Program-made: the position numbers and the translations under genes | Part shown: positions 1 to 64,000 of the stretch, piece after piece | Position numbering within the stretch: position 1 is the first letter of the stretch | Layout: every line of letters starts with the position of its first letter | The notes under the pieces: model-generated | The model's database searches: none | What the model was told of the DNA's origin: nothing | The model's input: the letters and a program-made list of their open reading frames with translations, nothing else | Virus record (IMG/VR): IMGVR_UViG_3300045988_159115 | DNA: 64,000 bases | Source of the DNA: a virus | Reading direction: 5' to 3' (one strand)

Positions 1-818
1 ATGATGGGAAACAGTTCGTCCTTCCTGCAACCTGTCCTGAGTGTGGAGAGATTCTGGAATTCAGTGACACTGGTGATGTTGCATCCTGTGTCAATCCGAA
101 CTGTGCATGCAGACGGATTGGTAAGATCATTAATTATCTCAATAAGATGAGTATTGATGGTCTTTCTTACGGAGTTATCTCCAGACTCTATCATGAAGGC
201 ATTGTGAAGAATGTCGTTGATCTCTATAAGCTTGACAAGCACAAGAAGGAGATTATCGGGATTGATGGCTTTGGTCCAAAGCTTGTGAATTCTTGGATTG
301 ACGCAATCGAGGAAAAGTCTGCCGTCGAGGATTATATCTTCCTTGGGTCTCTTGGCATTGAGGGAGTATCTAAGAAGACTTTCTCGAAGATCATGAATGT
401 CATGACTTTGGATGAGCTCTTGGATGTTTGTGAGAATAAGCTTCCTCACTCTCTCATCTCGATTCCTTCTATTCAGGCAAAGACAGCTGAGAAAATTATC
501 GCAGGTGTCAATGCCAATATCAAGCTCATTGAGAAACTGGAGAAGTATCTGAATATCAAGTCAACGAAGGGTAGTGAAGATCGGTGCAAGTTTGCAGTCT
601 GCTTTACTATGATCCGAGATAAGAGTTTGGAGAAATGGATCCTTGAGCATGACGGCAGGGTTGATGCAACCTTGACAAAAGCAACCACATTCCTTGTGGT
701 CCCGTCTCTGGATACAACTTCCGATAAAGTTGAGAAAGCCAAGAAATACGGAGCTTATGTGATTCCGATTGACAAGGCAATCGAAACTTTCACGAGATAT
801 ATTTCAAGCATTGAGTAA
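1..818 (+). CDS. ligA: NAD-dependent DNA ligase (LigA family), C-terminal portion; 5' end outside window
   Basis: Frame 3 is open from the window edge. It shows a Cys4 zinc finger (CPECGEILEF..CVNPNCACRR), HhH-like segments (IDGLSYGVISRLY, GIDGFGPKL) and a BRCT-like C-terminus (FAVCFTMIRDKS..LVVPS..KAKKYGAYVI). A 17-bp hairpin follows the stop. Confidence 0.85.
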   Translation, partial: DGKQFVLPATCPECGEILEFSDTGDVASCVNPNCACRRIGKIINYLNKMSIDGLSYGVISRLYHEGIVKNVVDLYKLDKHKKEIIGIDGFGPKLVNSWIDAIEEKSAVEDYIFLGSLGIEGVSKKTFSKIMNVMTLDELLDVCENKLPHSLISIPSIQAKTAEKIIAGVNANIKLIEKLEKYLNIKSTKGSEDRCKFAVCFTMIRDKSLEKWILEHDGRVDATLTKATTFLVVPSLDTTSDKVEKAKKYGAYVIPIDKAIETFTRYISSIE

Positions 819-830
819 GGTGTAACAAAA

Positions 831-873
831 GTTTGACGATGGATTGAACGAAATCAATCCATCGTCAAACTTT
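831..873 (+). terminator. intrinsic terminator after ligA
   Basis: 17-bp perfect stem GTTTGACGATGGATTGA / TCAATCCATCGTCAAAC followed by TTT. Confidence 0.7.
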
Positions 874-937
874 CCCTACTCGAAGAAGAATGCAGGTCAT
901 TTAATATAACTGTTTTTGTAGGAGGTCTATTTTCAGT

Positions 938-1114
938 ATGAAGAAGTTTTCTAAGAAAGCTTTTAAGAAAGCATTCATTCAGCATTTCTGTAATCATGAA
1001 TGGTTTCCGAAGCACGTTGGTGATGGATATATCGTTTACGTCTGCCAGAAATGTGGGAAGACGATGTCAGAAGAAGCGATGTATGAGAAAGAGTTTAACT
1101 TAGACAAGTTCTAA
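938..1114 (+). CDS. small Cys/His-rich protein (58 aa), possible zinc ribbon
   Basis: ATG with GGAGG 13 nt upstream. It contains CNH..(16)..CQKC. It is below the ORF-track length cutoff and was translated by hand. Confidence 0.35.
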   Translation: MKKFSKKAFKKAFIQHFCNHEWFPKHVGDGYIVYVCQKCGKTMSEEAMYEKEFNLDKF

Positions 1115-1213
1115 TTTGGTTCTTATTACGTGATACAATTAGTTATTAATAACCCTAGTGTAGTCCTGTTCGCTGGGGCCTTTTCAATAACTATAGAAAG
1201 AGGTACACGTAAA

Positions 1214-1636
1214 ATGAAAACCGATATTGCTGGTCTCGCAAGTTTCTATAAAAATGAGGCATGGAAGGACAATGAAGCGATTCAGAATAACTTCTCCATC
1301 CGTGTGAAGCCTTCCAACGTGAACGATCAGACGTCTCATGCCTCTATCACAATCACCATGACTCCCAAGTCTCAGCCGGATAAGGAGCTGTCTGCTTCTC
1401 TCTACATTGTGGAGAGCAACATGAAGGTTCGTAATCCGAAGACTGGTCAGGCTGCTGATGACTATACTCGCGTGGCCGTTATCTTCGTGAACAACCATTC
1501 TCACACTGTCATTTTCTCTTCCCTGTCCAAGAACGCTCTGGAGAAGAGCCAGAAGTACGTCATCCAGTATTTCCTGAAGCGTGCTTCTTACACCGATCCC
1601 AGCGTTCTGCCTGATAAGCCTGCTGACGAGGCTTAA
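1214..1636 (+). CDS. hypothetical protein (140 aa)
   Basis: In-frame ATG at 1214 preceded by GAAAGAGG, preferred over the GTG at 1130. Codon usage is strongly biased (CTG/CGT/ATC/TTC), as in highly expressed genes. Confidence 0.65.
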   Translation: MKTDIAGLASFYKNEAWKDNEAIQNNFSIRVKPSNVNDQTSHASITITMTPKSQPDKELSASLYIVESNMKVRNPKTGQAADDYTRVAVIFVNNHSHTVIFSSLSKNALEKSQKYVIQYFLKRASYTDPSVLPDKPADEA

Positions 1637-1655
1637 AACCAAACCATGATTTCAC

Positions 1656-1667
1656 TTATATATTATA
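1656..1667 (+). promoter_or_regulatory. early-type promoter motif TTATATATTATA
   Basis: Exact 12-mer, intergenic, oriented toward 1801-2514. Confidence 0.6.
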
Positions 1668-1800
1668 TATAGGTGATGAAGATGAGCTTACTGCAATTTG
1701 TGTGTTAGAAATTCATTTTAGCATACACTTTGTAGTAAGCTCGTTTTATCATGAGAACGAACGTAAACCCAATGAGAAACTTTGAAAGGAAGTACCAACT

Positions 1801-2514
1801 ATGGCAACGAAATCTCAGGCGTGGTTCGACGAATGTGTCGTCGACAACAAGAAGGAGCTTCTGGATATCGGTGAACTTGCAAATCACTTGATCCACGATT
1901 CCCTGTCTTTGGGTATCTCTGACCCGAAGACTACTGTGGCGATTTATGCCACGATCTTCGATGCTATCACCGATGTGGTGGCATCCAAGGAAGCAAACTA
2001 CGACCACTATGATCTGAACGTAGCGAATCGCTTCCTCATCGGTTATGATACGACCGATAACAAGGAGGACGAGAAGTCTGGCAACTTCATGGTCTACATG
2101 CAGCACATGGAAGCCACTCAGTCCGATAACTCCATTGATGACGACAACGATGATACCATCTCTCTGTGCGTCCAGTGGAATGCAAACAACATCAAGGAGC
2201 AGCAGGATGTTCTGAAGGATGTCGCCGGTAAGGCAAAGATCAAGATGGGCGACATCATCAACATCAAGCTGGAGAGCCATGAGTTCATCCTGCCGCTGTT
2301 CTGCATCATTCACGCATGTATCGTAAACTATGTGCGTCTGCGTCGTCGTGAAGAGAACGTGTCGGACTACAACATCAACGTTGCTGGCCTGTATACCATT
2401 GGCTGCCAGGTTGATGATGAGTCCAATGAAGAGATCTACTATACCCCGTCCATCAGCCTGAAGCTGAAATTTAAGAACGATGCTAAGGCAACTGGCGTAA
2501 AGGACGAGGACTAA
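1801..2514 (+). CDS. hypothetical acidic protein (237 aa)
   Basis: SD GAAAGGAAG. An early-type promoter motif lies at 1656-1667 and a terminator hairpin at 2547-2594. Confidence 0.7.
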   Translation: MATKSQAWFDECVVDNKKELLDIGELANHLIHDSLSLGISDPKTTVAIYATIFDAITDVVASKEANYDHYDLNVANRFLIGYDTTDNKEDEKSGNFMVYMQHMEATQSDNSIDDDNDDTISLCVQWNANNIKEQQDVLKDVAGKAKIKMGDIINIKLESHEFILPLFCIIHACIVNYVRLRRREENVSDYNINVAGLYTIGCQVDDESNEEIYYTPSISLKLKFKNDAKATGVKDED

Positions 2515-2546
2515 TCCTCGATAAAGTACCACAACGGTAACACGGT

Positions 2547-2594
2547 GGGCTGATATGATAATTCGAAAGAAATCATATCAGCCCATTATTTTTT
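2547..2594 (+). terminator. intrinsic terminator / attenuator between 1801-2514 and the RNAP beta fragment
   Basis: 13-bp stem GGGCTGATATGAT / ATCATATCAGCCC followed by ATTATTTTTT. Confidence 0.65.
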
Positions 2595-2610
2595 CAGGAG
2601 GAAGCCACAA

Positions 2611-4392
2611 ATGCTCAAATATATTGGAGAATACGTGTCCGACTTTGAGAAAGAACTTAATCGGCCTCTGATGACAAAAGAAGCTGATCTTCCTCTGGTC
2701 GAGTATATCAAGGATGTCTGGCGTTCTTTGGAGATCGTCAAGAACATCAAGATTCTGAGCTTCGAGTGGAATGACAACGAAGCGACGATCGACATCAATA
2801 ATCATATCTTCAAGCGCGAGAAAAAGAAGCGCAAGAAGGATCGCTATAACTACAAGTTCATCAATGATGATCGTTGTGGTTGCCTGACAGTATATGTCGA
2901 GATTACTGTCAAAGAAAATGATAGCCGGAATCCGGATGAACCGAAGATCCATAAGAAGATCATCAAGAAGCAGATGCTGATTCCTATTCAGGATGAGGAT
3001 GGGTTCTTCTATATCCGTGGCAAGCGCTATTATATGATTTATCAGCTCGTTGATAAATCTACATACACTTCGAATAACGCTGTTACTCTGAAGTCTCTGA
3101 TGCCTATCTGCGTGAAGCGCAATGGCATTAAGACAGACGAGATCGTTCGAAGTGAAAACACCGGTAAGGATGTAAACGGAATGCAGTATAACATTCCCGT
3201 TTATAACGTCTTCGTCTTCCGTAAGGAAATTCCCATCATGCTGTTCTATCTTGCAAACGGATGGGACTGGGCAATGTGCTATCTGGAAGTCGATAATGTC
3301 ATTCGTCTGGTGAAGAACCTCGATGATGCTAATTTCGAGAAGAATCTGTATTTCCAGATTTCCAGTCATTGCTTCATCGAGGCAAACAAGGAGATGTTCC
3401 TGAAGTACCCTTATATCCAGTCTGTGGTTGGTGGTCTTCTGACGATTTCCAATTCCAGAACTACGATGGATGATTTCCATGACCGTACGGTTTGGATCAA
3501 GGCGCTCTCAAACAACAACACCGTTGAGAAGGGTGAAGACATTCTGGTGTTCTTTAACCGTCTGATGGATGTTACCACTCGTAAGATTCTGAAGCTCAAC
3601 GATTACGAGAAGAATGACATCTATGCAATCCTTCGTTGGATGATGCAGAATTTCGGCACCCTCCGTATGAAGGATAACATGAGTCTTGAGAATAAGCGTC
3701 TTCGTTGCAATGAGTATATTGCATCGCTGCTGACTCTGGACTTCTCTTCTCGACTCAATTCTGTGATTACTCTTGGTAACAAGGCAACCATGGATAACTT
3801 CACAAACATGTTCCGCTTCACGGGTGAGATTCTGATCCAGAAGATGCATTCTTCTGGTATTCTCCGGTTCAATGATAATATGAATGATATGGACTTCTTC
3901 TCGAAGTTCAAGTATACTATCAAAGGACCTCATTCCATGGGCGGAAAGAATTCCAACAACATCTCGATTCGCTACCGTGGCTCTCATCCGAGCTTCCTTG
4001 GTAATATTGACCTTTTGGTTTGTGGTAACTCTGACCCTGGTACTTCCGGTGTCTTGAGTCCGTTTGGTAAAATCAAGGGCTTCTATTTCAACGATGAGAA
4101 TGAGACTGATGCGTTCCGGTTCGATTATGCAAAGGATTTGGAGCGTGTCCTCACGGAAGAGAACTTTGAGTATATCAAAATCAACTGTGCTACTAAGGAG
4201 GAGTATTATGCTCTTCTGAATAAGTTGGCAGACTTTAACGAGAATGCTATTAAGATCAATGGTACGTCTCGTGAAAAGTACGAAGTTGTTGTTGAGAAAG
4301 AAGACATGACATCTGGTTCTGATTCGGATGAGAAGGAAACTCAGGAAGAAGCTCCAGAGACTATTTCCGACACAACCGAAGATGATTCCTAA
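2611..4392 (+). CDS. multisubunit RNA polymerase beta-like subunit, N-terminal fragment
   Basis: SD AGGAGGAAG. DGFFYIRGKRYYMIYQLVDKS aligns with bacterial beta GTFIINGxERVIVSQL. IRYRGSHPSFLGNIDLLVCGNSDPGTSGVLSPFG aligns with VRDVHPSHYGRxCPIETPEGPNIGLI. The ORF ends shortly after this region, so it is a split beta. Confidence 0.75.
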   Translation: MLKYIGEYVSDFEKELNRPLMTKEADLPLVEYIKDVWRSLEIVKNIKILSFEWNDNEATIDINNHIFKREKKKRKKDRYNYKFINDDRCGCLTVYVEITVKENDSRNPDEPKIHKKIIKKQMLIPIQDEDGFFYIRGKRYYMIYQLVDKSTYTSNNAVTLKSLMPICVKRNGIKTDEIVRSENTGKDVNGMQYNIPVYNVFVFRKEIPIMLFYLANGWDWAMCYLEVDNVIRLVKNLDDANFEKNLYFQISSHCFIEANKEMFLKYPYIQSVVGGLLTISNSRTTMDDFHDRTVWIKALSNNNTVEKGEDILVFFNRLMDVTTRKILKLNDYEKNDIYAILRWMMQNFGTLRMKDNMSLENKRLRCNEYIASLLTLDFSSRLNSVITLGNKATMDNFTNMFRFTGEILIQKMHSSGILRFNDNMNDMDFFSKFKYTIKGPHSMGGKNSNNISIRYRGSHPSFLGNIDLLVCGNSDPGTSGVLSPFGKIKGFYFNDENETDAFRFDYAKDLERVLTEENFEYIKINCATKEEYYALLNKLADFNENAIKINGTSREKYEVVVEKEDMTSGSDSDEKETQEEAPETISDTTEDDS

Positions 4393-4405
4393 ATAGGAGG
4401 ATACG

Positions 4406-4660
4406 ATGAGAAAAATTAGTCCGACTGGACATGTACAGCAAGAGGATTCTGTGATCCTGAAGTTATTGGACGACATTGTAGACTACTACAGTGATCCGAA
4501 GACTATGGGAACGATTTCTCATGCTCTCACGGAGAAAATCCGGTATGTCCAGAAAAATTACGAGTCTATCATTCGAGACGATATTGACCGTATTGCACAG
4601 GATACAACGAAGCGTCGATATGACGTAGAGGATACGGAAGAGGCCGCCAAGGATGACTAA
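4406..4660 (+). CDS. hypothetical protein (84 aa)
   Basis: SD AGGAGGA 5 nt upstream of the ATG. It is translationally coupled to the next ORF by an ATGA overlap. Confidence 0.6.
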   Translation: MRKISPTGHVQQEDSVILKLLDDIVDYYSDPKTMGTISHALTEKIRYVQKNYESIIRDDIDRIAQDTTKRRYDVEDTEEAAKDD

Positions 4661-5363
4661 ACTCGTACTAGATTTTGGTAGAGTCACTCGAATCATGCGC
4701 GTGAAACTTACAGTGATCGTGGATGATGAAAGTGATCCGAAGACATCTAAGTTTACGAAAGTCGTTGACAAAAGTAACTATAAAGGAGTGGAGTATCTTC
4801 GGGTAACTCCACATCCTTATGTTACTTTGGACATCTCTGCTGGGAAGGACAAATCAGAAGACTGGAATGGAAACCTTCAGATCAATCTGAATACCATGTA
4901 TAAGTATGCACTTTGTAGAAAGCTGAATAAGCTGATAAAGTGCTTTACCGAACTGGAAGATCTTTTCATGGTAGATGAGGACGGTCATCTTCACGTAAAT
5001 AAAGATGAGTCGAAGAAAGCTGCTCAGGAACTGCTGACGAATAATGGTGCAATTCGAATTGCACCTGTGGTTGTCTATAAGAATACTGGAGATACTTCTT
5101 CTGGTGTGGAAGGCGCAGTTTTTATGATCAATACGATTGATAACTATTGCACTTTTACATACACTGAACTTCAGAATTTTTATGATCTATTGGAAAATAT
5201 GGACATGATGGCATATGCAATGGATCTGATCACGATGAATCAAGTGTATTCAAAAGAGGAAACTGAAATTCCTCAAGTCAACTATTCTGAAGTGCAAAGT
5301 CCTGATACAACGAAAGCAACTCCGATTGTTAAATCTCCGGATACAATTCCGGACCTAAGTTAA
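4653..5363 (+). CDS. hypothetical protein (236 aa)
   Basis: Overlaps the previous stop; no recognisable motif. Confidence 0.6.
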   Translation: MTKLVLDFGRVTRIMRVKLTVIVDDESDPKTSKFTKVVDKSNYKGVEYLRVTPHPYVTLDISAGKDKSEDWNGNLQINLNTMYKYALCRKLNKLIKCFTELEDLFMVDEDGHLHVNKDESKKAAQELLTNNGAIRIAPVVVYKNTGDTSSGVEGAVFMINTIDNYCTFTYTELQNFYDLLENMDMMAYAMDLITMNQVYSKEETEIPQVNYSEVQSPDTTKATPIVKSPDTIPDLS

Positions 5364-5378
5364 AAGGATGTGATACCA

Positions 5379-5927
5379 ATGAATCATAGCCTGATCAAGG
5401 CTGGAATGAAAGATAAAAGTCTTGTCTTCAAGAAGAGTGATTCGAATAAAGCAATTCGTACCGCTCTCGATATGATGGGTGAGACAAAATACATTATCAT
5501 TTGCATGGAAGAAATTACAGAACTGCTGGAAGTCATCGGTGATAACATTGATGGCACTGGGTGCTATATCCACACCGTTGAAGAGATTGCTGACGTAGCA
5601 TGTTGCTGTGATATTCTCCAGGTCATTTTCGATATAAGATCGAAGGAGCTGGCAAAGCCTGAGAAGTGCAAGAAGAAGAGAGCAAACTTGAAAGCGCATT
5701 CTCTTTTGTGCCAGTCCCATATGATCCTTTCTAAATACCTCCGTCACGCAGATCATATAGATCTGGATGATTTTAGAGAGGTTAAGATCATCCCGTGTAT
5801 CAACATGATGGCAAGTGCCGTAGAAATGCTGAAGAATGCATATGGGATTAAAGATAGCGAGATTAAGAAACTGCGTGCGATCAAGCTTGATCGTATGAAG
5901 AAGCGCATTGAGAACAACGACCTGTAA
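5379..5927 (+). CDS. MazG-like all-alpha NTP pyrophosphohydrolase (tentative)
   Basis: ATG at 5379 with AAGGA 11 nt upstream, preferred over the GTG at 5370. The motifs CMEEITELLEVI ... VEEIADVACC resemble the EExxE ... ExxD pattern of the MazG family. Terminator at 5931-5971. Confidence 0.45.
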   Translation: MNHSLIKAGMKDKSLVFKKSDSNKAIRTALDMMGETKYIIICMEEITELLEVIGDNIDGTGCYIHTVEEIADVACCCDILQVIFDIRSKELAKPEKCKKKRANLKAHSLLCQSHMILSKYLRHADHIDLDDFREVKIIPCINMMASAVEMLKNAYGIKDSEIKKLRAIKLDRMKKRIENNDL

Positions 5928-5930
5928 GTA

Positions 5931-5971
5931 AAAGAAGAGTACCTTGAGAAATCTTGGTACTCTTCTTTTTT
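5931..5971 (+). terminator. intrinsic terminator
   Basis: 13-bp stem AAAGAAGAGTACC / GGTACTCTTCTTT followed by a T-run. Confidence 0.7.
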
Positions 5972-6261
5972 GTAAATATGGGACAAACCTTATAGTAATC
6001 CGGATGAGGAATTTCGTTACTATCGGTGCCAATGGTAGTAGGTTGCTCATTCGCATTTATGGTTTGATATTATCTATATCGACTACGGTTAACAGGAGCT
6101 AGTTTGGATTACCTGACTAGCTCCCGTTAACTATCCTTATAATAGAAAGGAGATGTGGATGTGATTCGAATTCTTTTTGAAGATTTGGTTTACTATGTCT
6201 GCTATGCATTTTACTTTATTCGATTTATGGTTTTTGGTATAGATGATGATTTATGATTAAA

Positions 6262-6299
6262 AGGTAGCTACTCTATATTGGATTACAGAGTAGCTACCT
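6262..6299 (-). terminator. hairpin downstream of the Rad50-like gene
   Basis: 13-bp stem AGGTAGCTACTCT / AGAGTAGCTACCT. Confidence 0.55.
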
Positions 6300-6303
6300 A
6301 ATT

Positions 6304-8910
6304 TTAGCTTTTTTCGATAGGAATATAAGATGCGAGTTCTGCGTTAGAAGAAGTTCTGTTTCGAGTATCTACGATGTCAACAGGATATGCGTTAAACATG
6401 TCGTTGTGAGAGATAACGAATACCTGCTCAGCATGAATCATATCAATTTGCATCTCCAAGACATGTAAAAACTTCTCACGATTGGATATATCGAGAGTGG
6501 CATCGATCTCATCAAGAAGCATGATATTATACTTCGAGATAGATTTGTAAGTGAGTGCAAATGAGAGTGCTAGAGAGATAAAGCTTCGCTCACCCTGAGA
6601 AGCATAAATCACATCTTTTACAGTGGTTCCTTTTGTACTATAAGGAATTCCAAATTCATCAGCCGTGATTTCAAAATCTTCCAGATGAAGATCTCCGTCA
6701 TATACGACATCAAGTAGTTGATTCGCAATATCTTTGATGTCTTTTAAATATGCTTGGATGAAAATAAGAGGAATTCCTTCTCGACTAGAAAGAGCACGAG
6801 CAAGATATTCAAGATCCGTAAACTTGGAACTGAGTTCATCAAGATCTTTTTTATACCTCTTATAATTCTCGATACGGAACTCATTGTCTTGGTGAGTTTT
6901 ACTCATCTTATTCTTACGGAACTGGAGATCATTGAGAACTGATGTTTTCTCACGAATCTGAAGAGATAACTGAGATGCAAGGGTAAGTTTTGATTTGAGA
7001 TCATTAAATTCAGTCTCAACTTCATCCTCATGCTCCATTGCAACTACCATATCTTCATAATCAGATACGGAAGCTTCTTTTTCTGCAATCTCTCTATTGA
7101 GAGAATTGATCGTTTCTTTGACTTCATCAAGTTGTCCCATAAGAGTTGTACGAGAGTTGATGAGCTCTTCCAGTTTATTCTGGAAATACTCAATATTGCT
7201 ATTTGCTTTCTTATATTGAGCAAGCATAGATTTCTGACGGTTGAGTTCTTCGAGATCAGCATCCTGAAGTTCATCATCTGTGATGAGTCCAAGCTCATGG
7301 AAGATAATATCCTTATCATAAATCCATTCCATATTACAAATATGGGTAAGGACTGTACTCATCATGAACTGGTCTTTGATACACTCAGGCATCTTCTCAA
7401 AGATATCATGATAATCTCTCAGATATTTGAGGACTGTCTGGATGTTATTATAGGCCATTTTTGTATAAGCCAAGAACGTCTCATCTTCAATGACCTTGTC
7501 TGGGGCTTGTGTTGCGTACTCATAGATTCTCTGATAGAAGTCATAAACTCTGCATCCAGACGGATTCTTACAGTCAGGACCTAAGAGACCAATATCTTTG
7601 CTGATTTCAGCATAGACTTGCTCACAGAGAGATTGCATTCGGTTCCGTTTAATTTTCTCTCTATTCTCTCTGGTATATTTCTCAATATCCGTTTTTGTGT
7701 GGAAGAAGGATACAGCTTTCTGAATTGGTCCTTTACCAAGCTCATATGTCGACAGCAGGATATCCATGCATTTATCAAGCATCTTGATAAGGTCTTCCAT
7801 TTCTGCTTTAGAACATGGACGAACATATCCGGCGATTCCACTTTCTTTTGCTCTTCTCCGAATCGTTTCTCTAAGAAGCTCAATATTTGCTTCCATGTCT
7901 TTGACGTTTTGATCATCCTCAATACGAGCGATTTCACGTCTGATGGAATCAATTTCATTTGCGATAGAATCCAGTTGATTCAGAATTCCAGTTCGTGTAA
8001 TGACGTTTGTATCAAGAGAAGATTTTGCTTTCAGAATAGCAATCTTAGCTTCTTCAATCATAGACTTCAGGGTGCTAATGCTAATCTTAATTTCAGATGC
8101 TCTTGCTAGTGCTTTCTGAATGTGCTTTAGTTCTTTTTCTTTCTCTTGAATCCGGTCTCTCATTGCTGGAATATCTCCACAGTCATTGAGTTGATACTGG
8201 AGAACGGAGAGTTCACTATTCACTTTCTCAATCTTTGCTGTGAGATCCTCAATTTGATGCTGCAGACTTTTTTGAGCCTTTTTGAGTTCTCCCAAATCAT
8301 CCACTTGAAGTCGACGAATTAGGTCTGAAGTATGATTGATTTGGATATTGACTTTATTCTTATCTGCCATAATTTTCTTATGGTAAGAAAGATAAATGTC
8401 AGCTTCACTGATAATCTTACCAGTGAAGTTTTTTCGTTCCTGTCTCTTCATATCAATGAAATTTGTGACATTGCTACCAAGACGAGTAAGCTTCATATAA
8501 TCTTGCTCAAGTCCAAGTTCCTTTTCCACAATTTCTTTGAAAGAAGTGACATTCCCGTTTTCGTTCAATTCTACACCATTTTTCTGGATATAGCTTTTGA
8601 TAATATGCTTATCACTATTTCTGGTATAGAAATGCTGTATGACGTATAAATCGTCACAATCGGAGATATGGATTTCTTTATATCCATTTTCTCTTGGAAC
8701 GATAATTGGGTTATCGCTGCGTACATCCATGTTGCCATTTGTAGGGAATGGATGTAAGCAACTTAAAATGCTAGTCTTACCAGACCCATTTGGTCCAGTA
8801 AGCAATACGACATTATTATTAGACTTACTGAAATCAATCTCAATCGTTTCCGTATTGAATGCAGTAACGATATTGATGAAATTCGTAAGTTTTAGATACA
8901 AGATTTTCAT
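6304..8910 (-). CDS. Rad50/SbcC/SMC-like recombination ATPase (868 aa)
   Basis: Walker A LLTGPNGSGKTS at the N-terminus, a long coiled-coil middle, an ABC signature ASQGERSFISLALSFAL and Walker B IMLLDEIDATLD at the C-terminus. No Mre11/SbcD partner is visible in the window. Confidence 0.8.
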   Translation of the reverse strand: MKILYLKLTNFINIVTAFNTETIEIDFSKSNNNVVLLTGPNGSGKTSILSCLHPFPTNGNMDVRSDNPIIVPRENGYKEIHISDCDDLYVIQHFYTRNSDKHIIKSYIQKNGVELNENGNVTSFKEIVEKELGLEQDYMKLTRLGSNVTNFIDMKRQERKNFTGKIISEADIYLSYHKKIMADKNKVNIQINHTSDLIRRLQVDDLGELKKAQKSLQHQIEDLTAKIEKVNSELSVLQYQLNDCGDIPAMRDRIQEKEKELKHIQKALARASEIKISISTLKSMIEEAKIAILKAKSSLDTNVITRTGILNQLDSIANEIDSIRREIARIEDDQNVKDMEANIELLRETIRRRAKESGIAGYVRPCSKAEMEDLIKMLDKCMDILLSTYELGKGPIQKAVSFFHTKTDIEKYTRENREKIKRNRMQSLCEQVYAEISKDIGLLGPDCKNPSGCRVYDFYQRIYEYATQAPDKVIEDETFLAYTKMAYNNIQTVLKYLRDYHDIFEKMPECIKDQFMMSTVLTHICNMEWIYDKDIIFHELGLITDDELQDADLEELNRQKSMLAQYKKANSNIEYFQNKLEELINSRTTLMGQLDEVKETINSLNREIAEKEASVSDYEDMVVAMEHEDEVETEFNDLKSKLTLASQLSLQIREKTSVLNDLQFRKNKMSKTHQDNEFRIENYKRYKKDLDELSSKFTDLEYLARALSSREGIPLIFIQAYLKDIKDIANQLLDVVYDGDLHLEDFEITADEFGIPYSTKGTTVKDVIYASQGERSFISLALSFALTYKSISKYNIMLLDEIDATLDISNREKFLHVLEMQIDMIHAEQVFVISHNDMFNAYPVDIVDTRNRTSSNAELASYIPIEKS

Positions 8911-9311
8911 AATTTCACCTTTTCTATAGTGGTTTCATATTGAATGGTTTTTAGGTGAATAACATGTTAGTAACTCCTTGACTGGATTGAACTACGAAGA
9001 TGTTCTTAATCAGTATGGATTTAATAGCTATAGATTTTTCTTTGGAACGAGTAATGTGGTTACGTCAGAAATATCTTTGATATGAAAACGGGACTTTTCA
9101 TCTTCATTGTACCTCCTAAGAATATAGTGGAAAACGTTTGCGCTCTGGTGATGTATCATAACAATTTTCGTGTATATGAACTTCCGGCGGATATGAGCAT
9201 TCTTCCTTCTTGACCTCATGGTCAAAAGCTATATAAAGTCCATCCTGTACTCCGTTGCCGATATCTCACGGATGGAAGGTGGAAGAGATATTGGGCGGTT
9301 TATATATACAA

Positions 9312-9358
9312 AGAAGACGCTATTATGTAATTGGAAAGGTTACATAATAGCGTCTTCT
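9312..9358 (-). terminator. hairpin terminator of the RNAP operon
   Basis: 19-bp perfect stem AGAAGACGCTATTATGTAA / TTACATAATAGCGTCTTCT. Confidence 0.65.
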
Positions 9359-9365
9359 GCTGTCG

Positions 9366-10652
9366 TTATGACAGATGATAGATTTCCTTGATGAGATTAT
9401 TGATATAATCCACATTAATCTGGATGATGATTTTGTACGTGTAGTACGTACTTTGATGATGAAACTTCAGAGTGAGGGTATTAAAGTCGAATGAGTAATC
9501 CTTATCAGGAGTCATCAGACGGCCCTGCTTCCGAACTTTCATCTTGAAGAAGTCCGTTGTCGGAATTCCTCGTTCAAAGTGGAAGTTGAGAACTTTCTTC
9601 AGACTATCATTGAAGAGAGTGCTAAGATCAACTTCATCATCCATCTGTTCCAGCCTACAAGACGGAGATGCATACAAAGTCCATCCAAGAGGAAGATTCA
9701 CATCATCTTCTGTCAGTACATCTGTGAAAATCGGAACGATGGTATTTCCACTATCGTCACAAGTAACGATACTATTTTCTTTGATATCGTCACTAAAGAT
9801 ATAGTAGAAGCCTGTCGAATAGAATTCACAGCGCATACTGAAATTGATCTTATAGGAATCACCAACTTGGTTTACCTTATCGCCTTCGTCAACATTGAAG
9901 TTTGTGATAATCGTGTCGATATTGACTGGATAGTACCGATAAAATTCTTCATGTCCAGTTGCTCCTTCCAACTTGTAAGTGATAGGAGTAACGGATGTAG
10001 AATTCAGATGCTTCAAGAACTTTGCTGTACTTCCATCTTCATCTCGCATCGGAACTTTGATCAGTTCGGAATACTTTGCAAGAAGATCAGGCGGAATATA
10101 ACTTTCAAGACATGTCTGGAGATTGAAAGGAATCTCATATCTCACTGAGTTCTTGAAGTAGTTCGCCCAGTTGATTTGCTGAATCATCGTATTGAAGATC
10201 AAGATGACATCGAAATTCAATACGCTACGATTCATTTGATACTTAATTGCAGTACGAGAATTCCGATCCCAAATGAAATCTTGTAAATTAGTACCGCCTC
10301 GCATCATATAGAGGTCACCCTGACGCTCAATGAGAGGAGTTCCACGAAGGAATCTACTGTCATCATCCCAGTCAATACGGGGACGGATAACAAACATGGG
10401 AGGCTGCTTCTTTAAGAACTCTTTCGGAGTACTTCTCATTTGAGCATGAGCGATCTTACTATTGACATGAATTGTCTTGAAGAAATCTTTCGGAAAAAGA
10501 TTGATGAGCCAATTCTGAACGAATGCTGTCACGTTTCCATAGGTATGAGCAGCTGATGTTTGCGCTTGGATGTAATGCATCGGATGCCCATAGATAAGAT
10601 CATGACGCTCGTCTTCTGTCAGCTCATAGTCGTGAAGTCGTTTTGTATCCAT
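9366..10652 (-). CDS. hypothetical protein co-transcribed with RNAP subunits (428 aa)
   Basis: SD GAGGTG. It lies 31 nt downstream of the beta-prime fragment and is followed by a 19-bp hairpin (9312-9358). There is only a weak resemblance (RGGTNLQDFIWDRNSRTAI) to the GGLPRVxELFEAR..P.AI block of beta-prime. Confidence 0.6.
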   Translation of the reverse strand: MDTKRLHDYELTEDERHDLIYGHPMHYIQAQTSAAHTYGNVTAFVQNWLINLFPKDFFKTIHVNSKIAHAQMRSTPKEFLKKQPPMFVIRPRIDWDDDSRFLRGTPLIERQGDLYMMRGGTNLQDFIWDRNSRTAIKYQMNRSVLNFDVILIFNTMIQQINWANYFKNSVRYEIPFNLQTCLESYIPPDLLAKYSELIKVPMRDEDGSTAKFLKHLNSTSVTPITYKLEGATGHEEFYRYYPVNIDTIITNFNVDEGDKVNQVGDSYKINFSMRCEFYSTGFYYIFSDDIKENSIVTCDDSGNTIVPIFTDVLTEDDVNLPLGWTLYASPSCRLEQMDDEVDLSTLFNDSLKKVLNFHFERGIPTTDFFKMKVRKQGRLMTPDKDYSFDFNTLTLKFHHQSTYYTYKIIIQINVDYINNLIKEIYHLS

Positions 10653-10683
10653 ACATATTCACCTCGCTTTCTAATGAGAATGA

Positions 10684-11904
10684 TTACAAGAGCATAGTAT
10701 CCGGATCAATCTGATTCGATTTGATGTTAGCTGTATGGAATTTCTTCATGCCCATCTTCAGAAGCTTTGTGGAAATCTGAGGGCAACCGAGGCCAATATT
10801 CAGGTTATCCAGCTTGTAGTTCAGCTCTCCTGCACAGATATTGCAGATATGCTTTCCCTTGCAATACATGGGGCTACGCAGTTTGATAGGCTTACCGACA
10901 TACTTACCGATAATCTCAGGAGTCAAGCAGACATACTTACCATTTTCTACGATGTACCGATACTCAAAGTCACGAGTATCTTTCGGAGTCATGATGTAGG
11001 AAATGGTCTTTTTTGTCCCGCAATCACTGCCATGCTCATCAAGAACTTCGCCCTGCATTGCTGCCAGAAGCTGTTTTGTCAGGTAGCCAGACTCAGCAGT
11101 ACCGACTGCTTTCGGGTATGCACCAGAAACGACGGATGTGCCGAAAGAAGGAATGTCTTGCTTTGTGATACCATCCATGAAAGACGATCTGACGATTTCA
11201 TATTCGCCAGTAATATTATTCATGGTAGCACCCTTATACAACATCATATTCTTGTAGTTACCGAAGTTACCACGAGCACCAGAATTATAAAGGTCCATAC
11301 CGGGGTCATCTGCAAGAAGTTTCTTTGCCTCACTGGTGAGTTCTTTCTCGATTTTCTCGGAAGTAACGATGTCACCCTCATTGAGCTTGTCATCATATTT
11401 CTTGAAAAGCTCTTCTTTTCGCTTAGCAATCTCAGGAGGGCATGCAATTGTCTTCTCACTGAAAGAAGTAGTGATAACAGAGTTCAGCTGCATTCCAAGA
11501 GTATCACGGTAATCGTAATAGTCATAGAAATCATTGATGCTGATCTTATCATCAATCAGAGCTTTTGCAAGTTGACTTTCGATAGATTCATATTTACCCT
11601 GAGTAACAGGCTCATTCACATACCCGAGAACACTCTGGAATCCAAAGCGTTCGATGAGGTACTTATTGAAGATGAACCTACCGACGGTTGTCTTCGTTTT
11701 CTCTTTTACGAAATACTCAGAAGGCTCCAATGTCATTTCGTCCCAAGTACTGAACTTAGATTTCTTAACTCCACTGAAAGCGTTCTGAGCATCTGTAGTA
11801 TCTCCGAAGAGATAGACGAGCTTTGTGAAAGTAAGATCATCCGGTTTTAATTCCAGAAGTTCTTTCTTTTCTGCTTCTGTGATTTTTCGAGCAGGTCTAG
11901 GCAT
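10684..11904 (-). CDS. multisubunit RNA polymerase beta-prime-like fragment (bridge helix to start of trigger loop)
   Basis: TTVGRFIFNKYL matches TTVGRxIFN. NSGARGNFGNYKNMMLYKG matches SGARGSxxQIRQLAGMRG. GTAESGYLTKQLLAAMQ matches ADSGYLTRRLVDV. RSPMYC..ICNICAGE and GCPQISTKLLKMGMKKFHTA match AAQSIGEPGTQLTMRTFH. Confidence 0.8.
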   Translation of the reverse strand: MPRPARKITEAEKKELLELKPDDLTFTKLVYLFGDTTDAQNAFSGVKKSKFSTWDEMTLEPSEYFVKEKTKTTVGRFIFNKYLIERFGFQSVLGYVNEPVTQGKYESIESQLAKALIDDKISINDFYDYYDYRDTLGMQLNSVITTSFSEKTIACPPEIAKRKEELFKKYDDKLNEGDIVTSEKIEKELTSEAKKLLADDPGMDLYNSGARGNFGNYKNMMLYKGATMNNITGEYEIVRSSFMDGITKQDIPSFGTSVVSGAYPKAVGTAESGYLTKQLLAAMQGEVLDEHGSDCGTKKTISYIMTPKDTRDFEYRYIVENGKYVCLTPEIIGKYVGKPIKLRSPMYCKGKHICNICAGELNYKLDNLNIGLGCPQISTKLLKMGMKKFHTANIKSNQIDPDTMLL

Positions 11905-11906
11905 CC

Positions 11907-12635
11907 TTAACCCTCCTCTTTCAGAGTCTTATTAATCATCAGGCCACGAGTGACCAGATCGGATTTAAGACCCATACCAAGCAGGTATACATCAACTGTA
12001 TTCAGAGTAGTCTTATTCTCAGGAGAAGATTCCATATCTTCCAGAGAGACATAACCCTTCGTATTGATTGCAGTATACATCTGCTGCTTCATAACCATAT
12101 CATCGGCACGAGGGCCATTGAGTTCCTTCAACGTATCCTTCATATTCATGCTGATGAGCATGGAATTTTCAAGGTCAGATTCACGGCCATTCTTATCAGC
12201 GCCACTAACCTGACCAGTAAGAGAAGAACGTGCATCTGCTGTGGTAGACAGACCGTTCTTCTTTGCAACCGTTTGCTGTGTACGTTTCACATGGCAGTAT
12301 CCAACAGGCACTGCTTCTTTGGAAACGATGATATTATTCTTATCCATTGTATAGTGAGGGAATGCAATTCTCTCAAACAGAGGAACGTTAAGTACCTTTG
12401 CTGCATCTTCAATATCAGGAACTTTCAGATCAATCTGATAGTCACAGACATTCAGAATCAGATACTCGTTCGGGTTTGCAAAAAATTCTTTGAAGAATTT
12501 ATCAAACTGAGCATCCGTCATGGTATCAAAGATGGATTTGTAGTGCTTCGTATTTGCGCCGGTCTTATCAAGAGCATTGAATGTCTTATAGATAAGATCT
12601 TCCATCTTCTTTCGTTTTTGCGGAGTTAACGCCAT
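11907..12635 (-). CDS. multisubunit RNA polymerase beta-like subunit, C-terminal fragment
   Basis: ATG at 12635 with AGGAG 9 nt upstream. VPVGYCHVKRTQQTVAKKNG..ARSSLTGQVSGADKNGRESDLENSMLISMNMKDTLKELNGPRADD aligns with bacterial beta VGYMYMLKLxHLVDDKxHARSxG.[47 protein letters not shown]. Confidence 0.65.
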   Translation of the reverse strand: MALTPQKRKKMEDLIYKTFNALDKTGANTKHYKSIFDTMTDAQFDKFFKEFFANPNEYLILNVCDYQIDLKVPDIEDAAKVLNVPLFERIAFPHYTMDKNNIIVSKEAVPVGYCHVKRTQQTVAKKNGLSTTADARSSLTGQVSGADKNGRESDLENSMLISMNMKDTLKELNGPRADDMVMKQQMYTAINTKGYVSLEDMESSPENKTTLNTVDVYLLGMGLKSDLVTRGLMINKTLKEEG

Positions 12636-12677
12636 AACGATGTATCTCCTTTCGTTTAATGTGTAATAGACTAGGCT

Positions 12678-12694
12678 GCTTACCATTCTGTTTT
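12678..12694 (-). promoter_or_regulatory. ACA-N6-TA motif (GAAAACAGAATGGTAAG)
   Basis: 43 nt upstream of the RNAP beta-C / beta-prime operon. Confidence 0.5.
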
Positions 12695-12724
12695 CAGGAT
12701 GAAATTAAGCTGCCTAGTCTTATT

Positions 12725-12742
12725 TTATAATGATATATTATA
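12725..12742 (+). promoter_or_regulatory. early-type promoter motif TTATAATGATATATTATA
   Basis: Identical 18-mer at 18416 and, on the minus strand, at 52599. It is oriented toward 12842-. Confidence 0.65.
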
Positions 12743-12841
12743 TAGGTATAGAAAGTCCATAAATATAAAAAGAAAGGTTGTAAAAATACGTGGCTTATCT
12801 GAAAATACATGAAAAATAAAAGAATAGGAGTTGTAGAGACA

Positions 12842-13696
12842 ATGCTTTCAAGAAGACGTAGTTTAGGTGGCGCATATCCTTTGGCATCACAGGACCTCGT
12901 TTCGCTCAAGAGCATCATCATCAAAAATGAAATCACTATGGATTATATCAATTCGTGGTTTGATACTATGCTTGATGTGTTGAGTGATGCTGTGCACTAT
13001 CCAGCTAGACAGATACACCTCGGCAGTATGATTTATGATATCGCCGAAAAGAGCAAAATCGAGTACGGACTTTTCAGATACTCGTATAAAGAATCCATCA
13101 TAAAGTTTTCCATTAATAAAGAGGACCATGAGATTGCATTAGATTTGTATCTCTTTGATGATGTTCTTCCGGCTGCCGCTGGATGCGATAGAAGCGTTAT
13201 CCATTTCATTCTTTATAACGATACCAGTTTTCGTAATATGTGGTTTGCTGTAAAGAAAAATACATACATCTACTGGAATAGTGTCATACCCAATAAGGAT
13301 GCCGGAATACCTAAAGGTGAAGTCTTTGGTATTATCGTTCGTGAGATTGAAGACTTCTTGGCTGCGATGCTCTTTACTGTGATCCGGGGCAAGCCTATTC
13401 AGCGTGAATCCCGCACTACTTCGTTGCCTGTGAAGGAGAATACTCATAAGGAAACGAAACCACATTCTAGCCGTAACGACAATAGCCCGATTATCATTGA
13501 TGCATTGGATAAAGCCACTATCCGTAGAAATATCAACGTAAGTCGCGTTGGTGAAAAGCATCATGAAATGCGGTATCGTCATATCGTTCACGGACACTAT
13601 CGTCATTATAAAGACGGTAGAACCGTTTGGGTGTCCTCCTATGTGCGGTGCAAAAACAAGGGCTCGAAGTCGGAAGTAATTGGAGGTGACGTATAA
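12842..13696 (+). CDS. hypothetical protein with basic His/Arg-rich C-terminus
   Basis: ATG at 12842 has AGGAG 11 nt upstream; 12809 is an alternative start. It lies downstream of the early-type promoter at 12725-12742. C-terminal sequence: HHEMRYRHIVHGHYRHYKDGRTVWVSSYVR. Confidence 0.6.
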   Translation: MLSRRRSLGGAYPLASQDLVSLKSIIIKNEITMDYINSWFDTMLDVLSDAVHYPARQIHLGSMIYDIAEKSKIEYGLFRYSYKESIIKFSINKEDHEIALDLYLFDDVLPAAAGCDRSVIHFILYNDTSFRNMWFAVKKNTYIYWNSVIPNKDAGIPKGEVFGIIVREIEDFLAAMLFTVIRGKPIQRESRTTSLPVKENTHKETKPHSSRNDNSPIIIDALDKATIRRNINVSRVGEKHHEMRYRHIVHGHYRHYKDGRTVWVSSYVRCKNKGSKSEVIGGDV

Positions 13697-14040
13697 TGCA
13701 GTATTCAGGATTATGGCTGTCAAAAGAAATGGCAGAATCTTTCATCGGATATATCCATGATGGATCGGCAGTACAAACTACTCTTCCGAATGAATATATC
13801 CATATCTTTGCTCGGATCACTGAGGGAGGCAAACTTTATTTCCGCCTTGATCCGAATGATGCCAAAAGCGGCGAATTCTATTTAACGAATGCCGCTGGCA
13901 ATGTTTCATACGCTCATGCAACCATCCAAAAGATGTATGAGGTTATCAGTGACATGTTCTACCTCACCCATGATCAGAAATACACGAGTTTGAAGACTAA
14001 GGTACGGCAGGCTGCCGAAATGAACTCGTGGTATAGATGA
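13696..14040 (+). CDS. hypothetical protein (114 aa)
   Basis: SD GGAGGTG 7 nt upstream; TAATG overlap with the previous ORF. Confidence 0.65.
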   Translation: MQYSGLWLSKEMAESFIGYIHDGSAVQTTLPNEYIHIFARITEGGKLYFRLDPNDAKSGEFYLTNAAGNVSYAHATIQKMYEVISDMFYLTHDQKYTSLKTKVRQAAEMNSWYR

Positions 14041-14049
14041 TATATTATA
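14037..14049 (+). promoter_or_regulatory. early-type promoter motif ATGATATATTATA
   Basis: Overlaps the stop of the previous gene; oriented toward 14079/14201. Confidence 0.55.
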
Positions 14050-14078
14050 TATATATATGAAAGGAGTGAGAGCGAAAT

Positions 14079-14189
14079 ATGAAATTCCAAAATCGTATTG
14101 GAAAGAATATCATGAAGGCTTTTAAGAAAAAGCCGAGACGGTATCCTGTGAGCGCGAAAACGGTACTCGATATCATCAAAAAGAAATAA
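14079..14189 (+). CDS. small basic protein (36 aa)
   Basis: AGGAG at 14062-14066. It lies just downstream of the early-type promoter at 14037-14049 and was translated by hand: MKFQNRIGKNIMKAFKKKPRRYPVSAKTVLDIIKKK. Confidence 0.4.
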   Translation: MKFQNRIGKNIMKAFKKKPRRYPVSAKTVLDIIKKK

Positions 14190-14200
14190 GGAGAAAAAGT

Positions 14201-14884
14201 ATGAAAAAGAAAGCAATTAAGAAAATCTTCCATGGAGAGATGGACTCCTATAAGGAGAAACTGGTTGTGCGCTTCATGTCTGAGAAGGCGACAGCTCAGG
14301 CGTACAGTTATCTTGATGATCATATCAAAGAGCTGAAGTTGACCGGCGACGATGCCGAGAAACTTCCGTGGGTAAATCGTCAGGCAGATAACCTTTGCAG
14401 TAAGGCAATGAATGAATCCATGCGTCATTCGAATATTGCTTATGGCATTAAGATTGCTTTGGAAGGCGTTTGCGACGAATTAGCCATTGAGGTGTACGAT
14501 GATTACGCGATGCTCATCGTTGACCCTGACAGCTTTGAGGTTGACCCGTTCTCGTATGTGGCTGACTGCGGGGTTTCCATTTTGGACGACCCCCTCAACA
14601 GCTTTGCTAAGCTTCGTAAGAAGTACTTAGAGCTTGCCAATAAAATCTCTAAGGCAAAGGCTGATATGGACGATGCTAAAGATGACGGTGTGGTTGCTGA
14701 GATCACTTCTGTCGACGATGAAGACACTCCTTCCAAACAGCAAAAGGCTGAGTGGCTTGACTCGTTTGAAGAGCTTATACAGAATGCCAATGCAGGGAAC
14801 TCTTCTGACGCAGTTCCTGCTGAAGAATCTCCCAAAGAAGCTCCTTCGGAGGAATCTCCTGTGGAAGAGGAGTCTCATGAGTAA
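14201..14884 (+). CDS. hypothetical protein with acidic C-terminus (227 aa)
   Basis: SD AAGGAG; a conserved terminator hairpin follows at 14904-14941. Confidence 0.7.
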   Translation: MKKKAIKKIFHGEMDSYKEKLVVRFMSEKATAQAYSYLDDHIKELKLTGDDAEKLPWVNRQADNLCSKAMNESMRHSNIAYGIKIALEGVCDELAIEVYDDYAMLIVDPDSFEVDPFSYVADCGVSILDDPLNSFAKLRKKYLELANKISKAKADMDDAKDDGVVAEITSVDDEDTPSKQQKAEWLDSFEELIQNANAGNSSDAVPAEESPKEAPSEESPVEEESHE

Positions 14885-14903
14885 GTAACTCACATGCATT
14901 CTT

Positions 14904-14941
14904 GGAAGGACCTAACAGCCAGTTAGGCATCCCTCTTTTTT
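14904..14941 (+). terminator. conserved terminator family, copy A
   Basis: GGAAGGACCTAACAGCCAGTTAGGCATCCCTCTTTTTT, nearly identical to copy B at 56487. Confidence 0.7.
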
Positions 14942-14992
14942 CCATCCACACTAAATTAATTTACTTTATCACGAAAGGGAGTGAATTAATTT

Positions 14993-15187
14993 ATGAAAGA
15001 AGACAACGGGTGGATTACGCTTCTACAGATTACAATTGGCGCATATCTGTGCTATTTTCAATACATCATGTACATGCTGATGCTCAGTCATAATGCAAAT
15101 GAAACTAGAAAAGAACGCCAATTTGCTATTCGTCGGGTAATTAAAAAAATTTATATGTGGATGAAGAAGGAGTTCTGGGGAGAATGA
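14993..15187 (+). CDS. small membrane protein (64 aa)
   Basis: SD GGGAG; one hydrophobic helix (WITLLQITIGAYLCYFQYIMYMLML). Confidence 0.5.
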   Translation: MKEDNGWITLLQITIGAYLCYFQYIMYMLMLSHNANETRKERQFAIRRVIKKIYMWMKKEFWGE

Positions 15188-15369
15188 GTGCGCCTAACAG
15201 CTACTATTATGATGATTATTATGACGAGTTGGAATGGATGGATAATGCCAGCGCATTCGATTGGATCAGGTTTTATCTTGCAATCGGAATTATGATGGTC
15301 ATCCTGTACCCTATTTGGGCGGTCCAAAAAGTGAAAGAACTCATCACTGGCTTATTTAAGCACAATTGA
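15184..15369 (+). CDS. small membrane protein (61 aa)
   Basis: ATGA overlap with the previous ORF; one hydrophobic helix (FYLAIGIMMVILYPIWAV). Confidence 0.5.
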   Translation: MSAPNSYYYDDYYDELEWMDNASAFDWIRFYLAIGIMMVILYPIWAVQKVKELITGLFKHN

Positions 15370-15418
15370 TTAAGCAAAAGGATTTCTATGATCCTGAAAA
15401 TGAAAGGAGATAATAATT

Positions 15419-16411
15419 ATGGCTATGGCTATGAAGCTTCTGCTTCTGGATCCGGAGACCAATGACTACGGCAATGGCCTTACTGCGATTGAAAAGATGC
15501 GTGGTGAGATGGTTGATTTCCCTGATGAATGGGAGATTGGCATTTCCGATAAGACTGGCACATCTGCAATGCAGTCTTTCGTCATCTATAAGGGCGCTGT
15601 CTGGGATATCGTGAAGAACTACTACGACCTTGATAATAAGGTGCGTATCTTCATGTGTATCAAGTCTAAGGAGACTTATGACGATCCGAAGTATTATGAC
15701 GAGACTCATAAGAAGCCCGAGACACCTAAGCCCATCAACCCTCCAGTTCGTGTCGATCCTACCTCTGTTTCATACAAGGCAAAGAATCTGATTGATCGTG
15801 CCATCGCTTCTGCAATGAATGGCGCTGGTAAGAATGAGAAGGATCTTGCCGCAAAGGTATATACTGCTCTTGGTACTATTACCGAGGGCGGCCACATCGA
15901 CATGGATGCGCTCACTCCCAGTGAGGCTGATGAGCAGGCAAAGATGGAAGCGTGGTCAGCTGCTGTTAAGGCTGGTAAGCACGCTGATGCTTGCAATATC
16001 ACCGTCTACACCATTGATGCTGGCTCTGGCGTTGCATATGAGGTAACAGAGGCTACCCTCAACGACGTTGCTAAGAAGCAGACCGAAGAGTTTGTCGCAG
16101 ATGAGATGGAGACTGCCCTCAGCGTCTGCAAGACTGCAAAGTTCACAGTTGGTGGTAACGCTCGTGAGATGTTTGGTAAGACATACATGGGTTGGGTCGT
16201 GAATATTTCTCTTTCCGAAGTTGCTGCAAAGACTACTGTAGAGAAGCCGAAGCCCGACTCTACTGAGACACATCAGCCTACGGAATCCACCGGTACTACA
16301 GAATCAACTGATACTGAGAAGACTCAGGCTCCTTCCGAGGACGCAAATACTGAGGCAGAGACTCAGACAGTTCCGAATCCCTACGATGAGATTCTCACTC
16401 CTGCCACCTGA
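15419..16411 (+). CDS. hypothetical protein, T/E/P-rich C-terminus (330 aa)
   Basis: SD AAAGGAG, strong codon bias, and a 16-bp hairpin terminator at 16423-16475. Confidence 0.7.
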   Translation: MAMAMKLLLLDPETNDYGNGLTAIEKMRGEMVDFPDEWEIGISDKTGTSAMQSFVIYKGAVWDIVKNYYDLDNKVRIFMCIKSKETYDDPKYYDETHKKPETPKPINPPVRVDPTSVSYKAKNLIDRAIASAMNGAGKNEKDLAAKVYTALGTITEGGHIDMDALTPSEADEQAKMEAWSAAVKAGKHADACNITVYTIDAGSGVAYEVTEATLNDVAKKQTEEFVADEMETALSVCKTAKFTVGGNAREMFGKTYMGWVVNISLSEVAAKTTVEKPKPDSTETHQPTESTGTTESTDTEKTQAPSEDANTEAETQTVPNPYDEILTPAT

Positions 16412-16422
16412 TAAAGTTTAAA

Positions 16423-16475
16423 AATAAGATTACGCTCTACTCTATATCAAAGAGACAGAGCGTAATCTTATTTCT
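16423..16475 (+). terminator. intrinsic terminator
   Basis: 16-bp stem AATAAGATTACGCTCT / AGAGCGTAATCTTATT followed by TTCT. Confidence 0.65.
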
Positions 16476-16499
16476 ATCAAATAAAAAGGAGAATGAAAT

Positions 16500-17036
16500 A
16501 TGACTATCGAAGAAGAATTCAAACTGTATGCTGATGATTTTTACAGACAGCATGAGTTTGTTGCTATGGACGAAGACTGCTGGGAGAAAGAGCAAGCGGT
16601 TCGTGATATCATCTGGCCGGTTCGTCAAAAGTATGGCAGTGTAGATGATCCGGAATTATTACAGCCTTTTCATGATGAAGCTGAAGTCTGCCATATTCAG
16701 GGCATGTGGTTGCATGATGCGCCAATTCTGTGCGCAAAGGTTATTGACGATGATAGCTTCATTATCCGTCCTGATATGGAGATCATGGTTCAATGCTTTG
16801 GATCTGATATGGTGGATGACACAGAGATGAATGTCAAATATGCAACTTATGCGCATGGCCCGTATAAGGAGTTCAGGAAGCTCATTCTTGAAAGCGATGG
16901 CTTTGCTGATAAGTTCCAGTTACTCCTGCATTTTGACTGGGCACTTGGTTGCTCTATGTGCATTCCGTACGGAATGTATAGCCAGTATGATATCAGGACG
17001 GATGCGAGAGATTTTGATAAACTGACTTGTGAATAA
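16500..17036 (+). CDS. hypothetical protein (178 aa)
   Basis: SD AAAGGAG; bidirectional terminator at 17038-17080. Confidence 0.7.
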   Translation: MTIEEEFKLYADDFYRQHEFVAMDEDCWEKEQAVRDIIWPVRQKYGSVDDPELLQPFHDEAEVCHIQGMWLHDAPILCAKVIDDDSFIIRPDMEIMVQCFGSDMVDDTEMNVKYATYAHGPYKEFRKLILESDGFADKFQLLLHFDWALGCSMCIPYGMYSQYDIRTDARDFDKLTCE

Positions 17037-17037
17037 G

Positions 17038-17080
17038 AAAAGAAGACTACATTGGATGGATTTCCATGTAGTCTTCTTTT
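17038..17080. terminator. bidirectional terminator between convergent genes
   Basis: 15-bp stem AAAAGAAGACTACAT / ATGTAGTCTTCTTTT. Confidence 0.7.
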
Positions 17081-18319
17081 TTAGCTATACATCTGGATGG
17101 AGAGAATGAAATACATAAAGATTGCTTTTGTATAGTCAACTCTTGTAGCAGAGCGACTGAACTTCCGATAAATACCAGAAGAAGTTCCCCATTTATCCAG
17201 AGTAGTTTTTATGTTAGTGACGTTCTTATCCTTTGAGTTGGTTTTCTTAAACAGCTGAAGAGCATACCCAATGAATTCTTTAGATCTGATTTCATCAGGT
17301 TCATGAGAATCAGTGTAGAGATAAAGGAAAAGAATACTAGAAATAAATTCTTTCATAGTTTCACTTTCCTTCTCATTGATAATCAGAGAGATGTAGTTCC
17401 GAAGATCAAGCTTGGATACCTGTGCAGCGTTTGAAGCAAAATCTGCAATACGAAGGTCAACGCCATTTGTCAGCATAGACAACACGATCTTGTTGGATAG
17501 CGCCTCAACTTTATTGGTATTATTGACGTTATCCACATTGATATTATCGTCATATGCATCCACTTGCGTTGTAACGAATAGACCTTTCTTATAGTTTGTC
17601 TGATAAGCGTTTGCGATCTTCTTCAGCAAACTATTTTGGTCATTTCGAATACGCTGGATGAATCGAATTACATCCTGGTCTGCACCACGGTTAAAATCCT
17701 TCTCATGGAATTTCCAAGAAGACTGGATTGAGTATGTTAGCGTACCAAAGATGTGATTTGATTTCTTGATGATAAACCGATTGCTCAAATTATCAATGGT
17801 ATATTGCATGATATTTGGATTCGGCTCATATCGGAAATACTTTGCGAAGATAGATGGATACACAGAAAGAGCCATTGCAATCAACGCACTATTCAGAAGT
17901 TTCGCATCTTTTGCCAGAGTTGCATAACGAATACAGCAATAGAAGATGAAGAAAATGGGGTTATTCTTAAACAGCCTCCAGTTAGCCTTATCGTTTACCT
18001 GTTTTGTGATCTTATCAACCAAAGCAGCAACTTCTGTATCAGATATACTGAAAAGATCGAAATATTCTTGTTTGTCTTTCATAGTAAACGGAATCAGATA
18101 TTGCGGTCCGGATGTTGTGAGCTTGTCGTTATTCCGGCTTACATATCTGCCAATGATATTATTGAAATTCCGTTTTCCTTGATCTGTGGAAAGGACAGCT
18201 TCAATCTTTGGGTAAAGCTCATCTTTGATAATATACGTGAAAGAGTCATTCGATGCTTCCGAAAAATACATCGGCTCAATATCATAATTATCTTGAGCAT
18301 CTTCAAAGAAGATAAACAT
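17081..18319 (-). CDS. hypothetical protein (412 aa)
   Basis: SD GGAGGT; ACA-N6-TA motif at 18350-18364, 31 nt upstream. Confidence 0.7.
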   Translation of the reverse strand: MFIFFEDAQDNYDIEPMYFSEASNDSFTYIIKDELYPKIEAVLSTDQGKRNFNNIIGRYVSRNNDKLTTSGPQYLIPFTMKDKQEYFDLFSISDTEVAALVDKITKQVNDKANWRLFKNNPIFFIFYCCIRYATLAKDAKLLNSALIAMALSVYPSIFAKYFRYEPNPNIMQYTIDNLSNRFIIKKSNHIFGTLTYSIQSSWKFHEKDFNRGADQDVIRFIQRIRNDQNSLLKKIANAYQTNYKKGLFVTTQVDAYDDNINVDNVNNTNKVEALSNKIVLSMLTNGVDLRIADFASNAAQVSKLDLRNYISLIINEKESETMKEFISSILFLYLYTDSHEPDEIRSKEFIGYALQLFKKTNSKDKNVTNIKTTLDKWGTSSGIYRKFSRSATRVDYTKAIFMYFILSIQMYS

Positions 18320-18349
18320 GTGATTTTACCTCCATTCTTTAATAGTTGA

Positions 18350-18364
18350 TTTAAGCTAATGTCC
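18350..18364 (-). promoter_or_regulatory. ACA-N6-TA motif (GGACATTAGCTTAAA)
   Basis: 31 nt upstream of 18319. Confidence 0.4.
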
Positions 18365-18415
18365 TTTGGCGTAAATAAGACCAGATACTATTGATTTCTA
18401 GTATCTGGTCTTATT

Positions 18416-18433
18416 TTATAATGATATATTATA
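18416..18433 (+). promoter_or_regulatory. early-type promoter motif TTATAATGATATATTATA
   Basis: Directly follows the hairpin at 18374-18418; oriented toward 18514-. Confidence 0.65.
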
Positions 18434-18513
18434 CACATAAGAAGCCATAGAGGAATGGAAGCAATAACCCATCGCAGTTAAATTTTTCATAATTGAAAGG
18501 AATTCAAAATATT

Positions 18514-18711
18514 ATGACAAACGATACTGCGCACTTCTATCCCTCTATGACCATGACACAGGCCGAGCTTATAGCTAGACTCACTTTTCCAGGAGGAGCA
18601 TTTAGATATGTCTCTAAATGGGAAGCTGACGAAGCTGCGGCTCGCGGAGAGAACTTGATTTATATCAAGCCTCCAATTGAATACTCATTGCAGATTCCCA
18701 ACCATCTGTAA
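18514..18711 (+). CDS. hypothetical protein (65 aa)
   Basis: The first ATG lies downstream of the early-type promoter at 18416-18433. Terminator at 18723-18766. Confidence 0.5.
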   Translation: MTNDTAHFYPSMTMTQAELIARLTFPGGAFRYVSKWEADEAAARGENLIYIKPPIEYSLQIPNHL

Positions 18712-18763
18712 TTAGTATTAGGAGAAAGTTGGTTCTTATATGGCTTCTTACAACTTTCTTTTT

Positions 18764-18779
18764 TTAATGATATATTATA
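18764..18779 (+). promoter_or_regulatory. early-type promoter motif TTAATGATATATTATA
   Basis: Directly follows the terminator at 18723-18766; oriented toward the 18849-20502 operon. Confidence 0.6.
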
Positions 18780-18848
18780 AATATGATAGGCAGGAAGGAT
18801 GTGAAAAATTTATATGCCGAAATCGTTCAAATTGAAAGGAGTATAAAA

Positions 18849-19235
18849 ATGATCATTAACGGTAATCGAATTGATTTGCTGGAAGACATGCAAACTGTCA
18901 TGGCAGAAAGGAAGGAGAAGGAATACTATTTCTCCTTCCATAATATCCGGCATGACATTTTCAGCACATGCTGTGACATGGAAGTCGTCACCAAATCTTC
19001 TGATGGCGAGTCTAAGGATACGTTTGGTATGACTATTATCGGAGAGAATATCTCTGACACTGGCCGCATTGCTGAGATGTTCTATGATGCAATGCGTACG
19101 AACGAATCTTTTGGTGTTTTCACTCTCATCAACGAGCATCCTGTTTCTGGTAAACGGATCCAGGTGAAAGAAAAAGATACCGACGGTAAAGAGAAGCAGA
19201 TTACGATCATTTTCTATGTGAAAGGAGTGATTTGA
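18849..19235 (+). CDS. hypothetical protein (128 aa)
   Basis: ATG with AAAGGAG 8 nt upstream; early-type promoter at 18764-18779. Confidence 0.65.
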   Translation: MIINGNRIDLLEDMQTVMAERKEKEYYFSFHNIRHDIFSTCCDMEVVTKSSDGESKDTFGMTIIGENISDTGRIAEMFYDAMRTNESFGVFTLINEHPVSGKRIQVKEKDTDGKEKQITIIFYVKGVI

Positions 19236-19237
19236 GA

Positions 19238-19627
19238 ATGAGAGTAGAACGCGAACGCAAGTCTACGAAAAACGAGCGTGGGCTAAATGACCGCTTTGTC
19301 ATTGAGGATTATGATGGACTTGGGAGTTATCTCATAATCTCTCCCGAGAAGTTTGACATAAGCCTTGACGGCTTTGTAGATGTTACTTATCAACTTCGAA
19401 ATGACCGGTGTGCAGAGCATATTGCGGTGCATATCTCGTATGATACTATCTTACATGCATCGGGCAAGATTAACGTCGCTGACATCTGCGAAGGCATTTT
19501 CTCCAATAAGGATAATATTTGCAATATTATCCAGGCGTACCCTGGCGCTTACATTCCGATCAAATTCGATGCGGACCCGTATCAGTATGGGTTTAACAGT
19601 GGCTATATGAAAAAGGAGGATTATTAA
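19238..19627 (+). CDS. hypothetical protein (129 aa)
   Basis: ATG preceded by AAAGGAG inside the end of the previous ORF. Confidence 0.6.
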   Translation: MRVERERKSTKNERGLNDRFVIEDYDGLGSYLIISPEKFDISLDGFVDVTYQLRNDRCAEHIAVHISYDTILHASGKINVADICEGIFSNKDNICNIIQAYPGAYIPIKFDADPYQYGFNSGYMKKEDY

Positions 19628-19628
19628 G

Positions 19629-20084
19629 ATGATGGAATATTTTTCTGGTGAGTATTACGTAGTTAAGGGGTCTGACAAGAACTACATGTTCTACAACCAT
19701 ACGGCAGTTCATGATGACCGCACCGAGGAGCGTGGAGACGAGTTTTACAACACCTTCAATATGATCTACCGGGACAGTGAAGGGAAGCTTCAGGAACGAA
19801 TCTTTGAAGCATCCGCTCAGCTGAGCGATAAGAAGGTTGTTGCATTCTCCTGTGACACCTTCCATTATCTCATGATTGAGATGATGAATAACCCGATGAA
19901 GCTCGGTTCCGTTGTCCGGAATCTTATCTTCGAGAAGCCGAAGTCTATCGTTCTGAACGACTTCAACCTTGAGATGCTGAAGGATGAGTGCGATTCCGAT
20001 GAGGTGATTCAGGTGACGGGTCCCAATCAGGATGACGTCATCGTTACCTTCAAGCCCATCTCTCCTACCACAAGAAAGGACTGA
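19629..20084 (+). CDS. hypothetical protein (151 aa)
   Basis: SD AAGGAGGA. Confidence 0.65.
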   Translation: MMEYFSGEYYVVKGSDKNYMFYNHTAVHDDRTEERGDEFYNTFNMIYRDSEGKLQERIFEASAQLSDKKVVAFSCDTFHYLMIEMMNNPMKLGSVVRNLIFEKPKSIVLNDFNLEMLKDECDSDEVIQVTGPNQDDVIVTFKPISPTTRKD

Positions 20085-20088
20085 TAAC

Positions 20089-20502
20089 GTGACCGATCAT
20101 TACAAGGTTTTTGCAGATCAGATCATTGCGAAAGAAGTCTATAACGAGAGCGATGATACGGTTTATACCATCGTGCCTTGCAGCTCTGGTATGGATGCTT
20201 GTCCTGGAACTGATGGTTATTACGCAATGATCTGGCATAACGCTTCTGGCTTCTCTTCGAAGTTCTTTAAGCTCTCTGTGGTTAAGAAAGAAGAGATTGC
20301 TGACTATTGCACTGCCGATCGGATGTGTGAAGAGGTTATCACAGATACCAGGTCTCTCATTAAGCTGATTAGCAATTTGAATGCTGGCACTATGACGCAG
20401 TGTCTCGTACATCTGTCTCTTCCCTCCGAGCATAACGGATATTTTAACGGAGCTTTTCGTCAGGAATATGACATCGTCGTTGCAATTACTCCGGTGAAAT
20501 AA
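20089..20502 (+). CDS. hypothetical protein (137 aa)
   Basis: GTG start with AAAGGA 8 nt upstream, which avoids a 50-nt overlap with the previous ORF. Terminator at 20505-20548. Confidence 0.5.
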   Translation: MTDHYKVFADQIIAKEVYNESDDTVYTIVPCSSGMDACPGTDGYYAMIWHNASGFSSKFFKLSVVKKEEIADYCTADRMCEEVITDTRSLIKLISNLNAGTMTQCLVHLSLPSEHNGYFNGAFRQEYDIVVAITPVK

Positions 20503-20504
20503 AT

Positions 20505-20548
20505 AAAAAAGAAGGAGCCAAACCATTTTCGGTGGCTCCTTCTTTTTT
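20505..20548. terminator. bidirectional terminator
   Basis: AAGAAGGAGCCA / TGGCTCCTTCTT flanked by A- and T-runs. Confidence 0.7.
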
Positions 20549-20552
20549 GTAA

Positions 20553-22037
20553 TTATGGAATGATGCTCTTTTGAAAAACACCTTTACACTTTGCTCGGAG
20601 AATTGGAAGTTTGTTGACGAGCTGTCTTTCACAAGGCTCGAACCCAATATCAATCAAATCGTAGAAGTAGGTATCGTCTGTCGGACTATACTCACGCAAT
20701 CTACCAGATAATTGATTTGCGATTATTTTAGATGAGAACGGTGTGGTATTGATAATGGATCTTAAGTCTTTGATATCAACGCCAGTACCACAGCTCTGGA
20801 TCGTAGAAATAATAACGTCCACACTGGATTTAGCCATTTCATTCTCTTCTTTTTTATTCTTAGAATGAATTGTGCCAATGGTTCTTCCATCCAAAATTTC
20901 AGGGTGCTTCTTAAAGTATTCACAGATGTAATTGATATTATCAATTTTTGGTACTGTGATAAGAATTTTCCCTTTATGCTTCTTTGCTTCTTCAAATACC
21001 TGTAATAGAACTTTCATGAGAGAGTTCTTTGGATCTTCGTCAAATGCCCACATTGCAAATAGCAGTGAACTAAATCCTTTATACGTATCACATTTCTTTT
21101 TCCAATACGAAGTTGGATTAGAACGATAAGTGATTGGGTAATACAGGATATGCTTCCTACTTACAGCAGTAGAAGTTTCTTCCAATGCTTTATTTGACCG
21201 ATAACGGTAGACAGATGCGAAGCACCGTTCATAGAGGTGGGCTTCTTGATCATCACTTCGAGTGAAGTTTGCTGTCAGATAATAGGTTCTTACAGTATCA
21301 CTGAAGTAATCCACATAAATGACATTTCGGAAACAAAGATGTGCTTCATCGTATACTTTGACTCCGATTTTCACTTCATGGAAAAACTCTTTTAAAGCGT
21401 CTTCCCCTTTATTTCGAGCATAAGTTTGAAGAGTCTGATGGTTAACGAAGTAGATATCTCCTTCGATGGAACCATCAATAATTCCATCCATCGTCCCACT
21501 ACCAACGATATTGATGAGTCTATCAGGATCAATATCGGTTTTTTCATGGAACGTGTTAATCCATTGCTCTTTGATTTTATCCTGTGTTGTAATGATCATA
21601 GTCCTTGCTTTCATGGAAATGATTGCATTGACCATGCAGTACGTTTTCCCAAATCCAGTTTGAAGAATCAATGCTTGCTGACTGGATACGGAAAACCCAG
21701 AATATTTCCCACTTGCAGTTAAGAAATTGATGCAGTCTTTTTGCAAATCGTCTCTTGGAGCAACCGTCATATTTGCATCTTTGAATGTGCGGTATGGATC
21801 GTGGTCATATACCATAATTGCTTTTGTATTGAAGTAATTTTCAAGATAAGCAACGTCCATACCTCTAGGAAGATACAGTTTATCGTCTTTTATCAAATAG
21901 ACACCGTTTACATATCGGTGTCTCAAATTATCCCATGTACAAAATCTTTTTTCGATTTTGAATTCTTCACCTTTTTCATAGGGAGATATTTCGATGTGAG
22001 TATGAAATACACGGATTGTTTTTGTATCGTATCCCAT
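20553..22037 (-). CDS. superfamily-2 DNA/RNA helicase (DEAH-box type)
   Basis: Walker A LQTGFGKTYC, motif II VYDEAHL, and a C-terminal helicase domain (IISTIQSCGTGVDIKDL, QLSGRLRE). ACA-N6-TA motif at 22062-22077. Confidence 0.8.
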   Translation of the reverse strand: MGYDTKTIRVFHTHIEISPYEKGEEFKIEKRFCTWDNLRHRYVNGVYLIKDDKLYLPRGMDVAYLENYFNTKAIMVYDHDPYRTFKDANMTVAPRDDLQKDCINFLTASGKYSGFSVSSQQALILQTGFGKTYCMVNAIISMKARTMIITTQDKIKEQWINTFHEKTDIDPDRLINIVGSGTMDGIIDGSIEGDIYFVNHQTLQTYARNKGEDALKEFFHEVKIGVKVYDEAHLCFRNVIYVDYFSDTVRTYYLTANFTRSDDQEAHLYERCFASVYRYRSNKALEETSTAVSRKHILYYPITYRSNPTSYWKKKCDTYKGFSSLLFAMWAFDEDPKNSLMKVLLQVFEEAKKHKGKILITVPKIDNINYICEYFKKHPEILDGRTIGTIHSKNKKEENEMAKSSVDVIISTIQSCGTGVDIKDLRSIINTTPFSSKIIANQLSGRLREYSPTDDTYFYDLIDIGFEPCERQLVNKLPILRAKCKGVFQKSIIP

Positions 22038-22061
22038 ATCCTTCTTCCCTCCTTAGAGTTT

Positions 22062-22077
22062 CTATGTGTATGTTTTT
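22062..22077 (-). promoter_or_regulatory. ACA-N6-TA motif (AAAAACATACACATAG)
   Basis: 25 nt upstream of the helicase start. Confidence 0.45.
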
Positions 22078-22223
22078 TTGGCAATATGATGGAATAGCAG
22101 TCGGTATCAACCCGTATACCAACTGCTATTCCAATATACTTTTTATCTTCATTCAGCAAGGCCCAACAATTCTTCTTCGTATAGGATCTTACTTGCGTTC
22201 TGGTGGCTACTACATTAATAAAA

Positions 22224-22676
22224 TCATTTCTTTTCGAACGAATCATGCTTGAGATGATCATAACAGACATCGCGAATATGTTTGATAGCCATCTCTGCTT
22301 TACCATTCGGAATATCGTTATCAACACAGTAAGCCTCATATTTCTTGCACTGTTCGAGAATATGGTTATATTGCTCTTCAGTGTGCCGATCGTTGTTGTC
22401 TCGAATTTCACTCTCAAATTGAAAAATCTCATATCGGTATTGAGCGACTTTAAAGTCCTGGAAATCTTTTTTCTGCTCTTCCTGAGCTTTCTTTAACGCA
22501 TCCAATTCCGTTTTGAGGCCAGAGTTCATTTTGTCTCCCATCCATTTGAGAATCATTGTAATTGGGTTGAACTTAATAGGAGAAATCTCGATGATCGTGC
22601 CAGAAGCGATTAGATAGATTAGCGCCTGTCCAATCGCTTTGGCGAGGTCACCAGAATCCATGTTGAATAAGCCCAT
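22224..22676 (-). CDS. N-terminally membrane-anchored coiled-coil protein (possible lysis-associated)
   Basis: SD GAGGT. It has a hydrophobic N-terminus (AIGQALIYLIASGTIIEI) followed by a coiled coil, and it is divergent from the endolysin. The function is only guessed from context. Confidence 0.55.
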   Translation of the reverse strand: MGLFNMDSGDLAKAIGQALIYLIASGTIIEISPIKFNPITMILKWMGDKMNSGLKTELDALKKAQEEQKKDFQDFKVAQYRYEIFQFESEIRDNNDRHTEEQYNHILEQCKKYEAYCVDNDIPNGKAEMAIKHIRDVCYDHLKHDSFEKK

Positions 22677-22768
22677 GTCGTTACCTCGCTTACAAAAGAT
22701 TCAATAATGCATGAAGGTGTTACCCTGTCATGCAAGTATTATATGTCTGTTGCATGACCCCAGACCCC

Positions 22769-22784
22769 GTAACACATACATAAT
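22769..22784 (+). promoter_or_regulatory. ACA-N6-TAAT motif (GTAACACATACATAAT)
   Basis: 29 nt upstream of the endolysin start. Confidence 0.5.
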
Positions 22785-22812
22785 TCTGTGACGATGAAAG
22801 GAGTAATATATT

Positions 22813-23457
22813 ATGGGTAACGTAAAGACCTATCCTCGTACACCGGATGTGAATCTTTCAAGTCATTTTGCACTGCATGAATTTGCATGTAAGGATAACG
22901 GCGTGAGCAAGACTGTCCTTGTTGATGATGAACTGGTTCAGCGTCTTGAGACTCTTCGGAGTCGTCTTGGCGGAAAAGCCATCAATATCAATTCTGGTTA
23001 TCGTTCTCCCGCTCACGATAAGGCAGTTGGCGGTTCTGGTAGGGGTTTCCATACGAGAGGCATGGCAGCTGATATCTGGGTTCAGGGCCTTACTTGTGTT
23101 CAGCTCGGCATGCTTGCAAAGGAAGTTGGCTTCCGTGGTATTGGTATGTATCATCGTAAGCCTTCTGAGCAGGTTGTCCATGTTGACACACGCCCGTCTC
23201 CGTGTAAGTGGCTTTGCCGTTCTGGTGCAAAGTACAATTACATCCAGAACTTCATGCCTACGGTATCTCCTACTTCTCAGGGTGATACAAACAAGACTGC
23301 AACCATTATGCTTCAGTCTTGCCTTGGCATCGCTGAAGATGGGAAGTACGGTCCTGCAACAGTTGCTGCTGTTAAGAAGTTCCAGGCTGCGCATGGTCTG
23401 ACTGCTGATGGTATCTGCGGTGTTATGACTTGGAAAGAAATCGGTAAGATTCGTTAA
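22813..23457 (+). CDS. endolysin: zinc peptidase M15-type catalytic domain plus PG_binding_1-type cell-wall binding domain
   Basis: SGYRSPAHDKAVGGSGRGFHTRGMAADI ... VVHVD gives the H-x..D / H metal-ligand pattern of the M15/YcbK-like family. The C-terminal DGKYGPATVAAVKKFQAAHGLTADGICGVMTWKEI is a classic peptidoglycan-binding repeat. Confidence 0.85.
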   Translation: MGNVKTYPRTPDVNLSSHFALHEFACKDNGVSKTVLVDDELVQRLETLRSRLGGKAININSGYRSPAHDKAVGGSGRGFHTRGMAADIWVQGLTCVQLGMLAKEVGFRGIGMYHRKPSEQVVHVDTRPSPCKWLCRSGAKYNYIQNFMPTVSPTSQGDTNKTATIMLQSCLGIAEDGKYGPATVAAVKKFQAAHGLTADGICGVMTWKEIGKIR

Positions 23458-23464
23458 GACTACA

Positions 23465-23506
23465 AAAAAGACAACGGAAATCGTATTTGAAATCCGTTGT
23501 CTTTTT
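23465..23506. terminator. bidirectional terminator after the endolysin
   Basis: AAAAAGACAACGGA / TCCGTTGTCTTTTT. Confidence 0.7.
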
Positions 23507-23508
23507 CT

Positions 23509-24267
23509 TTACCGCATCATACTGATCCAGTATTGGCCAGTCTCAAAAAGAATTGTATTTGGATAATCTTCCTGAGAGATACCCTCAATACCTTCCACAT
23601 TAGGAGCGATAATCGTTACGTTTTTTAAATTATTGCATGTAAGCAGTCCAACTACGTTGCCAGTATACCCAGCTCCAATGAGATACAAACTCCGAAGTTG
23701 AGTGCAACGCACAAGTCTCTCTATATTGCCATCCTTGGCTTTGTGAATATCACCATCAAGTTTCATGAAGCGGATTGTATCACTGATATCACTCATCTTG
23801 AACTTCTCAATGAAACAGTTCGGACTGACAATCAAGCTTTCAAGCCGTTCAAGATTTCCGATATACTCGGACTCCACAGTGATATGATCGAGGAGGGATA
23901 AATAGTCAATGTATTCAACATCGCCAAAGAATCCGACACAGCATGTGTCATTATTCAGTGGCTTAATTGAAAATCGAACGACATAATTCGTCCGCAAGCA
24001 TTTCTTTCGGAATGCATGCATTGATTTATTGGATTCGCCCTCATCAGACCACAGAACACAATTGCTGCTATGGTAAATGAATACTTTTGGCGGACGAAGT
24101 TTTTTATCTCCGAAGATATCATGCCGTAAGCAAACTTCAAAATTGATTTCGTGAATGATTGCTTGATTCGGCACTTTATATCGAAGAATAAGACGCTTCA
24201 TCCCTTTCACACTACGCTTCGGATTTGCATTAAGTTCTTCTATGAACTTTCTCTCACTAGCGTTCAA
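23509..24267 (-). CDS. leucine-rich-repeat-like protein (252 aa)
   Basis: TTG start with GGGAAAGGA upstream. The C-terminal half shows an LRR-like periodicity (LERLESLIVSPN.., CTQLRSLYLIGAGYTGNVVGLLTCNNLKNVTIIAPNVEGIEGI). Confidence 0.5.
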   Translation of the reverse strand: MNASERKFIEELNANPKRSVKGMKRLILRYKVPNQAIIHEINFEVCLRHDIFGDKKLRPPKVFIYHSSNCVLWSDEGESNKSMHAFRKKCLRTNYVVRFSIKPLNNDTCCVGFFGDVEYIDYLSLLDHITVESEYIGNLERLESLIVSPNCFIEKFKMSDISDTIRFMKLDGDIHKAKDGNIERLVRCTQLRSLYLIGAGYTGNVVGLLTCNNLKNVTIIAPNVEGIEGISQEDYPNTILFETGQYWISMMR

Positions 24268-24270
24268 TTT

Positions 24271-24810
24271 TTACAGATCCTTTCCCTCGTCATATTCTAC
24301 GTCTGTCAGATTCGTAAGAAATTTTATGCCATCGGAAGTATACCCAGAGATATTGGTATTCTTGATGTTGAGGAATCGTAAGAAGATGCACTTGTAAAGA
24401 TCAGAGAATTTCCCGTAAACATCAGTGCAATTAACATCCAAGTATTCCAAGGAAGTCATCATGCCAAAATCCGACAAAGGATTCGTGATGCTTGTGTTGG
24501 CTACAGTAATCTTTGTAACCCGGTTTGCTTTTGGAATATAGAGCACAGTATCTTCACCTTTCGGAAAAGAAATGACGCTTGTCTTACCATCCGTAGTCCA
24601 GATGGTATCCTGATCTACGTATCTATTTCCACGACGCACCTTCGAAGTGATTACCTGATTGATACAGGAAGTGATATACACGGTATTCGTTTCGTGAGGG
24701 CTCTTCTCATCTTTTCTAAAGAAGAGATATAAGCCATCATCGTGCTTGGAATAGCGCACACGCAGTCTTGTCACACATTGCTTCATTCGTTTCCATAAAG
24801 TCGTCACCAT
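24271..24810 (-). CDS. leucine-rich-repeat-like protein (179 aa)
   Basis: SD GGAGG and an early-type promoter at 24867-24880. The C-terminus MTSLEYLDVNCTDVYGKFSDLYKCIFLRFLNIKNTNISGYTSDGIKFLTNLTDV is LRR-like. Confidence 0.5.
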   Translation of the reverse strand: MVTTLWKRMKQCVTRLRVRYSKHDDGLYLFFRKDEKSPHETNTVYITSCINQVITSKVRRGNRYVDQDTIWTTDGKTSVISFPKGEDTVLYIPKANRVTKITVANTSITNPLSDFGMMTSLEYLDVNCTDVYGKFSDLYKCIFLRFLNIKNTNISGYTSDGIKFLTNLTDVEYDEGKDL

Positions 24811-24866
24811 AATAATTCCTCCAAGTTTTTATATTCATGAGCTTCTTTTCATCTACTCACTATAAT

Positions 24867-24880
24867 TATAATATATAATC
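24867..24880 (-). promoter_or_regulatory. early-type promoter motif (minus strand GATTATATATTATA)
   Basis: Oriented toward the LRR-like genes 24810-23509. Confidence 0.6.
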
Positions 24881-25016
24881 AAAAACAATTAGGTAGAAAT
24901 GTTTTCCTTCTTCCTTTCAAATTTTGGTCGGTCGAACACGCGCGGGCAAAATCATATGATCCAGACTGCTGTAACGTCTTAGATTACAGTAGTCTGGATT
25001 ATGCTTTATTAGACAA

Positions 25017-25063
25017 GAAAAATCCCTATGGAATACCAGTATAAGTATCCATAGGGATTTTTT
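25017..25063. terminator. bidirectional terminator
   Basis: AAAAATCCCTATGGA / TCCATAGGGATTTTTT. Confidence 0.7.
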
Positions 25064-25080
25064 ATGCTAGAGGATAAAGA

Positions 25081-26451
25081 TCACTTTTCCTCATCAGTTG
25101 ATGTAGACGCTGAATCCTCAGTGGGAGGAGTCGTAGTCTCTGAAGGAGTCTCTTCCTTTACACTACCCTCTTCAGTTGAGTCAGTGGAAGGAGTCTCGAC
25201 GGTTTCATCGGGCTTATTCTCAGTCTCAGTCTCCTCAGTTGATCCTGCGGCTTCAGAAGACTGATCGGTGCCAGATGCCTCAGTGGACTCACCCTTCTCG
25301 GTTGTGTCAGTGGATGCATCGGTTTCACCAGTCACAGTATCGGTGGTTTCGCCTTCTGAAGTAGACTTATCTTCGGAGGAACCAGGATTGGTTTCATCCG
25401 TAGATTCAGGAGGAGTCACTGTACCATTATCGGTATCGGTAGTTTCACCAGATCCGGTTGTGTCAGTAGACTCACCAGGTTCGGTCGTTTCCGTACCGGT
25501 TGTCTCACCAGAGCCTTCCGTCTCAGTAGACTTATCCGGCTCAGGTGTTTCAGTCTTAGTCTCCTCAGACTTCTTAGCAGCATCGAGTTCAGACTGGAGA
25601 CGGTCGTTCTTTGCCTTCTCAGCATTGAGCTCCTCTGTGGTATCATGGAGCTGCTTCCATGCGTCAGATGCGGAAGCTTCTGCATTATCAGCACGGTTAG
25701 TTGCATTAGCCAGATCCTTTTCGGTCTCAGCCTTAGAATCTTCAGCTTCCTTCTGAGCCTTCTCAGCGGCAGCCTTAGCAGCTTCTGCCTCAGCCTGTGC
25801 CTTCATAGCATCCTCAGCATTGACTCGAGCAATCTCAGCCTTATTCTCTGCATCGGCGATGCGATCAAACAGATCCATCAGAGCAGCAGTGACATTAGGC
25901 ATGTTGTACTGATCGAGAACCGTTCGATCACCGATCAGGCCAAGATAGTCGCTGTAGGTAAGCGGAGCGTCATATGCATCCGCAACAGACGTGTTAGGTT
26001 CAACGCCAAGCCTCTTATACAGATCAGCAATTGCACCAATGATAGTACCATCGCCGCCATAAGAATCCAGCAGAGATGCGTTGCCAATGGCATCCGCAAT
26101 ATTCAGACCAATCAGATCAGTATCCACAAAATCGGTGGAACCAACTGCCTGGTCTTCCATCGGACCGGTAACATTGCCATCCTTGTCAGCAACGACAAAT
26201 TCGGTACCAGAACCATTCGTAGCAGTACCGTCGCTGTCATCGACACTGGCAACAGCATCATCATCGAGACTCATAGGCTGAGCAGCAGGTGCGTCACTGA
26301 CAAGATTCTGAGCTGCGATTGAGCTATCCGAGATGAAGTATGTCTTCAGAGGATTATTCTTCTCAGCAGTTGTCAGCTTGTCGTAATTTGCTTGAGTAAT
26401 AACGATATTTTGTTCAGCGGTTGCAATGATCTCGTCATTAATTTTAATCAT
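25081..26451 (-). CDS. fibre/decoration-like protein: globular N-terminal region, Ala/Glu coiled coil, about 170-aa T/E/S/G-rich disordered tail
   Basis: SD AAAGGAGG; coiled coil AENKAEIARVNAEDAMKAQAEAEAAKAAAEKAQKEAEDSKAE; low-complexity tail (TETEGSGETTGTETTEPGESTDTTGSGETTDTD...). Confidence 0.6.
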   Translation of the reverse strand: MIKINDEIIATAEQNIVITQANYDKLTTAEKNNPLKTYFISDSSIAAQNLVSDAPAAQPMSLDDDAVASVDDSDGTATNGSGTEFVVADKDGNVTGPMEDQAVGSTDFVDTDLIGLNIADAIGNASLLDSYGGDGTIIGAIADLYKRLGVEPNTSVADAYDAPLTYSDYLGLIGDRTVLDQYNMPNVTAALMDLFDRIADAENKAEIARVNAEDAMKAQAEAEAAKAAAEKAQKEAEDSKAETEKDLANATNRADNAEASASDAWKQLHDTTEELNAEKAKNDRLQSELDAAKKSEETKTETPEPDKSTETEGSGETTGTETTEPGESTDTTGSGETTDTDNGTVTPPESTDETNPGSSEDKSTSEGETTDTVTGETDASTDTTEKGESTEASGTDQSSEAAGSTEETETENKPDETVETPSTDSTEEGSVKEETPSETTTPPTEDSASTSTDEEK

Positions 26452-26475
26452 TTCTGTTATCCTCCTTTCTTCTCA

Positions 26476-26991
26476 TTATACCTTGACAAATACCAGCTGA
26501 CCATTAATGAGAGCATCTGTAGCTACAGCGTAGGTAGAGATGTTCGTAAGGGTCAGTGCACCGGCAGCTGTACAAGAGAGTTTCAGGTTGATAACGCCCT
26601 TACTAGGAACGATTGTTGCGCTGGAATCAGTCTCTTCGACGTACATACCGCACATACCTGTTGTAAACACAACAGTGGAGGTCTCAATCTTCGGACGAAT
26701 GGTAGTACCAAGCGTAGAAATTGAGACGGATGCACCTGCTGCCAATGCTGCCTTAAGTTTAACATTGACCAGAGACAGTACAACCATCTCATGACTATTT
26801 GCATACGTGATACTACCCGAACTTGTATTGGCCAGAGTCAGAGAGCCGTTTGCAGTAGTTGTGAGCTCCTTCAATGCTGTCTGAACTGTGGTAGACGTAA
26901 TGCGGGTGCCGGATGTGGCAACTGAGACATTTGATGCCGGCAGTGTGGAACCACCAGCATATACGACGCCCGATTTTACAATCTTCGGCAT
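26476..26991 (-). CDS. beta-rich structural protein, fibre/receptor-binding-like (171 aa)
   Basis: S/T/A/V-rich sequence containing TTVQTALKEL, a motif recurrent in phage fibre proteins. ACA-N6-TAAT motif at 27057-27073. Confidence 0.5.
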   Translation of the reverse strand: MPKIVKSGVVYAGGSTLPASNVSVATSGTRITSTTVQTALKELTTTANGSLTLANTSSGSITYANSHEMVVLSLVNVKLKAALAAGASVSISTLGTTIRPKIETSTVVFTTGMCGMYVEETDSSATIVPSKGVINLKLSCTAAGALTLTNISTYAVATDALINGQLVFVKV

Positions 26992-27056
26992 ATAGATTTA
27001 TCACCCTTTCTTTAAGATTATTACCCAATATCGTTATAATAAAGGACAGATCAGGT

Positions 27057-27073
27057 ATTAGCTATATGTTTTT
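27057..27073 (-). promoter_or_regulatory. ACA-N6-TAAT motif (AAAAACATATAGCTAAT)
   Basis: Overlaps the TAA stop of the upstream gene; 66 nt upstream of 26991. Confidence 0.5.
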
Positions 27074-28160
27074 AGACGACTATCAGGCGGTACTTGTTAC
27101 CATACAGGTCTGTAGCAGTAGATGTAGAGCGGTTGATATTCATTCTAGTGTGTTCAGGAAGCGGATAATCATCAATCACGACACCATCTTTATCAACGGC
27201 TTGGAATTCATACTTATCCGGATCGTCTTCAGAAAGATCATCGTGCCAAACGACATTGATCTTTACACCACGATTTTCATATTCAAGATACTTCAGCGTT
27301 TCTTCATCACGAGATTCTTCGCCGAGAGAATCTTCAATACCATCAAACAGATCGTCATCGTTGCTTACATCAGAATAGTCCTGTGTGGAAGAAGAATCGG
27401 TAGGCGCAATATTATTACGACCCATTTCCATCATAGTCTTCAGATAGGTAGAAGCGTAGTTCACCATATTGGCCTGCTCAGAGGTATTATTGGAGCCAAA
27501 TTCTTTGCGCTCTTTGAAGTTCATATCTGCAATAGAACGCTTTGTGGAAATAATCTTATCCACAATCTGAAGGCTCGTACCACGTGCAGTACTGATACTA
27601 TTGATAAGATCGGTCGTGAATTTCCCAATACCACGGGCACTACTCTTAGAGCTTTCCAGCTGGTCATACTTCTTTTGGAGAGAATCAACGAACTTAGCTT
27701 GCTGAAGTTGCATGTCCCTAAGCAAGGCAAGCTCAGGTTCAAACTCCTTCTTATGATTGATAGGCTGGCCATCTTTCTTTTTCTTCTTTTTGTCGCCATC
27801 GCCTTCATCATCTTCATCATAATCAAAAAGATCGTTGAAGCGCTTATTTTTCTTCTTCTTTTTCTTCTTTGCAGATTTAACGCCGAAGCTAAAGTCGACA
27901 GCTTCGTCCTGCATGGAATTCATTCCATTCAGATAATACTGGAAGTCATCATCTTCCTGCTTAATAGCAGATTGATTGCGTTCCACCTTCTTTTTCTCAG
28001 CTTTCGCTAAGAGATCAGAAGCCAGAACGCAATCATCTGTCCCATAATCGTCAAGATCTGCGGTAGCGTCAAGAAGGCTTTGTACTCGATTCGTTTTTAC
28101 TTTACGCTTCGAGTTTACTTCGATTTCGCTCTTAGGTAGATCGTCGTAATTATACTTCAT
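27072..28160 (-). CDS. hypothetical protein with poly-Lys and acidic tracts (362 aa)
   Basis: SD AAAGGTGG; ACA-N6-TA motif at 28205-28221. Confidence 0.65.
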   Translation of the reverse strand: MKYNYDDLPKSEIEVNSKRKVKTNRVQSLLDATADLDDYGTDDCVLASDLLAKAEKKKVERNQSAIKQEDDDFQYYLNGMNSMQDEAVDFSFGVKSAKKKKKKKNKRFNDLFDYDEDDEGDGDKKKKKKDGQPINHKKEFEPELALLRDMQLQQAKFVDSLQKKYDQLESSKSSARGIGKFTTDLINSISTARGTSLQIVDKIISTKRSIADMNFKERKEFGSNNTSEQANMVNYASTYLKTMMEMGRNNIAPTDSSSTQDYSDVSNDDDLFDGIEDSLGEESRDEETLKYLEYENRGVKINVVWHDDLSEDDPDKYEFQAVDKDGVVIDDYPLPEHTRMNINRSTSTATDLYGNKYRLIVV

Positions 28161-28204
28161 ATAAAGACCACCTTTCGTTGGTAATTAATGGAAAGCCTAG
28201 AAAA

Positions 28205-28221
28205 CTTATGCATCTGTTTTT
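28205..28221 (-). promoter_or_regulatory. ACA-N6-TA motif (AAAAACAGATGCATAAG)
   Basis: 45 nt upstream of 28160; back-to-back with 28244-28259. Confidence 0.5.
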
Positions 28222-28243
28222 CCTATCCTTTTTCATTGGCCTT

Positions 28244-28259
28244 GTGACAGTTGACTAAA
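28244..28259 (+). promoter_or_regulatory. ACA-N6-TAA motif (GTGACAGTTGACTAAA)
   Basis: 28 nt upstream of the DNA polymerase start. Confidence 0.45.
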
Positions 28260-28286
28260 CGAAAGACCGAAAGGAATGAAACTAAT

Positions 28287-30113
28287 ATGGTAGATACAGT
28301 GAAACCCAAAAAAGATTCTTCCATGTTGATTGACATTCAATATGTGAAACCTAGTAAAGCAAATAACCAGCCAGATGACTATCTCTACATTATCTGGAGA
28401 GATATGGATACTGGTGAGAAGCATTTGATGATAAATAAAAACCCGGTCATTCCTATCTATTTTGAGAAGGAAGAGTATCGGGATCATGACTATTGTAAGA
28501 ATTACGCTCCGATGGATCATCTCGTAGAGAAATTTGTTCCGTATCGAGATGTGACGAAGGAGATTGCTTGTGAAGCTGGTGGCCAGTGGCTTCAGATTTA
28601 CAAGGAGAATATGAGAGCCGGTCGTTATGGAGAGAATAAAAAAATTTATGCTTATCCATACACGTTCGGCTCTGATTATGACCCTATCCCTATTTATCGA
28701 GCAAAATGGCTTAATAAATTTGATAATGATAGGGTTAAAAAACTGCATAAGGGATTCCTCGATATTGAGGTTGATGGTATCGAAACTCCGGGAATGCCTT
28801 CTGCACAAGACTGTCCTGTTAATGCAGTTACTCTGATTGACGGATGGGATGGTATCGTATACACTTTCCTTTATGTCGGTAGACAGTATGAAGGAAGCGA
28901 TCCTCATCGTAAAGAGATGTATGCTAATATGCATGCTCAGCAGAAGTATATGATTACTCATACTTCTGAATTTAATCAGAAGCTCCATGAAACCTATGAC
29001 GACTTCTACGGTGCTGACTTGAAGTATAAGCAATTCTTCTATACCGATGAGAAGAAGATGCTTGTCCATTTATTCCAGCTTATCAACCAATTGAAGCTTG
29101 ACTTCATTGCTGTGTGGAATATCTCCTTCGATATGCCGTACTTAATTGAACGATTGACTCGATTGGGACTTGACCCGAAAGAAGTAATGTGCCATCCGGA
29201 TTTTCCTGCTAAGGTTTGCTACTTTAAGAAGGACGATCGAAACTTCGAAATTAAGAATAAGAATGATACGATGATTCTTAGTTCTTATACGAATTTCATC
29301 GACCAAATGGAACTGTATGCAGCAAACCGTAAAGGTGCATCCGAACTTCGTTCCTATAAGCTGAATTTCATTGCACAGAAAGAGTTGAAGGATACGAAGC
29401 TCGATTATTCTGACGAAGGTAATATTAAGACTCTTCCATATGAGAACTTCGAGATGTTTGTGACATACAACATCAAGGACGTTTTGCTTCAGTATGGTAT
29501 TGAACGCCGTACTTGTGATATGGATACCTTATATGTCTCTTCGTATAAGAATGCTACTCCGTATGCAAAGGTCTTTAAGCAAACCGTCGTTCTTCGTAAC
29601 GTGCAATACGTGAACTTCTTAAGTAGAGGACTGGTTCCTGGAAATAACATCAATGTCCTCTTTGATACAAAGGCTGCACCTAAGTATGATGATGAAGGAA
29701 ACTTGATTGACGAAGATGAGAGCTTCGAAGGTGCGCTCGTAGCCGATCCGACGTATAATGATAAAGTCGGTATTGACATTTACGGCCAGCCTTCCAATAA
29801 TATCTTCCTCAATGCAGTTGACTTCGATATGTCTGCATTCTATCCTTCTAGCATTCGTGCCATGAATATCGACCCGTCTACGTTGATTTTCAAAATGCAG
29901 CTTGACCTTGATCAGTATGATATTTATGGCGGAGAAATTCCTCTGAATGGTATTACTTGGAAAAAATTCGTTGAAGAAGGAGAGAAAGACGGAAGCAAGG
30001 AGTTCATTGATAACTTCCAGACAGGGAACTACCATAGCTTTGGTAGCAAATGGCTTAATATGCCTTCTGTCGATGAAGTATTCCAGCGTATGAAAGAGGA
30101 GCTTGGAGACTAA
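28287..30113 (+). CDS. family-B DNA polymerase, N-terminal part (3'-5' exonuclease domain plus polymerase motif A only)
   Basis: ExoI FLDIEVD, ExoII WNISFDMPYLIERL, ExoIII YNIKDVLL and motif A DFDMSAFYPSSIRAMNI are present. The ORF stops about 100 aa later, without motif B (KxxxNSxYG) or motif C (YGDTDS). Confidence 0.8.
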   Translation: MVDTVKPKKDSSMLIDIQYVKPSKANNQPDDYLYIIWRDMDTGEKHLMINKNPVIPIYFEKEEYRDHDYCKNYAPMDHLVEKFVPYRDVTKEIACEAGGQWLQIYKENMRAGRYGENKKIYAYPYTFGSDYDPIPIYRAKWLNKFDNDRVKKLHKGFLDIEVDGIETPGMPSAQDCPVNAVTLIDGWDGIVYTFLYVGRQYEGSDPHRKEMYANMHAQQKYMITHTSEFNQKLHETYDDFYGADLKYKQFFYTDEKKMLVHLFQLINQLKLDFIAVWNISFDMPYLIERLTRLGLDPKEVMCHPDFPAKVCYFKKDDRNFEIKNKNDTMILSSYTNFIDQMELYAANRKGASELRSYKLNFIAQKELKDTKLDYSDEGNIKTLPYENFEMFVTYNIKDVLLQYGIERRTCDMDTLYVSSYKNATPYAKVFKQTVVLRNVQYVNFLSRGLVPGNNINVLFDTKAAPKYDDEGNLIDEDESFEGALVADPTYNDKVGIDIYGQPSNNIFLNAVDFDMSAFYPSSIRAMNIDPSTLIFKMQLDLDQYDIYGGEIPLNGITWKKFVEEGEKDGSKEFIDNFQTGNYHSFGSKWLNMPSVDEVFQRMKEELGD

Positions 30114-30970
30114 TGGTAGATACACAGAAGAACTATATCCAAATCATTTCAGATCTTGTCTCTGTCCCACAGGATGAGCTGACTGAGATGCTTAAGAAAG
30201 ATCTTAGGAAAAAGAAAGCAACTCCTTTGATGGAAGAAATTATGAGTGCTCTCGGAGTGTCAGAAGAAGAATTGCGAGAGCAACTCAGATATGAATTCAC
30301 CGGTAAGATTACCGTTCATATTCCAGAAGAAGAGATTCGTTCTCCAATTGCCAAGATGCTGTCTAAATTGATTCGTGTCATGAACGATATCTATATCTTA
30401 AAGACTGGTGATGTCATTAGTCTGGATGTAGACTATCCGTATCACATCAAATTACAGCAGGAGATGACGGAGTCTATTTTCTCATTACTTCCTGAGATTG
30501 ATGGAATCATTCATATTCCAAATGCTCGTGAATTTAAGATGATGCTTTATCCTTCTGACAAGGAAGCGATGACTGATGGATTCGATTTTTACGAGTATAA
30601 GACAAAAGCAGTTCCAGTTATCTTGAATTCTGAAAAAGGAAAAGTCTTAGCAAGACTCAAGTATTATCAGGATTTGAGTGCTGGCTGTGATAGCTGGTAT
30701 GATTTCGTTTTGGACGAATCGACGATCAATAAGATTTTCGTGAATAACGATTATTTTGATTTCGTTCCAGAAGGAGTGGAAGGTGGTCCTTCGATTATTC
30801 TTACGAAGGAATCTTTCCCACTCATTACAGAAAAGACAGCTGATATCATAGAGTATAGCGCAAGACAATACTCTAAAGACTTATACCTAATCGTATTCAG
30901 ATTCGATTGTGGTATTTTTTCAGTTCAATCGTTCAACTTCTATATCCCGATGGTTAGAAAAGATAGCTGA
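30113..30970 (+). CDS. hypothetical protein (285 aa), translationally coupled to the polymerase fragment
   Basis: TAATG overlap; no polymerase motifs seen; terminator at 30975-31029. Confidence 0.65.
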   Translation: MVDTQKNYIQIISDLVSVPQDELTEMLKKDLRKKKATPLMEEIMSALGVSEEELREQLRYEFTGKITVHIPEEEIRSPIAKMLSKLIRVMNDIYILKTGDVISLDVDYPYHIKLQQEMTESIFSLLPEIDGIIHIPNAREFKMMLYPSDKEAMTDGFDFYEYKTKAVPVILNSEKGKVLARLKYYQDLSAGCDSWYDFVLDESTINKIFVNNDYFDFVPEGVEGGPSIILTKESFPLITEKTADIIEYSARQYSKDLYLIVFRFDCGIFSVQSFNFYIPMVRKDS

Positions 30971-30974
30971 AACT

Positions 30975-31029
30975 AAAAAATAAGAACCAAGGTTTCTCGT
31001 ACTAGAGTGAACCTTGGTTCTTATTTTAC
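30975..31029 (+). terminator. intrinsic terminator
   Basis: 15-bp stem AATAAGAACCAAGGT / ACCTTGGTTCTTATT followed by TTT. Confidence 0.7.
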
Positions 31030-31067
31030 AAAAAAGAAGGGATACCTAGCTGGTTGCTAGGTCCCTT
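31030..31067 (-). terminator. conserved terminator family, copy C (minus strand)
   Basis: The minus strand reads AAGGGACCTAGCAACCAGCTAGGTATCCCTTCTTTTTT. It differs from copy B by a compensatory G-C / A-T pair. Confidence 0.7.
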
Positions 31068-31078
31068 GATCCCATGGA

Positions 31079-31684
31079 TTATTTCATAGGATCGAAGTCA
31101 CGAACCAAGAATGGTACGTAGATGTTGTCTATATTCATGAGGAGGAAATAGCAAATGCCGTCCTCGCTCATGAAATGGTGAATTTTCATGTATTCGGTGT
31201 GATCGCCATAGACATCCTGGACAGCCTTGTACTCATTAGCATACTGGATGCCGATGAGTTGGTCGCCATTGGTGGACGTAGCGAACAGATCCGCGCTCGA
31301 AATCCTCAAGTAGTTCTTTCCGGTGGAAAGCACAGACATGAAATCATCGAACGATTCCGGAGAGAACCCGGTATAGTGCATGAGATCGTTGATGACGTCG
31401 GGGGTGAAGATAGTTTCCAGATTGAGGCCGCGAACGAACTGTGTGAGCACAACGTTCTTATTGGGTTTGACTGTCTTGTAGATCGGGCTCTTTACGATGA
31501 TGTCACCATTCAGGAGGGAAGAGCATTGCTGATCAGCCGTATTAGCGTAGAGCAACCGATCGTATATCTCAGAATACCCTTCGTAATATTTAACAGACCC
31601 ATTGACTACCGTTGCTTTGATGATGTGAAATGGATTGTACTGTTCGGTGCGGCGCAAGGCGCTCTTGCTGATTTCATATCCCAT
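31079..31684 (-). CDS. hypothetical early protein (201 aa)
   Basis: SD GGAGAAGGA; early-type promoter at 31761-31774; conserved terminator hairpin at 31030-31067. Confidence 0.7.
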   Translation of the reverse strand: MGYEISKSALRRTEQYNPFHIIKATVVNGSVKYYEGYSEIYDRLLYANTADQQCSSLLNGDIIVKSPIYKTVKPNKNVVLTQFVRGLNLETIFTPDVINDLMHYTGFSPESFDDFMSVLSTGKNYLRISSADLFATSTNGDQLIGIQYANEYKAVQDVYGDHTEYMKIHHFMSEDGICYFLLMNIDNIYVPFLVRDFDPMK

Positions 31685-31760
31685 TCTGTTTTCCTTCTCC
31701 TAGTATACACTAGGCCAAAATGAATATAAGTAAACCGATTGCTTACTTCATATTCACTAT

Positions 31761-31774
31761 TATAATATATAATT
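31761..31774 (-). promoter_or_regulatory. early-type promoter motif (minus strand AATTATATATTATA)
   Basis: Oriented toward 31684-31079. Confidence 0.6.
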
Positions 31775-31816
31775 ATTTTAAATGATTAACTGTTATACTC
31801 CACAGGAAATGATGCT

Positions 31817-31833
31817 GAAAACACTAAGGTAAG
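31817..31833 (+). promoter_or_regulatory. ACA-N6-TA motif (GAAAACACTAAGGTAAG)
   Basis: Upstream of the portal candidate. Confidence 0.5.
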
Positions 31834-31905
31834 CTTAAGACAATACATATGATGCATTACGTTTTCATATCAAAAAATAGATTTGAGAGGAGTGTAGTAA
31901 GTCCT

Positions 31906-34290
31906 ATGGCCGATCATATCCACGAAGCTTCTGGATCTTCTGCGCCGCAGCTTACCAAACAGCAGGCGGGTCGAATTAACCGGACGAATCGAAACATCAG
32001 TGCAAACTTGAATGCTCTGATGGATAATCTTAGTTCGATGACATATGGTACTCAGAAGGACACGAAGATTGATTCTCTGATCACAGACTTCAATTCACTT
32101 GTTAAATCCGAAATCCATGATATCCGTTCCAGTACAGATGGCGACAGCGTTAATTTTATCACAAGATTGATTTCTGATAATAATAAAAAGCTCGCTGGTG
32201 CATCAAAGGATCTGGAGGATATCTTTGGTACAGATGAAGGTCAGATTCAAGCTTTATTCAACGAGCAGTATAAGAATCGTTTGATTAAGCAAGCTGACCT
32301 TCACGAAGTTGCTTCTCAGTTGGTTGAACTGAAGCAAGCTATTACAGTTACTCGAGATGCCATCATCTCGGCTGATATTGTCGATGGCACCATGTCTCGT
32401 ACTCTTTCCGTTGAGAATGATTCCATGTCCACAGATGGTGAGGATTATATCCCTATCATTGAATCTGTGGAAAAGAAATTTGGCCTTCAAAAGAAGATTA
32501 AGGAATTTATTATTCCTCGTTCTCTGGAGTATGGCGAATATTATGTGTATGCTGTTCCTTACTCTAAAATCTTTGAAGACTTTTCTAAAGAAAAGAGCAA
32601 AGGAAAGTATAACGCATACAACGAAGCAGCAGGTCATACTCTGTATGAGTGCTACATGGAAGGGACGAAAGATAAGAAGTTCGATAAGACTGATCTTTAT
32701 AAGTCCGTCATGGAGTCTGCACAGAGCTGTCCTGACTTTGAAGATCTTCTTCGTCGAAGTGATATGTCCAAGGGTGATGCCCAGAAGCAGATGTCTGCTG
32801 AGCTGAAATCCTATATGGAGAATATCACCATTTGCAACGAGTCTATTCCTCTCTGTGTACTTGAGGAAGGTGTTGACACCTATCGTCAATACTATCAGGA
32901 GTTCGTTGAAAAGACTATCACTGAAGATAAGAAGTCTCCTGCTTTCACATTTGCCTCGGTCATGAAGAATATTGATTCTGGCGTTCATGGTTATGAAACC
33001 AATGGAGCGCTGAATCGGCAGGCTAATAAGAAGGTTGGCGAGAAATTCAATAATATTCAGGATTGCTATGTCCGTTTGATTTCTCCGTTGAATCTTCTTC
33101 CTATCAAGATCTCTGACGAAATCATTGGCTACTACTATGTGCAAGAAGATGATATTACTCCTCTTGCAGGTATTCTGACTTCTACGATGTATTACGACAA
33201 GTATGATATGAATCATGGCGAGCGTAATATCATTGATATCATTGCTGGAGCTATTGTCAAGTCGTTCGACAAGAAATTCCTCAACAGCAATATGAAGTTT
33301 AAGAAGCTCATTGTAGAAGCGCTGAATTACTACAAGCTGAATAATAAGCGGCTTCGTTTCCAGTTTATCCCGAAGGAATACATCGTTCCGTTTAAGATCA
33401 ATACAGATGAGCATGGCAATGGCGTCTCAATCATTGAGGATTCCCTTTTCTATGCAAAGCTGTATCTGATGCTCTTGCTCTTTAAGATTCTTTCTATCGT
33501 TACGAATAGTAATGATACGAAGGTGAACTACATTCGTCAATCTGGCATTGATAAGAATGTGGCAAATAAGATTCAAGAGATTGCTCGTAAGAAGCAGGAA
33601 CGTAAGATTACCATGGCAGATATGTTCTCGTATACTACTCTGATCAATAAGATTGGTCAGGGTAACGAGATGTACGTGCCTACTGGTAAGGGTAATGAGC
33701 GTGGCATCGAAACAGAGATTCTTTCTGGTCAAGATGTCCAGATCAATGGCGATCTGATGGATATGCTGAAGAAAGCATACATCTCTGGCACTGGTGTTCC
33801 TGACGTTCTGCTCAACTACTATAATGAAGCTGATTTTGCTAAGACTTTGGAGCTTGCAAATAACCGTTTCCAGGGTCGTGTCATTTCGTTCCAGCTTGAT
33901 TATAATGAGCAGATCACTCAGCTGTATCGGCAGATTTGTAAGTATGCTACGAATATTCCGGAGCCAGTCATTGATTCCCTCCAGTTTAATTTCGTACAGC
34001 CGAAGTCTGCAAATAGTAATATTACCAATGATCTTCTAAATAACCATAATACTCTGGTTGAGTTTTTGACTGGTCTTTATTATGGTCAAGACTTTGCAGA
34101 TGATCCTAAGAAGGCGGCACAGGTGTCTGTCTTCAAGAAGAACCTTGCAAAAGATCGTTTGGCAATGCTTAACTTCGATCATATCGAAGAGATTTTCCAG
34201 AAATCTAATATCGAAGGTATGAAAGATCCTCTGAATCCTGAGAATCAGGATGTTGGCGATATGGATACCGGAGACGAGAATAACCAGTAA
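31906..34290 (+). CDS. portal protein candidate (794 aa)
   Basis: The call rests on size, the acidic C-terminal tail, the ACA-N6-TA motif at 31817-31833 and the virion-gene neighbourhood. ATG 31906 has GAGGAG upstream; 31849 is an alternative start. No diagnostic motif was recognised. Confidence 0.4.
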   Translation: MADHIHEASGSSAPQLTKQQAGRINRTNRNISANLNALMDNLSSMTYGTQKDTKIDSLITDFNSLVKSEIHDIRSSTDGDSVNFITRLISDNNKKLAGASKDLEDIFGTDEGQIQALFNEQYKNRLIKQADLHEVASQLVELKQAITVTRDAIISADIVDGTMSRTLSVENDSMSTDGEDYIPIIESVEKKFGLQKKIKEFIIPRSLEYGEYYVYAVPYSKIFEDFSKEKSKGKYNAYNEAAGHTLYECYMEGTKDKKFDKTDLYKSVMESAQSCPDFEDLLRRSDMSKGDAQKQMSAELKSYMENITICNESIPLCVLEEGVDTYRQYYQEFVEKTITEDKKSPAFTFASVMKNIDSGVHGYETNGALNRQANKKVGEKFNNIQDCYVRLISPLNLLPIKISDEIIGYYYVQEDDITPLAGILTSTMYYDKYDMNHGERNIIDIIAGAIVKSFDKKFLNSNMKFKKLIVEALNYYKLNNKRLRFQFIPKEYIVPFKINTDEHGNGVSIIEDSLFYAKLYLMLLLFKILSIVTNSNDTKVNYIRQSGIDKNVANKIQEIARKKQERKITMADMFSYTTLINKIGQGNEMYVPTGKGNERGIETEILSGQDVQINGDLMDMLKKAYISGTGVPDVLLNYYNEADFAKTLELANNRFQGRVISFQLDYNEQITQLYRQICKYATNIPEPVIDSLQFNFVQPKSANSNITNDLLNNHNTLVEFLTGLYYGQDFADDPKKAAQVSVFKKNLAKDRLAMLNFDHIEEIFQKSNIEGMKDPLNPENQDVGDMDTGDENNQ

Positions 34291-34294
34291 AAAG

Positions 34295-34344
34295 AACCTA
34301 GCAGGTATAAGATATATTTCAATCTTATACCTGCTAGGTTTTAT
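34295..34344 (+). terminator. intrinsic terminator after the portal candidate
   Basis: 19-bp stem AACCTAGCAGGTATAAGAT / ATCTTATACCTGCTAGGTT followed by TTTT. Confidence 0.7.
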
Positions 34345-34352
34345 ATATTATA
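34341..34352 (+). promoter_or_regulatory. orphan early-type promoter motif TTATATATTATA facing antisense into the tail tube gene
   Basis: Exact 12-mer directly after the portal-candidate terminator. Only a 4-codon mini-ORF lies downstream before the convergent tube gene. Confidence 0.45.
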
Positions 34353-34421
34353 AAAGGAGAAAATCGTAGATGACTATCGAATAGTCACCATGAGATTTAT
34401 GTCCAAGCCTAATGGTAACTA

Positions 34422-35291
34422 TTAGGTCACAATGAAGGTACCCTTCTGGCGAGAAGACTTCTTCACCAGCTTGCCGGTGTTCAGGTCGTAGTAAGTACCA
34501 TTATCACCAGCGGGATACAGCTGATCATCGGTAAAGCCGCTGTTGAAGTTCAGAGAGTTCATCAGGGCATTGTGCTTGATCAGCAGCTGCTTTGCCTTCT
34601 CATTGATCTGCGGGCTCATATAACGAGTTGCGGTGAACTGGACGTCCATCTCAACCAGGTTATGCTCGCCAGACTGATAATTGAACTGCTCGAACTGGAT
34701 GTTCTTCGGGAAGCAGTTAGCAAACAGAGCAGCATACTCAACCTTCTTACCAGTCTGGTCGGTTGCAACGTAGATGAACTCGGCAGTCTGGTTAGCCTGG
34801 CAAACAGGCAGGTTGTAGTTCACATCGTTCGGGGTGTCATCACAGTAGTAGTGAGACAGACCGGACTGAAGATCGGAAACACCATTGACCCAGTACTGAA
34901 TAACCTCACGCATCAGAGAGCCTGAGAATTCATAGACCTTGATGGTCAGGTCGGCTGCGGTATCGGATGCGATCGAGGGGATCTCAACCTTCTTACCGGA
35001 GTAGCCGCCAGCCATCTCATTGGTCTGGACGTCGATGTTGTCCATACCAGTAATGGCAGTGTTTGCGTACTCAAGCACGTGCTTGAACTTACGCATCTTA
35101 TCGGGGATCTTGTTGTTGACAAAGATCGGGGTACGAATCATGAAGATTCGACCAAAACCTGTCTTCAGGGGGTCATACTGAAGCAGGGAATCACGAGTAA
35201 CATTCAGACCACCAAGAAACAGAGCATAGTCGGTGATGTTTTCCATGTTATGGTTATGAATGTTAGTCTGGAAAGTCGTAGCATTAGCCAT
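34422..35291 (-). CDS. tail tube protein candidate (289 aa)
   Basis: It lies immediately downstream of the sheath gene, has SD AAAGGAG and very strong codon bias, and is beta-rich. Confidence 0.5.
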   Translation of the reverse strand: MANATTFQTNIHNHNMENITDYALFLGGLNVTRDSLLQYDPLKTGFGRIFMIRTPIFVNNKIPDKMRKFKHVLEYANTAITGMDNIDVQTNEMAGGYSGKKVEIPSIASDTAADLTIKVYEFSGSLMREVIQYWVNGVSDLQSGLSHYYCDDTPNDVNYNLPVCQANQTAEFIYVATDQTGKKVEYAALFANCFPKNIQFEQFNYQSGEHNLVEMDVQFTATRYMSPQINEKAKQLLIKHNALMNSLNFNSGFTDDQLYPAGDNGTYYDLNTGKLVKKSSRQKGTFIVT

Positions 35292-35319
35292 ACTACTTCA
35301 CGCTCCTTTCTTAGTTTTA

Positions 35320-37308
35320 TTATGCAGTGAAGTTACGCTTATTCACATCAATCTCGATGATCACGCGCTTCATCAGGTTACGGAACTGCACAGAAACGTA
35401 GCAATGGACGATGGAACGCTCAGCCTCCCACTCGTTAGCATCAAAGATGATGCTCAGAGTGTCCAGACGAGAACCAATCCAGCTTGCGAACTTAGCATTT
35501 TCAGACTCAGAGAAGCGAGCACGATCCTCAGAAGAAGTGAAGTCGTACAGAGAATTCCAGCAGTCACGCTCAAGCTGCTTCTTCAGAGCAAACAGCGTGT
35601 TCATGTTATTCTCTTCCATCAGATCGGAATTCTCAGGCTGTGCAGTATTCTGAGCTGCACGCTGATAAGTATTCTCGTCGATGGTCTCGAAGTAATTGAA
35701 ACGGTTATTGTACAGAATCTCCTTGAACTCGTAGGACAGATCATCCACAGCGGGCTCCAGAGAATTCTTGATATGGCCAGACAGCTGGCAACGAGACTTG
35801 ACAAACGGCACCCAAGAACCGTAGTTCTTATAGTGCTTTGCCAGGCTCTGTGCATAGAAGTAGGTCACAGTGACCTCGCACTTCTTATTGGTGCCAGGAT
35901 CCTTCGTGGTATAGTGCTGGAACTCCTTAACCAGGTTACGAGTGTTGAACACTGCGTACTGATTGATGATCTCGCCCGGGACGAGCTTCGTCTCCTTATC
36001 CTTTTCGGAACCTGCTGTCTGAATCGCCAGCATCTTAGACTTGGTAGTCTCAGTGCCAGCGTCGATGTAAGCAAGGCAGCTCTCACGAGTATTGACCATT
36101 TCAGCCAGGATTTCCTTAGCCTCGAAGGGATAGTCAGCGTCGAGAATAGCATCACAGGGAGTACGACGATCAGACAGAATCGTATTGTCGTAAACACCAG
36201 AGAATGCATTCACGTAGCACTTAGTAGTTGCCTTAGCAACCGTATCCTCATCACCAGCGAAAGCACCATCGTCGCCACCCATCAGGGCAACACCCTGCAG
36301 ACGGTCGACATTGATGTCCTCAGTACCCTCAGCCTCAGAGATGATCTCGATGCTGTCGATCTTACCCATAGAGCCGGTCTCACCAACCTGATGGCCAGTG
36401 AAGATATCGAACTCATCTGCGGAATCAATCGGGCAGACACTACCCACGCCTTCCAGGAACTTCTTGTACTCGTCAAAGACGGCCTCGACGTTCTCATCGA
36501 AGACATGGATGTTCATCATAACAGCACCCTTCTCCTGATCATCGAGGATATCGTTGATCAGAGTCAGGCTCTTGTACTGAGTAGAGGACACCAGACCACC
36601 AACGTAGGTAGCATCAACATTGAAGGAATCTGCAGTGTTGATGGTCTCGAAGGTGTACATCATGATGCCGTAGTCCTTCTCGTACTGCAGGTTACGGGTG
36701 ATGCGCCAACGGTAGTTGTTACCATAGACACCACGACCGGACATGCAGAAGGTTGCGATCGGGACCTGCTTCCAATTGAGACCAGTCTTCTCGTCCTGCA
36801 CAGAATCCTTCACCAGGGTAGAGGCAGTCTTGTTGAGGTACTCAATGAAAGACTTTGTAGAAGAATTGACAGCTGCTGAGCCAGAAGCAACCTCGCCAAG
36901 GCCAGTCTTATCGAGATACTGAGAAGAATAGCGGATCTGCATCTTCTTCTCACCCTCGTCAAAACGATACTGCATCACCAGAATGCTGTTAGCATTCATT
37001 GCATCATCGGGCATAACACGCATACTGTAAACAGTTGCGGAGCCAGATGAAAGCATAGCGAGAGGCATCATCAGAGGCTGACCATACTTTGCGTAATTGG
37101 AATTACCATAAGTAGCAAGGAAGTCCTTAAGGTTATCCTTCACGAGAAGTACATTGTCGGGGCCCATACCAGAACGGAACACGCAGATGAACTTGTAGTT
37201 GTTATCTACGGCTGTACTAGCGGCGTCTTCAAACTGCGTATAATCATTGATATAAGTTTCTACATGAGAGTGCAGATACTTAGGCACGATTTGCGTGGCT
37301 TGGGGCAT
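35320..37308 (-). CDS. contractile tail sheath protein
   Basis: ATG at 37308 is 9 nt after AAGGAG. The N-terminal pattern KFICVFRSGMGPDNVLLVKD..FLATYGNSNYAKYGQPLMMPLAMLSSGSATVYSMRV parallels the T4 gp18-type sheath (..G.GP....V.....TFG......Y......L..G....VVRV). The size is about 660 aa. Confidence 0.65.
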   Translation of the reverse strand: MPQATQIVPKYLHSHVETYINDYTQFEDAASTAVDNNYKFICVFRSGMGPDNVLLVKDNLKDFLATYGNSNYAKYGQPLMMPLAMLSSGSATVYSMRVMPDDAMNANSILVMQYRFDEGEKKMQIRYSSQYLDKTGLGEVASGSAAVNSSTKSFIEYLNKTASTLVKDSVQDEKTGLNWKQVPIATFCMSGRGVYGNNYRWRITRNLQYEKDYGIMMYTFETINTADSFNVDATYVGGLVSSTQYKSLTLINDILDDQEKGAVMMNIHVFDENVEAVFDEYKKFLEGVGSVCPIDSADEFDIFTGHQVGETGSMGKIDSIEIISEAEGTEDINVDRLQGVALMGGDDGAFAGDEDTVAKATTKCYVNAFSGVYDNTILSDRRTPCDAILDADYPFEAKEILAEMVNTRESCLAYIDAGTETTKSKMLAIQTAGSEKDKETKLVPGEIINQYAVFNTRNLVKEFQHYTTKDPGTNKKCEVTVTYFYAQSLAKHYKNYGSWVPFVKSRCQLSGHIKNSLEPAVDDLSYEFKEILYNNRFNYFETIDENTYQRAAQNTAQPENSDLMEENNMNTLFALKKQLERDCWNSLYDFTSSEDRARFSESENAKFASWIGSRLDTLSIIFDANEWEAERSIVHCYVSVQFRNLMKRVIIEIDVNKRNFTA

Positions 37309-37346
37309 ATCGCTCAACTCCTTTTCTTGAATATTTAATCATTCAG

Positions 37347-37363
37347 ATTAGATAAATGTAACG
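37347..37363 (-). promoter_or_regulatory. TACA-N6-TAAT motif (CGTTACATTTATCTAAT)
   Basis: 38 nt upstream of the sheath start. GTTACATTT is shared with the copy upstream of the MCP candidate. Confidence 0.5.
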
Positions 37364-37408
37364 GAAAGCAAGGGATTGCCTATGCTTTTCGTAGCAAAGC
37401 TGTAAGCT

Positions 37409-38134
37409 TCAAAACTTAATAATCTGTTCCACCGGCGAGATAGTCTCCTGTGTATGATTTCTAGAACGATTCAGGGATGCTGTGATCATGCTATCCATAT
37501 CCTCATATGTCAGTGCGGTAAACGTGGAGTTATACTGGCAAATCTGACGAATTGAAGCTGTCGCATAATCATAATCACCCGCAGTATCAGCAACCATAGA
37601 GAATTTCTGACTAAGGTCATTCGGATTACGGTTCATTGTTGCGAGAACCAGTTCCAGATAACAGGAAGGGACACCGAAGTAAACTCCATTTAACGCCATA
37701 TTCTTTCGCCACATCAGAAGAAGCTGAGAATATGGTATGACGGACGGAAGATTACCACCAGTGATATATTTCAGATAAGCCTTCGCATATTCTTCTTCTT
37801 GGAAGATAGCAGAAGACATGACTTTTGCACCCTTTAGGTATTTGATAACCTTACAAGGTTGAGTCTTTCCATCTGATAAAGTTACATCACGTGTTTCGGA
37901 ATCGTATACATTGATGGTGATCATGGTAGGAAGATTCATGGTTCGCATGGCAGTCATCTTACCATTACCATCAAATACGCCGACATTAAAAATGCCGAGA
38001 GTCTTGATTGTTTCGTTATTATCTTCTGCGAAACTATTTACTTTCGACGCATCAAAAAAATACATCGGAATATAAAATTCGCAGTAAGGAGCATCCAAAT
38101 AAATATTGGTTCCATCACTACGGAATACACCCAT
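37409..38134 (-). CDS. hypothetical virion-module protein (241 aa)
   Basis: SD AAAGGAG; ACA-N6-TAAT motif at 38200-38216. Confidence 0.65.
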   Translation of the reverse strand: MGVFRSDGTNIYLDAPYCEFYIPMYFFDASKVNSFAEDNNETIKTLGIFNVGVFDGNGKMTAMRTMNLPTMITINVYDSETRDVTLSDGKTQPCKVIKYLKGAKVMSSAIFQEEEYAKAYLKYITGGNLPSVIPYSQLLLMWRKNMALNGVYFGVPSCYLELVLATMNRNPNDLSQKFSMVADTAGDYDYATASIRQICQYNSTFTALTYEDMDSMITASLNRSRNHTQETISPVEQIIKF

Positions 38135-38199
38135 TGGTAAGTTTCTCTCCTTTCGGCAAAATAGGACTAATAGAAGACATGGAAAATATCTAGTCTTCT

Positions 38200-38216
38200 A
38201 TTAGTCCTTTGTTTTT
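38200..38216 (-). promoter_or_regulatory. ACA-N6-TAAT motif (AAAAACAAAGGACTAAT)
   Basis: Overlaps the 5' arm of the hairpin at 38171-38215; upstream of 38134. Confidence 0.5.
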
Positions 38217-38236
38217 AGGTCATATTTGTACTGGGA

Positions 38237-39952
38237 TTAGTCTTCGTCAGTCTTGACGAAATCTTCCAGTTCCCAGCACTTCAGTTCATTGGTTGCTGCA
38301 ACGATATAGCCAGTCTTAAACTGCTTCTTTGTAGCAGAGCCAGAAGATGCAAGCTGGAGAACAGTCACAACGCCGACGTTATCTTCGACGAGATGACCGT
38401 CGCGTGAATCATAGAAAGAATACTCACCGTGAGTATTGGGGATGTAAAGATCACCGTAGCTGTCTGCATAGACGCGGACACCAGTCAGATCTCGATTGGG
38501 GTTGACAGACGGATCACGAACTGTAACGATCATGGGAGCATCATCACCATCGGTAGAAGTTTCCTCTTCGTCGACCTTTTCAACAGGAGTCTCCTCAACG
38601 ACGTCCTCTGCATCAGCAGTAACGTCATCAATATCGACGGGCTCAGGAATATCCTCGGAAGTTGTCTCCACAGGAGCGGATTCTTCGGCCGGCTGAACTT
38701 CCTCCTCATTATGAGTATTATCGCCGAGATCAATCTCCTCAATGGAGTCAATCAGAGGCTCGCCTGTAGTAACCTCGCTCTTGACATCGTCAATGAGATC
38801 ATTCAGAGCATCTTCATCGGCCTTCTTCTGGTCAGCAATTACCTGATCCAGATGCTTCTTCAGATCAGGAAGCTCCATCTTCACGACGTCATCAGTCAGA
38901 TGACCACCATGAGCAACGATGGAATCACACAGAGCCTGACGGAACTGTGCTTCAGTCTCCTGACGCTGAGCAACACGTGCAGGATGGAGAGGAGATGCAA
39001 CATTCTTTTCCTTCATGATATCAATGAAGGGCATGAAGTTATCATCGGTCTTCTTGATGAATTCGATGAATTCAGCTTCTTCCTCAGGAGTAGAGAAACG
39101 ATGATAAACCAGATTGTGAATCTGGACAAGAATTGCCTGGCAGAACAGATTATCTTCCTTACGGGTAGTATCTGCATAAGAGATGAAACGCTCGACCAGG
39201 AAGAAGAAAATTCCGTTCAGAGGATAATACTCTTCGGGGAGGAACATCTCCTCCAGATTCACAAACATCTTGTAAATCTGCTGAGTATAGCCAAGACGCT
39301 TGAAGCGAACATCGAACTTCTTCTTGATCAGAGAACTACGCTTTGCATCGAAGTAAGTATTGATAATGTTCTTGACCTCAGAGTTGCCAAACTTATAGAT
39401 GCGATCGGTCAGGAAAGAGAAATCCTCACGCTTCTTGAGGGTATTCAGAATCTTCTGAACACGCTCCTTCTCGACCGGATCGGTTTCCTCATCACACTTC
39501 TTCTGAAGTTCTGCGATGCTATCCTTACGACGCTTTGCGCTGTTTGCAGAGTCATAAGTCTTCTCTGCAATACTCTTCATCTCTTCCATCAGGCCATCAC
39601 GCTCTTTCACAGCGTCATTGTACTTCTGAATGGTATCCTGAAGAGAAGTGAAAATGGAAATGCAGTACTCGGTGAAATTCATAGTCTTAGTCTTCTCGTC
39701 CGAGTTCTCACGAGAGGCTTCGATGTCGCTGTGCTTACTCTTGGTAAACGCAACGATCTTATCCACGCCATCTGCGGAAAGATTCTTCACATCCTCAGCA
39801 GTCATTTTGCCAAGGACATCACGCAGACGGTCACCAAAGCCAAACTGCTTAATGCTGTCACGAATGGTCTCATCAAAGGTCTTGATGGTATCATTCATCA
39901 TGCCAATGTACTGACGGGCTTCATCCATAGTAGATTTTACTGATTTAGACAT
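38237..39952 (-). CDS. hypothetical protein with acidic C-terminal region (571 aa)
   Basis: ATG at 39952 with AAAGGAAA upstream. The longer ORF, up to 40078, lacks an SD. Confidence 0.65.
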   Translation of the reverse strand: MSKSVKSTMDEARQYIGMMNDTIKTFDETIRDSIKQFGFGDRLRDVLGKMTAEDVKNLSADGVDKIVAFTKSKHSDIEASRENSDEKTKTMNFTEYCISIFTSLQDTIQKYNDAVKERDGLMEEMKSIAEKTYDSANSAKRRKDSIAELQKKCDEETDPVEKERVQKILNTLKKREDFSFLTDRIYKFGNSEVKNIINTYFDAKRSSLIKKKFDVRFKRLGYTQQIYKMFVNLEEMFLPEEYYPLNGIFFFLVERFISYADTTRKEDNLFCQAILVQIHNLVYHRFSTPEEEAEFIEFIKKTDDNFMPFIDIMKEKNVASPLHPARVAQRQETEAQFRQALCDSIVAHGGHLTDDVVKMELPDLKKHLDQVIADQKKADEDALNDLIDDVKSEVTTGEPLIDSIEEIDLGDNTHNEEEVQPAEESAPVETTSEDIPEPVDIDDVTADAEDVVEETPVEKVDEEETSTDGDDAPMIVTVRDPSVNPNRDLTGVRVYADSYGDLYIPNTHGEYSFYDSRDGHLVEDNVGVVTVLQLASSGSATKKQFKTGYIVAATNELKCWELEDFVKTDED

Positions 39953-40314
39953 TTGCTGATTTCCTTTCTTTGGTAAGTTACCATAGTTAATAGCTTGTGC
40001 TTCGTATGATATAATAAAATACCTATAGCAAAACACTTGTGTAAATTGAGCATGGATATGTGGACTTGTATTACACATCGCTTAACAGTGAACGTCTCCC
40101 CAAAACGAAATCATCAAGGATTCCTTTTTTCTGCTACATTCGTTTGCACCATTTTTCCTCCATATGAATATTCCTTAAGTGTATCAGTTGACGCAGTGAT
40201 TTCATTCCAGAAGGTCTTTTCTCAGGGTTTCGGCATTTGTTGTTTCATGATTTTCCGCCTTGGTGACACTTCGACTTGTTCACTCGTGTAATATCATATC
40301 ATGCTCAGTTTAAT

Positions 40315-40355
40315 TAAGACACCGACTACTTGTTGATTGAGTAGTCGGTGTCTTA
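40315..40355 (-). terminator. hairpin downstream of terL
   Basis: 14-bp stem AAGACACCGACTAC / GTAGTCGGTGTCTT; no clear T-run. Confidence 0.5.
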
Positions 40356-40362
40356 TTAGTCG

Positions 40363-42564
40363 TTAGAATCCGTTAAGGAAATCAAAAGAAGAAAGAGAAT
40401 TAGAAGAAGGTTGGTCTTGGCCTACTCCCATCCCATTCATCTCATCGAAGAAACTCATGTCGATGCTACGATCGTCATAAATTTCTTCAAGCTGTTCATC
40501 TTGAGATTTATCAAGAGTTGGATTTTCAACGAGACCCTTTCTATGAAGCTCAAGGGATTCTCTCTGAGATTTAATCAATGCTTGGCGCATAATCTCAGCA
40601 TAATCATTCTCTTTACGGACTCTTTCCTGCTTCTTCATAGCCTGAATAGTTTCAGCAGGAAGGATGCCAGAATTCTCAATATCTTCCACAGAACGCTTGA
40701 GACCTTGATTTTGGTTATCAATGTCCTTGGCACCTTTCACGATTCCGAAAGCAGTAAGATTATTTCCATGATACCACACATACATACCGATGAGGTAAGA
40801 CATTATAGAGTCATCGTGGAAGGTAGGGCCAGCCTCGATCTTTCCTGATCTAGTTTGAACTAGATGTGCAATATCTTCAGTGATGTTCTTTGTAACGAAG
40901 TCATCTTTGAATTCTGCCATGCGGCGGAAAAGGATAGCAAACATGTCTTCACGAGATTGATTATTCGTATAGACGCCGTAATGCTTCTTTTGATCACCCT
41001 GACGCTTCAGCATGCTAACCACGTTAGATTCATCTGCAAGATTTTCTTCGACCAGATCCTTATTCTTATCAAAATAGAGATTGGATCGAATGGGAGAATT
41101 CAGCAAATGATCAATGATACCATCACCGACGGAGTTTCTCTCGATGATAATACATGCTCTTGGAATATGCTGCTGAACCAATTCCATGATGAGCTTTTCA
41201 AACATCGTCTCGCCGATATATGGACATTTGAATTCTGCATCAGGTCTCACAGTATAGGGGTTGATGATAGTGATGGCATTAGAGTCTCCATTGGTACCAG
41301 TAGAGCAGTCGATGCTGACAAGGTATGGTGTGAGACGTTCAAGCTTTCTATAGATATCGAAACGGAAATGCTCCAAGATATACATCTCATCAATGACAGG
41401 CTGAATCATAGAAGAGATATATTCGATATCTTCCTGATCGAACGGAGAATCAGAACTACCACGAATTCTCTGAAGAAGAATCTCACGCTTGACAACGATA
41501 GGATTCTGAATCTTATTGTACATATTCCGAAGCCACTCGTCAGTTAGACCAAGCTGCTTGTAGGAATACTCTACGTAAACGATTCCGTTACCACCGTTAT
41601 TCTTTACGTACTGGAGAAGTTCATTATTCTCATCATTTGTCGGATCATATCGCATATCATACATATGCTCAGTCCATTTCGTTGTATGAGAAAGAATCTC
41701 CTGTGCTTCTTGTCCCATGGAGGTATCCAAGTCACCTGGAGTACAAGAGAAGGCCCGGCAATAGATCGCTCCGTTTTTCTTAGCGTTTCGAGATGCAGTT
41801 TCAAAGGTTGACACTGAGTTCTCGATAATCGTTTTGATATATGGAGTAAACTCAGGCTCGTCGAAATGCAGAATAGGAGAAGTAAGACCACGAGCCAGAG
41901 ACAGTGCGGATTCGTAAGATGTTGCCTTTGGCTTGATGATGATTCTGTTCTTTGTGATAGGGTGCTTCATAGAAGTAGCATTGCGAGTTGCTTTTGTGAT
42001 TTTCACCTTACCACTCTGATCGTCTTCTTCCAGAATCTGATCGAAACGAAGATACTCAGGAAGACAATCAATGATATCTTTCAGACGTTGCAAGTTTTCC
42101 TTTGCGTTACTACTATCTTTATTAACGAAAATAAAGGTAGAGTTATTGGTACCGAAAGAATATGCCCATGATAGAAGACAGAGAAAAGAAATTGTCTTGC
42201 CTTGCTGACGAGGAAGACATAACCAGGAATCAACACCATGCAAAGTTAACCACGTCTGTGCAATATTGCCACGATTGGCTTTGAACGGAACACCGACACC
42301 ACCTTGATCAGGAATACGACAGACTTCTCGGAGATAATACCATGGATTACGAGTACACTCCATCATGATTCGAGAGATTTGATCTCGAGTCAGATTTTCA
42401 TTGTATGGATCGACTCCAACCAGAGTATAGTCCACAATTTCCAGCATGAAATAGTAATTGTGGATTCCAAGTTGCTTCAAATCTTTTGCAACTTGAAGGA
42501 AACTCTTATTGGTTGTGCCCGTATCATAGTATTTATTTCCGATTCGTTTAATACGACTTGCCAA
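40363..42564 (-). CDS. terminase large subunit
   Basis: TTG start 8 nt after GGAGGTG. Walker A-like CLPRQQGKT, Walker B-like ILHFDEPEF, and a nuclease-domain acidic motif SIDCSTGTNGDSNAITIINP. Length 733 aa. Confidence 0.8.
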   Translation of the reverse strand: MASRIKRIGNKYYDTGTTNKSFLQVAKDLKQLGIHNYYFMLEIVDYTLVGVDPYNENLTRDQISRIMMECTRNPWYYLREVCRIPDQGGVGVPFKANRGNIAQTWLTLHGVDSWLCLPRQQGKTISFLCLLSWAYSFGTNNSTFIFVNKDSSNAKENLQRLKDIIDCLPEYLRFDQILEEDDQSGKVKITKATRNATSMKHPITKNRIIIKPKATSYESALSLARGLTSPILHFDEPEFTPYIKTIIENSVSTFETASRNAKKNGAIYCRAFSCTPGDLDTSMGQEAQEILSHTTKWTEHMYDMRYDPTNDENNELLQYVKNNGGNGIVYVEYSYKQLGLTDEWLRNMYNKIQNPIVVKREILLQRIRGSSDSPFDQEDIEYISSMIQPVIDEMYILEHFRFDIYRKLERLTPYLVSIDCSTGTNGDSNAITIINPYTVRPDAEFKCPYIGETMFEKLIMELVQQHIPRACIIIERNSVGDGIIDHLLNSPIRSNLYFDKNKDLVEENLADESNVVSMLKRQGDQKKHYGVYTNNQSREDMFAILFRRMAEFKDDFVTKNITEDIAHLVQTRSGKIEAGPTFHDDSIMSYLIGMYVWYHGNNLTAFGIVKGAKDIDNQNQGLKRSVEDIENSGILPAETIQAMKKQERVRKENDYAEIMRQALIKSQRESLELHRKGLVENPTLDKSQDEQLEEIYDDRSIDMSFFDEMNGMGVGQDQPSSNSLSSFDFLNGF

Positions 42565-42684
42565 TTGATAATCACCTCCTAATGATTATCAATACGTCTA
42601 ATCTGTAAAATAGAAGATAGTAATGAGTATGAAAAACCCATTACTATCTTCTTCTATTTGATCTATAATCAATACTGATTATAG

Positions 42685-42696
42685 TTATATATTATA
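42685..42696 (+). promoter_or_regulatory. early-type promoter motif TTATATATTATA
   Basis: Oriented toward 42750-42929. Confidence 0.6.
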
Positions 42697-42749
42697 TATG
42701 TGAGCGCAATTAGGATGATGGCTGTAATGTGAAAAGGAGGTATACTTAT

Positions 42750-42929
42750 ATGCATATAAGTTACAACCCTTTAACAGCGCTCACATATAAGGCTCTGAAT
42801 CCTGGAATTTGGGTAGACTCAACCTCTCCCATTGAATGGATTCAGAATGATTCTCAGTATACTATTAGCGTCCGAAAGACCGTTGACGTTACTGAGGATC
42901 CGGCTACCGTCACCGTTATTGACGGATAA
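42750..42929 (+). CDS. hypothetical small protein (59 aa)
   Basis: SD AAAGGAGG; early-type promoter at 42685-42696; terminator at 42934-42989. Confidence 0.55.
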   Translation: MHISYNPLTALTYKALNPGIWVDSTSPIEWIQNDSQYTISVRKTVDVTEDPATVTVIDG

Positions 42930-42933
42930 CTAA

Positions 42934-42989
42934 ACAAAGGTTAGGACGAGCCAGTCAGAAATCGGCGATGACTCCTAACCTTTCTTTTT
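42934..42989. terminator. bidirectional terminator
   Basis: AAAGGTTAGGA / TCCTAACCTTT followed by a T-run. Confidence 0.65.
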
Positions 42990-43003
42990 TGTAGTCGTGA
43001 TTA

Positions 43004-44251
43004 TTAACCTTCATAACCGGTAGGATACTGAATGTTAATGCCGTACTTCACTTCAGGAAGTTTCTTATTGATTGCTGCAAGACGATAGTTATCCAGAGTC
43101 TCACGCATCTTAACGAGAGTATCTCTGGTGTGAGGAATCACATAATTCGGATTCTTGCTATCAATCAGAGCAATGTAATAGTCGATCACATCGAGCTTTG
43201 AGTAAATATATGAGACGACCATGATCTTATCATCATTCGTCTTAATATTATTCACCTCAAGACCGATATAATCAATTTCCATTGGATCAATTTTTTTCAT
43301 ACGATGAATTCTACCGGGAATGGTGAATTCATTATAGTTGGAAGCCTCTTCCACGATATGATCCAGAGTATCGTGGATATAGTTGTAATGCTTCTGACTC
43401 TGAGCATGAGCATTCTTATGAAGGAATGACTCTCCAATAAATCTCTGAGTAAGAGCATCGAGAGCCTCTCGAGTGATACGACTCGGAGTATGAGCAATCA
43501 TCGTCATATAGTTCTTCCGAACGATATGATCCTGACGCTTCATTAGGTTATTGACAGTATCAACTGAGAATCCCATCAGAGTTGCCATCTCTTCATCAGG
43601 AGTAATATCAGAAGAACCGACAAAGCCAATGATCTTATCAATAGCAGAATTCAGATAAGTACCATAACCACAGGCGATGCTGTACTTATCTGCACGGATT
43701 TCACGCTTCAGACTTTCCTCATGACGATTAAATGCACCAGCATTCAGAATAGGAATACTGATTGCTTTTGCAAAGAGAGAATTCTGAGTAACTGCCTTAG
43801 ACACACGATCCGCAGTCGCCATCTGCATCTTCAGAACTTTGCACATCCGCATAGGAGTAGCAGAATCTTCTACAGCATGACCTACTTCGTGGAGAATCAG
43901 AGCAGTCAGCTCTTTCTCGCTAAGGCCGCATTTATCAGAGAGAATCCGATCGTCAATTTCAATGACCCAAGCGCCACTCTTCTTCCAGATACTTACAATC
44001 TCAGCATCAGGTTTCTGCTTGATGATTGCATCTACGAGAAGGTCAACGGTTTTCGGATCAGGATAGATGCTCATAACGTCACAAGCGTCACTCATCTTTT
44101 TCGGATGAGTCACTTCCACTGTAACATTTGCGCCGAGAAGACTTTTAATAGCATCACCAATCTTCCCAGCAGAGCGAAGATCGCTACTACTGTCTTTCAG
44201 ACCAGAGAAACCATTTTCGATGTCAAGTAAAGCATCGTTATTGATCTTCAT
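43004..44251 (-). CDS. putative zinc metallopeptidase (HExxH)
   Basis: LTALILHEVGHAVED motif. ATG at 44251 with AAAGGAAAG upstream. ACA-N6-TAAT motif at 44292-44306. Confidence 0.5.
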   Translation of the reverse strand: MKINNDALLDIENGFSGLKDSSSDLRSAGKIGDAIKSLLGANVTVEVTHPKKMSDACDVMSIYPDPKTVDLLVDAIIKQKPDAEIVSIWKKSGAWVIEIDDRILSDKCGLSEKELTALILHEVGHAVEDSATPMRMCKVLKMQMATADRVSKAVTQNSLFAKAISIPILNAGAFNRHEESLKREIRADKYSIACGYGTYLNSAIDKIIGFVGSSDITPDEEMATLMGFSVDTVNNLMKRQDHIVRKNYMTMIAHTPSRITREALDALTQRFIGESFLHKNAHAQSQKHYNYIHDTLDHIVEEASNYNEFTIPGRIHRMKKIDPMEIDYIGLEVNNIKTNDDKIMVVSYIYSKLDVIDYYIALIDSKNPNYVIPHTRDTLVKMRETLDNYRLAAINKKLPEVKYGINIQYPTGYEG

Positions 44252-44291
44252 GGTGATCACTTTCCTTTCTTTTAATAATAGGATTGCTACG

Positions 44292-44306
44292 ATTAGTGTA
44301 TTGTCA
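44292..44306 (-). promoter_or_regulatory. ACA-N6-TAAT motif (TGACAATACACTAAT)
   Basis: 41 nt upstream of the HExxH gene, directly after a terminator. Confidence 0.45.
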
Positions 44307-44360
44307 TTAGGGTAAAACAACGGATATCTTACCGAAATTGATAAGATATCCGTTTATAGT

Positions 44361-44912
44361 TTACAGCAGTTCGAGCTCGATGGTATCGTCGTCGACAACA
44401 GTGACCTTGGAATACTTAAGAGCGTCGATGCGAGCATTGGTATCATCGACACGATCGTCGACGGCATCAATCTTCGCAGTAGCATCATTGAACTTCAGGT
44501 CAAGCTGTGCCTTATTATACAGATCATCCAGCTTCGTCATGAATGCATCGGTAAAGTCGTTAGCAGACAGGCCCTTGCCTTCCACCTTATCAACCTTACC
44601 ACCAGCAATTTCCTTCAGAGCCTTATACTCATCCTGGTGGGTAGAGATATACTGGCTGATTTCAAGCAGTGTATCGTAGGCTTCAGGAGCGTCGTGAACA
44701 AGGTTGTTGAACTTGCTCTCGAGCTCTGTCAGCTTACTACCATCACCCTTGGATTCAACCGCGGCCTTCAGGTTCTTGAGTTCGTCAGTAAGTGTCACGT
44801 CGTCCATGGTGTAGACAACGTCGGTAACCGTCTTGAACATCAGGTCATAGACGATGTTACCGATCTTCTTCTTAAAGACAGCACTCTTCATATTCAGAAT
44901 AGGATCAGCCAT
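44361..44912 (-). CDS. tail-fibre-like protein (183 aa)
   Basis: DAPEAYDTLLEISQYI and KVDKVEGKGLSANDFTDAFMTKL are the APEALDTLxEL and GKGLSxNDFT motifs recurrent in phage fibre proteins. ACA-N6-TAAT motif at 44963-44979. Confidence 0.6.
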   Translation of the reverse strand: MADPILNMKSAVFKKKIGNIVYDLMFKTVTDVVYTMDDVTLTDELKNLKAAVESKGDGSKLTELESKFNNLVHDAPEAYDTLLEISQYISTHQDEYKALKEIAGGKVDKVEGKGLSANDFTDAFMTKLDDLYNKAQLDLKFNDATAKIDAVDDRVDDTNARIDALKYSKVTVVDDDTIELELL

Positions 44913-44962
44913 AGTTAAGAGATCACCCTTTCTTTAGACTAATAATAGTATTCGCGAGTACC

Positions 44963-44979
44963 ATTAGTCATTTGTTTTT
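44963..44979 (-). promoter_or_regulatory. ACA-N6-TAAT motif (AAAAACAAATGACTAAT)
   Basis: Overlaps the TAA stop of 44978-45175; 51 nt upstream of the fibre-like gene. Confidence 0.5.
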
Positions 44980-45175
44980 AGGAGCCCTCATGGATCAATT
45001 TTATCGCTGAATAAATACAAAAAATAGCAAGAGCCAATACTGCAAGAATGCAGTACCAACCAAATTTACAGAGTTTAAAAATGTTGCAACTGCTAATCAT
45101 AACAACGAGTGCTGCGATACTAGCAATTGCAACGATTGTGTACATAAATAACCATCCACCATAATTCTTATTCAT
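44978..45175 (-). CDS. small two-helix membrane protein (65 aa)
   Basis: SD GGAGG; two hydrophobic helices. Confidence 0.55.
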   Translation of the reverse strand: MNKNYGGWLFMYTIVAIASIAALVVMISSCNIFKLCKFGWYCILAVLALAIFCIYSAIKLIHEGS

Positions 45176-45276
45176 TTTTCTATGATCCTCCGTCTTCTTG
45201 TGATTAATTTGGTGTTTTCATCTCAATGAGAAGAAAAAAGCAGAGCCAACTTTTTAGGTTGGATGCTTTTTCTTTT

Positions 45277-45567
45277 TCAGCGAGAGAGATTCTCGCTGAA
45301 CTTCTTGTACTGCTCCTTGGTGGTATTACCAAGGGAGCCAATCTTTGCGATGACCGCAATGTCAGCGACCATCACAAAGATGTTGATGATGTAGAGCATG
45401 GTGCTCCAGAACGTAATGTCGTTCAGACTCTGCTCAATACCAAGAGCAAAGCCATCGCGCATTGCGTACATCACGAAGTTAGAGAACGGGCTGATCGTGA
45501 TAGCTGCGCAAACGATAACGATTGCAGTGGTGATCTTTTTCAGATTCAGAAATTCATTGTAAGTCAT
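45277..45567 (-). CDS. small membrane protein (96 aa)
   Basis: SD AAAGGAG; two hydrophobic helices. Confidence 0.55.
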   Translation of the reverse strand: MTYNEFLNLKKITTAIVIVCAAITISPFSNFVMYAMRDGFALGIEQSLNDITFWSTMLYIINIFVMVADIAVIAKIGSLGNTTKEQYKKFSENLSR

Positions 45568-45608
45568 GGTATTTTTCTCCTTTTGTTTTTAACGACGTGT
45601 GTGTTTTC

Positions 45609-45788
45609 TTACAGCAGAGTCTCCATAAGGTCGAGAGACTCTGCAATCATCCTTTTGCCGAACTCAGCACTGTGGAGCTCAAGCTTGAGGCAAGCGATTT
45701 CAATTTCGTCATCACTTGCTTCAATCTTTGCCTTGATGTCATCTACCTCCTTACAGGCTTCGATGTACATCTGTCTGATTTCATCCAT
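45609..45788 (-). CDS. small acidic coiled-coil protein (59 aa)
   Basis: GGAGG 7 nt upstream of the ATG. It is below the ORF-track cutoff and was translated by hand: MDEIRQMYIEACKEVDDIKAKIEASDDEIEIACLKLELHSAEFGKRMIAESLDLMETLL. Confidence 0.5.
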   Translation of the reverse strand: MDEIRQMYIEACKEVDDIKAKIEASDDEIEIACLKLELHSAEFGKRMIAESLDLMETLL

Positions 45789-45806
45789 CTTACGTCCTCC
45801 TTGAAA

Positions 45807-46037
45807 TCAGTGAAGCTGCACATAGTAGCAGGCAAAGAATACCATCATGCCTGCGCACAATGCGATAGCGCCACAAGTCGAAGCCTCCTGGCTGCTCCAT
45901 CCATAATTCATGATGGAGATGGTTCCGGCGATGAGCATCAAGATCATGACGATCGAACCAAGCAGTGCGACCAGGCCCATGATATTACGGACGACGACTT
46001 CAGAATTGGCAGCGAAATTGTTGACGAGAGTAAGCAT
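45807..46037 (-). CDS. small two-helix membrane protein (76 aa)
   Basis: SD AGGAGGT; early-type promoter at 46117-46131. Confidence 0.55.
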   Translation of the reverse strand: MLTLVNNFAANSEVVVRNIMGLVALLGSIVMILMLIAGTISIMNYGWSSQEASTCGAIALCAGMMVFFACYYVQLH

Positions 46038-46116
46038 AATATTTACCTCCTATGCTTTTACCGTTCGGATCATAGAAATTGAAATATTTTTCTAGATCCT
46101 TTATTTTCTTCACCAG

Positions 46117-46131
46117 TATAATATATCATTA
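46117..46131 (-). promoter_or_regulatory. early-type promoter motif (minus strand TAATGATATATTATA)
   Basis: Oriented toward the small-membrane-protein cassette 46037-44978. Confidence 0.6.
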
Positions 46132-46260
46132 TTCTAGAAGAATATACGGATAAAAGAAGAACCCGCTAGACCACATAATCGTGAATCTAGCGGGTTCTTT
46201 ATACTACACCCTTAGGAGGTTTTCATATGAAAAACAACGTAGTGAAGTTTTGATCAAGAA

Positions 46261-48000
46261 TTACTTGTCCAGAATGAACGGAGTATTCTTGAAGCTCATG
46301 CTGCCCTGGATACCCTGGATGGTGCAGGTCGTGTTACGAGTGGTGCCCATCAGGTAGGTCATAGAACCACCAGGCAGAGTAGAAGAACGGTAACCACTGT
46401 TCTGAGCAGTCAGAATGTGAGTGGTGTACTTGTAGTGCTTGAAAGTGAACTGAGAATCGTTCAGAGGATAGGGGATGAAGCGCAGCTTACGAGTATCGCG
46501 GTTGCTGTACTTGTAGGTAGAGACAACCTGGATCTTCATGCCAGCAGCGTTCATGATGCCGTAGCTGTAGTTAGCCTTGACGCCACCAACGGAATCGCCA
46601 GACTTAACAACCCAGTTGACCTCAGGATCAAGCAGGCTGATGTAGCGGGGGTTACCGTAGACGACGAAGGTCATATCCTCGATCTTTGCAGAATCGCAGA
46701 TGTCGATGACAAAGCGATCAATCCAGAACTTCAGCATCTTCTGGATGTACTCAGACTGCAGTGCGACGGTCTGGGTCTTGGAATCGCAGTCGAACTCCTG
46801 CTCACGAATGAACGGATTGAAGCCCAGAGGATCAAGCTCAACGCCCTTGTACTTGTCGTACTGCTCATCCAGATACTTCAGAATCTGGGAGTCCTCCATC
46901 TGGACCAGAATGTCAGACAGATCGTTGTAGGTCAGCTTGTACAGATCCATATCCATCAGAGCCTTGGTGTCCTCCAGCTCCTCCAGAGAATACGGAACAT
47001 CCACACGGAAGCCGTCCTCGATCTTCCATTCGTGCTCCTCACGGGTACGATCCCAAGTGACAGTACGCTCGTTGGCCTCATTGCTCAGATAGCCACCGAA
47101 CTTGACACTGTTGACCTTACCAGCAGCAGAAGACAGGCAGACATTATTGGTCAGGAAGTCGACGGTACCAGTGATAACATCGACGATGTTACCATCAGCG
47201 TCCTTGATCTGGCCGCCCAGCCAGGTGCCATCGGACATGTTGATTCGCATCTCCAGAGGAACGTCCTTAGCACCGTCGTCGAATGTGACGTTAGCAGAGA
47301 CGATTTTCAGATCGAAAGTGATGTGCTCACGGGTAGGATCAGTAGAATCGGTAAGCTTAGCAGGGATGTTGTAGTTGAAGCATGCGCCATTCTTGATATC
47401 GACAGCGGTATCCTTGATGGGCAGGCCCTTACCTGCATTATAGATCTCCATGAACTCATCCTTGAAGAAGCACTGGGGATACTCCCAACGCTTGCCGGTC
47501 TTGGGATCGACGACCCAACGGCGCTCGATATGCTTCTTGATGACGGGGCTCTTGGTGACCTCAGTCTGGATGATATCCTTAGTAGCCAGAGCCAGGTTCT
47601 GCTTGATCAGGACAGGGAAGTCCACAGTCTTGATGGGCAGCAGCTGGCCGACGCGGGTGGACTCCTGGATCATATCTGCAACGCAGTTGTCCAGCAGAGC
47701 CTCGGTCTGCTCATACAGAGTGGCGTAACGGGTACCATCAGCACGATCGGCCATAGCATCGCAGTCATCCTTCAGCTGAGACAGCAGGGTCTCCTTGTAG
47801 GACTCATAGATGGGCTGATTCTGAATAATGGTGTTGACGTCGAGCATCGGGTCGATGTTCTTCTCCATCAGGTTATGATAAGCCTGCTCGAAGACGGCAT
47901 CGAAAGTATTCTTGGAGGAACCAGCGGAGAAGCCACCGATAGTCGGAGTCTCAACGAAGTTCTTCGAAGATTCGGTCAGAAAACTCAGATGATTATTCAT
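46261..48000 (-). CDS. major capsid protein candidate (579 aa)
   Basis: It has the strongest codon bias in the window, SD AAAGGAG, and a TACA-N6-TAAT motif at 48033-48049. It sits directly downstream of an acidic scaffold-like gene. No diagnostic motif is verifiable by eye. Confidence 0.5.
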   Translation of the reverse strand: MNNHLSFLTESSKNFVETPTIGGFSAGSSKNTFDAVFEQAYHNLMEKNIDPMLDVNTIIQNQPIYESYKETLLSQLKDDCDAMADRADGTRYATLYEQTEALLDNCVADMIQESTRVGQLLPIKTVDFPVLIKQNLALATKDIIQTEVTKSPVIKKHIERRWVVDPKTGKRWEYPQCFFKDEFMEIYNAGKGLPIKDTAVDIKNGACFNYNIPAKLTDSTDPTREHITFDLKIVSANVTFDDGAKDVPLEMRINMSDGTWLGGQIKDADGNIVDVITGTVDFLTNNVCLSSAAGKVNSVKFGGYLSNEANERTVTWDRTREEHEWKIEDGFRVDVPYSLEELEDTKALMDMDLYKLTYNDLSDILVQMEDSQILKYLDEQYDKYKGVELDPLGFNPFIREQEFDCDSKTQTVALQSEYIQKMLKFWIDRFVIDICDSAKIEDMTFVVYGNPRYISLLDPEVNWVVKSGDSVGGVKANYSYGIMNAAGMKIQVVSTYKYSNRDTRKLRFIPYPLNDSQFTFKHYKYTTHILTAQNSGYRSSTLPGGSMTYLMGTTRNTTCTIQGIQGSMSFKNTPFILDK

Positions 48001-48032
48001 TGCGAATTCGCTCCTTTTCTTAATTATTAAGA

Positions 48033-48049
48033 ATTACTCAAATGTAACA
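48033..48049 (-). promoter_or_regulatory. TACA-N6-TAAT motif (TGTTACATTTGAGTAAT)
   Basis: 33 nt upstream of the MCP-candidate start. Confidence 0.5.
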
Positions 48050-48075
48050 GAAATCCATTACGAAATTGGAGTATT

Positions 48076-48954
48076 TTAGCACCAATCATTAGGATACTGT
48101 TTTAACTCAATCCTGTTGTTCCTAAGTAATTCAAGGTTGAGTTTTGCAATAGCAAGTGCATTTTCCATGTAGATCAGTAATTCCACATAGGAAGATTTTT
48201 GGAATCGCACCATCATAAAATCATAAAGATTATCATGGAGCGTACTGAAATTACCTGTGACTCTCTTGATGACTGCATTCTGTGTAGGATCGTCTTTCAC
48301 GATATCTCTAAGCTTTTCATTGATATTTTCAATTACTTCGTAAAGATGCGTAAAGCGACCATACATATGATACTTACGAAGAGCCTCTCCTTTAGAGTCG
48401 CCGTTATCATTATAGCCGGAGGAAGACTTATTCCCAGAATCGGAAGAAGCATCATCAGGATTATCGTCATCAGCACCATCGGAACCATAATCCGTAGGCC
48501 CATCAGAATCATCCCCAGTGTCGCCTTCGTCGCCTGAATCAGAAGCCCCGCCATCGTCAGCAGTATCATCATTGGAATCATCGCCGTCATCCGCTCCATA
48601 ATCTGTTGCAGTATCGTCATCAGATGCATCGTCTCCAGAATCGTTATTGTCATCAGCTGCTGGAGTCTGGTCGTCACCAGTATCATCGGTGTCATCCAGA
48701 GTATTATCCTCAGCACCGTAGTCAGTGGGGCCATCTCCATCATCAGTTGTATCATTTGCAGTTTGTGCCGCAGGAGTATCGGACGGAGTATCGTCGTCAG
48801 CACCATAATCGGTATTACCACGATTCGTTGTAGGGCGGCCGCCAATTCTCCTAGGACGCTGTTCTTCGCTCACAGTAGTTTTCTCGTCGTCACCGGGAGC
48901 TTCAAACATGTATTGGTTAAAGAAAGACCTTTGACGAGGAATTTTCTCAATCAA
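48076..48954 (-). CDS. highly acidic repeat protein (scaffold/internal-protein-like)
   Basis: TTG start 9 nt after AAGGAGG, in a TTGA overlap. There are four copies of a TDYG[AS][DE]D motif within a D/T/G-rich tract of about 150 aa, followed by a helical C-terminal domain. Confidence 0.6.
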   Translation of the reverse strand: MIEKIPRQRSFFNQYMFEAPGDDEKTTVSEEQRPRRIGGRPTTNRGNTDYGADDDTPSDTPAAQTANDTTDDGDGPTDYGAEDNTLDDTDDTGDDQTPAADDNNDSGDDASDDDTATDYGADDGDDSNDDTADDGGASDSGDEGDTGDDSDGPTDYGSDGADDDNPDDASSDSGNKSSSGYNDNGDSKGEALRKYHMYGRFTHLYEVIENINEKLRDIVKDDPTQNAVIKRVTGNFSTLHDNLYDFMMVRFQKSSYVELLIYMENALAIAKLNLELLRNNRIELKQYPNDWC

Positions 48955-49184
48955 CGGAGTTTACCTCCTTTCTTTCGTACTCGTCTCAAATGTTTTTCGA
49001 CGCAGTAGCAATTAAACTCGTGGATTAAATCAAAGATTGGCTCAAAGATCGCCTCTTTGATACACAGATAACATGCTCCACATATATCCATAAATGCTGG
49101 AAGCAAAATGATAAAGAGAGCAATGATACAGATGCCAAGAACCAAAAAGATGATTGCTACGCCAGAAAGTTCATCTCTTGTCAT
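48951..49184 (-). CDS. small membrane protein (77 aa)
   Basis: The ATG at 49184 lies 1 nt after the upstream stop; 49208 is an alternative start. It has one long hydrophobic helix and a Cys-rich tail. Confidence 0.5.
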   Translation of the reverse strand: MTRDELSGVAIIFLVLGICIIALFIILLPAFMDICGACYLCIKEAIFEPIFDLIHEFNCYCVEKHLRRVRKKGGKLR

Positions 49185-49185
49185 A

Positions 49186-49485
49186 TCAGAACATGTCCTT
49201 TCCATCAATGAATCGTAATAAAATATCTATCGGAAGAAAAACCAATCTACTCATACCAGCAATTAAGGTGCAGATCCAGTAGATTGGATTCTTCCAATGA
49301 TTTGCGAGTTTTGGAATCGCTTCATTGACTTGAGCGACAGAATGATCAAATAATACCTTTAAGAAAAATTTATCAAAAATGGATATGATAGTTGTAGGCA
49401 TGAGTGCAATCCACCAGAAATAAGCCATTCCTTTAATGTACCATTCCATATTAGGTTTGATCATAAGTCTCGCAAAGTAAAACAT
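49186..49485 (-). CDS. membrane protein (99 aa)
   Basis: SD AAGGAG; two hydrophobic segments. Confidence 0.55.
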   Translation of the reverse strand: MFYFARLMIKPNMEWYIKGMAYFWWIALMPTTIISIFDKFFLKVLFDHSVAQVNEAIPKLANHWKNPIYWICTLIAGMSRLVFLPIDILLRFIDGKDMF

Positions 49486-49507
49486 AATCTTTCTCCTTAT
49501 TTTATAC

Positions 49508-49624
49508 TTAAATACTCTTGCTTGCCTTCTTTAAAATGGCACGATAGCAATTGGGAATTGCATGGTAAATGACCCAATCAAGAATAAAGCAAACGAGAGT
49601 AGCCTCAAGCACGTGTGAAATCAT
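49508..49624 (-). CDS. possible small membrane peptide (38 aa)
   Basis: Hand-translated: MISHVLEATLVCFILDWVIYHAIPNCYRAILKKASKSI. AGGAG lies 13 nt upstream, which is a long spacing. Confidence 0.3.
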   Translation of the reverse strand: MISHVLEATLVCFILDWVIYHAIPNCYRAILKKASKSI

Positions 49625-49650
49625 AAAGGTCTTATTTCTCCTATATCGTA

Positions 49651-51693
49651 TTAGACGTAATTGGAATTTGCAGAAATGCGGACGATCTCAGCATCCAGCT
49701 TATCCTTAATACGCATCATACGATACTTTTCGTTACGCATCTTCGGATCGCCAGACATATCTTCGATCTTTGCATTGACGACGGTCTTTTCTGCCTGAAG
49801 CTCACGGACTAACTCATTGCGGATACGAATATCCTTCTCATGAGAAAGCTTATGAGCGATAATCAGTACGATATTGAGAAGAGGATTGATTGCAAAAGCA
49901 ATACCATGCTCGATAGCAATCTTCAGTGCACGGAATACCTTCTTCCGACTACCGGGCTTAATGATGTATTCCTTACGCCGGTCATCATCCATCTCTTCCC
50001 AGCTATCAATCTGCTTTTTAATCATTCCATTGATGCCACTAGGAATTTTACCAGTAGCTTTTGCTGCATTCTTAGCATCAATGCTAGTACGTTTGATCTT
50101 GGAAAGATGCTTATGGAATTTTGCATTTGCATCCAGAGCCTTATTTTGGATTCTCTGGAAGAAAGGACGCTTTTGAGGCTTTTCAACTTCAATAGGCTTT
50201 GCCGAAACGTCTTCATCAGAAGACTTAGCGTCAGAAGTGGCATTGCCAGACTTATTGTCTTTTTCGTCTTCATCCTCTGACGCTTCGTTAAAATTGAAGT
50301 CGGAAATATCCATATTAGCATACTTTGCAGTTTGACGTGCCTTTGCAGCATCGCGATCAGCAGCTCGCTGATCATCAGACTTATTAGAAGATGAAGTATC
50401 AGGAGTATCCTCATCTTCATCATCTGTACCATCTTCATCGTCCTGGGAATCGAGAGTCTGATCGTCTTTCTTAATCTCAGAAGCCTTTGTGGGACGATAC
50501 ATCGGAAGTTCACCAGTTGTCTGAGCAACGACACGAGAGGCATCGCCATTAGACTTGAAGTATGATTCATAAGCAACCTGATACTCAGAATCAATCTTTT
50601 CAGACAGATCCTTCAGCATACCAACCTGCTCATTGATATCAGTGGGAATCTTTTTAATGGAAGAAGACTCAATGCAGAGCTGCTCCACAATCGGATCCCA
50701 GTTGGAAGTAGATTCAGCTGTGACACCGTAGATAGCATCCATCGCGAGGAAACTTTCGTTCATAGCAACGATTGCCTTCTCGCACATCAGGTTATGCATC
50801 TTCTCAACGGATTCACTCTCGTCGTAGATGCTACGATTTTCCAGATCATCAAAGATCTGATTTACGCTATTCTCACCTGTGGAAACCATCAGGTCATCAA
50901 CAGTGTGGGATTCCATCAGTGCTGAACTAATGAAGTCAGACTGATCTTCCTTGGCAAGACCCTTCAGAAGAGTACGGAGATTCATATTACCGAGAGAATT
51001 GACCTTCTCAGAAATATAGGAATCTCGCATCATGCGCTTAACCACGTTCGTAGTGTATGCATTCAGCTGATACTGCTTCGGAGTCTTCGGCTCAGCAACA
51101 ATTGCTTCCTCAGTAAGATAGCGATAGAGAGAACTACCATTCTTCTCAGGATTTGTGACGCCGAGTGTAATTGCATCAATCAGACGCAGACCCTTTGTCT
51201 TCTTAGAGAAGATGGGATTCTCACAACTTTCTTCAATGACGCCGTCATAACGATTAAAGCCGACATTGTAGAAAGTGTCATTTGCGTGAGTATTATCATG
51301 GAAAGTCTCATACATCATACGAGTATTCTCAGTAGATGTCATCTTTCTTTCCATGGTATTCATCAGATCAGTGTACTCAGTGATCATCGACATGCTCATC
51401 TTATCCTTATGAGCTTCGAAATACTTCTTCACCTTGTAATACTCTTCACTGATTCGTTCGTAGGGAATGACGCAACTTTCCATAAGGTCTTTATAGAAAG
51501 AGCATCCGCGCATCGGCTCCGTAAAGATATACTCAGACCCATCTAGAAGATCGGTCAGTGTCATTTCGCTGTAAAAGCTTTCATATTCGATCGCGTTATA
51601 CTTGGTATAGTCCCGCTTCAGCATTTCAAACTCTGCATGAAGTGCCTTCACAGGAGTACCGGTTAAGATCTTTTCTTTATTGAGTTCGATCAT
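49651..51693 (-). CDS. hypothetical virion-module protein with central acidic disordered region (680 aa)
   Basis: SD AAAGGGG; AACA-N6-TAAT motif at 51740-51756. It is the first gene of the operon that ends with the MCP candidate. Confidence 0.65.
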   Translation of the reverse strand: MIELNKEKILTGTPVKALHAEFEMLKRDYTKYNAIEYESFYSEMTLTDLLDGSEYIFTEPMRGCSFYKDLMESCVIPYERISEEYYKVKKYFEAHKDKMSMSMITEYTDLMNTMERKMTSTENTRMMYETFHDNTHANDTFYNVGFNRYDGVIEESCENPIFSKKTKGLRLIDAITLGVTNPEKNGSSLYRYLTEEAIVAEPKTPKQYQLNAYTTNVVKRMMRDSYISEKVNSLGNMNLRTLLKGLAKEDQSDFISSALMESHTVDDLMVSTGENSVNQIFDDLENRSIYDESESVEKMHNLMCEKAIVAMNESFLAMDAIYGVTAESTSNWDPIVEQLCIESSSIKKIPTDINEQVGMLKDLSEKIDSEYQVAYESYFKSNGDASRVVAQTTGELPMYRPTKASEIKKDDQTLDSQDDEDGTDDEDEDTPDTSSSNKSDDQRAADRDAAKARQTAKYANMDISDFNFNEASEDEDEKDNKSGNATSDAKSSDEDVSAKPIEVEKPQKRPFFQRIQNKALDANAKFHKHLSKIKRTSIDAKNAAKATGKIPSGINGMIKKQIDSWEEMDDDRRKEYIIKPGSRKKVFRALKIAIEHGIAFAINPLLNIVLIIAHKLSHEKDIRIRNELVRELQAEKTVVNAKIEDMSGDPKMRNEKYRMMRIKDKLDAEIVRISANSNYV

Positions 51694-51739
51694 TTATGGT
51701 TATCCCCTTTCATGATAATAATACTAAGTCTTTAGTATG

Positions 51740-51756
51740 ATTAGCTATTTGTTTTC
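51740..51756 (-). promoter_or_regulatory. ACA-N6-TAAT motif (GAAAACAAATAGCTAAT)
   Basis: 47 nt upstream of 51693; back-to-back with 51773-51790. Confidence 0.5.
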
Positions 51757-51772
51757 AGAGGGGTTTCTTAGG

Positions 51773-51790
51773 AAAGCACAATGAATTAAC
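51773..51790 (+). promoter_or_regulatory. ACA-N6-TAA motif (AAAGCACAATGAATTAAC)
   Basis: 29 nt upstream of 51819. Confidence 0.45.
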
Positions 51791-51818
51791 GATTTTATTC
51801 AAAGAAAGGAGAAACGTA

Positions 51819-52310
51819 ATGAGTAGTAAACTGGAAGAAGCTTTTATGGAAGCTTACAAAGAAAATCTGATTCCAGCCGATATGGTAATGGAAGCATTTG
51901 ATGGAATTAAAGCAGCAATCCATAACCATAAAGAAGAGAAAGCTGCAAATAAATCTGGTAATGATCCGAAACTTGCGGATAAGATTTATAAGAAGCTTTC
52001 TCCTTATCTTCCGAGCAATTGGAAGAAATTTTCTATTAGCGTAGCAGATCATAAGGAAGACCCAAATAAATATGGCGTTCTTATGATGATTACAGACAGC
52101 ACTGGCAAAACCAGTGATTGGACAAAACTGAAATGTGCTGACCGTCCTGAGGCGACTCGTGCTATGATGAACTGTGCCAATCTTCTGCAGAAGCATCAGA
52201 AAGGATTTGATGGTACTTCATTTGAATGCAGTGGAGTTTCTCTCACATTTACGCAAGAGTCTGGAGTTCGTCAGTATAAGTTTTCTTATAAGAAAAAGAA
52301 GTCAGAATAA
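51819..52310 (+). CDS. hypothetical protein (163 aa)
   Basis: SD AAAGGAG; ACA-N6-TAA motif at 51773-51790; bidirectional terminator at 52315-52361. Confidence 0.7.
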   Translation: MSSKLEEAFMEAYKENLIPADMVMEAFDGIKAAIHNHKEEKAANKSGNDPKLADKIYKKLSPYLPSNWKKFSISVADHKEDPNKYGVLMMITDSTGKTSDWTKLKCADRPEATRAMMNCANLLQKHQKGFDGTSFECSGVSLTFTQESGVRQYKFSYKKKKSE

Positions 52311-52314
52311 AAAA

Positions 52315-52361
52315 TAAAAAAAAGATAGTAACCAATTTGCATTTGAGTTACTATCTTTTTT
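52315..52361. terminator. bidirectional terminator shared by 51819-52310 and the ncRNA candidate
   Basis: AAAAAAGATAGTAAC / GTTACTATCTTTTTT with A- and T-runs on both sides. Confidence 0.7.
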
Positions 52362-52385
52362 GCTTCCAAAGAGAAGTGATTGAAC
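52362..52385. repeat. left arm of perfect 24-bp inverted repeat GCTTCCAAAGAGAAGTGATTGAAC
   Basis: Exact reverse complement of 52531-52554. Confidence 0.95.
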
Positions 52386-52530
52386 TGATCCAGGCATAAC
52401 ACTTGTGTTCCATCCTCACCTCATCACTACTGTGAGAGGTATGAGCCGCGATATACTCTTTTCTTTTCCTTCATCATTATTAATGAAGGCAGCACCACGC
52501 CTATCATGAACACGTCGGTTTAACCCGGAA

Positions 52531-52554
52531 GTTCAATCACTTCTCTTTGGAAGC
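52531..52554. repeat. right arm of perfect 24-bp inverted repeat
   Basis: Exact reverse complement of 52362-52385. Confidence 0.95.
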
Positions 52555-52598
52555 GAATTAATTATAAGTACTTATGATACTTACTATTTATTCACATA

Positions 52599-52616
52599 TA
52601 TAATATATCATTATAA
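52599..52616 (-). promoter_or_regulatory. early-type promoter motif (minus strand TTATAATGATATATTATA) driving the ncRNA candidate
   Basis: Full 18-mer identical to the copies at 12725 and 18416. No ORF lies downstream before the terminator at 52361-52315. Confidence 0.6.
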
Positions 52617-52638
52617 TTTAAGGCTTTATCGTTAAAAT

Positions 52639-52673
52639 ACCACGGATGTACTCCGAAGAAATACATCCGTGGT
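52639..52673 (-). terminator. hairpin terminator of 53074-52772
   Basis: 12-bp stem ACCACGGATGTA / TACATCCGTGGT. On the minus strand it is followed by ATTTT. Confidence 0.55.
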
Positions 52674-52771
52674 TATACACAGAAACGCTTTGATAACAAA
52701 ATGTTTAGATAAAATCCATTATAAGCGAATAAAGTAAGTATATTAATCTAGTCCGTTATACTAGAAGAATA

Positions 52772-53074
52772 TCAAGTCTGTAAAGTCCAAGTTGCAGTGC
52801 TTAGATCGGTAATCGTTGACGCACATCGTCTTATTAATGTTTTATTACGATCGTCGGCGATAAAAATCTGGAAAGCCGTACCGTCGGTGTTAGTAAAACA
52901 CGCTCCATTTCCGACGCCAAAATTCTTATTAAGCTCATTATCTTTAGGCAGCCAAGTGTAACACCATCCTTTTGGTAGATCCGTAAGAGAATCATTTGGA
53001 CATACGTTTGGATAATTATCAATATTCAATTTTATGTCTTCATTTGAAGTTCTAAGCATAACCGATTTACTCAT
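52772..53074 (-). CDS. hypothetical Cys-containing small protein (100 aa), accessory
   Basis: ATG at 53074 is 9 nt after GAGG. Codon usage is atypical for the window (AT-rich third positions). It contains CPND..LPKGW. A hairpin terminator lies at 52639-52673. Confidence 0.55.
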   Translation of the reverse strand: MSKSVMLRTSNEDIKLNIDNYPNVCPNDSLTDLPKGWCYTWLPKDNELNKNFGVGNGACFTNTDGTAFQIFIADDRNKTLIRRCASTITDLSTATWTLQT

Positions 53075-53108
53075 TTTTTGATACCTCGGGCTTAGTACCT
53101 TCATCATC

Positions 53109-53137
53109 CTAACATATAATCAAAGATTATATGTTAG
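53109..53137. repeat. 29-nt palindrome P1 (13-bp stem, AAA loop) in the leader of the minus-strand gene
   Basis: CTAACATATAATCAAAGATTATATGTTAG. It is the inverted copy of P2, differing only by a paired T-A to G-C change. Confidence 0.9.
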
Positions 53138-53141
53138 CAAA

Positions 53142-53184
53142 AACGAGCCCAAAACTATTCAAATCAGGTAGTTTTGGGCTCGTT
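53142..53184 (-). terminator. 16-bp hairpin followed by a T-run on the minus strand (attenuator-like)
   Basis: AACGAGCCCAAAACTA / TAGTTTTGGGCTCGTT. On the minus strand it is followed by TTTTTG, directly before P1. Confidence 0.45.
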
Positions 53185-53198
53185 ACTGCGGCTCTTTT

Positions 53199-53239
53199 GC
53201 CTAGCAAGAATTCAGACAAAATGAATTCAAATGCTAGGC
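53199..53239. repeat. long imperfect hairpin (GCCTAGCA..GAATTCA / TGAATTC..TGCTAGGC)
   Basis: Two nested complementary blocks; no T-run on either side. Confidence 0.7.
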
Positions 53240-53260
53240 GTGTAGCGATAGTTATGATGA

Positions 53261-53272
53261 TAAAATATTGTT
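53261..53272 (-). promoter_or_regulatory. ACA-N6-TA motif (AACAATATTTTA) inside the structured divergent control region
   Basis: It points toward hairpin 53199-53239, terminator-like hairpin 53142-53184, P1 and gene 53074-52772. Confidence 0.35.
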
Positions 53273-53328
53273 AGTTTCGTTCAATAAAGAACGTAGCTAC
53301 GTTGAATAATATTCGTTGCCGAATATTA

Positions 53329-53357
53329 CTAACATATAAGCTTTGCTTATATGTTAG
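53329..53357. repeat. 29-nt palindrome P2 (13-bp stem, TTT loop) in the leader of the plus-strand gene
   Basis: CTAACATATAAGCTTTGCTTATATGTTAG, preceded by an 8-bp hairpin (53308-53327) and a 14-nt palindrome (53290-53303). Confidence 0.9.
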
Positions 53358-53385
53358 GATGGTGCATGCTATGGAGGTTTATTCC

Positions 53386-53784
53386 ATGAGCATTGCAACT
53401 GGTGATAAAAAAATTAGCTTGAGAGTAGGCGGAAAGGACCTAGCTCTAAACGATGGATTTCCATTATCAAATCCAGAAGATTTTAAGCATACACAACTTG
53501 AATCTAGAATAACTGATAGTTTATATGATAATGAAAAAACTCAATATCGACCAACATTTTCTACAAACGAGCTACATGATAATTTACTTGAATTTGAAAA
53601 TTCACGGACTAACGTAATATGCGGCGTTGGTATCGGAACAAGCGGAACCAATCACGGTATTTATAGTTCGTCTTGTCAAAGAGACTGCCCGAATGATGGT
53701 TGGCTTATACGAGCAACAGATACTGGATCAGTATACATCTACGGAAAACTTATCAGAGATTCAAAAGGTAATTGGTATATATAA
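53386..53784 (+). CDS. hypothetical Cys-containing small protein (132 aa), accessory; fibre-tip-like C-terminus
   Basis: ATG at 53386 is 8 nt after GGAGG. Codon usage is atypical. It contains CPNDGW; the C-terminus NHGIYSSS..GWLIRATDTGSVYIYGKLIRDSKGNWYI is reminiscent of fibre distal domains, but the resemblance is weak. Confidence 0.55.
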   Translation: MSIATGDKKISLRVGGKDLALNDGFPLSNPEDFKHTQLESRITDSLYDNEKTQYRPTFSTNELHDNLLEFENSRTNVICGVGIGTSGTNHGIYSSSCQRDCPNDGWLIRATDTGSVYIYGKLIRDSKGNWYI

Positions 53785-53835
53785 TAAAAAGAAGCTACCT
53801 GCATTTCTTAATTGGATTTGCAGGTAGCTTCTTTT

Positions 53836-54375
53836 TTACTCTTTGATCTGTTCGAGGGGCTTCACGTTATCGTTGATGTAGGTTGCAAACCGATAATTGA
53901 GACCAGTCTTTTCATCATGACGATAATTCGGGAAGGTATCAATCATCATCCACCAATTCTTTTTCTGATGCAGATTCGGGAAGAATGCATCTGCATCAGG
54001 GGCTTCTTTATCAATGTAGGTCACATATGCTGTGCTACAATAGTCAATGAGTTCGTTATATAAACTATCTCCTCCAATCAGGTATACTTCCTCAGGAGGG
54101 TACATAGAAATGAGATCTTTTAATTCTTCCATGGTATTCACAATGATTGCATCTTTGGAATCCACATGGTAGTTTTTATCGTGAGTCAAAATGATATTGA
54201 CTCGTTTTGCAAGAGGCTTCTTGAACGGGAAAGATTCAAAGGTCTTTCGACCCATTACAACAACGTGTCCCATTGTCAACTCTTTGAATCTAGCCATGTC
54301 ATCCTTGATGTGGAAAAGAAGCTTATTATTCTTGCCAATTCCCCAGTTATTACTGACGGCAACAATAGCTCGCAT
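53836..54375 (-). CDS. folA: dihydrofolate reductase
   Basis: MRAIVAVSNNWGIGKNNKLLFHIKDDMARFKELT..VVMGRKTFESF..KRVNIILT..YLIGGDSLY are canonical DHFR motifs. ATG 54396 is an alternative start. Confidence 0.85.
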   Translation of the reverse strand: MRAIVAVSNNWGIGKNNKLLFHIKDDMARFKELTMGHVVVMGRKTFESFPFKKPLAKRVNIILTHDKNYHVDSKDAIIVNTMEELKDLISMYPPEEVYLIGGDSLYNELIDYCSTAYVTYIDKEAPDADAFFPNLHQKKNWWMMIDTFPNYRHDEKTGLNYRFATYINDNVKPLEQIKE

Positions 54376-54512
54376 TGGTATCACCAGTCCTTCCATTTTA
54401 ATAGATAATTTCTAGGGGTCACTTAGCTAAGTGTCTGAGTTGATATAAATAAGAAGACTAGACGAGGAAAAATCCTTATCTAGTCTTCTTTTCGTATCTC
54501 CTCTAGTTTCAG

Positions 54513-54524
54513 TTATATGTTATA
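54513..54524 (+). promoter_or_regulatory. variant early-type motif TTATATGTTATA
   Basis: One mismatch to the 12-mer; oriented toward the 49-aa ORF. Confidence 0.4.
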
Positions 54525-54554
54525 ATGGCATATAAAGAAAAGGAGGTGATACTC

Positions 54555-54704
54555 ATGCATACATTTTTCAATGATGCATTTGCAGCGGCATATGCTGCGT
54601 GCACAGGGAAGATGCTTGTTCTCGAACCGGAGAACTCGACAGATGCTACCATCAATTACGATAGTAGTGCTACGTCGGAACCTATCCGGATCCTGAATAG
54701 GTAA
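54555..54704 (+). CDS. stand-alone small protein (49 aa)
   Basis: Strong SD AAAGGAGGTG 6 nt upstream. A variant early-type motif lies at 54513-54524 and a terminator at 54718-54764. Translated by hand. Confidence 0.5.
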   Translation: MHTFFNDAFAAAYAACTGKMLVLEPENSTDATINYDSSATSEPIRILNR

Positions 54705-54717
54705 CCCGACACCCAGG

Positions 54718-54764
54718 AAAGAAAGACTAGGTCTAGAACCACTGGATCTAGTCTTTCTTTTTTG
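54718..54764. terminator. bidirectional terminator
   Basis: AAAGAAAGACTAG / CTAGTCTTTCTTT followed by a T-run. Confidence 0.65.
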
Positions 54765-54778
54765 TTAGTATGTGTATT

Positions 54779-55228
54779 TTAATATAAGCCGCGATCAAAT
54801 TTAAACCATTTCCAGTAATCTCGCGGTCTTTCTTTTTTGATAAAATCGTTTACGTGTTTTTTGAAGATATCGTAGTATGCAAAGTCAATCACATAGTCTT
54901 TGAATTGAGTGACCATCTCAATGCTAATAAGATCGGACGGCTGTGCAATCAGATAGCAATTTTGCAGCTCATTATCCTCTTTCATAGAAGCAACCAATCC
55001 ATGGATAGCAGGAAGCAATACAATTTTTCCTTTGAGATTGCACAGGTTGAGAGCTGTCGCCGCCATTGCATAATATTTTCCATCTTTATATGAGTTAAGC
55101 CATTCCGTGTGCTGGAGCATACAAATTCGTTTGTCTACATCTTTTTGAAGCTCGGGAAGATAGTTACGGAAGCATTCTGGATCTTCTTGCTTCTCATAAC
55201 TATAGAAGATGATCATTCCATGTTCCAT
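54779..55228 (-). CDS. hypothetical protein (149 aa)
   Basis: The start abuts the stop of the kinase-like gene. Confidence 0.6.
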   Translation of the reverse strand: MEHGMIIFYSYEKQEDPECFRNYLPELQKDVDKRICMLQHTEWLNSYKDGKYYAMAATALNLCNLKGKIVLLPAIHGLVASMKEDNELQNCYLIAQPSDLISIEMVTQFKDYVIDFAYYDIFKKHVNDFIKKERPRDYWKWFKFDRGLY

Positions 55229-55750
55229 TTAGTACACAGCCTTTCTTTCAAAACCGTTAATGATGTCCTTCATATTATAGCAGTCAGTAGTTTCGATTCG
55301 ATAATATCCCTGATACAGTCCTTGCTTAACTTCTTCTTCGATAGATCCAACGTCTTCATCATAGTGATCTCGTACTCGTTCATAAGCTTTCCTATTTTTC
55401 AGAATACTCACCGACTTATAACGATTATACGTACGATCAATCCAATGAGATTTCATCTCAGGACTCAATGCCGGATAGATAATGAAAAGATCGTCGAACA
55501 TCTGAAGATTCTGTCTCAGATAAATGAGTTTTCTTCTGACGTCAATGTGACTGGATACGAATACTACAAATCCCTGGCTCTCGAGGTCCAGTGCTGCATT
55601 GCAGTATGAAGTGATCCAATTCGGATCAGTTTTCTCAAAATTGGATGATTCGAAGTCAACCACGATTGGTCTTGTGATGGTGTCTCCAGTTACTTTCTGA
55701 TAGTGCTGATATTGAGACTTTCCGACTGCCGGGAATCCGATGATAATCAT
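55229..55750 (-). CDS. P-loop nucleotide/nucleoside-monophosphate kinase-like protein
   Basis: N-terminal MIIIGFPAVGKS Walker A. Its size (about 170 aa) and its position in the nucleotide-metabolism neighbourhood fit this call. SD AGGAGGAAA. Confidence 0.5.
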   Translation of the reverse strand: MIIIGFPAVGKSQYQHYQKVTGDTITRPIVVDFESSNFEKTDPNWITSYCNAALDLESQGFVVFVSSHIDVRRKLIYLRQNLQMFDDLFIIYPALSPEMKSHWIDRTYNRYKSVSILKNRKAYERVRDHYDEDVGSIEEEVKQGLYQGYYRIETTDCYNMKDIINGFERKAVY

Positions 55751-55823
55751 ATTTATTTCCTCCTGTGGATAATATTTTTGCTGGTTTCAGAATTGTCACT
55801 GGCCGTATATCTTAGAATTCTGA

Positions 55824-55835
55824 TTATATATTATA
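55824..55835 (+). promoter_or_regulatory. early-type promoter motif TTATATATTATA
   Basis: Oriented toward the paralog pair 55904 / 56212. Confidence 0.6.
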
Positions 55836-55903
55836 ATGCTGAAGAATAAGAAGGAGAAGAAGAGTAGCCTTCATGGATTAGTTTCTAAAAGGAGGAAACT
55901 ACT

Positions 55904-56107
55904 ATGATGTGTTCTTACACTGTAAAATATCATGATTATGCAACGGTGCCTATTGGTGAAGTTGCAAGTCCTGATTCCTATGGAACCATTCAAGAGTACG
56001 TGAGCTGGGAGGGCGCCAGCACGGCCATCGTCAATGAAGCGGCCAACTTCATGAATGAGCTTGACTATGCTCACATTGACAGGATCAAAAAACCTTCATC
56101 ACTGTAA
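55904..56107 (+). CDS. small protein, paralog of 56212-56481; its homologous C-terminus lies in the -1 frame (to 56193)
   Basis: It shares an identical 18-nt SD/start context with the paralog and the NEAANFM / KEAANFL motifs. The -1 frame after the A6 run (56087-56092) encodes ITVKYYEGKIDRYRRFYFENC, which matches the paralog's IKINYEQDKPVQKSQFFVVTDC. Confidence 0.55.
   Translation: MMCSYTVKYHDYATVPIGEVASPDSYGTIQEYVSWEGASTAIVNEAANFMNELDYAHIDRIKKPSSL
56087..56092 (+). other. A6 homopolymer at the frame junction (possible -1 slip site or indel)
   Basis: atc aaa aaa cct in frame 0. The -1 frame stays open from here to the TAA at 56191-56193. Confidence 0.4.
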
Positions 56108-56211
56108 AGTACTATGAAGGAAAGATCGACCGCTACCGTCGGTTCTACTTCGAAAACTGCGATGACGGTGATGTGGATGATATGGAAGATTAATATAAGG
56201 AGGAAACTACT

Positions 56212-56481
56212 ATGGATGCTTATTACAGTCTCATGGCTGCAACCGATACGTACGATCGGGCAGCTAATAAGTCCGTTAACGGTAAGTTTACTGTCATTAC
56301 CGAATCCGATTCTTACCAGGAAACTTATACGCGGCTTATCAAAGAAGCCGCAAACTTTCTCGCTACGCATGCTGGTAGCGTGGTTGGGGTCATGATGGAG
56401 AACTGTATCAAAATCAATTACGAACAGGATAAACCTGTTCAAAAGTCTCAGTTCTTTGTGGTGACTGATTGTATGCCGTAA
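56212..56481 (+). CDS. small protein (89 aa), paralog of 55904
   Basis: SD AAGGAGGAAACTACT-ATG identical to that of the paralog; conserved terminator hairpin at 56487-56525. Confidence 0.65.
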   Translation: MDAYYSLMAATDTYDRAANKSVNGKFTVITESDSYQETYTRLIKEAANFLATHAGSVVGVMMENCIKINYEQDKPVQKSQFFVVTDCMP

Positions 56482-56486
56482 TGGAA

Positions 56487-56525
56487 AGAGGGACCTAACA
56501 GCCAGTTAGGTATCCCTTCTTTTTT
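56487..56525 (+). terminator. conserved terminator family, copy B
   Basis: AGAGGGACCTAACAGCCAGTTAGGTATCCCTTCTTTTTT. Confidence 0.7.
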
Positions 56526-56598
56526 GTCTTTATAGTAGATAATCCATTCAACTTGGTATTAACCTTATTTTTCTTTGGATCATAGAAATGGAGAGAGA

Positions 56599-56811
56599 AT
56601 GATGCGGTATCCCGGACAATCATGTGACCCTTTTGTGAATCTTGTTTGCTATCTCTATGAAGAATTAGATCATCTGGTGCGGAAATCTGTTTTTAAGTTT
56701 TGCCTTTGGAATGCAAAACGGAAGAATGATGCTAAGAAGATGAGTTACTATCAGAGCAAGATAGAGATTGCAGATAGAGTTCATAAAATGATGAAACGTT
56801 TTTATTCGTAA
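56599..56811 (+). CDS. hypothetical protein (70 aa)
   Basis: ATG preceded by GGAGAGAGA. Confidence 0.5.
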   Translation: MMRYPGQSCDPFVNLVCYLYEELDHLVRKSVFKFCLWNAKRKNDAKKMSYYQSKIEIADRVHKMMKRFYS

Positions 56812-56823
56812 AGGAGGAATATT

Positions 56824-57537
56824 ATGCCGATTCTTACCAAATCACAAGAAGCAGGTTTCATGGATTTCTGTGATAAAATGCGGAATCCGGAAGCAATGGA
56901 TCAAGTTACATATCATGAAATCGTTTATCCTTTTAACATGAATATGTGTATCCAGATGTTCCGTGACAATAATCCATTCTTTAATATCTATCCAAGCTAT
57001 TCGTTTGGCGAAGATACGATTTGTGCGTATCTGGCATTTGCCGCTTGCACGGATTCTGAATTTGATCTGTGCATTATGGCAAATACTGATAAAGACTACA
57101 ATCGAATTCTCAATAAGGTATATTACTTCGTAAAGAAGTCTCGGTTCTCGCTGATCACAAAGCTTCTTGCATGTTCTCGTCTTGCTAAGAAGTTTTATAT
57201 TGGGAATGCACGATATGTGTATATTGCCCAGTATGAGAGAACCTTTGATCCCGACGACAACTGTTTTGTTGGATGGGTTCATCCGAGGGTAACTGGCGGT
57301 ACGATTGATGAGAATCGTCCTCATGCATATGGAACGCATGTCATCAAGAGCAGAATGCATGATATGAGAACTCATACCATTATTTCTGGTAAAGATGCGT
57401 ATGATGTTCTTAAGACTCAGATTGGTAGCTATCTCATGTACTATAACGTGATTGATGCTGATCTGGATTCTTGTAAGGAAGATACTCACAAAACCGCTGG
57501 AGAATATTTTAAGAACAGGGAGAAAAATAATGAGTAA
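56824..57537 (+). CDS. hypothetical protein (237 aa)
   Basis: SD AAAGGAGGAA; overlaps the thyA start. Confidence 0.65.
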   Translation: MPILTKSQEAGFMDFCDKMRNPEAMDQVTYHEIVYPFNMNMCIQMFRDNNPFFNIYPSYSFGEDTICAYLAFAACTDSEFDLCIMANTDKDYNRILNKVYYFVKKSRFSLITKLLACSRLAKKFYIGNARYVYIAQYERTFDPDDNCFVGWVHPRVTGGTIDENRPHAYGTHVIKSRMHDMRTHTIISGKDAYDVLKTQIGSYLMYYNVIDADLDSCKEDTHKTAGEYFKNREKNNE

Positions 57538-58459
57538 AGCAGATGTTATTTTCAAGGACAATGTAGAGCAGATCCTTTGCATGGGAAATTATGAAGATCA
57601 TTCTCTTCGTTGGTATCCGACTCGAGCAATGTGGGCGGATACGAAACTTACTGCTTGCACTGCAAAAGCATTCGGTATCGTGAATGAGTATGATCTTCGG
57701 GAAGAGTTCCCTGCAATCACTTTCCGAAAGACTGGTCTGAAGTCTTGCATGGATGAGATTCTTTGGATCTATCAGAAGAAGAGCAATAACATCCATGATC
57801 TGAAATCTCATATCTGGGATTCTTGGGCAGATGCTTCTGGTTCCATTGGTAAGGCATATGGCTATCAGATTGGTCAGAAGTATAAGCACCATAAAGCCCA
57901 TATGGATATCAACGGATGCTATCCGGATGGAACTGTTTTTGCAAAGAATGGCAATCCTTATGTGATGCTGGATCAGATGGATGCTGTGCTGTATGATCTT
58001 CAGCACGATCCTTGGTCCCGTCGTATCATGACAAATACGTACTGCTTCGAGGACCTTTCTGAGATGGGTCTGTATCCTTGTGCATATTCTACTACGTGGA
58101 ATGTGACCAAGGAAGACGGTTATGAGAAGCCGGTTCTGAATCTGCTTTTGAATCAGAGAAGCAATGACTATATGGTTGCAAACAACTGGAATACTGCACA
58201 GTACGCAATCCTCTTAATGATGGTTGCACAGGTATGTGACATGGTTCCTGGTCGTTTGACTCATGTCATTGCAGATGCCCACATCTATGATCGTCATCGT
58301 GAGATGATTGAGAGTATGATTCGTCGTCCGATGTATCCTGCTCCGAAGGTTAGTCTGGATCCTTCCATTAAAGATTTCTACAAGTTCACTACAGATAGCC
58401 TGATTGTGGAAAATTATCAGGCTGGTGAGCAAATCAAAAATATCCCTGTAGCTGTATAA
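57530..58459 (+). CDS. thyA: thymidylate synthase family (ThyA-type) enzyme
   Basis: DEILWIY, IWDSWAD, GKAYGYQ, DPWSRRIM, catalytic-Cys context LYPCA, NQRSNDYMVANNWNTAQYAILL (compare YQRSxDVFLGLPFNIASYALL) and ADAHIYDRH are present. The start was chosen at the ATG after AGGGAG. Confidence 0.8.
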   Translation: MSKADVIFKDNVEQILCMGNYEDHSLRWYPTRAMWADTKLTACTAKAFGIVNEYDLREEFPAITFRKTGLKSCMDEILWIYQKKSNNIHDLKSHIWDSWADASGSIGKAYGYQIGQKYKHHKAHMDINGCYPDGTVFAKNGNPYVMLDQMDAVLYDLQHDPWSRRIMTNTYCFEDLSEMGLYPCAYSTTWNVTKEDGYEKPVLNLLLNQRSNDYMVANNWNTAQYAILLMMVAQVCDMVPGRLTHVIADAHIYDRHREMIESMIRRPMYPAPKVSLDPSIKDFYKFTTDSLIVENYQAGEQIKNIPVAV

Positions 58460-58464
58460 CTACA

Positions 58465-58514
58465 AAAAAGAAGACTATGCACTTGATATATGAATCATTG
58501 TGCATAGTCTTCTT
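58465..58514. terminator. bidirectional terminator after thyA
   Basis: AAGAAGACTATGCA / TGCATAGTCTTCTT. Confidence 0.7.
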
Positions 58515-58523
58515 AGCATTCAT

Positions 58524-59450
58524 TTACAGAACGCGAAGGATATTGACAGGATGCTCGTAGTCGATTTTGTCGGCATCGACTCCCTCATTAAAGGATTCGA
58601 TGAGAAGGGTGACCTCTTTATCGTTCTTATCAAAGAACCGGATGAAGTTCTGAGTGTAACTCTTACCAGTACTTGCGATAGTCACTGCTTCGTTGTACTG
58701 CATCAGTCCACTCACGTTCCAGATAGAGAAAGCATCTATCACTTCTTTTAAAGTATAGAAATGATAGCAGCCGAGTCTGGAATAGCGCTCAGGATCAATG
58801 TGGCCATATGCTGTCCGCATCATCTTGTTATCACTGATCTGGCTTTTATTCAGTTCCAGCTGGAGCATGATGCGCTGCTGACCACCAGTGATTAAGTACA
58901 TGCAGTGAAGGATATCAACGGGCTTCAGGACCGTATGAATGATGCCAGGCATCAGAGTAGGTTCCTCTTTATCCATCGGATCAATGACGAACGGGGATAG
59001 CGGATGAATCTTATACTCCGTACGGTCTTCACTTACTTCTTCACTGGTGATAAGAATATCACCGATGAGAAATTCGGGTTTCACAGACACATAATCCATG
59101 AGGTCATTGAAGGTTTTGAAATGATCGCCACCAGCAAAGATCATGTACGGCTTCCGAGATTCAGCCACGGATTCATAATCATCTGTGATATAGAAGAAGT
59201 TCAGGAAAGCAATCGCCTCTTCGAAGCTTCCGAAACTCAAGTCGATGATTCGTCTGCAGATGTCATCAGCGATGCCAGATTGTACAGCGCTCATATCATT
59301 CGTGTGGTGATCAACGATCTTCCCATCGTGCCTGAGATAATACTTGGAGACTCCGGGAATCTTATAATATACAAAGTCTCCATAGCCGCTTTTACCAACA
59401 AAGAATTCGCATTCTTGATTGGTAATTTTTTCTTTCATAAATTCGTCCAT
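58524..59450 (-). CDS. hypothetical protein, member of a tandem paralog trio
   Basis: The ATG at 59450 is 7 nt after GAGGTG. FEEAIAFLNFFYI resembles ELEARAFFEAFNIY of the upstream gene. Confidence 0.6.
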   Translation of the reverse strand: MDEFMKEKITNQECEFFVGKSGYGDFVYYKIPGVSKYYLRHDGKIVDHHTNDMSAVQSGIADDICRRIIDLSFGSFEEAIAFLNFFYITDDYESVAESRKPYMIFAGGDHFKTFNDLMDYVSVKPEFLIGDILITSEEVSEDRTEYKIHPLSPFVIDPMDKEEPTLMPGIIHTVLKPVDILHCMYLITGGQQRIMLQLELNKSQISDNKMMRTAYGHIDPERYSRLGCYHFYTLKEVIDAFSIWNVSGLMQYNEAVTIASTGKSYTQNFIRFFDKNDKEVTLLIESFNEGVDADKIDYEHPVNILRVL

Positions 59451-59461
59451 AGCATCACACC

Positions 59462-60391
59462 TCACTCATTGAAGAGACCAAAACGATTCTGGAGCATGTC
59501 GGGATCGAGCTGATGGGGCTCATAAAGATCAATGAAGGTACGATCGGTGTACCAAGAAGGAATATAGCCGAACACCATGAAGTCATCAACAAAGTCTTTG
59601 TCTTTGGAGACAGTAACACGGAGGACGCTGACGCTGCAATCTTCATCGGAAGTCTTCGTGATATTCTCTTTATATGTCATCGTACTGGTCACGAGTCCTT
59701 TTTCGGAAGCGATGAAAGCCTGCTCCGCATTCATGACTGCTGCCATATCTTCGAATTGATAATCAGCAAGCCAGAAAATGTGATCAGCATCAATGATGTG
59801 CTTCACAGTATCGGTCATCGGAACCGATTCTTTGCTGCCCTTCACATGAGAATATTTGATGACGTCCTGAACCATAACAGCTGTGCTGGAATTCTCATCA
59901 GGATTGAGATATTGGGGATAGACGATGATACTGTCGGTGATTTCCTTGTAATCACCAGAGAACGGATGATCAGGAATGAAGTCTTCATGCAGATATTCGT
60001 TGCCCTTGTCATAGATTTCAAACTTAGTCAAAGGCACAGGAGTATAGAGATCACGCTTATCCTCATCTGCATGGCCCACGTTCTTAAGGAGAATCACCTT
60101 TTCGGATTCTGGGTACTTGACGTTGATAATGTGAGCATAGAGCTCATTGGAATCCGAAAGCCCAGGCTCAACCATATAGGTCATATTGTCGTTTGTATCC
60201 GGATAGATGTTGAATGCTTCGAAGAATGCTCGTGCTTCGAGCTCATCCTTGAAATAGAGATCGAGAAGATCTTTGATGGGCTCATCAGGGTTGCTGGCCT
60301 CATAGATATAATCACCTTTAATGATGTAATTCTCTGCACCATTAATGACGATTTGACCATCCTTCTCGATAAAGCAATTCGGGTTTCTCAT
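59462..60391 (-). CDS. hypothetical protein, member of a tandem paralog trio
   Basis: SD AGGAGGT; early-type promoter at 60447-60458. Confidence 0.65.
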   Translation of the reverse strand: MRNPNCFIEKDGQIVINGAENYIIKGDYIYEASNPDEPIKDLLDLYFKDELEARAFFEAFNIYPDTNDNMTYMVEPGLSDSNELYAHIINVKYPESEKVILLKNVGHADEDKRDLYTPVPLTKFEIYDKGNEYLHEDFIPDHPFSGDYKEITDSIIVYPQYLNPDENSSTAVMVQDVIKYSHVKGSKESVPMTDTVKHIIDADHIFWLADYQFEDMAAVMNAEQAFIASEKGLVTSTMTYKENITKTSDEDCSVSVLRVTVSKDKDFVDDFMVFGYIPSWYTDRTFIDLYEPHQLDPDMLQNRFGLFNE

Positions 60392-60446
60392 ACTTTAACC
60401 TCCTAAATTTTTTGATAGCTACTCGAGTTTCGCTATCATTCTATTA

Positions 60447-60458
60447 TATAATATATAA
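60447..60458 (-). promoter_or_regulatory. early-type promoter motif (minus strand TTATATATTATA)
   Basis: Oriented toward 60391-58524. Confidence 0.6.
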
Positions 60459-60515
60459 CTGAGATAGCAGAAGAAAAATTTTAGAATCTTCGTACTATCT
60501 CAGTTATGATATTCA

Positions 60516-61745
60516 TCAAACAAAAATTGCGTTATTCCTAGAATCAATAAAGCGAGTGTGATAAATCATAGTACCTGTGTGAGGAATCCTCTCAACCAGA
60601 ACCATATAGTTCCATACGATATGCTTCTTATAGTTGGATACCACCCAGATAGCGTTCCGAATATGTCGAGGATCCTCATCAGGATATTCTGTATCATGAA
60701 GAGAGGATTCGATTACGTCATAGTCTTCTCCAAGATATTCTTTTACGACAGCCTTGAACGTCTCGAAGCTGGAGAATGGATACTGGGTAATAGAAATTTC
60801 CTCAGAGTATTCTTTGTTGGAAACCTCTGTACCGACAGGAATATCATCGCCATACACATCTTTAATCTGATAAATATTATGCCATTTATCAGAAACGATA
60901 TTTGTGATAGGATCAAGGACCCTGTGCTTCTTCGGAATAACACTCTTTGCGATAGGATACTTTGTCTCGCAGATGGGATAGGTGTGATACAGTTCCCCAT
61001 CACTCATCACGTAAATACCAGTAACGGTGAACGGCGTGTATTTGCAGAATCCATCAAATGCACCAGTGAAGAGATTTGTGGATTCATTGACGTTGATCGC
61101 TCGGCAATTGTGACCGTTAAAGAGATAATTATCGTTCCTTAACTTTGATGTGCTACGTCCGACGAGAAAACAAATTACTTTTGCAGCATTCTCATATGAT
61201 GTGAATGTCATCTGATGAATGGAATCAATGAATCTCCATGAACCACTCTTGGACACTCGGAAGATATCGTTTGCACCAAAGGAGCAATAATATCCATCGG
61301 TATTTCCGTTGATAAGGATTCCTTTTCGATGAGGTTTCGTTCCCTCAATATCGGTATCCCTTCGCATGAACATGATGAAGTATCCGCTTCGATCATCCCC
61401 AATAATATGAGCAGTGAATTCAAGATCACCGTCTTCATATAGATAGTGCCCTTTCTCGACACTAAAAAAGTCATGTGGATTTCGATCTGTTCTTAATTCA
61501 CTTGCGAAATGAACAGCAAACCGACGAATTGCAAGATCACATTCGTCTTTTGATTCGAATATCATATCCTCAAAAGGATTATATTCTGTGATAGGATTCT
61601 CGAGATCAGGTTTTTCATCATTACCGGATTCTTCACTGAATCCGTCTTCTTTGTATTGAAGAGATAAGATATTTCCCCAATTATCTCGTTTAAATTTCAA
61701 ATGCGGGGTTACTGGTTCCAATATAATCTTTTCTTCAGCAACCAT
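60516..61745 (-). CDS. hypothetical protein (409 aa), possibly a distant member of the same family
   Basis: SD AGGAGGT. An AT-rich TTTATATTAT element lies upstream and a hairpin at 60456-60506 lies downstream. Confidence 0.65.
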   Translation of the reverse strand: MVAEEKIILEPVTPHLKFKRDNWGNILSLQYKEDGFSEESGNDEKPDLENPITEYNPFEDMIFESKDECDLAIRRFAVHFASELRTDRNPHDFFSVEKGHYLYEDGDLEFTAHIIGDDRSGYFIMFMRRDTDIEGTKPHRKGILINGNTDGYYCSFGANDIFRVSKSGSWRFIDSIHQMTFTSYENAAKVICFLVGRSTSKLRNDNYLFNGHNCRAINVNESTNLFTGAFDGFCKYTPFTVTGIYVMSDGELYHTYPICETKYPIAKSVIPKKHRVLDPITNIVSDKWHNIYQIKDVYGDDIPVGTEVSNKEYSEEISITQYPFSSFETFKAVVKEYLGEDYDVIESSLHDTEYPDEDPRHIRNAIWVVSNYKKHIVWNYMVLVERIPHTGTMIYHTRFIDSRNNAIFV

Positions 61746-61819
61746 TATTTTTTACCTCCTATTTGGAAAAATAATATAAATAAGTGTCGGTTGTCAAATA
61801 ATAAGCGAGAGCTTTATAC

Positions 61820-61837
61820 AAACGACAAGTTAGTAAT
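61820..61837 (+). promoter_or_regulatory. ACA-N6-TAAT motif (AAACGACAAGTTAGTAAT)
   Basis: 33 nt upstream of 61870. Confidence 0.45.
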
Positions 61838-61869
61838 GCTTTATTTTAATACTGAAAGGAGTTATACTC

Positions 61870-63204
61870 ATGGATTATGTATCTATGAAGATGTCAATCT
61901 ATGAAAACTATGCAAATGGTAAGCTGACACAGGAAAACGCTCGTCAGCTGATTGGCGTCTTGAATAGTAACTACGGCAACACCCTCGTACAAGAGATGGT
62001 GGACGCTGAGAATGAGTTTATGATGAACAGCGTCCACGCCGCATATGAAAGTTCTGGCGTAGACGCTCTTTATGAAGCAAGTGAAACATTTGGCCAGAAG
62101 GTTGCTAAGATCTGGGAAAATTTCAAGAAGTGGATCAAAGGTATCATTGATGCCATTCTTGGTCGTAAGAAGGAAGTTCCTGATAATTCTAAGGTGACTG
62201 TGAAGAAGGGCCTTCCGAAAGCAATGGATGATCTTCTTACACAGGTAAAGAAGCTTAAGAGCGCAAAGGGTACTGTTGCAATTGGCGCAGCAGTTGCCGG
62301 TGTTATTGGAGCGACAGCTGTTGTTAAGAAGCTGAAAGGCAAGCCTTCTAAAGGCGACGCTACTGAAGAGATTAATGCAGCAGCGTTAGCTAATAAAGCA
62401 GAAGACGTTGCTAAAAATGCAGCAGACCCGCCTAAAGTTGAAACTCCGCCTGCTGCTCCTCAAGGCCAATCTTCGGAACAAAAAAAAACAACCGATCCGA
62501 AGTCTGGAGAAGATCAGGTAACGCCTTCTAAGATCATTAGTTCTGTTACAGGCGCAGCAAATGTTGCTGACGACGTTAGTAAACAGGCCACCGCATCTTC
62601 TCCTGAGCATACTGAAAGCTCAACTGATCTTAAGAAGCTTTTTGTTAAATTTAATAAAAATGGTGGTCTTTACGATCTAGATGATGATGCAAAATATCTT
62701 GGGAGGCTGAGCTATAGTGCTCTAAAGACATATGCTGACTATGATCCTGAAAACAAGATATATTGTAATAAAACCAGAAAGACCGCCCAAAACATTATTG
62801 ATGGCTACATACGTAATTGCGGTGGTGAACCTTATACAAACCCTATAAACGATTATCGCAAAGAGTATCATGACATTCTTTATCAAGAATATCCGGATAC
62901 TCCTGAAGGTGACGAAAAGCTTCGTTCAGATCTCGTTGGCCGTAATGGAAAAATAATGTCAATTATGAAAGATTTGGAGGCTAGGTATAATAAAGTAAAT
63001 TCTCAGGTTAGTGAGCGTAATCTGGAGAACTACAAGCGCCTCTACATACCAGACTGGTCCACACAAGCTGCTACTGCTACTGCTGGAGTTTATGTTAACT
63101 GCCGAGATCTTGTATTCCATATTAGTGGATTCTGGTATGCTCTTGAAGGTAGATGCCACAAAACACCCTACAATGCGAATGGAATTTATTTTATAAAAAA
63201 ATAA
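61870..63204 (+). CDS. hypothetical protein (444 aa), paralog of the next gene
   Basis: SD AAAGGAG; ACA-N6-TAAT motif at 61820-61837. The N-terminal IYENYANGKLTQENARQLI and KIWENFKKWI are shared with 63228-. Confidence 0.65.
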   Translation: MDYVSMKMSIYENYANGKLTQENARQLIGVLNSNYGNTLVQEMVDAENEFMMNSVHAAYESSGVDALYEASETFGQKVAKIWENFKKWIKGIIDAILGRKKEVPDNSKVTVKKGLPKAMDDLLTQVKKLKSAKGTVAIGAAVAGVIGATAVVKKLKGKPSKGDATEEINAAALANKAEDVAKNAADPPKVETPPAAPQGQSSEQKKTTDPKSGEDQVTPSKIISSVTGAANVADDVSKQATASSPEHTESSTDLKKLFVKFNKNGGLYDLDDDAKYLGRLSYSALKTYADYDPENKIYCNKTRKTAQNIIDGYIRNCGGEPYTNPINDYRKEYHDILYQEYPDTPEGDEKLRSDLVGRNGKIMSIMKDLEARYNKVNSQVSERNLENYKRLYIPDWSTQAATATAGVYVNCRDLVFHISGFWYALEGRCHKTPYNANGIYFIKK

Positions 63205-63227
63205 AAAACGAAAGGAATGTGATCTAA

Positions 63228-64000
63228 ATGAATACTGATCTCAGGTTATTCATTTATGAGCAGTATGGAAATGGTCAAATTGATCGTGATACTGCTCGTG
63301 CACTTATTTCCAGAATTTCTGGACCCGAATATTACGAGCGAGCATATCTGAATGCAATGGCTGAAATTGATACAGCCGAATCTGCATTCATGGAATCTGC
63401 TCTTGACTATGCGAACGGATATGCTGACCAGTTTACCTTTGAGGCTCAAGCGGAAACTCTTAGTCAGAAGATCGGCAATGCTTGGAAAACCTTTAAGAAG
63501 TGGGTTTCTGAGATGTGGGATAAGCTTCTTAAATTCCTTGGTATTCGTAAGACTGAGGACGATAAAATCGGAATGGAAAAGAAGCATTTTGATCTTCTTG
63601 GTACAATTGATAAGGGACTCAAGAGTGCTTTGTCTCATATCACAAAGAACGATAAAGACTTTAAGAAAGTCAGTGATGATAAGAAAGGCGAGATTGAGTC
63701 CACTCTTGATGATAATCCTGGCTTCATTGAACTTCTCAAGATCGCCGCTCTCATTGGCGCCGTCAAGTTTACTTCTTATAAAAAGAAGAAAAAGAACTTA
63801 AGAGATATCGGCCACGATATTGTGTGGGTCACACGTGATAAGATCTACAGCACGTGCGATTCGATCAAGGATACTGTAGATAAACTTCTTGTCACAGCAG
63901 ATAGCTGGGATGGTAAGTTTGCATCAAAGCTGTCTACAGTTCTTCATAAAATTCTTGGTTGGATTTCAAAGCTTCCCTCGGCATTTACTATCCCTGAGGA
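63228..64000 (+). CDS. hypothetical protein, paralog of 61870-63204; 3' end outside window
   Basis: ATG after AAAGGAA. The frame is open to the window edge. It carries FIYEQYGNGQIDRDTARALI and NAWKTFKKWV. It is absent from the ORF track because no stop is reached. Confidence 0.6.
   Translation, partial: MNTDLRLFIYEQYGNGQIDRDTARALISRISGPEYYERAYLNAMAEIDTAESAFMESALDYANGYADQFTFEAQAETLSQKIGNAWKTFKKWVSEMWDKLLKFLGIRKTEDDKIGMEKKHFDLLGTIDKGLKSALSHITKNDKDFKKVSDDKKGEIESTLDDNPGFIELLKIAALIGAVKFTSYKKKKKNLRDIGHDIVWVTRDKIYSTCDSIKDTVDKLLVTADSWDGKFASKLSTVLHKILGWISKLPSAFTIPE

What the first reader, a model, noticed from the sequence alone, without database searches (positions are those of the whole stretch)
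52315..52625. Stand-alone promoter, 24-bp-clamped structured RNA and terminator with no ORF: candidate abundant early phage ncRNA of unknown class
Between two terminated protein genes lies a complete transcription unit without a credible ORF.

- Promoter: on the minus strand, the full 18-mer TTATAATGATATATTATA (52599-52616) is identical to the two strongest copies of the recurrent early-type motif, at 12725 and 18416.
- Leader: about 35 nt, containing the 12-nt palindrome ATAAGTACTTAT.
- Clamp: a perfect 24-bp inverted repeat GCTTCCAAAGAGAAGTGATTGAAC (52362-52385 and 52531-52554) encloses 145 nt.
- Terminator: the A/T-flanked hairpin at 52315-52361 follows immediately.
- Core composition: the enclosed core is visibly GC-richer (CCGCG, CCACGCC, CGTCGG, CCCGG) than the AT-rich surroundings, as expected for a folded RNA in an AT-rich genome.
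- Strand assignment: the clamp extends by 6 further pairs (52389-52394 with 52524-52529). One of these is a G-U wobble in the minus-strand RNA but an A-C mismatch in the plus-strand RNA. That agrees with the promoter orientation.
- Internal helices: CCTTCAT/ATGAAGG (52468-52489) and an 8-bp bulged helix (52419-52439).
- Independence: the upstream minus-strand gene has its own terminator (52639-52673), so this is an independent unit.

I do not recognise the fold as 6S, tmRNA, RNase P, tRNA or a known phage sRNA.
Basis: partly seen in the sequence, partly recalled or inferred. Interest (0 to 1): 0.8.

Follow-up and report, generated by a model that had tools for sequence, protein, structure and literature searches.

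The report
Stand-alone structured RNA gene in gut jumbo phage
Between two protein genes of an uncultured gut jumbo phage sits a self-contained promoter–RNA–terminator cassette whose folded shape, but no protein reading frame, is preserved across strains, so it is most likely a new phage non-coding RNA of unknown function.

Summary

- **Phage and promoter:** the window is a ~255-264 kb human/pig-gut jumbo phage that encodes a multisubunit RNA polymerase. The motif fits the AR9 early-promoter consensus, ATATATTAT-(6N)-G+1, which puts the transcription start at G 52593 on the minus strand.
- **Structure is under selection:** 21 distinct strain variants (90-97% identical) keep a leader hairpin, a 25-31 bp closing duplex and a three-way junction. 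Four base pairs show compensatory changes. G-U-type changes favour the minus strand. Divergence is 3-8%, against 12% at third codon positions of the neighbouring gene.
- **Not coding:** a 52-aa ORF appears in about half the variants and only 26 aa in the window. It fails every coding test.
- **Not a MITE or invertible switch:** strains lacking the element have lost the whole promoter-RNA-terminator module, not just the repeat-bounded part. The element is single-copy and always in one orientation.
- **No known relatives:** there is no Rfam match, no paralogue, and no homologue in phages whose neighbouring protein is 60% or 42% identical.

Verdict: a real, clade-restricted, accessory structured ncRNA "moron". 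Its function is unknown and its expression is untested.

The parts
52599..52616 (-). Early-type (virion RNA polymerase-like) promoter motif TTATAATGATATATTATA. The core ATATATTAT lies at 52600-52608. The predicted transcription start is G at 52593, six nt downstream of the core.
   Evidence: Identical 18-mers at 12725 and 18416; 9 copies against 0.21 expected. Fits the AR9 consensus AAATATATATTAT-(6N)-G+1. Exact ATATATTAT sites lie upstream of SD+ATG elsewhere in the window. The motif is invariant in all strains whose contig reaches it.
52555..52593 (-). 5' leader: a 15-bp A/U-rich hairpin (P0) beginning at the predicted +1.
   Evidence: Present in the minimum-free-energy and consensus structures. 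All 315 cells are paired. The three changes are all G-U on the minus strand. The loop is flipped in L025/L029 with the stem retained.
52531..52554 (-). 5' arm of the closing duplex (P1).
   Evidence: Perfect 24-nt inverted repeat. Compensatory pairs at alignment columns 75-264 (UA to CG) and 88-251 (GC to GU to AU).
52386..52530 (-). Core. It holds the stalk extension with internal loops; P2 (52508-52513 / 52405-52410); and a three-way junction. The junction carries P3 (52493-52502 / 52444-52453), the apical hairpin P3a (52468-52489) and the side hairpin P4 (52411-52443). A purine-rich internal loop lies at 52454-52467.
   Evidence: Core folds at -47.9 kcal/mol, z = -4.06, on the minus strand, against -35.8, z = -2.85, on the plus strand. 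P3a has two compensatory pairs, 142-155 and 145-152 (CG x12, UA x7, UG x2). P3 never varies and needs three G-U pairs, so it forms only on the minus strand: 99.5% of cells paired against 68.3%. The loop is invariant except for the length of one A-run.
52362..52385 (-). 3' arm of the closing duplex (P1).
52310..52361 (-). Terminator: a 15-18-bp hairpin (52318-52361) followed by U8AU5. The same hairpin, read on the plus strand, ends the convergent 163-aa gene, whose stop codon is at 52308-52310.
   Evidence: The stem is invariant in 21 variants; the loop is inverted in L013/L014. In AR9, strong termination was seen at predicted terminators. The simple scan did not list this hairpin because its loop exceeds 8 nt.

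Best explanation
The region is an autonomous gene for a structured non-coding RNA.

**Proposed transcript.** A phage early-type promoter starts transcription at about 52593 on the minus strand. The transcript, about 280 nt, ends at the hairpin and U-tract at 52361-52310.

**Proposed fold.** The RNA forms a 5' protective hairpin, then a 25-31-bp terminal duplex made by its two ends. The duplex closes a stalk that ends in a three-way junction (P3/P3a and P4), followed by the terminator hairpin.

**Genomic status.** The whole promoter-RNA-terminator unit behaves as a dispensable "moron"-like module. It lies in a strain-variable region of an uncultured AR9/PBS1-like gut jumbo phage.

**Shown here:** the anatomy, selection on the RNA fold, absence of coding constraint, and the modular presence/absence.

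**Inferred, with my estimates:**
- It is transcribed early by the virion RNA polymerase (by analogy with AR9).
- The long perfect duplex is an RNase III substrate. Cleavage would release a roughly 150-190-nt core with a short stem, as happens with rRNA precursor stalks (about 35% likely).
- The RNA acts in trans on a host or phage factor, perhaps through the invariant purine-rich loop (about 40% likely; the target is unknown).
For: - **Promoter:** searches support the motif, and the phage encodes a multisubunit RNA polymerase beta subunit (phrog_2962, E = 4.6e-73).
- **Fold conservation:** 21 distinct variants from 27 loci keep the fold, with 99.1% of 2142 cells paired. Four pairs have changes on both sides. 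None of 500 shuffles reached the observed covariation score. Registers slid by 1-3 columns gave 0-2 such pairs.
- **Strand:** 13 variant pair types (35 cells) remain paired only on the minus strand, against 9 types (11 cells) only on the plus strand. Four pairs are predominantly G-U on the minus strand. P3 is 99.5% paired on the minus strand and 68.3% on the plus. The covariance model scores 197.5 bits on the minus strand and 28.6 on the plus.
- **Purifying selection:** mean pairwise divergence is 3.4% at paired sites and 8.3% at unpaired sites. Third codon positions of the adjacent gene diverge by 12.2%.
- **Not coding:** there are four frame-changing indel columns, a nonsense variant and a lost start codon among 21 variants. 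There is no SD. Divergence by codon position is 6.2/2.3/5.2%. Gene callers never called the ORF in any locus. tblastn found no relative.
- **Modular:** L019-L021 lack exactly terminator + RNA + promoter. The same module abuts two different right-hand flanks.
Against: - No expression data exist, and the phage is uncultured.
- The promoter assignment rests on analogy with AR9, whose proteins are only about 28% identical to those of this lineage.
- All homologues are 90% or more identical, so covariation rests on four pairs. P3 and much of the stalk never vary.
- Counted by column, the strand asymmetry is modest: 13 against 9.
- The RNA is absent from some strains and from the syntenic region of relatives at 60% and 42% identity. 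It is therefore young and dispensable.
- The 5' half pairs with the 3' half throughout. That is also what a recent fold-back duplication would leave.
- No target, partner or known RNA class was found.
Confidence: 0.65

Rival explanations
1. Non-functional leftover. A promoter and a terminator bracket scrap sequence whose hairpin shape is the residue of a recent inverted (fold-back) duplication or cassette rearrangement. It is transcribed, if at all, without consequence.
For: - The element is clade-restricted and missing in some strains.
- The 5' half is complementary to the 3' half in the same order throughout.
- Hairpin-loop flips in the leader and terminator show that DNA-level palindrome rearrangements occur here.
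- The locus is a variable region.
Against: - Only the outer 24 nt and the 10-nt P3a strand are exact complements. The middle of the 5' half is not a reverse copy of the 3' half, yet it still pairs through G-U pairs.
- Compensatory changes are present.
- Divergence is 3-8% against a 12% near-neutral proxy.
- Helix-breaking variants are nearly all singletons, whereas helix-keeping ones reach 7-10 of 21 sequences.
Confidence: 0.12
2. A small-protein gene carried on a highly structured mRNA. Candidates are the 52-aa ORF MNRRGAAFIINDEGKRKEY...WKQKR seen in many strains, or the 20-aa ORF MEHKCYAWISSITSLWKQKR, which is preceded by GAGGUGAGG.
For: - The 52-aa ORF is intact in 10 of 21 variants, and in 3 more (L026, L009, L025) with a C-terminal extension caused by an extra A. 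L012 reads the same but its contig stops short of the promoter.
- L013/L014 carry two indels that restore the frame.
- Another early unit in the window (18416-18760) has a repeat-clamped small ORF.
Against: - The window's own copy is cut to 26 aa.
- Frameshift, nonsense or start-loss variants occur in 8 of 21 sequences.
- The AUG has no SD and sits inside helix P2.
- Divergence by codon position is 6.2/2.3/5.2%. The neighbouring gene shows 1.2% at positions 1+2 and 12.2% at position 3.
- The Trp codon of the short ORF varies among W, L, G and stop.
- The ORF was never called as a gene.
- tblastn found no match in 50,697 phage records.
Confidence: 0.08
3. A cis-acting transcriptional device rather than a trans-acting RNA. 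The early promoter fires toward the end of the convergent 163-aa gene. The unit would work by transcriptional interference, by antisense read-through, or by insulating neighbouring units. On this view the fold serves only stability or termination.
For: - The RNA shares its terminator with the convergent gene and ends at that gene's stop codon.
- No trans target was found in the window.
Against: - A 15-18-bp hairpin plus U8 should stop most read-through.
- Selection acts on internal helices far from the terminator, such as P3a.
- Strains without the cassette keep the 161-aa gene intact and simply use the next terminator.
Confidence: 0.07
4. A DNA-level element: a MITE-like transposon with 24-bp terminal inverted repeats, an invertible switch (inverton), or a cruciform or origin structure.
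For: A perfect 24-bp inverted repeat flanks 145 bp. An A/T-rich neighbourhood and a promoter lie nearby.
Against: - The empty site in L019-L021 shows that the insertion/deletion ends about 45 bp and about 65 bp outside the arms. It includes the terminator and the promoter. The junction has only an ATAG-type microhomology and no target-site duplication.
- The element is single-copy: one site per 149-259 kb contig, and no paralogue in the window.
- The core has the same orientation in all 32 loci (27, 5; alignment).
- G-U-type asymmetric arm changes would be A-C mismatches on the other DNA strand.
- Internal helices covary.
Confidence: 0.05

Closest known systems
Intergenic sRNAs/ncRNAs mapped by transcriptomics in jumbo phages (phiKZ, 201phi2-1, PA5oct)
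   Same: These are short stand-alone promoter-to-terminator units without a coding sequence in giant phages that use their own RNA polymerases. Their function is unknown (PMC11512511; PMC13282480; PMC7318152).
   Different: No sequence or Rfam relationship. This RNA is longer and is closed by an unusually long perfect duplex. It comes from an AR9-like lineage of gut phages, and its expression has not been measured.
Phage 'morons' (autonomous promoter-gene-terminator modules inserted between genes)
   Same: It is a self-contained unit with its own promoter and terminator. It is present or absent between otherwise collinear strains and adjoins different neighbours.
   Different: The cargo is an RNA rather than a protein. 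The phage is a virulent-type jumbo phage, and the promoter is the phage's own early type rather than a host sigma-70 promoter.
RNase III processing stalks (rRNA precursors, T7 early RNA sites)
   Same: Sequences at the 5' and 3' ends pair over more than 20 bp around a folded RNA body. Such a duplex is the canonical RNase III substrate (established knowledge).
   Different: Cleavage is not shown here. The host and its RNase III are unknown. T7 sites have internal loops, whereas this duplex is perfect over 24-25 bp.
phi29-family packaging RNA (pRNA, RF00044)
   Same: It is an early-promoter-driven phage RNA of about 120-174 nt, with a 5'/3' terminal helix and a three-way junction bearing two hairpins.
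   Different: No Rfam hit even at E <= 10. The two loops show no complementarity. The phage packages with a large terminase, and the RNA is dispensable in some strains.
6S RNA
   Same: It is a stable structured RNA of about 180-200 nt with a long closing helix. Sequestering host RNA polymerase would suit a phage that brings its own.
   Different: No Rfam hit. The structure is branched, not a rod with a central open-promoter-like bubble.

Membership tests
Any Rfam 15 family (6S, tmRNA, RNase P, SRP, Y RNA, pRNA, ribozymes, phage sRNAs, etc.) | Covariance-model score at or above the gathering threshold | tested here: not met
   No match in the whole window at gathering thresholds. At E <= 10 on 52200-52750 only spurious hairpin-level hits appeared, 12-22 bits against thresholds of 40-184. 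ARAGORN found no tRNA or tmRNA.
AR9-type early (virion RNA polymerase) transcription unit | Promoter AAATATATATTAT-(6N)-G+1 | tested here: met
   The minus strand reads TAATGATATATTAT-ATATGT-G. The 9-nt core is exact, the spacer is 6 nt and +1 is G at 52593. Only the upstream AAAT differs.
AR9-type early (virion RNA polymerase) transcription unit | The phage encodes phiKZ/AR9-type multisubunit RNA polymerases | tested here: met
   10684-11904 (-) matches phrog_2962 'RNA polymerase beta subunit', E = 4.6e-73. The nearest cultured relatives are Staphylococcus S6-like phages and Yersinia phiR1-37.
AR9-type early (virion RNA polymerase) transcription unit | Transcript appears early and independently of protein synthesis | not testable with these tools
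   The phage is uncultured and no RNA data are held.
Structured ncRNA gene (general) | Helices maintained by compensatory or wobble substitutions, with selection stronger than on neutral sites | tested here: met
   Four pairs have changes on both sides. None of 500 shuffles reached the covariation score, and the slide controls were clean. Divergence is 3.4% at paired sites and 8.3% at unpaired sites, against 12.2% at third codon positions. The depth is shallow, because all sequences are 90% or more identical.
Protein-coding gene | Reading frame conserved, third-position excess of substitutions, translation signals | tested here: not met
   Frame-changing indels at four columns, plus nonsense and start-loss variants. 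Divergence by codon position is 6.2/2.3/5.2%. There is no SD. The ORF was never called and has no homologue.
MITE / TIR transposon | Terminal inverted repeats at the ends of the inserted unit, target-site duplication, multiple copies | tested here: not met
   The empty site in L019-L021 places the ends about 45 and 65 bp outside the arms, with no target-site duplication. The element is single-copy.
Invertible DNA switch (inverton) | The segment between the inverted repeats is found in both orientations | tested here: not met
   All 32 loci align collinearly.
Retron ncRNA (msr-msd) | a1/a2 terminal duplex plus an adjacent reverse transcriptase gene | tested here: not met
   A terminal duplex is present. 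No RT domain appears among called genes within 3-5 kb in any locus, and a terminator follows immediately.
Type I toxin mRNA with 5'-3' fold-back (hok-like) | Conserved small hydrophobic ORF | tested here: not met
   The ORFs are neither conserved nor membrane-like in most strains.
RNA anti-CRISPR / CRISPR-repeat mimic | Arm sequence matches a CRISPR repeat in bacterial genomes | tested here: not met
   The arm pattern TTCAATYRCTTCTCTTTGGRAGC has no match in 185,579 species' genomes. This was an exact-pattern search only.
Phage moron | Autonomous promoter + cargo + terminator, with presence/absence polymorphism between collinear genomes | tested here: met
Intrinsic terminator | Stable hairpin followed by a U-tract | tested here: inconclusive
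   A 15-18-bp stem followed by U8AU5. The simple scanner did not list it, because the loop is 14 nt and the stem has few G-C pairs. Termination by the phage polymerase is not testable here.

The most novel reading that the evidence does not exclude
The cassette is an RNA-only early effector, an "RNA moron". Its long perfect duplex and invariant purine-rich loop would let it titrate or decoy a host factor in the first minutes of infection. Candidate targets are RNase III, an RNA chaperone, or an RNA-sensing immune protein. That would make it a strain-variable RNA counter-defence or host-takeover gene in a jumbo phage.
Probability: 0.12. Interest if true: 0.8.

Novelty: new member of a known kind. 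Interest (0 to 1): 0.5.

Why it matters
Stand-alone non-coding RNAs are being found in giant phages by transcriptomics, but almost none has evolutionary support for its structure or an assigned function. This one has three useful properties.

- It was found from sequence alone in an uncultured but widespread human and pig gut jumbo phage.
- It has a precise predicted start and end.
- Its fold is supported by compensatory changes, and natural "knock-out" strains lack the cassette.

It therefore offers a defined, testable candidate for asking what early phage RNAs do. It also shows that accessory "moron" cargo in virulent jumbo phages can be RNA. Its narrow distribution and unknown function limit the surprise.

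Tried and rejected
- **Rfam:** the whole window at gathering thresholds and the locus at E <= 10 gave nothing meaningful.
- **DNA similarity to phages:** blastn of the locus and of 7.9 kb around it against 50,697 phage records gave no match.
- **More distant homologues:** the 163-aa neighbour has only near-identical relatives. The 680-aa neighbour has relatives at 60-64%, 42% and 34-39% identity. nhmmer and a covariance model found only promoter-like or simple-hairpin matches in their syntenic regions. L040 lacked the upstream flank.
- **Paralogues or antisense targets in the window:** none beyond chance 10-14-mers.
- **CRISPR-repeat mimic or host copy:** arm and core patterns gave no hit in genome contigs.
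- **52-aa ORF:** rejected as coding.
- **L050 lead:** in one metagenome contig a Dorea-type XRE HTH gene with a sigma-70 promoter replaces the RNA's 5' half. I considered that the RNA derives from the 3' end of that gene. The true Dorea locus shares only an 18-21-nt purine run (GATGAAGGAAAAGAAAAG). No protein in the 5.8-billion-sequence set carries the fused tail. The join sits at an A-run length polymorphism. I treat L050 as a probable assembly chimera and draw no host inference from it.
- **Not attempted:** structure prediction of the neighbouring proteins. Only near-identical sequences exist, so models would be poor and peripheral.

Full report
**Observation.**
- The 24-mer GCTTCCAAAGAGAAGTGATTGAAC occurs at 52362-52385 (+) and, reverse-complemented, at 52531-52554. 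It occurs nowhere else in the window, and none of 100 shuffles gave a match.
- A perfect 15-bp hairpin (52318-32 / 52347-61) lies between A- and T-runs. It directly abuts the left arm and the stop codon of the convergent 163-aa gene (51819-52310).
- The 18-mer TTATAATGATATATTATA at 52599-52616 (-) is identical to the copies at 12725 and 18416. It belongs to a motif with 9 copies at up to 3 mismatches, against 0.21 expected.
- The upstream minus-strand gene (52772-53107) has its own 12-bp hairpin at 52639-52673.
- The 291-nt unit folds at -117.9 kcal/mol (z = -12.6). The 145-nt core alone folds at -47.9 (z = -4.1) on the minus strand and -35.8 (z = -2.9) on the plus strand.
- One qualification: the core's 44% GC exceeds the flanking spacers but equals normal coding sequence in this genome.

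**What genome this is.**
- No DNA match exists among 50,697 phage records.
- The proteins identify a jumbo phage: terminase, major head and sheath proteins, an SbcC-like ATPase about 28% identical to those of Staphylococcus S6-like phages and Yersinia phiR1-37, DHFR, and a jumbo-phage multisubunit RNA polymerase beta subunit.
- Near-identical genomes of 255-264 kb recur in human (including Hadza) and pig gut metagenomes.

**Promoter.**
- The early promoters of AR9, which its virion RNA polymerase uses, have the consensus AAATATATATTAT-(6N)-G+1 (PMC5312081).
- The minus strand here reads ...AATGATATATTAT-ATATGT-G, which places +1 at G 52593.
- About a dozen exact ATATATTAT sites in the window lie 30-80 nt upstream of an SD+ATG in the right orientation. 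The motif therefore behaves as a genuine promoter of this phage.
- This copy alone is followed by no SD+ATG before the terminator.
- In AR9, predicted terminators terminate strongly.

**Homologues and structure.**
- The 163-aa neighbour has only near-identical relatives, in a cluster of 206 members.
- Fetching their contigs gave 27 loci with the element, representing 21 distinct sequences 90-97% identical to the window. Five more came from a metagenome scan.
- RNAalifold predicts the following, read 5' to 3':
  - a 15-bp leader hairpin starting at +1
  - a 25-31-bp closing duplex
  - a stalk with internal loops
  - helix P2
  - a three-way junction carrying P3/P3a and P4
  - the terminator
- 99.1% of 2142 cells are paired, and four pairs change on both sides:
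  - clamp 75-264, UA to CG
  - clamp 88-251, GC to GU to AU
  - P3a 142-155, CG to UA
  - P3a 145-152, CG x12, UA x7, UG x2
- None of 500 shuffles reached the observed covariation score. Registers slid by 1-3 columns gave 0-2 such pairs and only 39-49% pairing.

**Strand.**
- Among departures from the commonest pair, 13 types (35 cells) stay paired only in the minus-strand RNA, as G-U. Nine types (11 cells, seven of them singletons and two in two sequences each) would stay paired only on the plus strand.
- Four pairs are predominantly G-U on the minus strand. P3 is 99.5% paired on the minus strand and 68.3% on the plus.
- A covariance model scores the locus 197.5 bits on the minus strand and 28.6 on the plus.
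- This agrees with the orientation of the promoter and terminator.

**Selection.** Mean pairwise divergence is 3.4% at paired and 8.3% at unpaired RNA positions. Within the clamp-closed body the values are 4.3% and 5.6%. The adjacent gene shows 1.2% at codon positions 1+2 and 12.2% at position 3. The RNA therefore evolves two to three times slower than a near-neutral proxy.

**Is there an ORF?**
- The window has only a 26-aa ORF. About half the variants carry a 52-aa ORF on the RNA strand, and L013/L014 have two indels that restore its frame. I took this seriously.
- Among 21 variants there are four frame-changing indel columns, a TGG-to-TGA nonsense change, a lost ATG and a variable C-terminal read-through.
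- The AUG lacks an SD and lies in helix P2.
- Divergence by codon position is 6.2/2.3/5.2%, with no third-position excess.
- Gene callers never called the ORF in any locus.
- tblastn finds nothing similar in phages.
- Coding is therefore unlikely.

**DNA element?**
- Three contigs (L019-L021) of the same phage lack the element. The missing block runs from the start of the terminator stem to just upstream of the promoter 18-mer. The junction is AAAGATAG|ACCTAG, a microhomology between two terminator stems.
- The repeat arms are therefore internal to the insertion/deletion and there is no target-site duplication.
- The same promoter-RNA-terminator block abuts two different right-hand flanks: a 101/111-aa gene or a 171-173-aa gene.
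- It is single-copy per genome and always in the same orientation.
- This excludes a MITE or an inverton and fits a moron-like module.

**Distribution.**
- Relatives whose 680-aa neighbour is 60-64%, 42% or 34-39% identical show no homologue. nhmmer and the covariance model both fail to find one in the syntenic region.
- Exact arm and core patterns are absent from 185,579 species' genomes.
- There is no Rfam family.
- The RNA is thus young and restricted to one species-level clade.

**A misleading lead.**
- In contig L050, a Dorea-type 75-aa XRE regulator gene with a sigma-70 promoter replaces the promoter and the 5' half of the RNA. The join lies in the P3a loop.
- The genuine Dorea locus shares only an 18-21-nt purine run with the RNA. 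No database protein has the fused tail. The join coincides with an A-run length polymorphism.
- This is most simply an assembly chimera at a shared k-mer. I draw no inference from it.

**Mechanism.**
- Shown: an autonomous, dispensable module whose RNA fold on the minus strand is under purifying selection and which does not encode a conserved protein.
- Inferred: early transcription by the virion polymerase. The 5' hairpin and 3' terminator hairpin would protect a stable RNA.
- Inferred: the 24-25-bp perfect duplex, 25-31 bp with extensions, is a canonical RNase III substrate. Cleavage would release the junction-bearing core.
- Inferred: the purine-rich loop (52454-52467), invariant apart from the length of one A-run, and the junction strands are the most likely contact sites for a trans partner. 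No partner could be identified.
- Intergenic sRNAs without known function have been reported in phiKZ, 201phi2-1 and PA5oct. This is a new, unrelated member of that kind.

**Verdict.** It is a new candidate RNA family with modest but genuine covariation support. Its function is unknown, its expression is untested and its distribution is narrow. Interest is moderate (0.5).

Noticed in passing
window 53102-53140 and 53326-53364; L035:3582-3642; L039:3881-3931: Two copies of a palindromic hairpin (TAACATATAA-N7-TTATATGTTA) sit immediately upstream of the SD/start of two divergent genes. Relatives at 60% identity carry perfect 25-30-bp palindromes with a related core (AACAAATATACT/AGTATATTTGTT) in the syntenic gap. 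This may be an operator or a translational hairpin.
   Followed up: partly
window 18416-18760: A second early-promoter unit has an 18-nt inverted repeat (18438-18455 / 18733-18750) that clamps a 65-72-aa ORF with a good SD. The right arm is followed by a T-run, so 5'-3' end pairing may be a recurring design of this phage's early transcripts.
   Followed up: partly
window 42687-42930: An early promoter (same ATATGT-G start context) is followed by a 5'UTR hairpin (42695-42712 / 42772-42789). The hairpin buries the SD and AUG of a roughly 59-66-aa ORF.
   Followed up: no
L025/L029 (leader loop) and L013/L014 (terminator loop), equivalent to window 52570-52578 and 52333-52346: The loop sequences of two hairpins are exactly reverse-complemented in some strains while the stems are kept. 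These 'hairpin-loop flip' inversions indicate palindrome-mediated template switching or recombination.
   Followed up: no
L019-L021 (equivalent to window 52311-52620): Natural strains lack the whole terminator-RNA-promoter cassette. The junction lies at an AAAGATAG microhomology between two terminator stems.
   Followed up: yes
L050:1-500 (OIWU01014582.1): A Dorea longicatena-type XRE HTH gene, with a TTGACA-17-TATAGT promoter and TTGTCAA operators, is joined to the 3' half of the RNA at an 18-21-nt shared purine run. This is probably an assembly chimera.
   Followed up: yes
L009-L018 (left of the element; equivalent to window 51819-52310): The 163-aa neighbour gene is tandemly duplicated (162/163 + 161 aa) in some strains. 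IMG names it 'signal recognition particle GTPase', which Pfam and PHROGs do not support.
   Followed up: no
window 52620-53800 versus L004:6800-8100: The region just upstream of the RNA promoter is a strain-variable slot. It holds either a 101/111-aa gene plus a 133-160-aa gene, or a 171-173-aa gene. Homology breaks exactly at the promoter edge.
   Followed up: partly

Follow-up and report, generated by a model that had tools for sequence, protein, structure and literature searches.

In a clade of uncultured jumbo phages of about 260 kb, two small divergent genes, coding for proteins of 100 and 132 residues, are hypervariable alleles at a fixed locus. Between them lies a 311-bp gap in which nearly all stem nucleotides of six palindromes or hairpins are under purifying selection. 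The explanation that we favour, tentatively and with somewhat less than even confidence, is that this gap would contain a duplicated promoter-operator/leader module and a central late transcription unit, and would double as a recombination linker for two diversifying, fibre-related cassettes. The DNA analysed, called the window below, is a 64-kb stretch of one ~260-kb genome. The elements of the locus are given here, the promoters, start sites and terminators all being assigned by motif only.

52639-52673, minus strand: terminator-like hairpin downstream of the 100-aa gene, with a 12-bp perfect stem followed by AUUUUAA
52772-53074, minus strand: 100-aa gene; first ~20 residues conserved, body hypervariable
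53075-53108, minus strand: leader of the 100-aa gene, with a GAGGT Shine-Dalgarno sequence and a predicted early-like +1 G at 53102; near-invariant in 13 relatives
53109-53137, no strand assigned: P1, perfect 13-3-13 palindrome, invariant in 13/13 relatives
53137-53189, minus strand: hairpin 1, with a 16-bp core stem (53142-53157/53169-53184) and an 11-nt loop, then U5
53199-53239, minus strand: hairpin 2, nested, 8 + 7 bp; stems invariant, loop variable
53261-53272, minus strand: late promoter motif AACA-N6-TA, predicted start A at 53261
53290-53303, no strand assigned: 14-nt palindrome AACGTAGCTACGTT; a single variant, in one relative
53308-53327, no strand assigned: hairpin 4, with an 8-bp stem and a 4-nt loop
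53329-53357, no strand assigned: P2, perfect 13-3-13 palindrome, invariant in 13/13 relatives
53358-53385, plus strand: leader of the 132-aa gene, with a GGAGGT Shine-Dalgarno sequence and a predicted +1 G at 53364
53386-53784, plus strand: 132-aa gene; 33 N-terminal residues conserved, hypervariable middle, C-terminal beta domain
53786-53836, no strand assigned: bidirectional terminator with an 18-bp perfect stem, an A-run and a T-run, common to the DHFR gene

The source phage is kin to Bacillus phage AR9. It is a jumbo phage of the AR9/phiKZ type, whose transcription relies on multisubunit RNA polymerases of its own. A scan of the window proteins detected a split RNA polymerase beta subunit (match to phrog_2962, E 4.6e-73). 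The major capsid protein is 23-24% identical to those of AR9, PBS1 and Staphylococcus jumbo phages, AR9 being thus only a distant relative. Both ThyA and DHFR are encoded by the phage, so that the uracil dependence of the AR9 nvRNAP may not apply to it. The two small genes are found at the same position in 13 related ~260-kb phage contigs, the overall identity among these genomes being 92-97%. Searches elsewhere returned nothing: cultured phages gave no match to the region, to either small protein or to the 680-aa neighbour (near and distant DNA searches, tblastn), scans of IMG/VR found no copy of the P unit, GTDB genomes gave no match, and Rfam had nothing at the gathering score, its hits below E 1 being at chance level. 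When the 163-aa neighbour was used as bait for a sister clade without the gene pair, only the same clade was recovered.

The initial annotation had singled out the codon usage of the pair, which is indeed atypical: GC3 values of 0.22 and 0.31 are the two lowest of about 70 ORFs, and TTA, CTA, AGA and ATA are in excess. The foreign, moron-like origin that it proposed is not borne out, as the pair is fixed and syntenic in 13/13 relatives, which carry hypervariable alleles, not insertions.

The reading of the gap as a selectively maintained, structured control region is well supported by the comparison of relatives. Nucleotide diversity (pi) is 0.035 over the 311 bp and 0 in P1 and P2, as compared with dS values of 0.20-0.27 in neighbouring genes. 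Only 3 of 140 paired columns vary, versus 36 of 171 unpaired ones (Fisher p 1.6e-7). P1, P2 and their leaders do not vary among relatives, that of the 100-aa gene being nearly invariant. The gap also folds far beyond shuffled sequences, with z-scores of -10.9 and -12.9 for the two strands.

P1 and P2 are perfect 29-nt palindromes, as first described, located 34 and 28 nt from their start codons; each start has a strong Shine-Dalgarno site. Their pattern, a 13-bp stem with a 3-nt loop, occurs nowhere else in the window (0 expected from shuffles). They belong to an oriented unit, TT[G/A]CTAACATATAA[T/G]CTTTG[A/C]TTATATGTTAGGATG[A/G]TG, present as inverted copies whose 39-nt arms (53102-53140 and 53326-53364) are 90% complementary; a single stem pair separates the two palindromes, T-A in P1 and G-C in P2, again as described. 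The gene-side arm, TTATATGTTAG, runs from 53119 to 53109 on the minus strand in P1 and from 53347 to 53357 on the plus strand in P2, and the loop is UUU in the mRNA sense of both genes. The T-A/G-C change had been taken as proof of selection for pairing, and a look for further covariation in related phages had been suggested. None was found in the 13 genomes because P1 and P2 do not vary, and hairpin-templated mutation, of which loop flips are a sign, could have copied the change without selection. Such flips are absent from all 26 copies of the P loops, although the 8-bp hairpin 4 has flipped at least twice, and this argues for a directional function of P. The similarity of the two units continues beyond the palindromes into the leaders and the N-terminal codons. 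The two N-termini and the 39-43 nt upstream of them look like an old inverted duplication.

Two promoter motifs of the phage equal the AR9 consensus (PMC5312081). In AR9, late promoters read AACA-N6-TA/G and early ones AAATATATATTAT-N6-G (PMC5312081, PMC5449584). Here, the early motif ATATATTAT has 15 exact sites, all intergenic; at 13 exact early sites in the window, +1 is G in eight and A in the other five. AACA-N6-TA is found at 16 intergenic and 12 coding sites, an 8.7-fold intergenic enrichment by density which is specific to the N6 spacing, and its sites stand before the capsid, sheath, virion-protein and 680-aa genes. The ACA-N6-TA motif noticed earlier on the minus strand proves to be one of these AR9-type late motifs (PMC5312081). 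In the sequence AACAATATTTTA, at 53272-53261, AACA occupies -11 to -8, six nt separate it from the T at -1, and +1 is a purine; the match to the late promoter motif is perfect. AACA and TA are invariant in the 13 relatives; N6 and the upstream flank vary. No AACA-N6-TA faces the 132-aa gene, and a sigma-70 scan gave fewer matches than shuffles.

The outer arms of P1 and P2 resemble the early core, with a +1 G at the right spacing. The arm TTATATGTTAG agrees with TTATATATTAT at 9 of 11 positions and, unlike AR9 early promoters, carries two mismatches, the exact ATATATTAT core being absent; the G lies six nt past the core, facing the gene, at 53102 (minus) and 53364 (plus). With an early position weight matrix P1 scores 10.8 bits and ranks 24 of 128,000 positions. 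For the AR9 vRNAP, departures from the consensus are reported not to be tolerated (PMC5312081), which counts against the arm as an early promoter.

All four further elements listed by the initial annotation between P1 and P2 are present, including the minus-strand T-run of the first. Hairpin 1 is interpreted as an intrinsic terminator of leftward transcription: the predicted stem contains G+C, UUUUU follows it, and it lies downstream of the candidate promoter at 53261. A consensus terminator scanner missed it because its loop is 11 nt long. The 55-nt element has a folding energy of -18.7 kcal/mol as DNA. One compensatory pair is seen in its stem, C-G to T-A at 53148/53178.

Under the favoured explanation, P1 and P2 would represent the same cis-acting module in duplicate, each copy serving its adjacent gene. 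The gene-side arm (TTATATGTTAG, N6, G) would most likely be a variant of the phage early-type promoter, and the perfect dyad over it most likely an operator or a structure-forming element co-regulating both genes; no regulator of the dyad was identified. The centre would form its own late transcription unit, from the start at 53261 (minus) through hairpin 2 to the terminator at 53189-53137. Its product would be an RNA of about 125 nt; read-through would instead yield a late mRNA of the 100-aa gene with a long leader. The succession of late motif and terminator-like hairpin before P1, already noted, is real, and the position of the hairpin between the 53261 site and P1 makes a short RNA or an attenuated leader plausible. 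The predicted ~125-nt RNA would fold into two hairpins (-52.5 kcal/mol, z -8.3), hairpin 2 being its body. Pairing of its 5' end (AUCAUCAUAAC) with the GUUAGGAUGRU foot of both leaders was considered and rejected, since the duplex energy is matched by 53% and 73% of shuffles. Further observations stand against the favoured explanation. A fibre-related gene is expected to be late, but the 132-aa gene has no late motif facing it. As for the promoter arm, P2 is outside the top 45 early matrix scores and P1 is well below the 20-34 bits of true early sites.

In the same explanation, the two proteins would be virion- or fibre-associated specificity factors, with conserved N-termini docking on a common partner and variable bodies tracking host diversity. 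The 100-aa gene has 57 homologues with 55-100% identity (pi 0.264, dN 0.226, dN/dS 0.47), and in both genes dN is about 20 times that of the neighbours. The 100-aa protein had no match in Pfam, PHROG or NCBIfam, and its AF2 model (pLDDT 53) was too uncertain for a fold search. The 132-aa gene occurs in two deep allele classes, 32-37% identical to each other. Direct searches with its protein returned nothing in PHROG, Pfam, NCBIfam and PDB sequences, and Foldseek nothing significant (lowest E 1.3 in PDB and 0.026 in BFVD, where the leading matches included fibre proteins). A profile, A2, matches the 1312-aa protein P0108 in five stretches (E 2.8e-13) and the 491-aa P0109 (E 1.2e-10), over the same residues by which both match PHROG tail-fibre families; pairwise BLASTP for the fibre module gives E 3e-6. 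Through this transitive profile match, homology to a tail-fibre repeat module is indicated for the C-terminal beta domain (residues ~58-127), in line with the early guess of a fibre-type fold.

A CPND..GW motif had been noticed in both proteins. The G-W part is conserved, but CPND is conserved in neither family. For this reason CPND is discarded as a sign of common descent of the two proteins, and no homology of the whole proteins is detectable through it. Their N-terminal similarity is weak at full length (59/5000 shuffles; hhalign probability 4%).

The T-even gp38 adhesin offers a useful comparison, as a hypervariable receptor-binding tip with a conserved N-terminal anchor. The conserved N-termini, the variable glycine-rich bodies and the strong allelic diversity among near-identical phages are similar, as is the fibre-type module of the 132-aa protein. 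In contrast, the present proteins have no sequence or significant structural match to gp38 and are much smaller.

Allele similarities of the two genes are uncorrelated (Spearman rho -0.06). For instance, relatives L006 and L009 have 100-aa proteins that are 96% identical and 132-aa proteins that are 35% identical. Such independent assortment shows that recombination takes place in or beside the conserved block, which extends from about 53011 to 53484 and takes in both N-terminal coding parts. The outer borders of the cassettes are also conserved: the hairpin at 52639-52673 forms the outer flank of the left one (pi 0.06-0.09, versus 0.26 in the gene) and the terminator at 53786-53836 that of the right one. 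Variation covers the whole body of each gene. Mutagenesis by a diversity-generating retroelement (DGR) is unsupported, as the window has no template repeat; it holds no second copy of either gene.

Among the other explanations, the one that survives best is that of the initial annotation, which acts at the RNA level. The mRNAs would start upstream of the palindromes, at 53261 for the 100-aa gene, P1 and P2 would be 5'-UTR hairpins, and hairpin 1 would be an attenuator that controls read-through into the 100-aa gene; P1 and P2 would serve as stabilisers, processing sites or protein-binding sites. This is possible, if unlikely. The perfect late motif and the terminator do precede P1 on the right strand, both strands fold well beyond shuffles, stems are conserved where loops vary, and UUU is the loop in both mRNAs. 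However, neither promoter class is found upstream of P2 on the plus strand, and P1 and P2, being invariant, offer no covariation. The 100-aa leader would be 187 nt long, versus 17-90 nt at other late motifs of the window, and the hairpins do not overlap the ribosome-binding sites.

A second alternative would explain the conservation of the block by homologous exchange or gene conversion, not by regulation, the palindromes being by-products of hairpin-templated mutation. It appears distinctly unlikely. The independent assortment of the flanking alleles fits it, as does conservation at synonymous sites too over the initial 10-20 codons of each gene. The loop flips are evidence of template switching or of recombination within hairpins: the hairpin 1 loop is the reverse complement in L005, and that of hairpin 4 is flipped in L005 and also in L014 relative to L015. 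Homogenisation, however, leaves unexplained why, within 311 bp, variation is excluded from stems and tolerated in loops and linkers. It also does not account for conserved promoter cores beside variable flanks; the G-variant of the core that P carries also occurs before the neighbouring 49-aa gene as TTATATGTTAT, conserved amid variable flanks, and this also speaks for P as a promoter-like module.

In a third model, the palindromes would be inward late promoters of the form AACA-N6-CA, starting at the first A of the loop, 53122 (plus) and 53344 (minus), and each gene would be expressed from the palindrome farther from it. The leaders, ~265 nt long, would overlap in antisense orientation, leading to mutual interference. 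What AR9 requires at -11 to -8 and at +1, a purine, is present, and only the less important -1 differs (PMC5449584); the asymmetric loop gives this purine in the inward direction only, and the CA variant is second in intergenic enrichment (2.5-fold). We nevertheless consider this model improbable. Strong enrichment is seen with TA alone, and P1 and P2 themselves account for two of the five CA sites in intergenic DNA. The leftward transcript would run into the terminator at 53189-53137, and the duplication unit extends to the gene side of P, which links each palindrome to the adjacent gene, not the opposite one.

It may also be imagined that P1 and P2 are structure-dependent promoters or operators, extruded as a hairpin or cruciform and read by the phage multisubunit RNA polymerase. 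They would then be the multisubunit counterpart of the hairpin promoters of the N4 virion RNA polymerase, which have stems of 5-7 bp and a start about 11 nt from the loop centre. The resemblance lies in a perfect promoter-associated hairpin with a 3-nt loop, purine-rich on the template strand, and in a phage-encoded polymerase; the stems here are 13 bp, and the polymerase families are unrelated. The AR9 polymerase reads single-stranded template DNA (PMC5449584). This idea is very improbable. If it were true, genome topology or replication would be coupled to the expression of two diversifying, fibre-associated specificity proteins.

Inverted repeats also bracket a promoter segment in the invertible promoter switches fimS, hin and cwpV, and Gin of phage Mu and Cin of phage P1 switch tail fibres. 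The arrangement here recalls both, as 39-nt inverted repeats surround a short segment with one oriented promoter between divergent fibre-related genes, and small hairpin-mediated inversions do happen in the region. That P1 and P2 would be recombination sites, a flip of the ~190-bp centre redirecting the late promoter between the genes, is nonetheless extremely improbable, because the inversion for which the initial annotation suggested looking is not seen, the centre being collinear in 13/13 independent assemblies; T-A is always in P1 and G-C always in P2, which indicates that the arms are not exchanged; a terminator would separate promoter and gene in both orientations; and no invertase or other recombinase was found among the ~45 proteins scanned in the 64 kb of the ~260-kb genome.

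With respect to known systems, the locus is no new kind of system but an unusual form of what has been described for gene shuffling and promoters in phages. The closest parallel to the favoured explanation is that of the PeSL cassettes of T4-type phages, in which a stem-loop terminator and a promoter border small fast-changing ORFs; PeSLs are dispersed in many copies per genome, have host sigma-70 early promoters and provide homology for modular shuffling (PMC2839356, PMC4122927). Here too, P1 has hairpin 1 and its T-run as immediate neighbour, and the alleles on the two sides shuffle. Unlike PeSLs, only two copies, inverted, are present in the window, the phage has its own RNA polymerases, and the promoter-like core lies inside a perfect 29-nt palindrome.

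Considered as a whole, the locus is a testable meeting point of regulation and diversification in a clade of uncultured jumbo phages: a near-invariant control block carries two hypervariable cassettes, of which one or both are tail-fibre-related. The early/late promoter grammar of AR9 type reaches a distant gut or environmental lineage encoding ThyA and DHFR, and this bears on promoter recognition by non-canonical polymerases. Should the proteins prove to be specificity factors, host range within the clade might be predictable from their alleles. Cassette exchange could be tracked or engineered through the conserved block in laboratory phage-host tests.

Finally, some open reading frames cross the gap. 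A 47-aa ORF (53131-53274) and the gene-caller proteins P0005, P0011, P0021 and P0039 (217-225 aa), which read through the gap from an ATG inside P1, were rejected as non-coding, because only some of the relatives have the stop codon and because the pattern of variation is that of stems and loops, not of codons. Strong folding is shared by other intergenic regions, at variance with the earlier statement that none in the window is so structured: the z-score is equal in the adjoining gap 52311-52771 (about -10 to -11), and the region 30971-31078 has more folding energy per nucleotide.

The window carries genes for a large terminase, a major head protein, a tail sheath, SbcC, a DNA polymerase, ThyA and DHFR, and it encodes a split RNA polymerase beta subunit (phrog_2962, E 4.6e-73). 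The sole cultured relatives of the head protein belong to Bacillus phages AR9 and PBS1 and to Staphylococcus jumbo phages (23-24% identity). Taken together, gene content, the split subunit and the AR9/PBS1-like head protein identify an uncultured AR9/phiKZ-type jumbo phage, which should rely for transcription on virion and non-virion polymerases of its own. Exact copies of both small proteins studied here are encoded on a metagenome contig of 259,873 bp.

In AR9, the early promoter consensus is AAATATATATTAT-N6-G and the late one AACA-N6-TA (PMC5312081). In the present phage, a k-mer enrichment analysis of the DNA upstream of genes brought out ATATATTAT(A), which is the AR9 early core (PMC5312081). 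Its 15 exact sites are all intergenic and most have a purine, usually G, six nt on. AACA-N6-T[AG] is four times denser in intergenic than in coding DNA, an excess limited to the six-nt spacer; when AACA-N6 sites are sorted by their last two bases, TA alone is strongly enriched (8.7-fold). Good late copies stand before the head, sheath, virion-protein and 680-aa genes. Examples of motif matches are:

12733, 18424, 42687, 46126, 60456: early motif, ATATATTAT-N6-purine
38213, 44976, 45216, 51753: late motif, AACA-N6-TA

AR9-type early and late motifs are in use across the whole window of this distant phage. AR9, however, has uracil DNA and its late polymerase requires promoter uracil, whereas the present phage encodes ThyA and DHFR. 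The 680-aa gene (49651-51693, minus), downstream of the late motif 51753-51742, adjoins the head gene cluster; its product has a long acidic, serine-rich low-complexity stretch, with neither a family match nor a counterpart in cultured phages. An exact early core ATATATTAT at 52608-52600 (minus), followed after N6 by G at 52593, faces a 270-nt ORF-less stretch that ends at a bidirectional terminator (52318-52361). The stretch 52318-52608 (minus), which has no Rfam match, is a candidate early non-coding RNA.

The 100-aa gene (52772-53074, minus) and the 132-aa gene (53386-53784, plus) are separated by a 311-bp gap. Protein searches returned 48 cluster representatives for the 132-aa gene and 57 for the 100-aa gene; many of them come from contigs of 255-266 kb, and 13 distinct loci were compared. 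Over 6.4 kb these relatives are 92-97% identical to the window, and the two gene bodies only 55-80% and 27-94%. The gene bodies have nucleotide diversities of 0.26 and 0.34, compared with 0.04-0.065 for neighbouring genes; dN is 0.23 and 0.17 versus 0.01-0.025, and dN/dS 0.47 and 0.41 versus 0.04-0.10, rising to about 0.85 in those ten-codon blocks that vary most. The 132-aa gene falls into two deep allele classes. The pair had been taken for a foreign, moron-like acquisition; because locus and gene order are the same in 13/13 relatives and the gene bodies diverge, it is a fixed locus with hypervariable alleles and no foreign insertion. Codon usage is indeed atypical, with GC3 values (0.22 and 0.31) that are the lowest among about 70 ORFs (most others about 0.35-0.50) and over-use of TTA, CTA, AGA and ATA in both genes, but fast, weakly codon-selected evolution explains the low GC3 as well as a foreign origin does. 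Since the allele similarity of one gene is uninformative for that of the other (Spearman rho -0.06; between loci L006 and L009, for instance, the 100-aa proteins are 96% identical and the 132-aa proteins 35%), the two cassettes recombine independently across the conserved block between them. Hypervariable islands also occur at 54456-54742, where a 49-aa gene (54555-54704) lies downstream of a conserved TTATATGTTAT core, and at 55839-56480, where small ORFs are present, absent or replaced.

Neither protein has a match in Pfam, PHROGs or NCBIfam, and the CPND motif that they had been said to share is conserved in neither family. In the AlphaFold model of the 132-aa protein, residues ~60-132 form a confident beta domain and the N-terminus is disordered. 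In the search for a fibre-like fold suggested initially, Foldseek gave no significant match for the 132-aa protein, with fibre proteins crowding the top of the viral list. The decisive result came from a profile search covering 1.8 billion representatives, in which residues ~58-127 matched a repeat unit that has five copies in a 1312-aa protein (E 2.8e-13) and two in a 491-aa protein (E 1.2e-10). In the same stretches, these proteins match a number of tail-fibre families in PHROGs, and one of the two has a weak match to a putative tail fibre of solved structure. Pairwise alignment gives GVG.GSSG.NHG.YS...W.I. The conserved N-termini, the variable bodies and, in the 132-aa protein, the fibre module would fit virion-associated specificity factors.

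The gap contains the following elements, all found as the initial annotation had described them:

53109-53137: P1, CTAACATATAATCAAAGATTATATGTTAG, perfect palindrome, 13-bp stem, 3-nt loop
53142-53184: hairpin 1, core stem
53199-53239: hairpin 2
53272-53269 (AACA) and 53262-53261 (TA), minus: late motif, perfect match
53290-53303: further palindrome
53308-53327: hairpin 4
53329-53357: P2, CTAACATATAAGCTTTGCTTATATGTTAG, perfect palindrome, 13-bp stem, 3-nt loop

The gap is a real, selectively maintained control block. Gap lengths differ by no more than a single base, through an indel in the T-run next to the 100-aa start codon. The pi of the gap is 0.035, falling to 0 in P1, P2 and most of both leaders, and dS in neighbouring genes is 0.20-0.27. 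When a seven-helix structure was tested on the 13-sequence alignment, 68/70 helix pairs showed no variation. Of the other two, one deviates in just one relative; the second, pair 53148/53178 of hairpin 1, changes between C-G and T-A, and both single-step intermediates occur. Variable columns number 3/140 in stems versus 36/171 elsewhere (Fisher p 1.6e-7), a contrast that persists without the flipped loops (p 1e-4). The gap is not uniquely structured, as had been thought: the adjacent gap 52311-52771 equals its z-score (about -10 to -11) and a short terminator gap has a higher energy per nucleotide.

In L005 (2690-3000), hairpins 1 and 4 carry the exact reverse complement of their usual loops (aligned to window 53158-53168 and 53316-53319), and in hairpin 4 the loop of L014 is the reverse complement of the L015 loop. 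Because loops flip while stems are kept, these cases show that intra-hairpin recombination or template switching acts on this DNA; a change in one arm could thus be copied to the other by mutation alone. This weakens the argument from the single stem pair that differs between the palindromes, T-A in P1 and G-C in P2, formerly read as proof of selected pairing. With both palindromes constant across genomes, that difference counts as one event, not as covariation.

Direct reading of 52600-53900, with its repeats listed, confirmed P1 and P2 as inverted copies. Each forms the core of one arm of an inverted repeat of 39 nt (53102-53140 versus 53326-53364, 90% complementary), whose gene-ward sequence is TT[G/A]CTAACATATAA[T/G]CTTTG[A/C]TTATATGTTAGGATG[A/G]TG, with the loop TTT in both copies. 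The degenerate pattern occurs at these two places only in 64 kb, and never in 100 shuffles. P1 lies 34 nt and P2 28 nt from the start codon, and good Shine-Dalgarno sites precede the starts. On the gene side, the arm reads TTATATGTTAG and agrees with the TT-flavoured early core TTATATATTAT at 9/11 positions; in both copies, exactly six nt separate it from a G (53102, 53364). By position weight matrix, P1 ranks 24th among 128,000 positions, at 10.8 bits versus 20-34 for exact early sites; P2 ranks below P1. The same A-to-G variant, TTATATGTTAT, stands at 54513-54523 before the neighbouring 49-aa gene and is kept among relatives amid variable flanks, so that a G-variant early core is probably functional in this phage.

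The similarity of the two units extends past the palindrome on the gene side and weakly reaches the N-terminal codons (K..LR....D..LN.D..P). The score of the N-terminal segments was matched by 0/20,000 shuffles, that of the full-length proteins by 59/5000; hhalign gave E 0.01 with low probability. Promoter, leader and N-terminus may be read as an old inverted duplication, which would tie each palindrome to its adjacent gene. Read inward, the palindromes instead present a late-type motif, AACA-N6-CA, which satisfies the positions most important for AR9 nvRNAP (PMC5449584) but belongs to a weakly enriched class. The function of P1 and P2 is inferred from sequence. The absence of flips in 26 copies of their 3-nt loops, when the nearby 8-bp hairpin flipped at least twice, is modest evidence that this function is directional. 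An in-frame ATG directly follows GTTAGG in both genes (53107, 53359). The leader behind early promoter 42687 (42687-42730) holds TTAGGATGATGG and has the 11-mer TTAGGATGATG in common with the sequence after P1.

In the centre of the gap, the ACA-N6-TA noted earlier on the minus strand matches the late motif perfectly. Its AACA and TA do not vary, and nowhere is the gap more variable than in the spacer and in the patch 53274-53283 upstream. A transcript starting from A 53261 would run through hairpin 2 and then hairpin 1 (16-bp stem, then UUUUU). The predicted 126-nt RNA folds into two hairpins (-52.5 kcal/mol, z -8.3); on sequence alone, it would be a small late RNA or else an attenuated leader of the 100-aa gene. 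The promoter-terminator arrangement proposed initially is reasonable.

Among known arrangements, the PeSL promoter-terminator cassette, which mediates shuffling in T4-type phages (PMC2839356, PMC4122927), comes closest. PeSL elements are, however, defined as dispersed and multicopy, which the present locus is not, and its promoter grammar is AR9-like. An inversion switch of the gap centre, architecturally tempting, is unsupported because the orientation is constant in 13/13 assemblies. Finally, TAG 53272-53274 is TAT in some relatives, where gene callers give 217-225-aa 'proteins' (P0005, P0011, P0021, P0039) that start at an ATG inside P1 and span the whole gap into the 132-aa gene (window 53131-53784); these are probably an annotation artefact.
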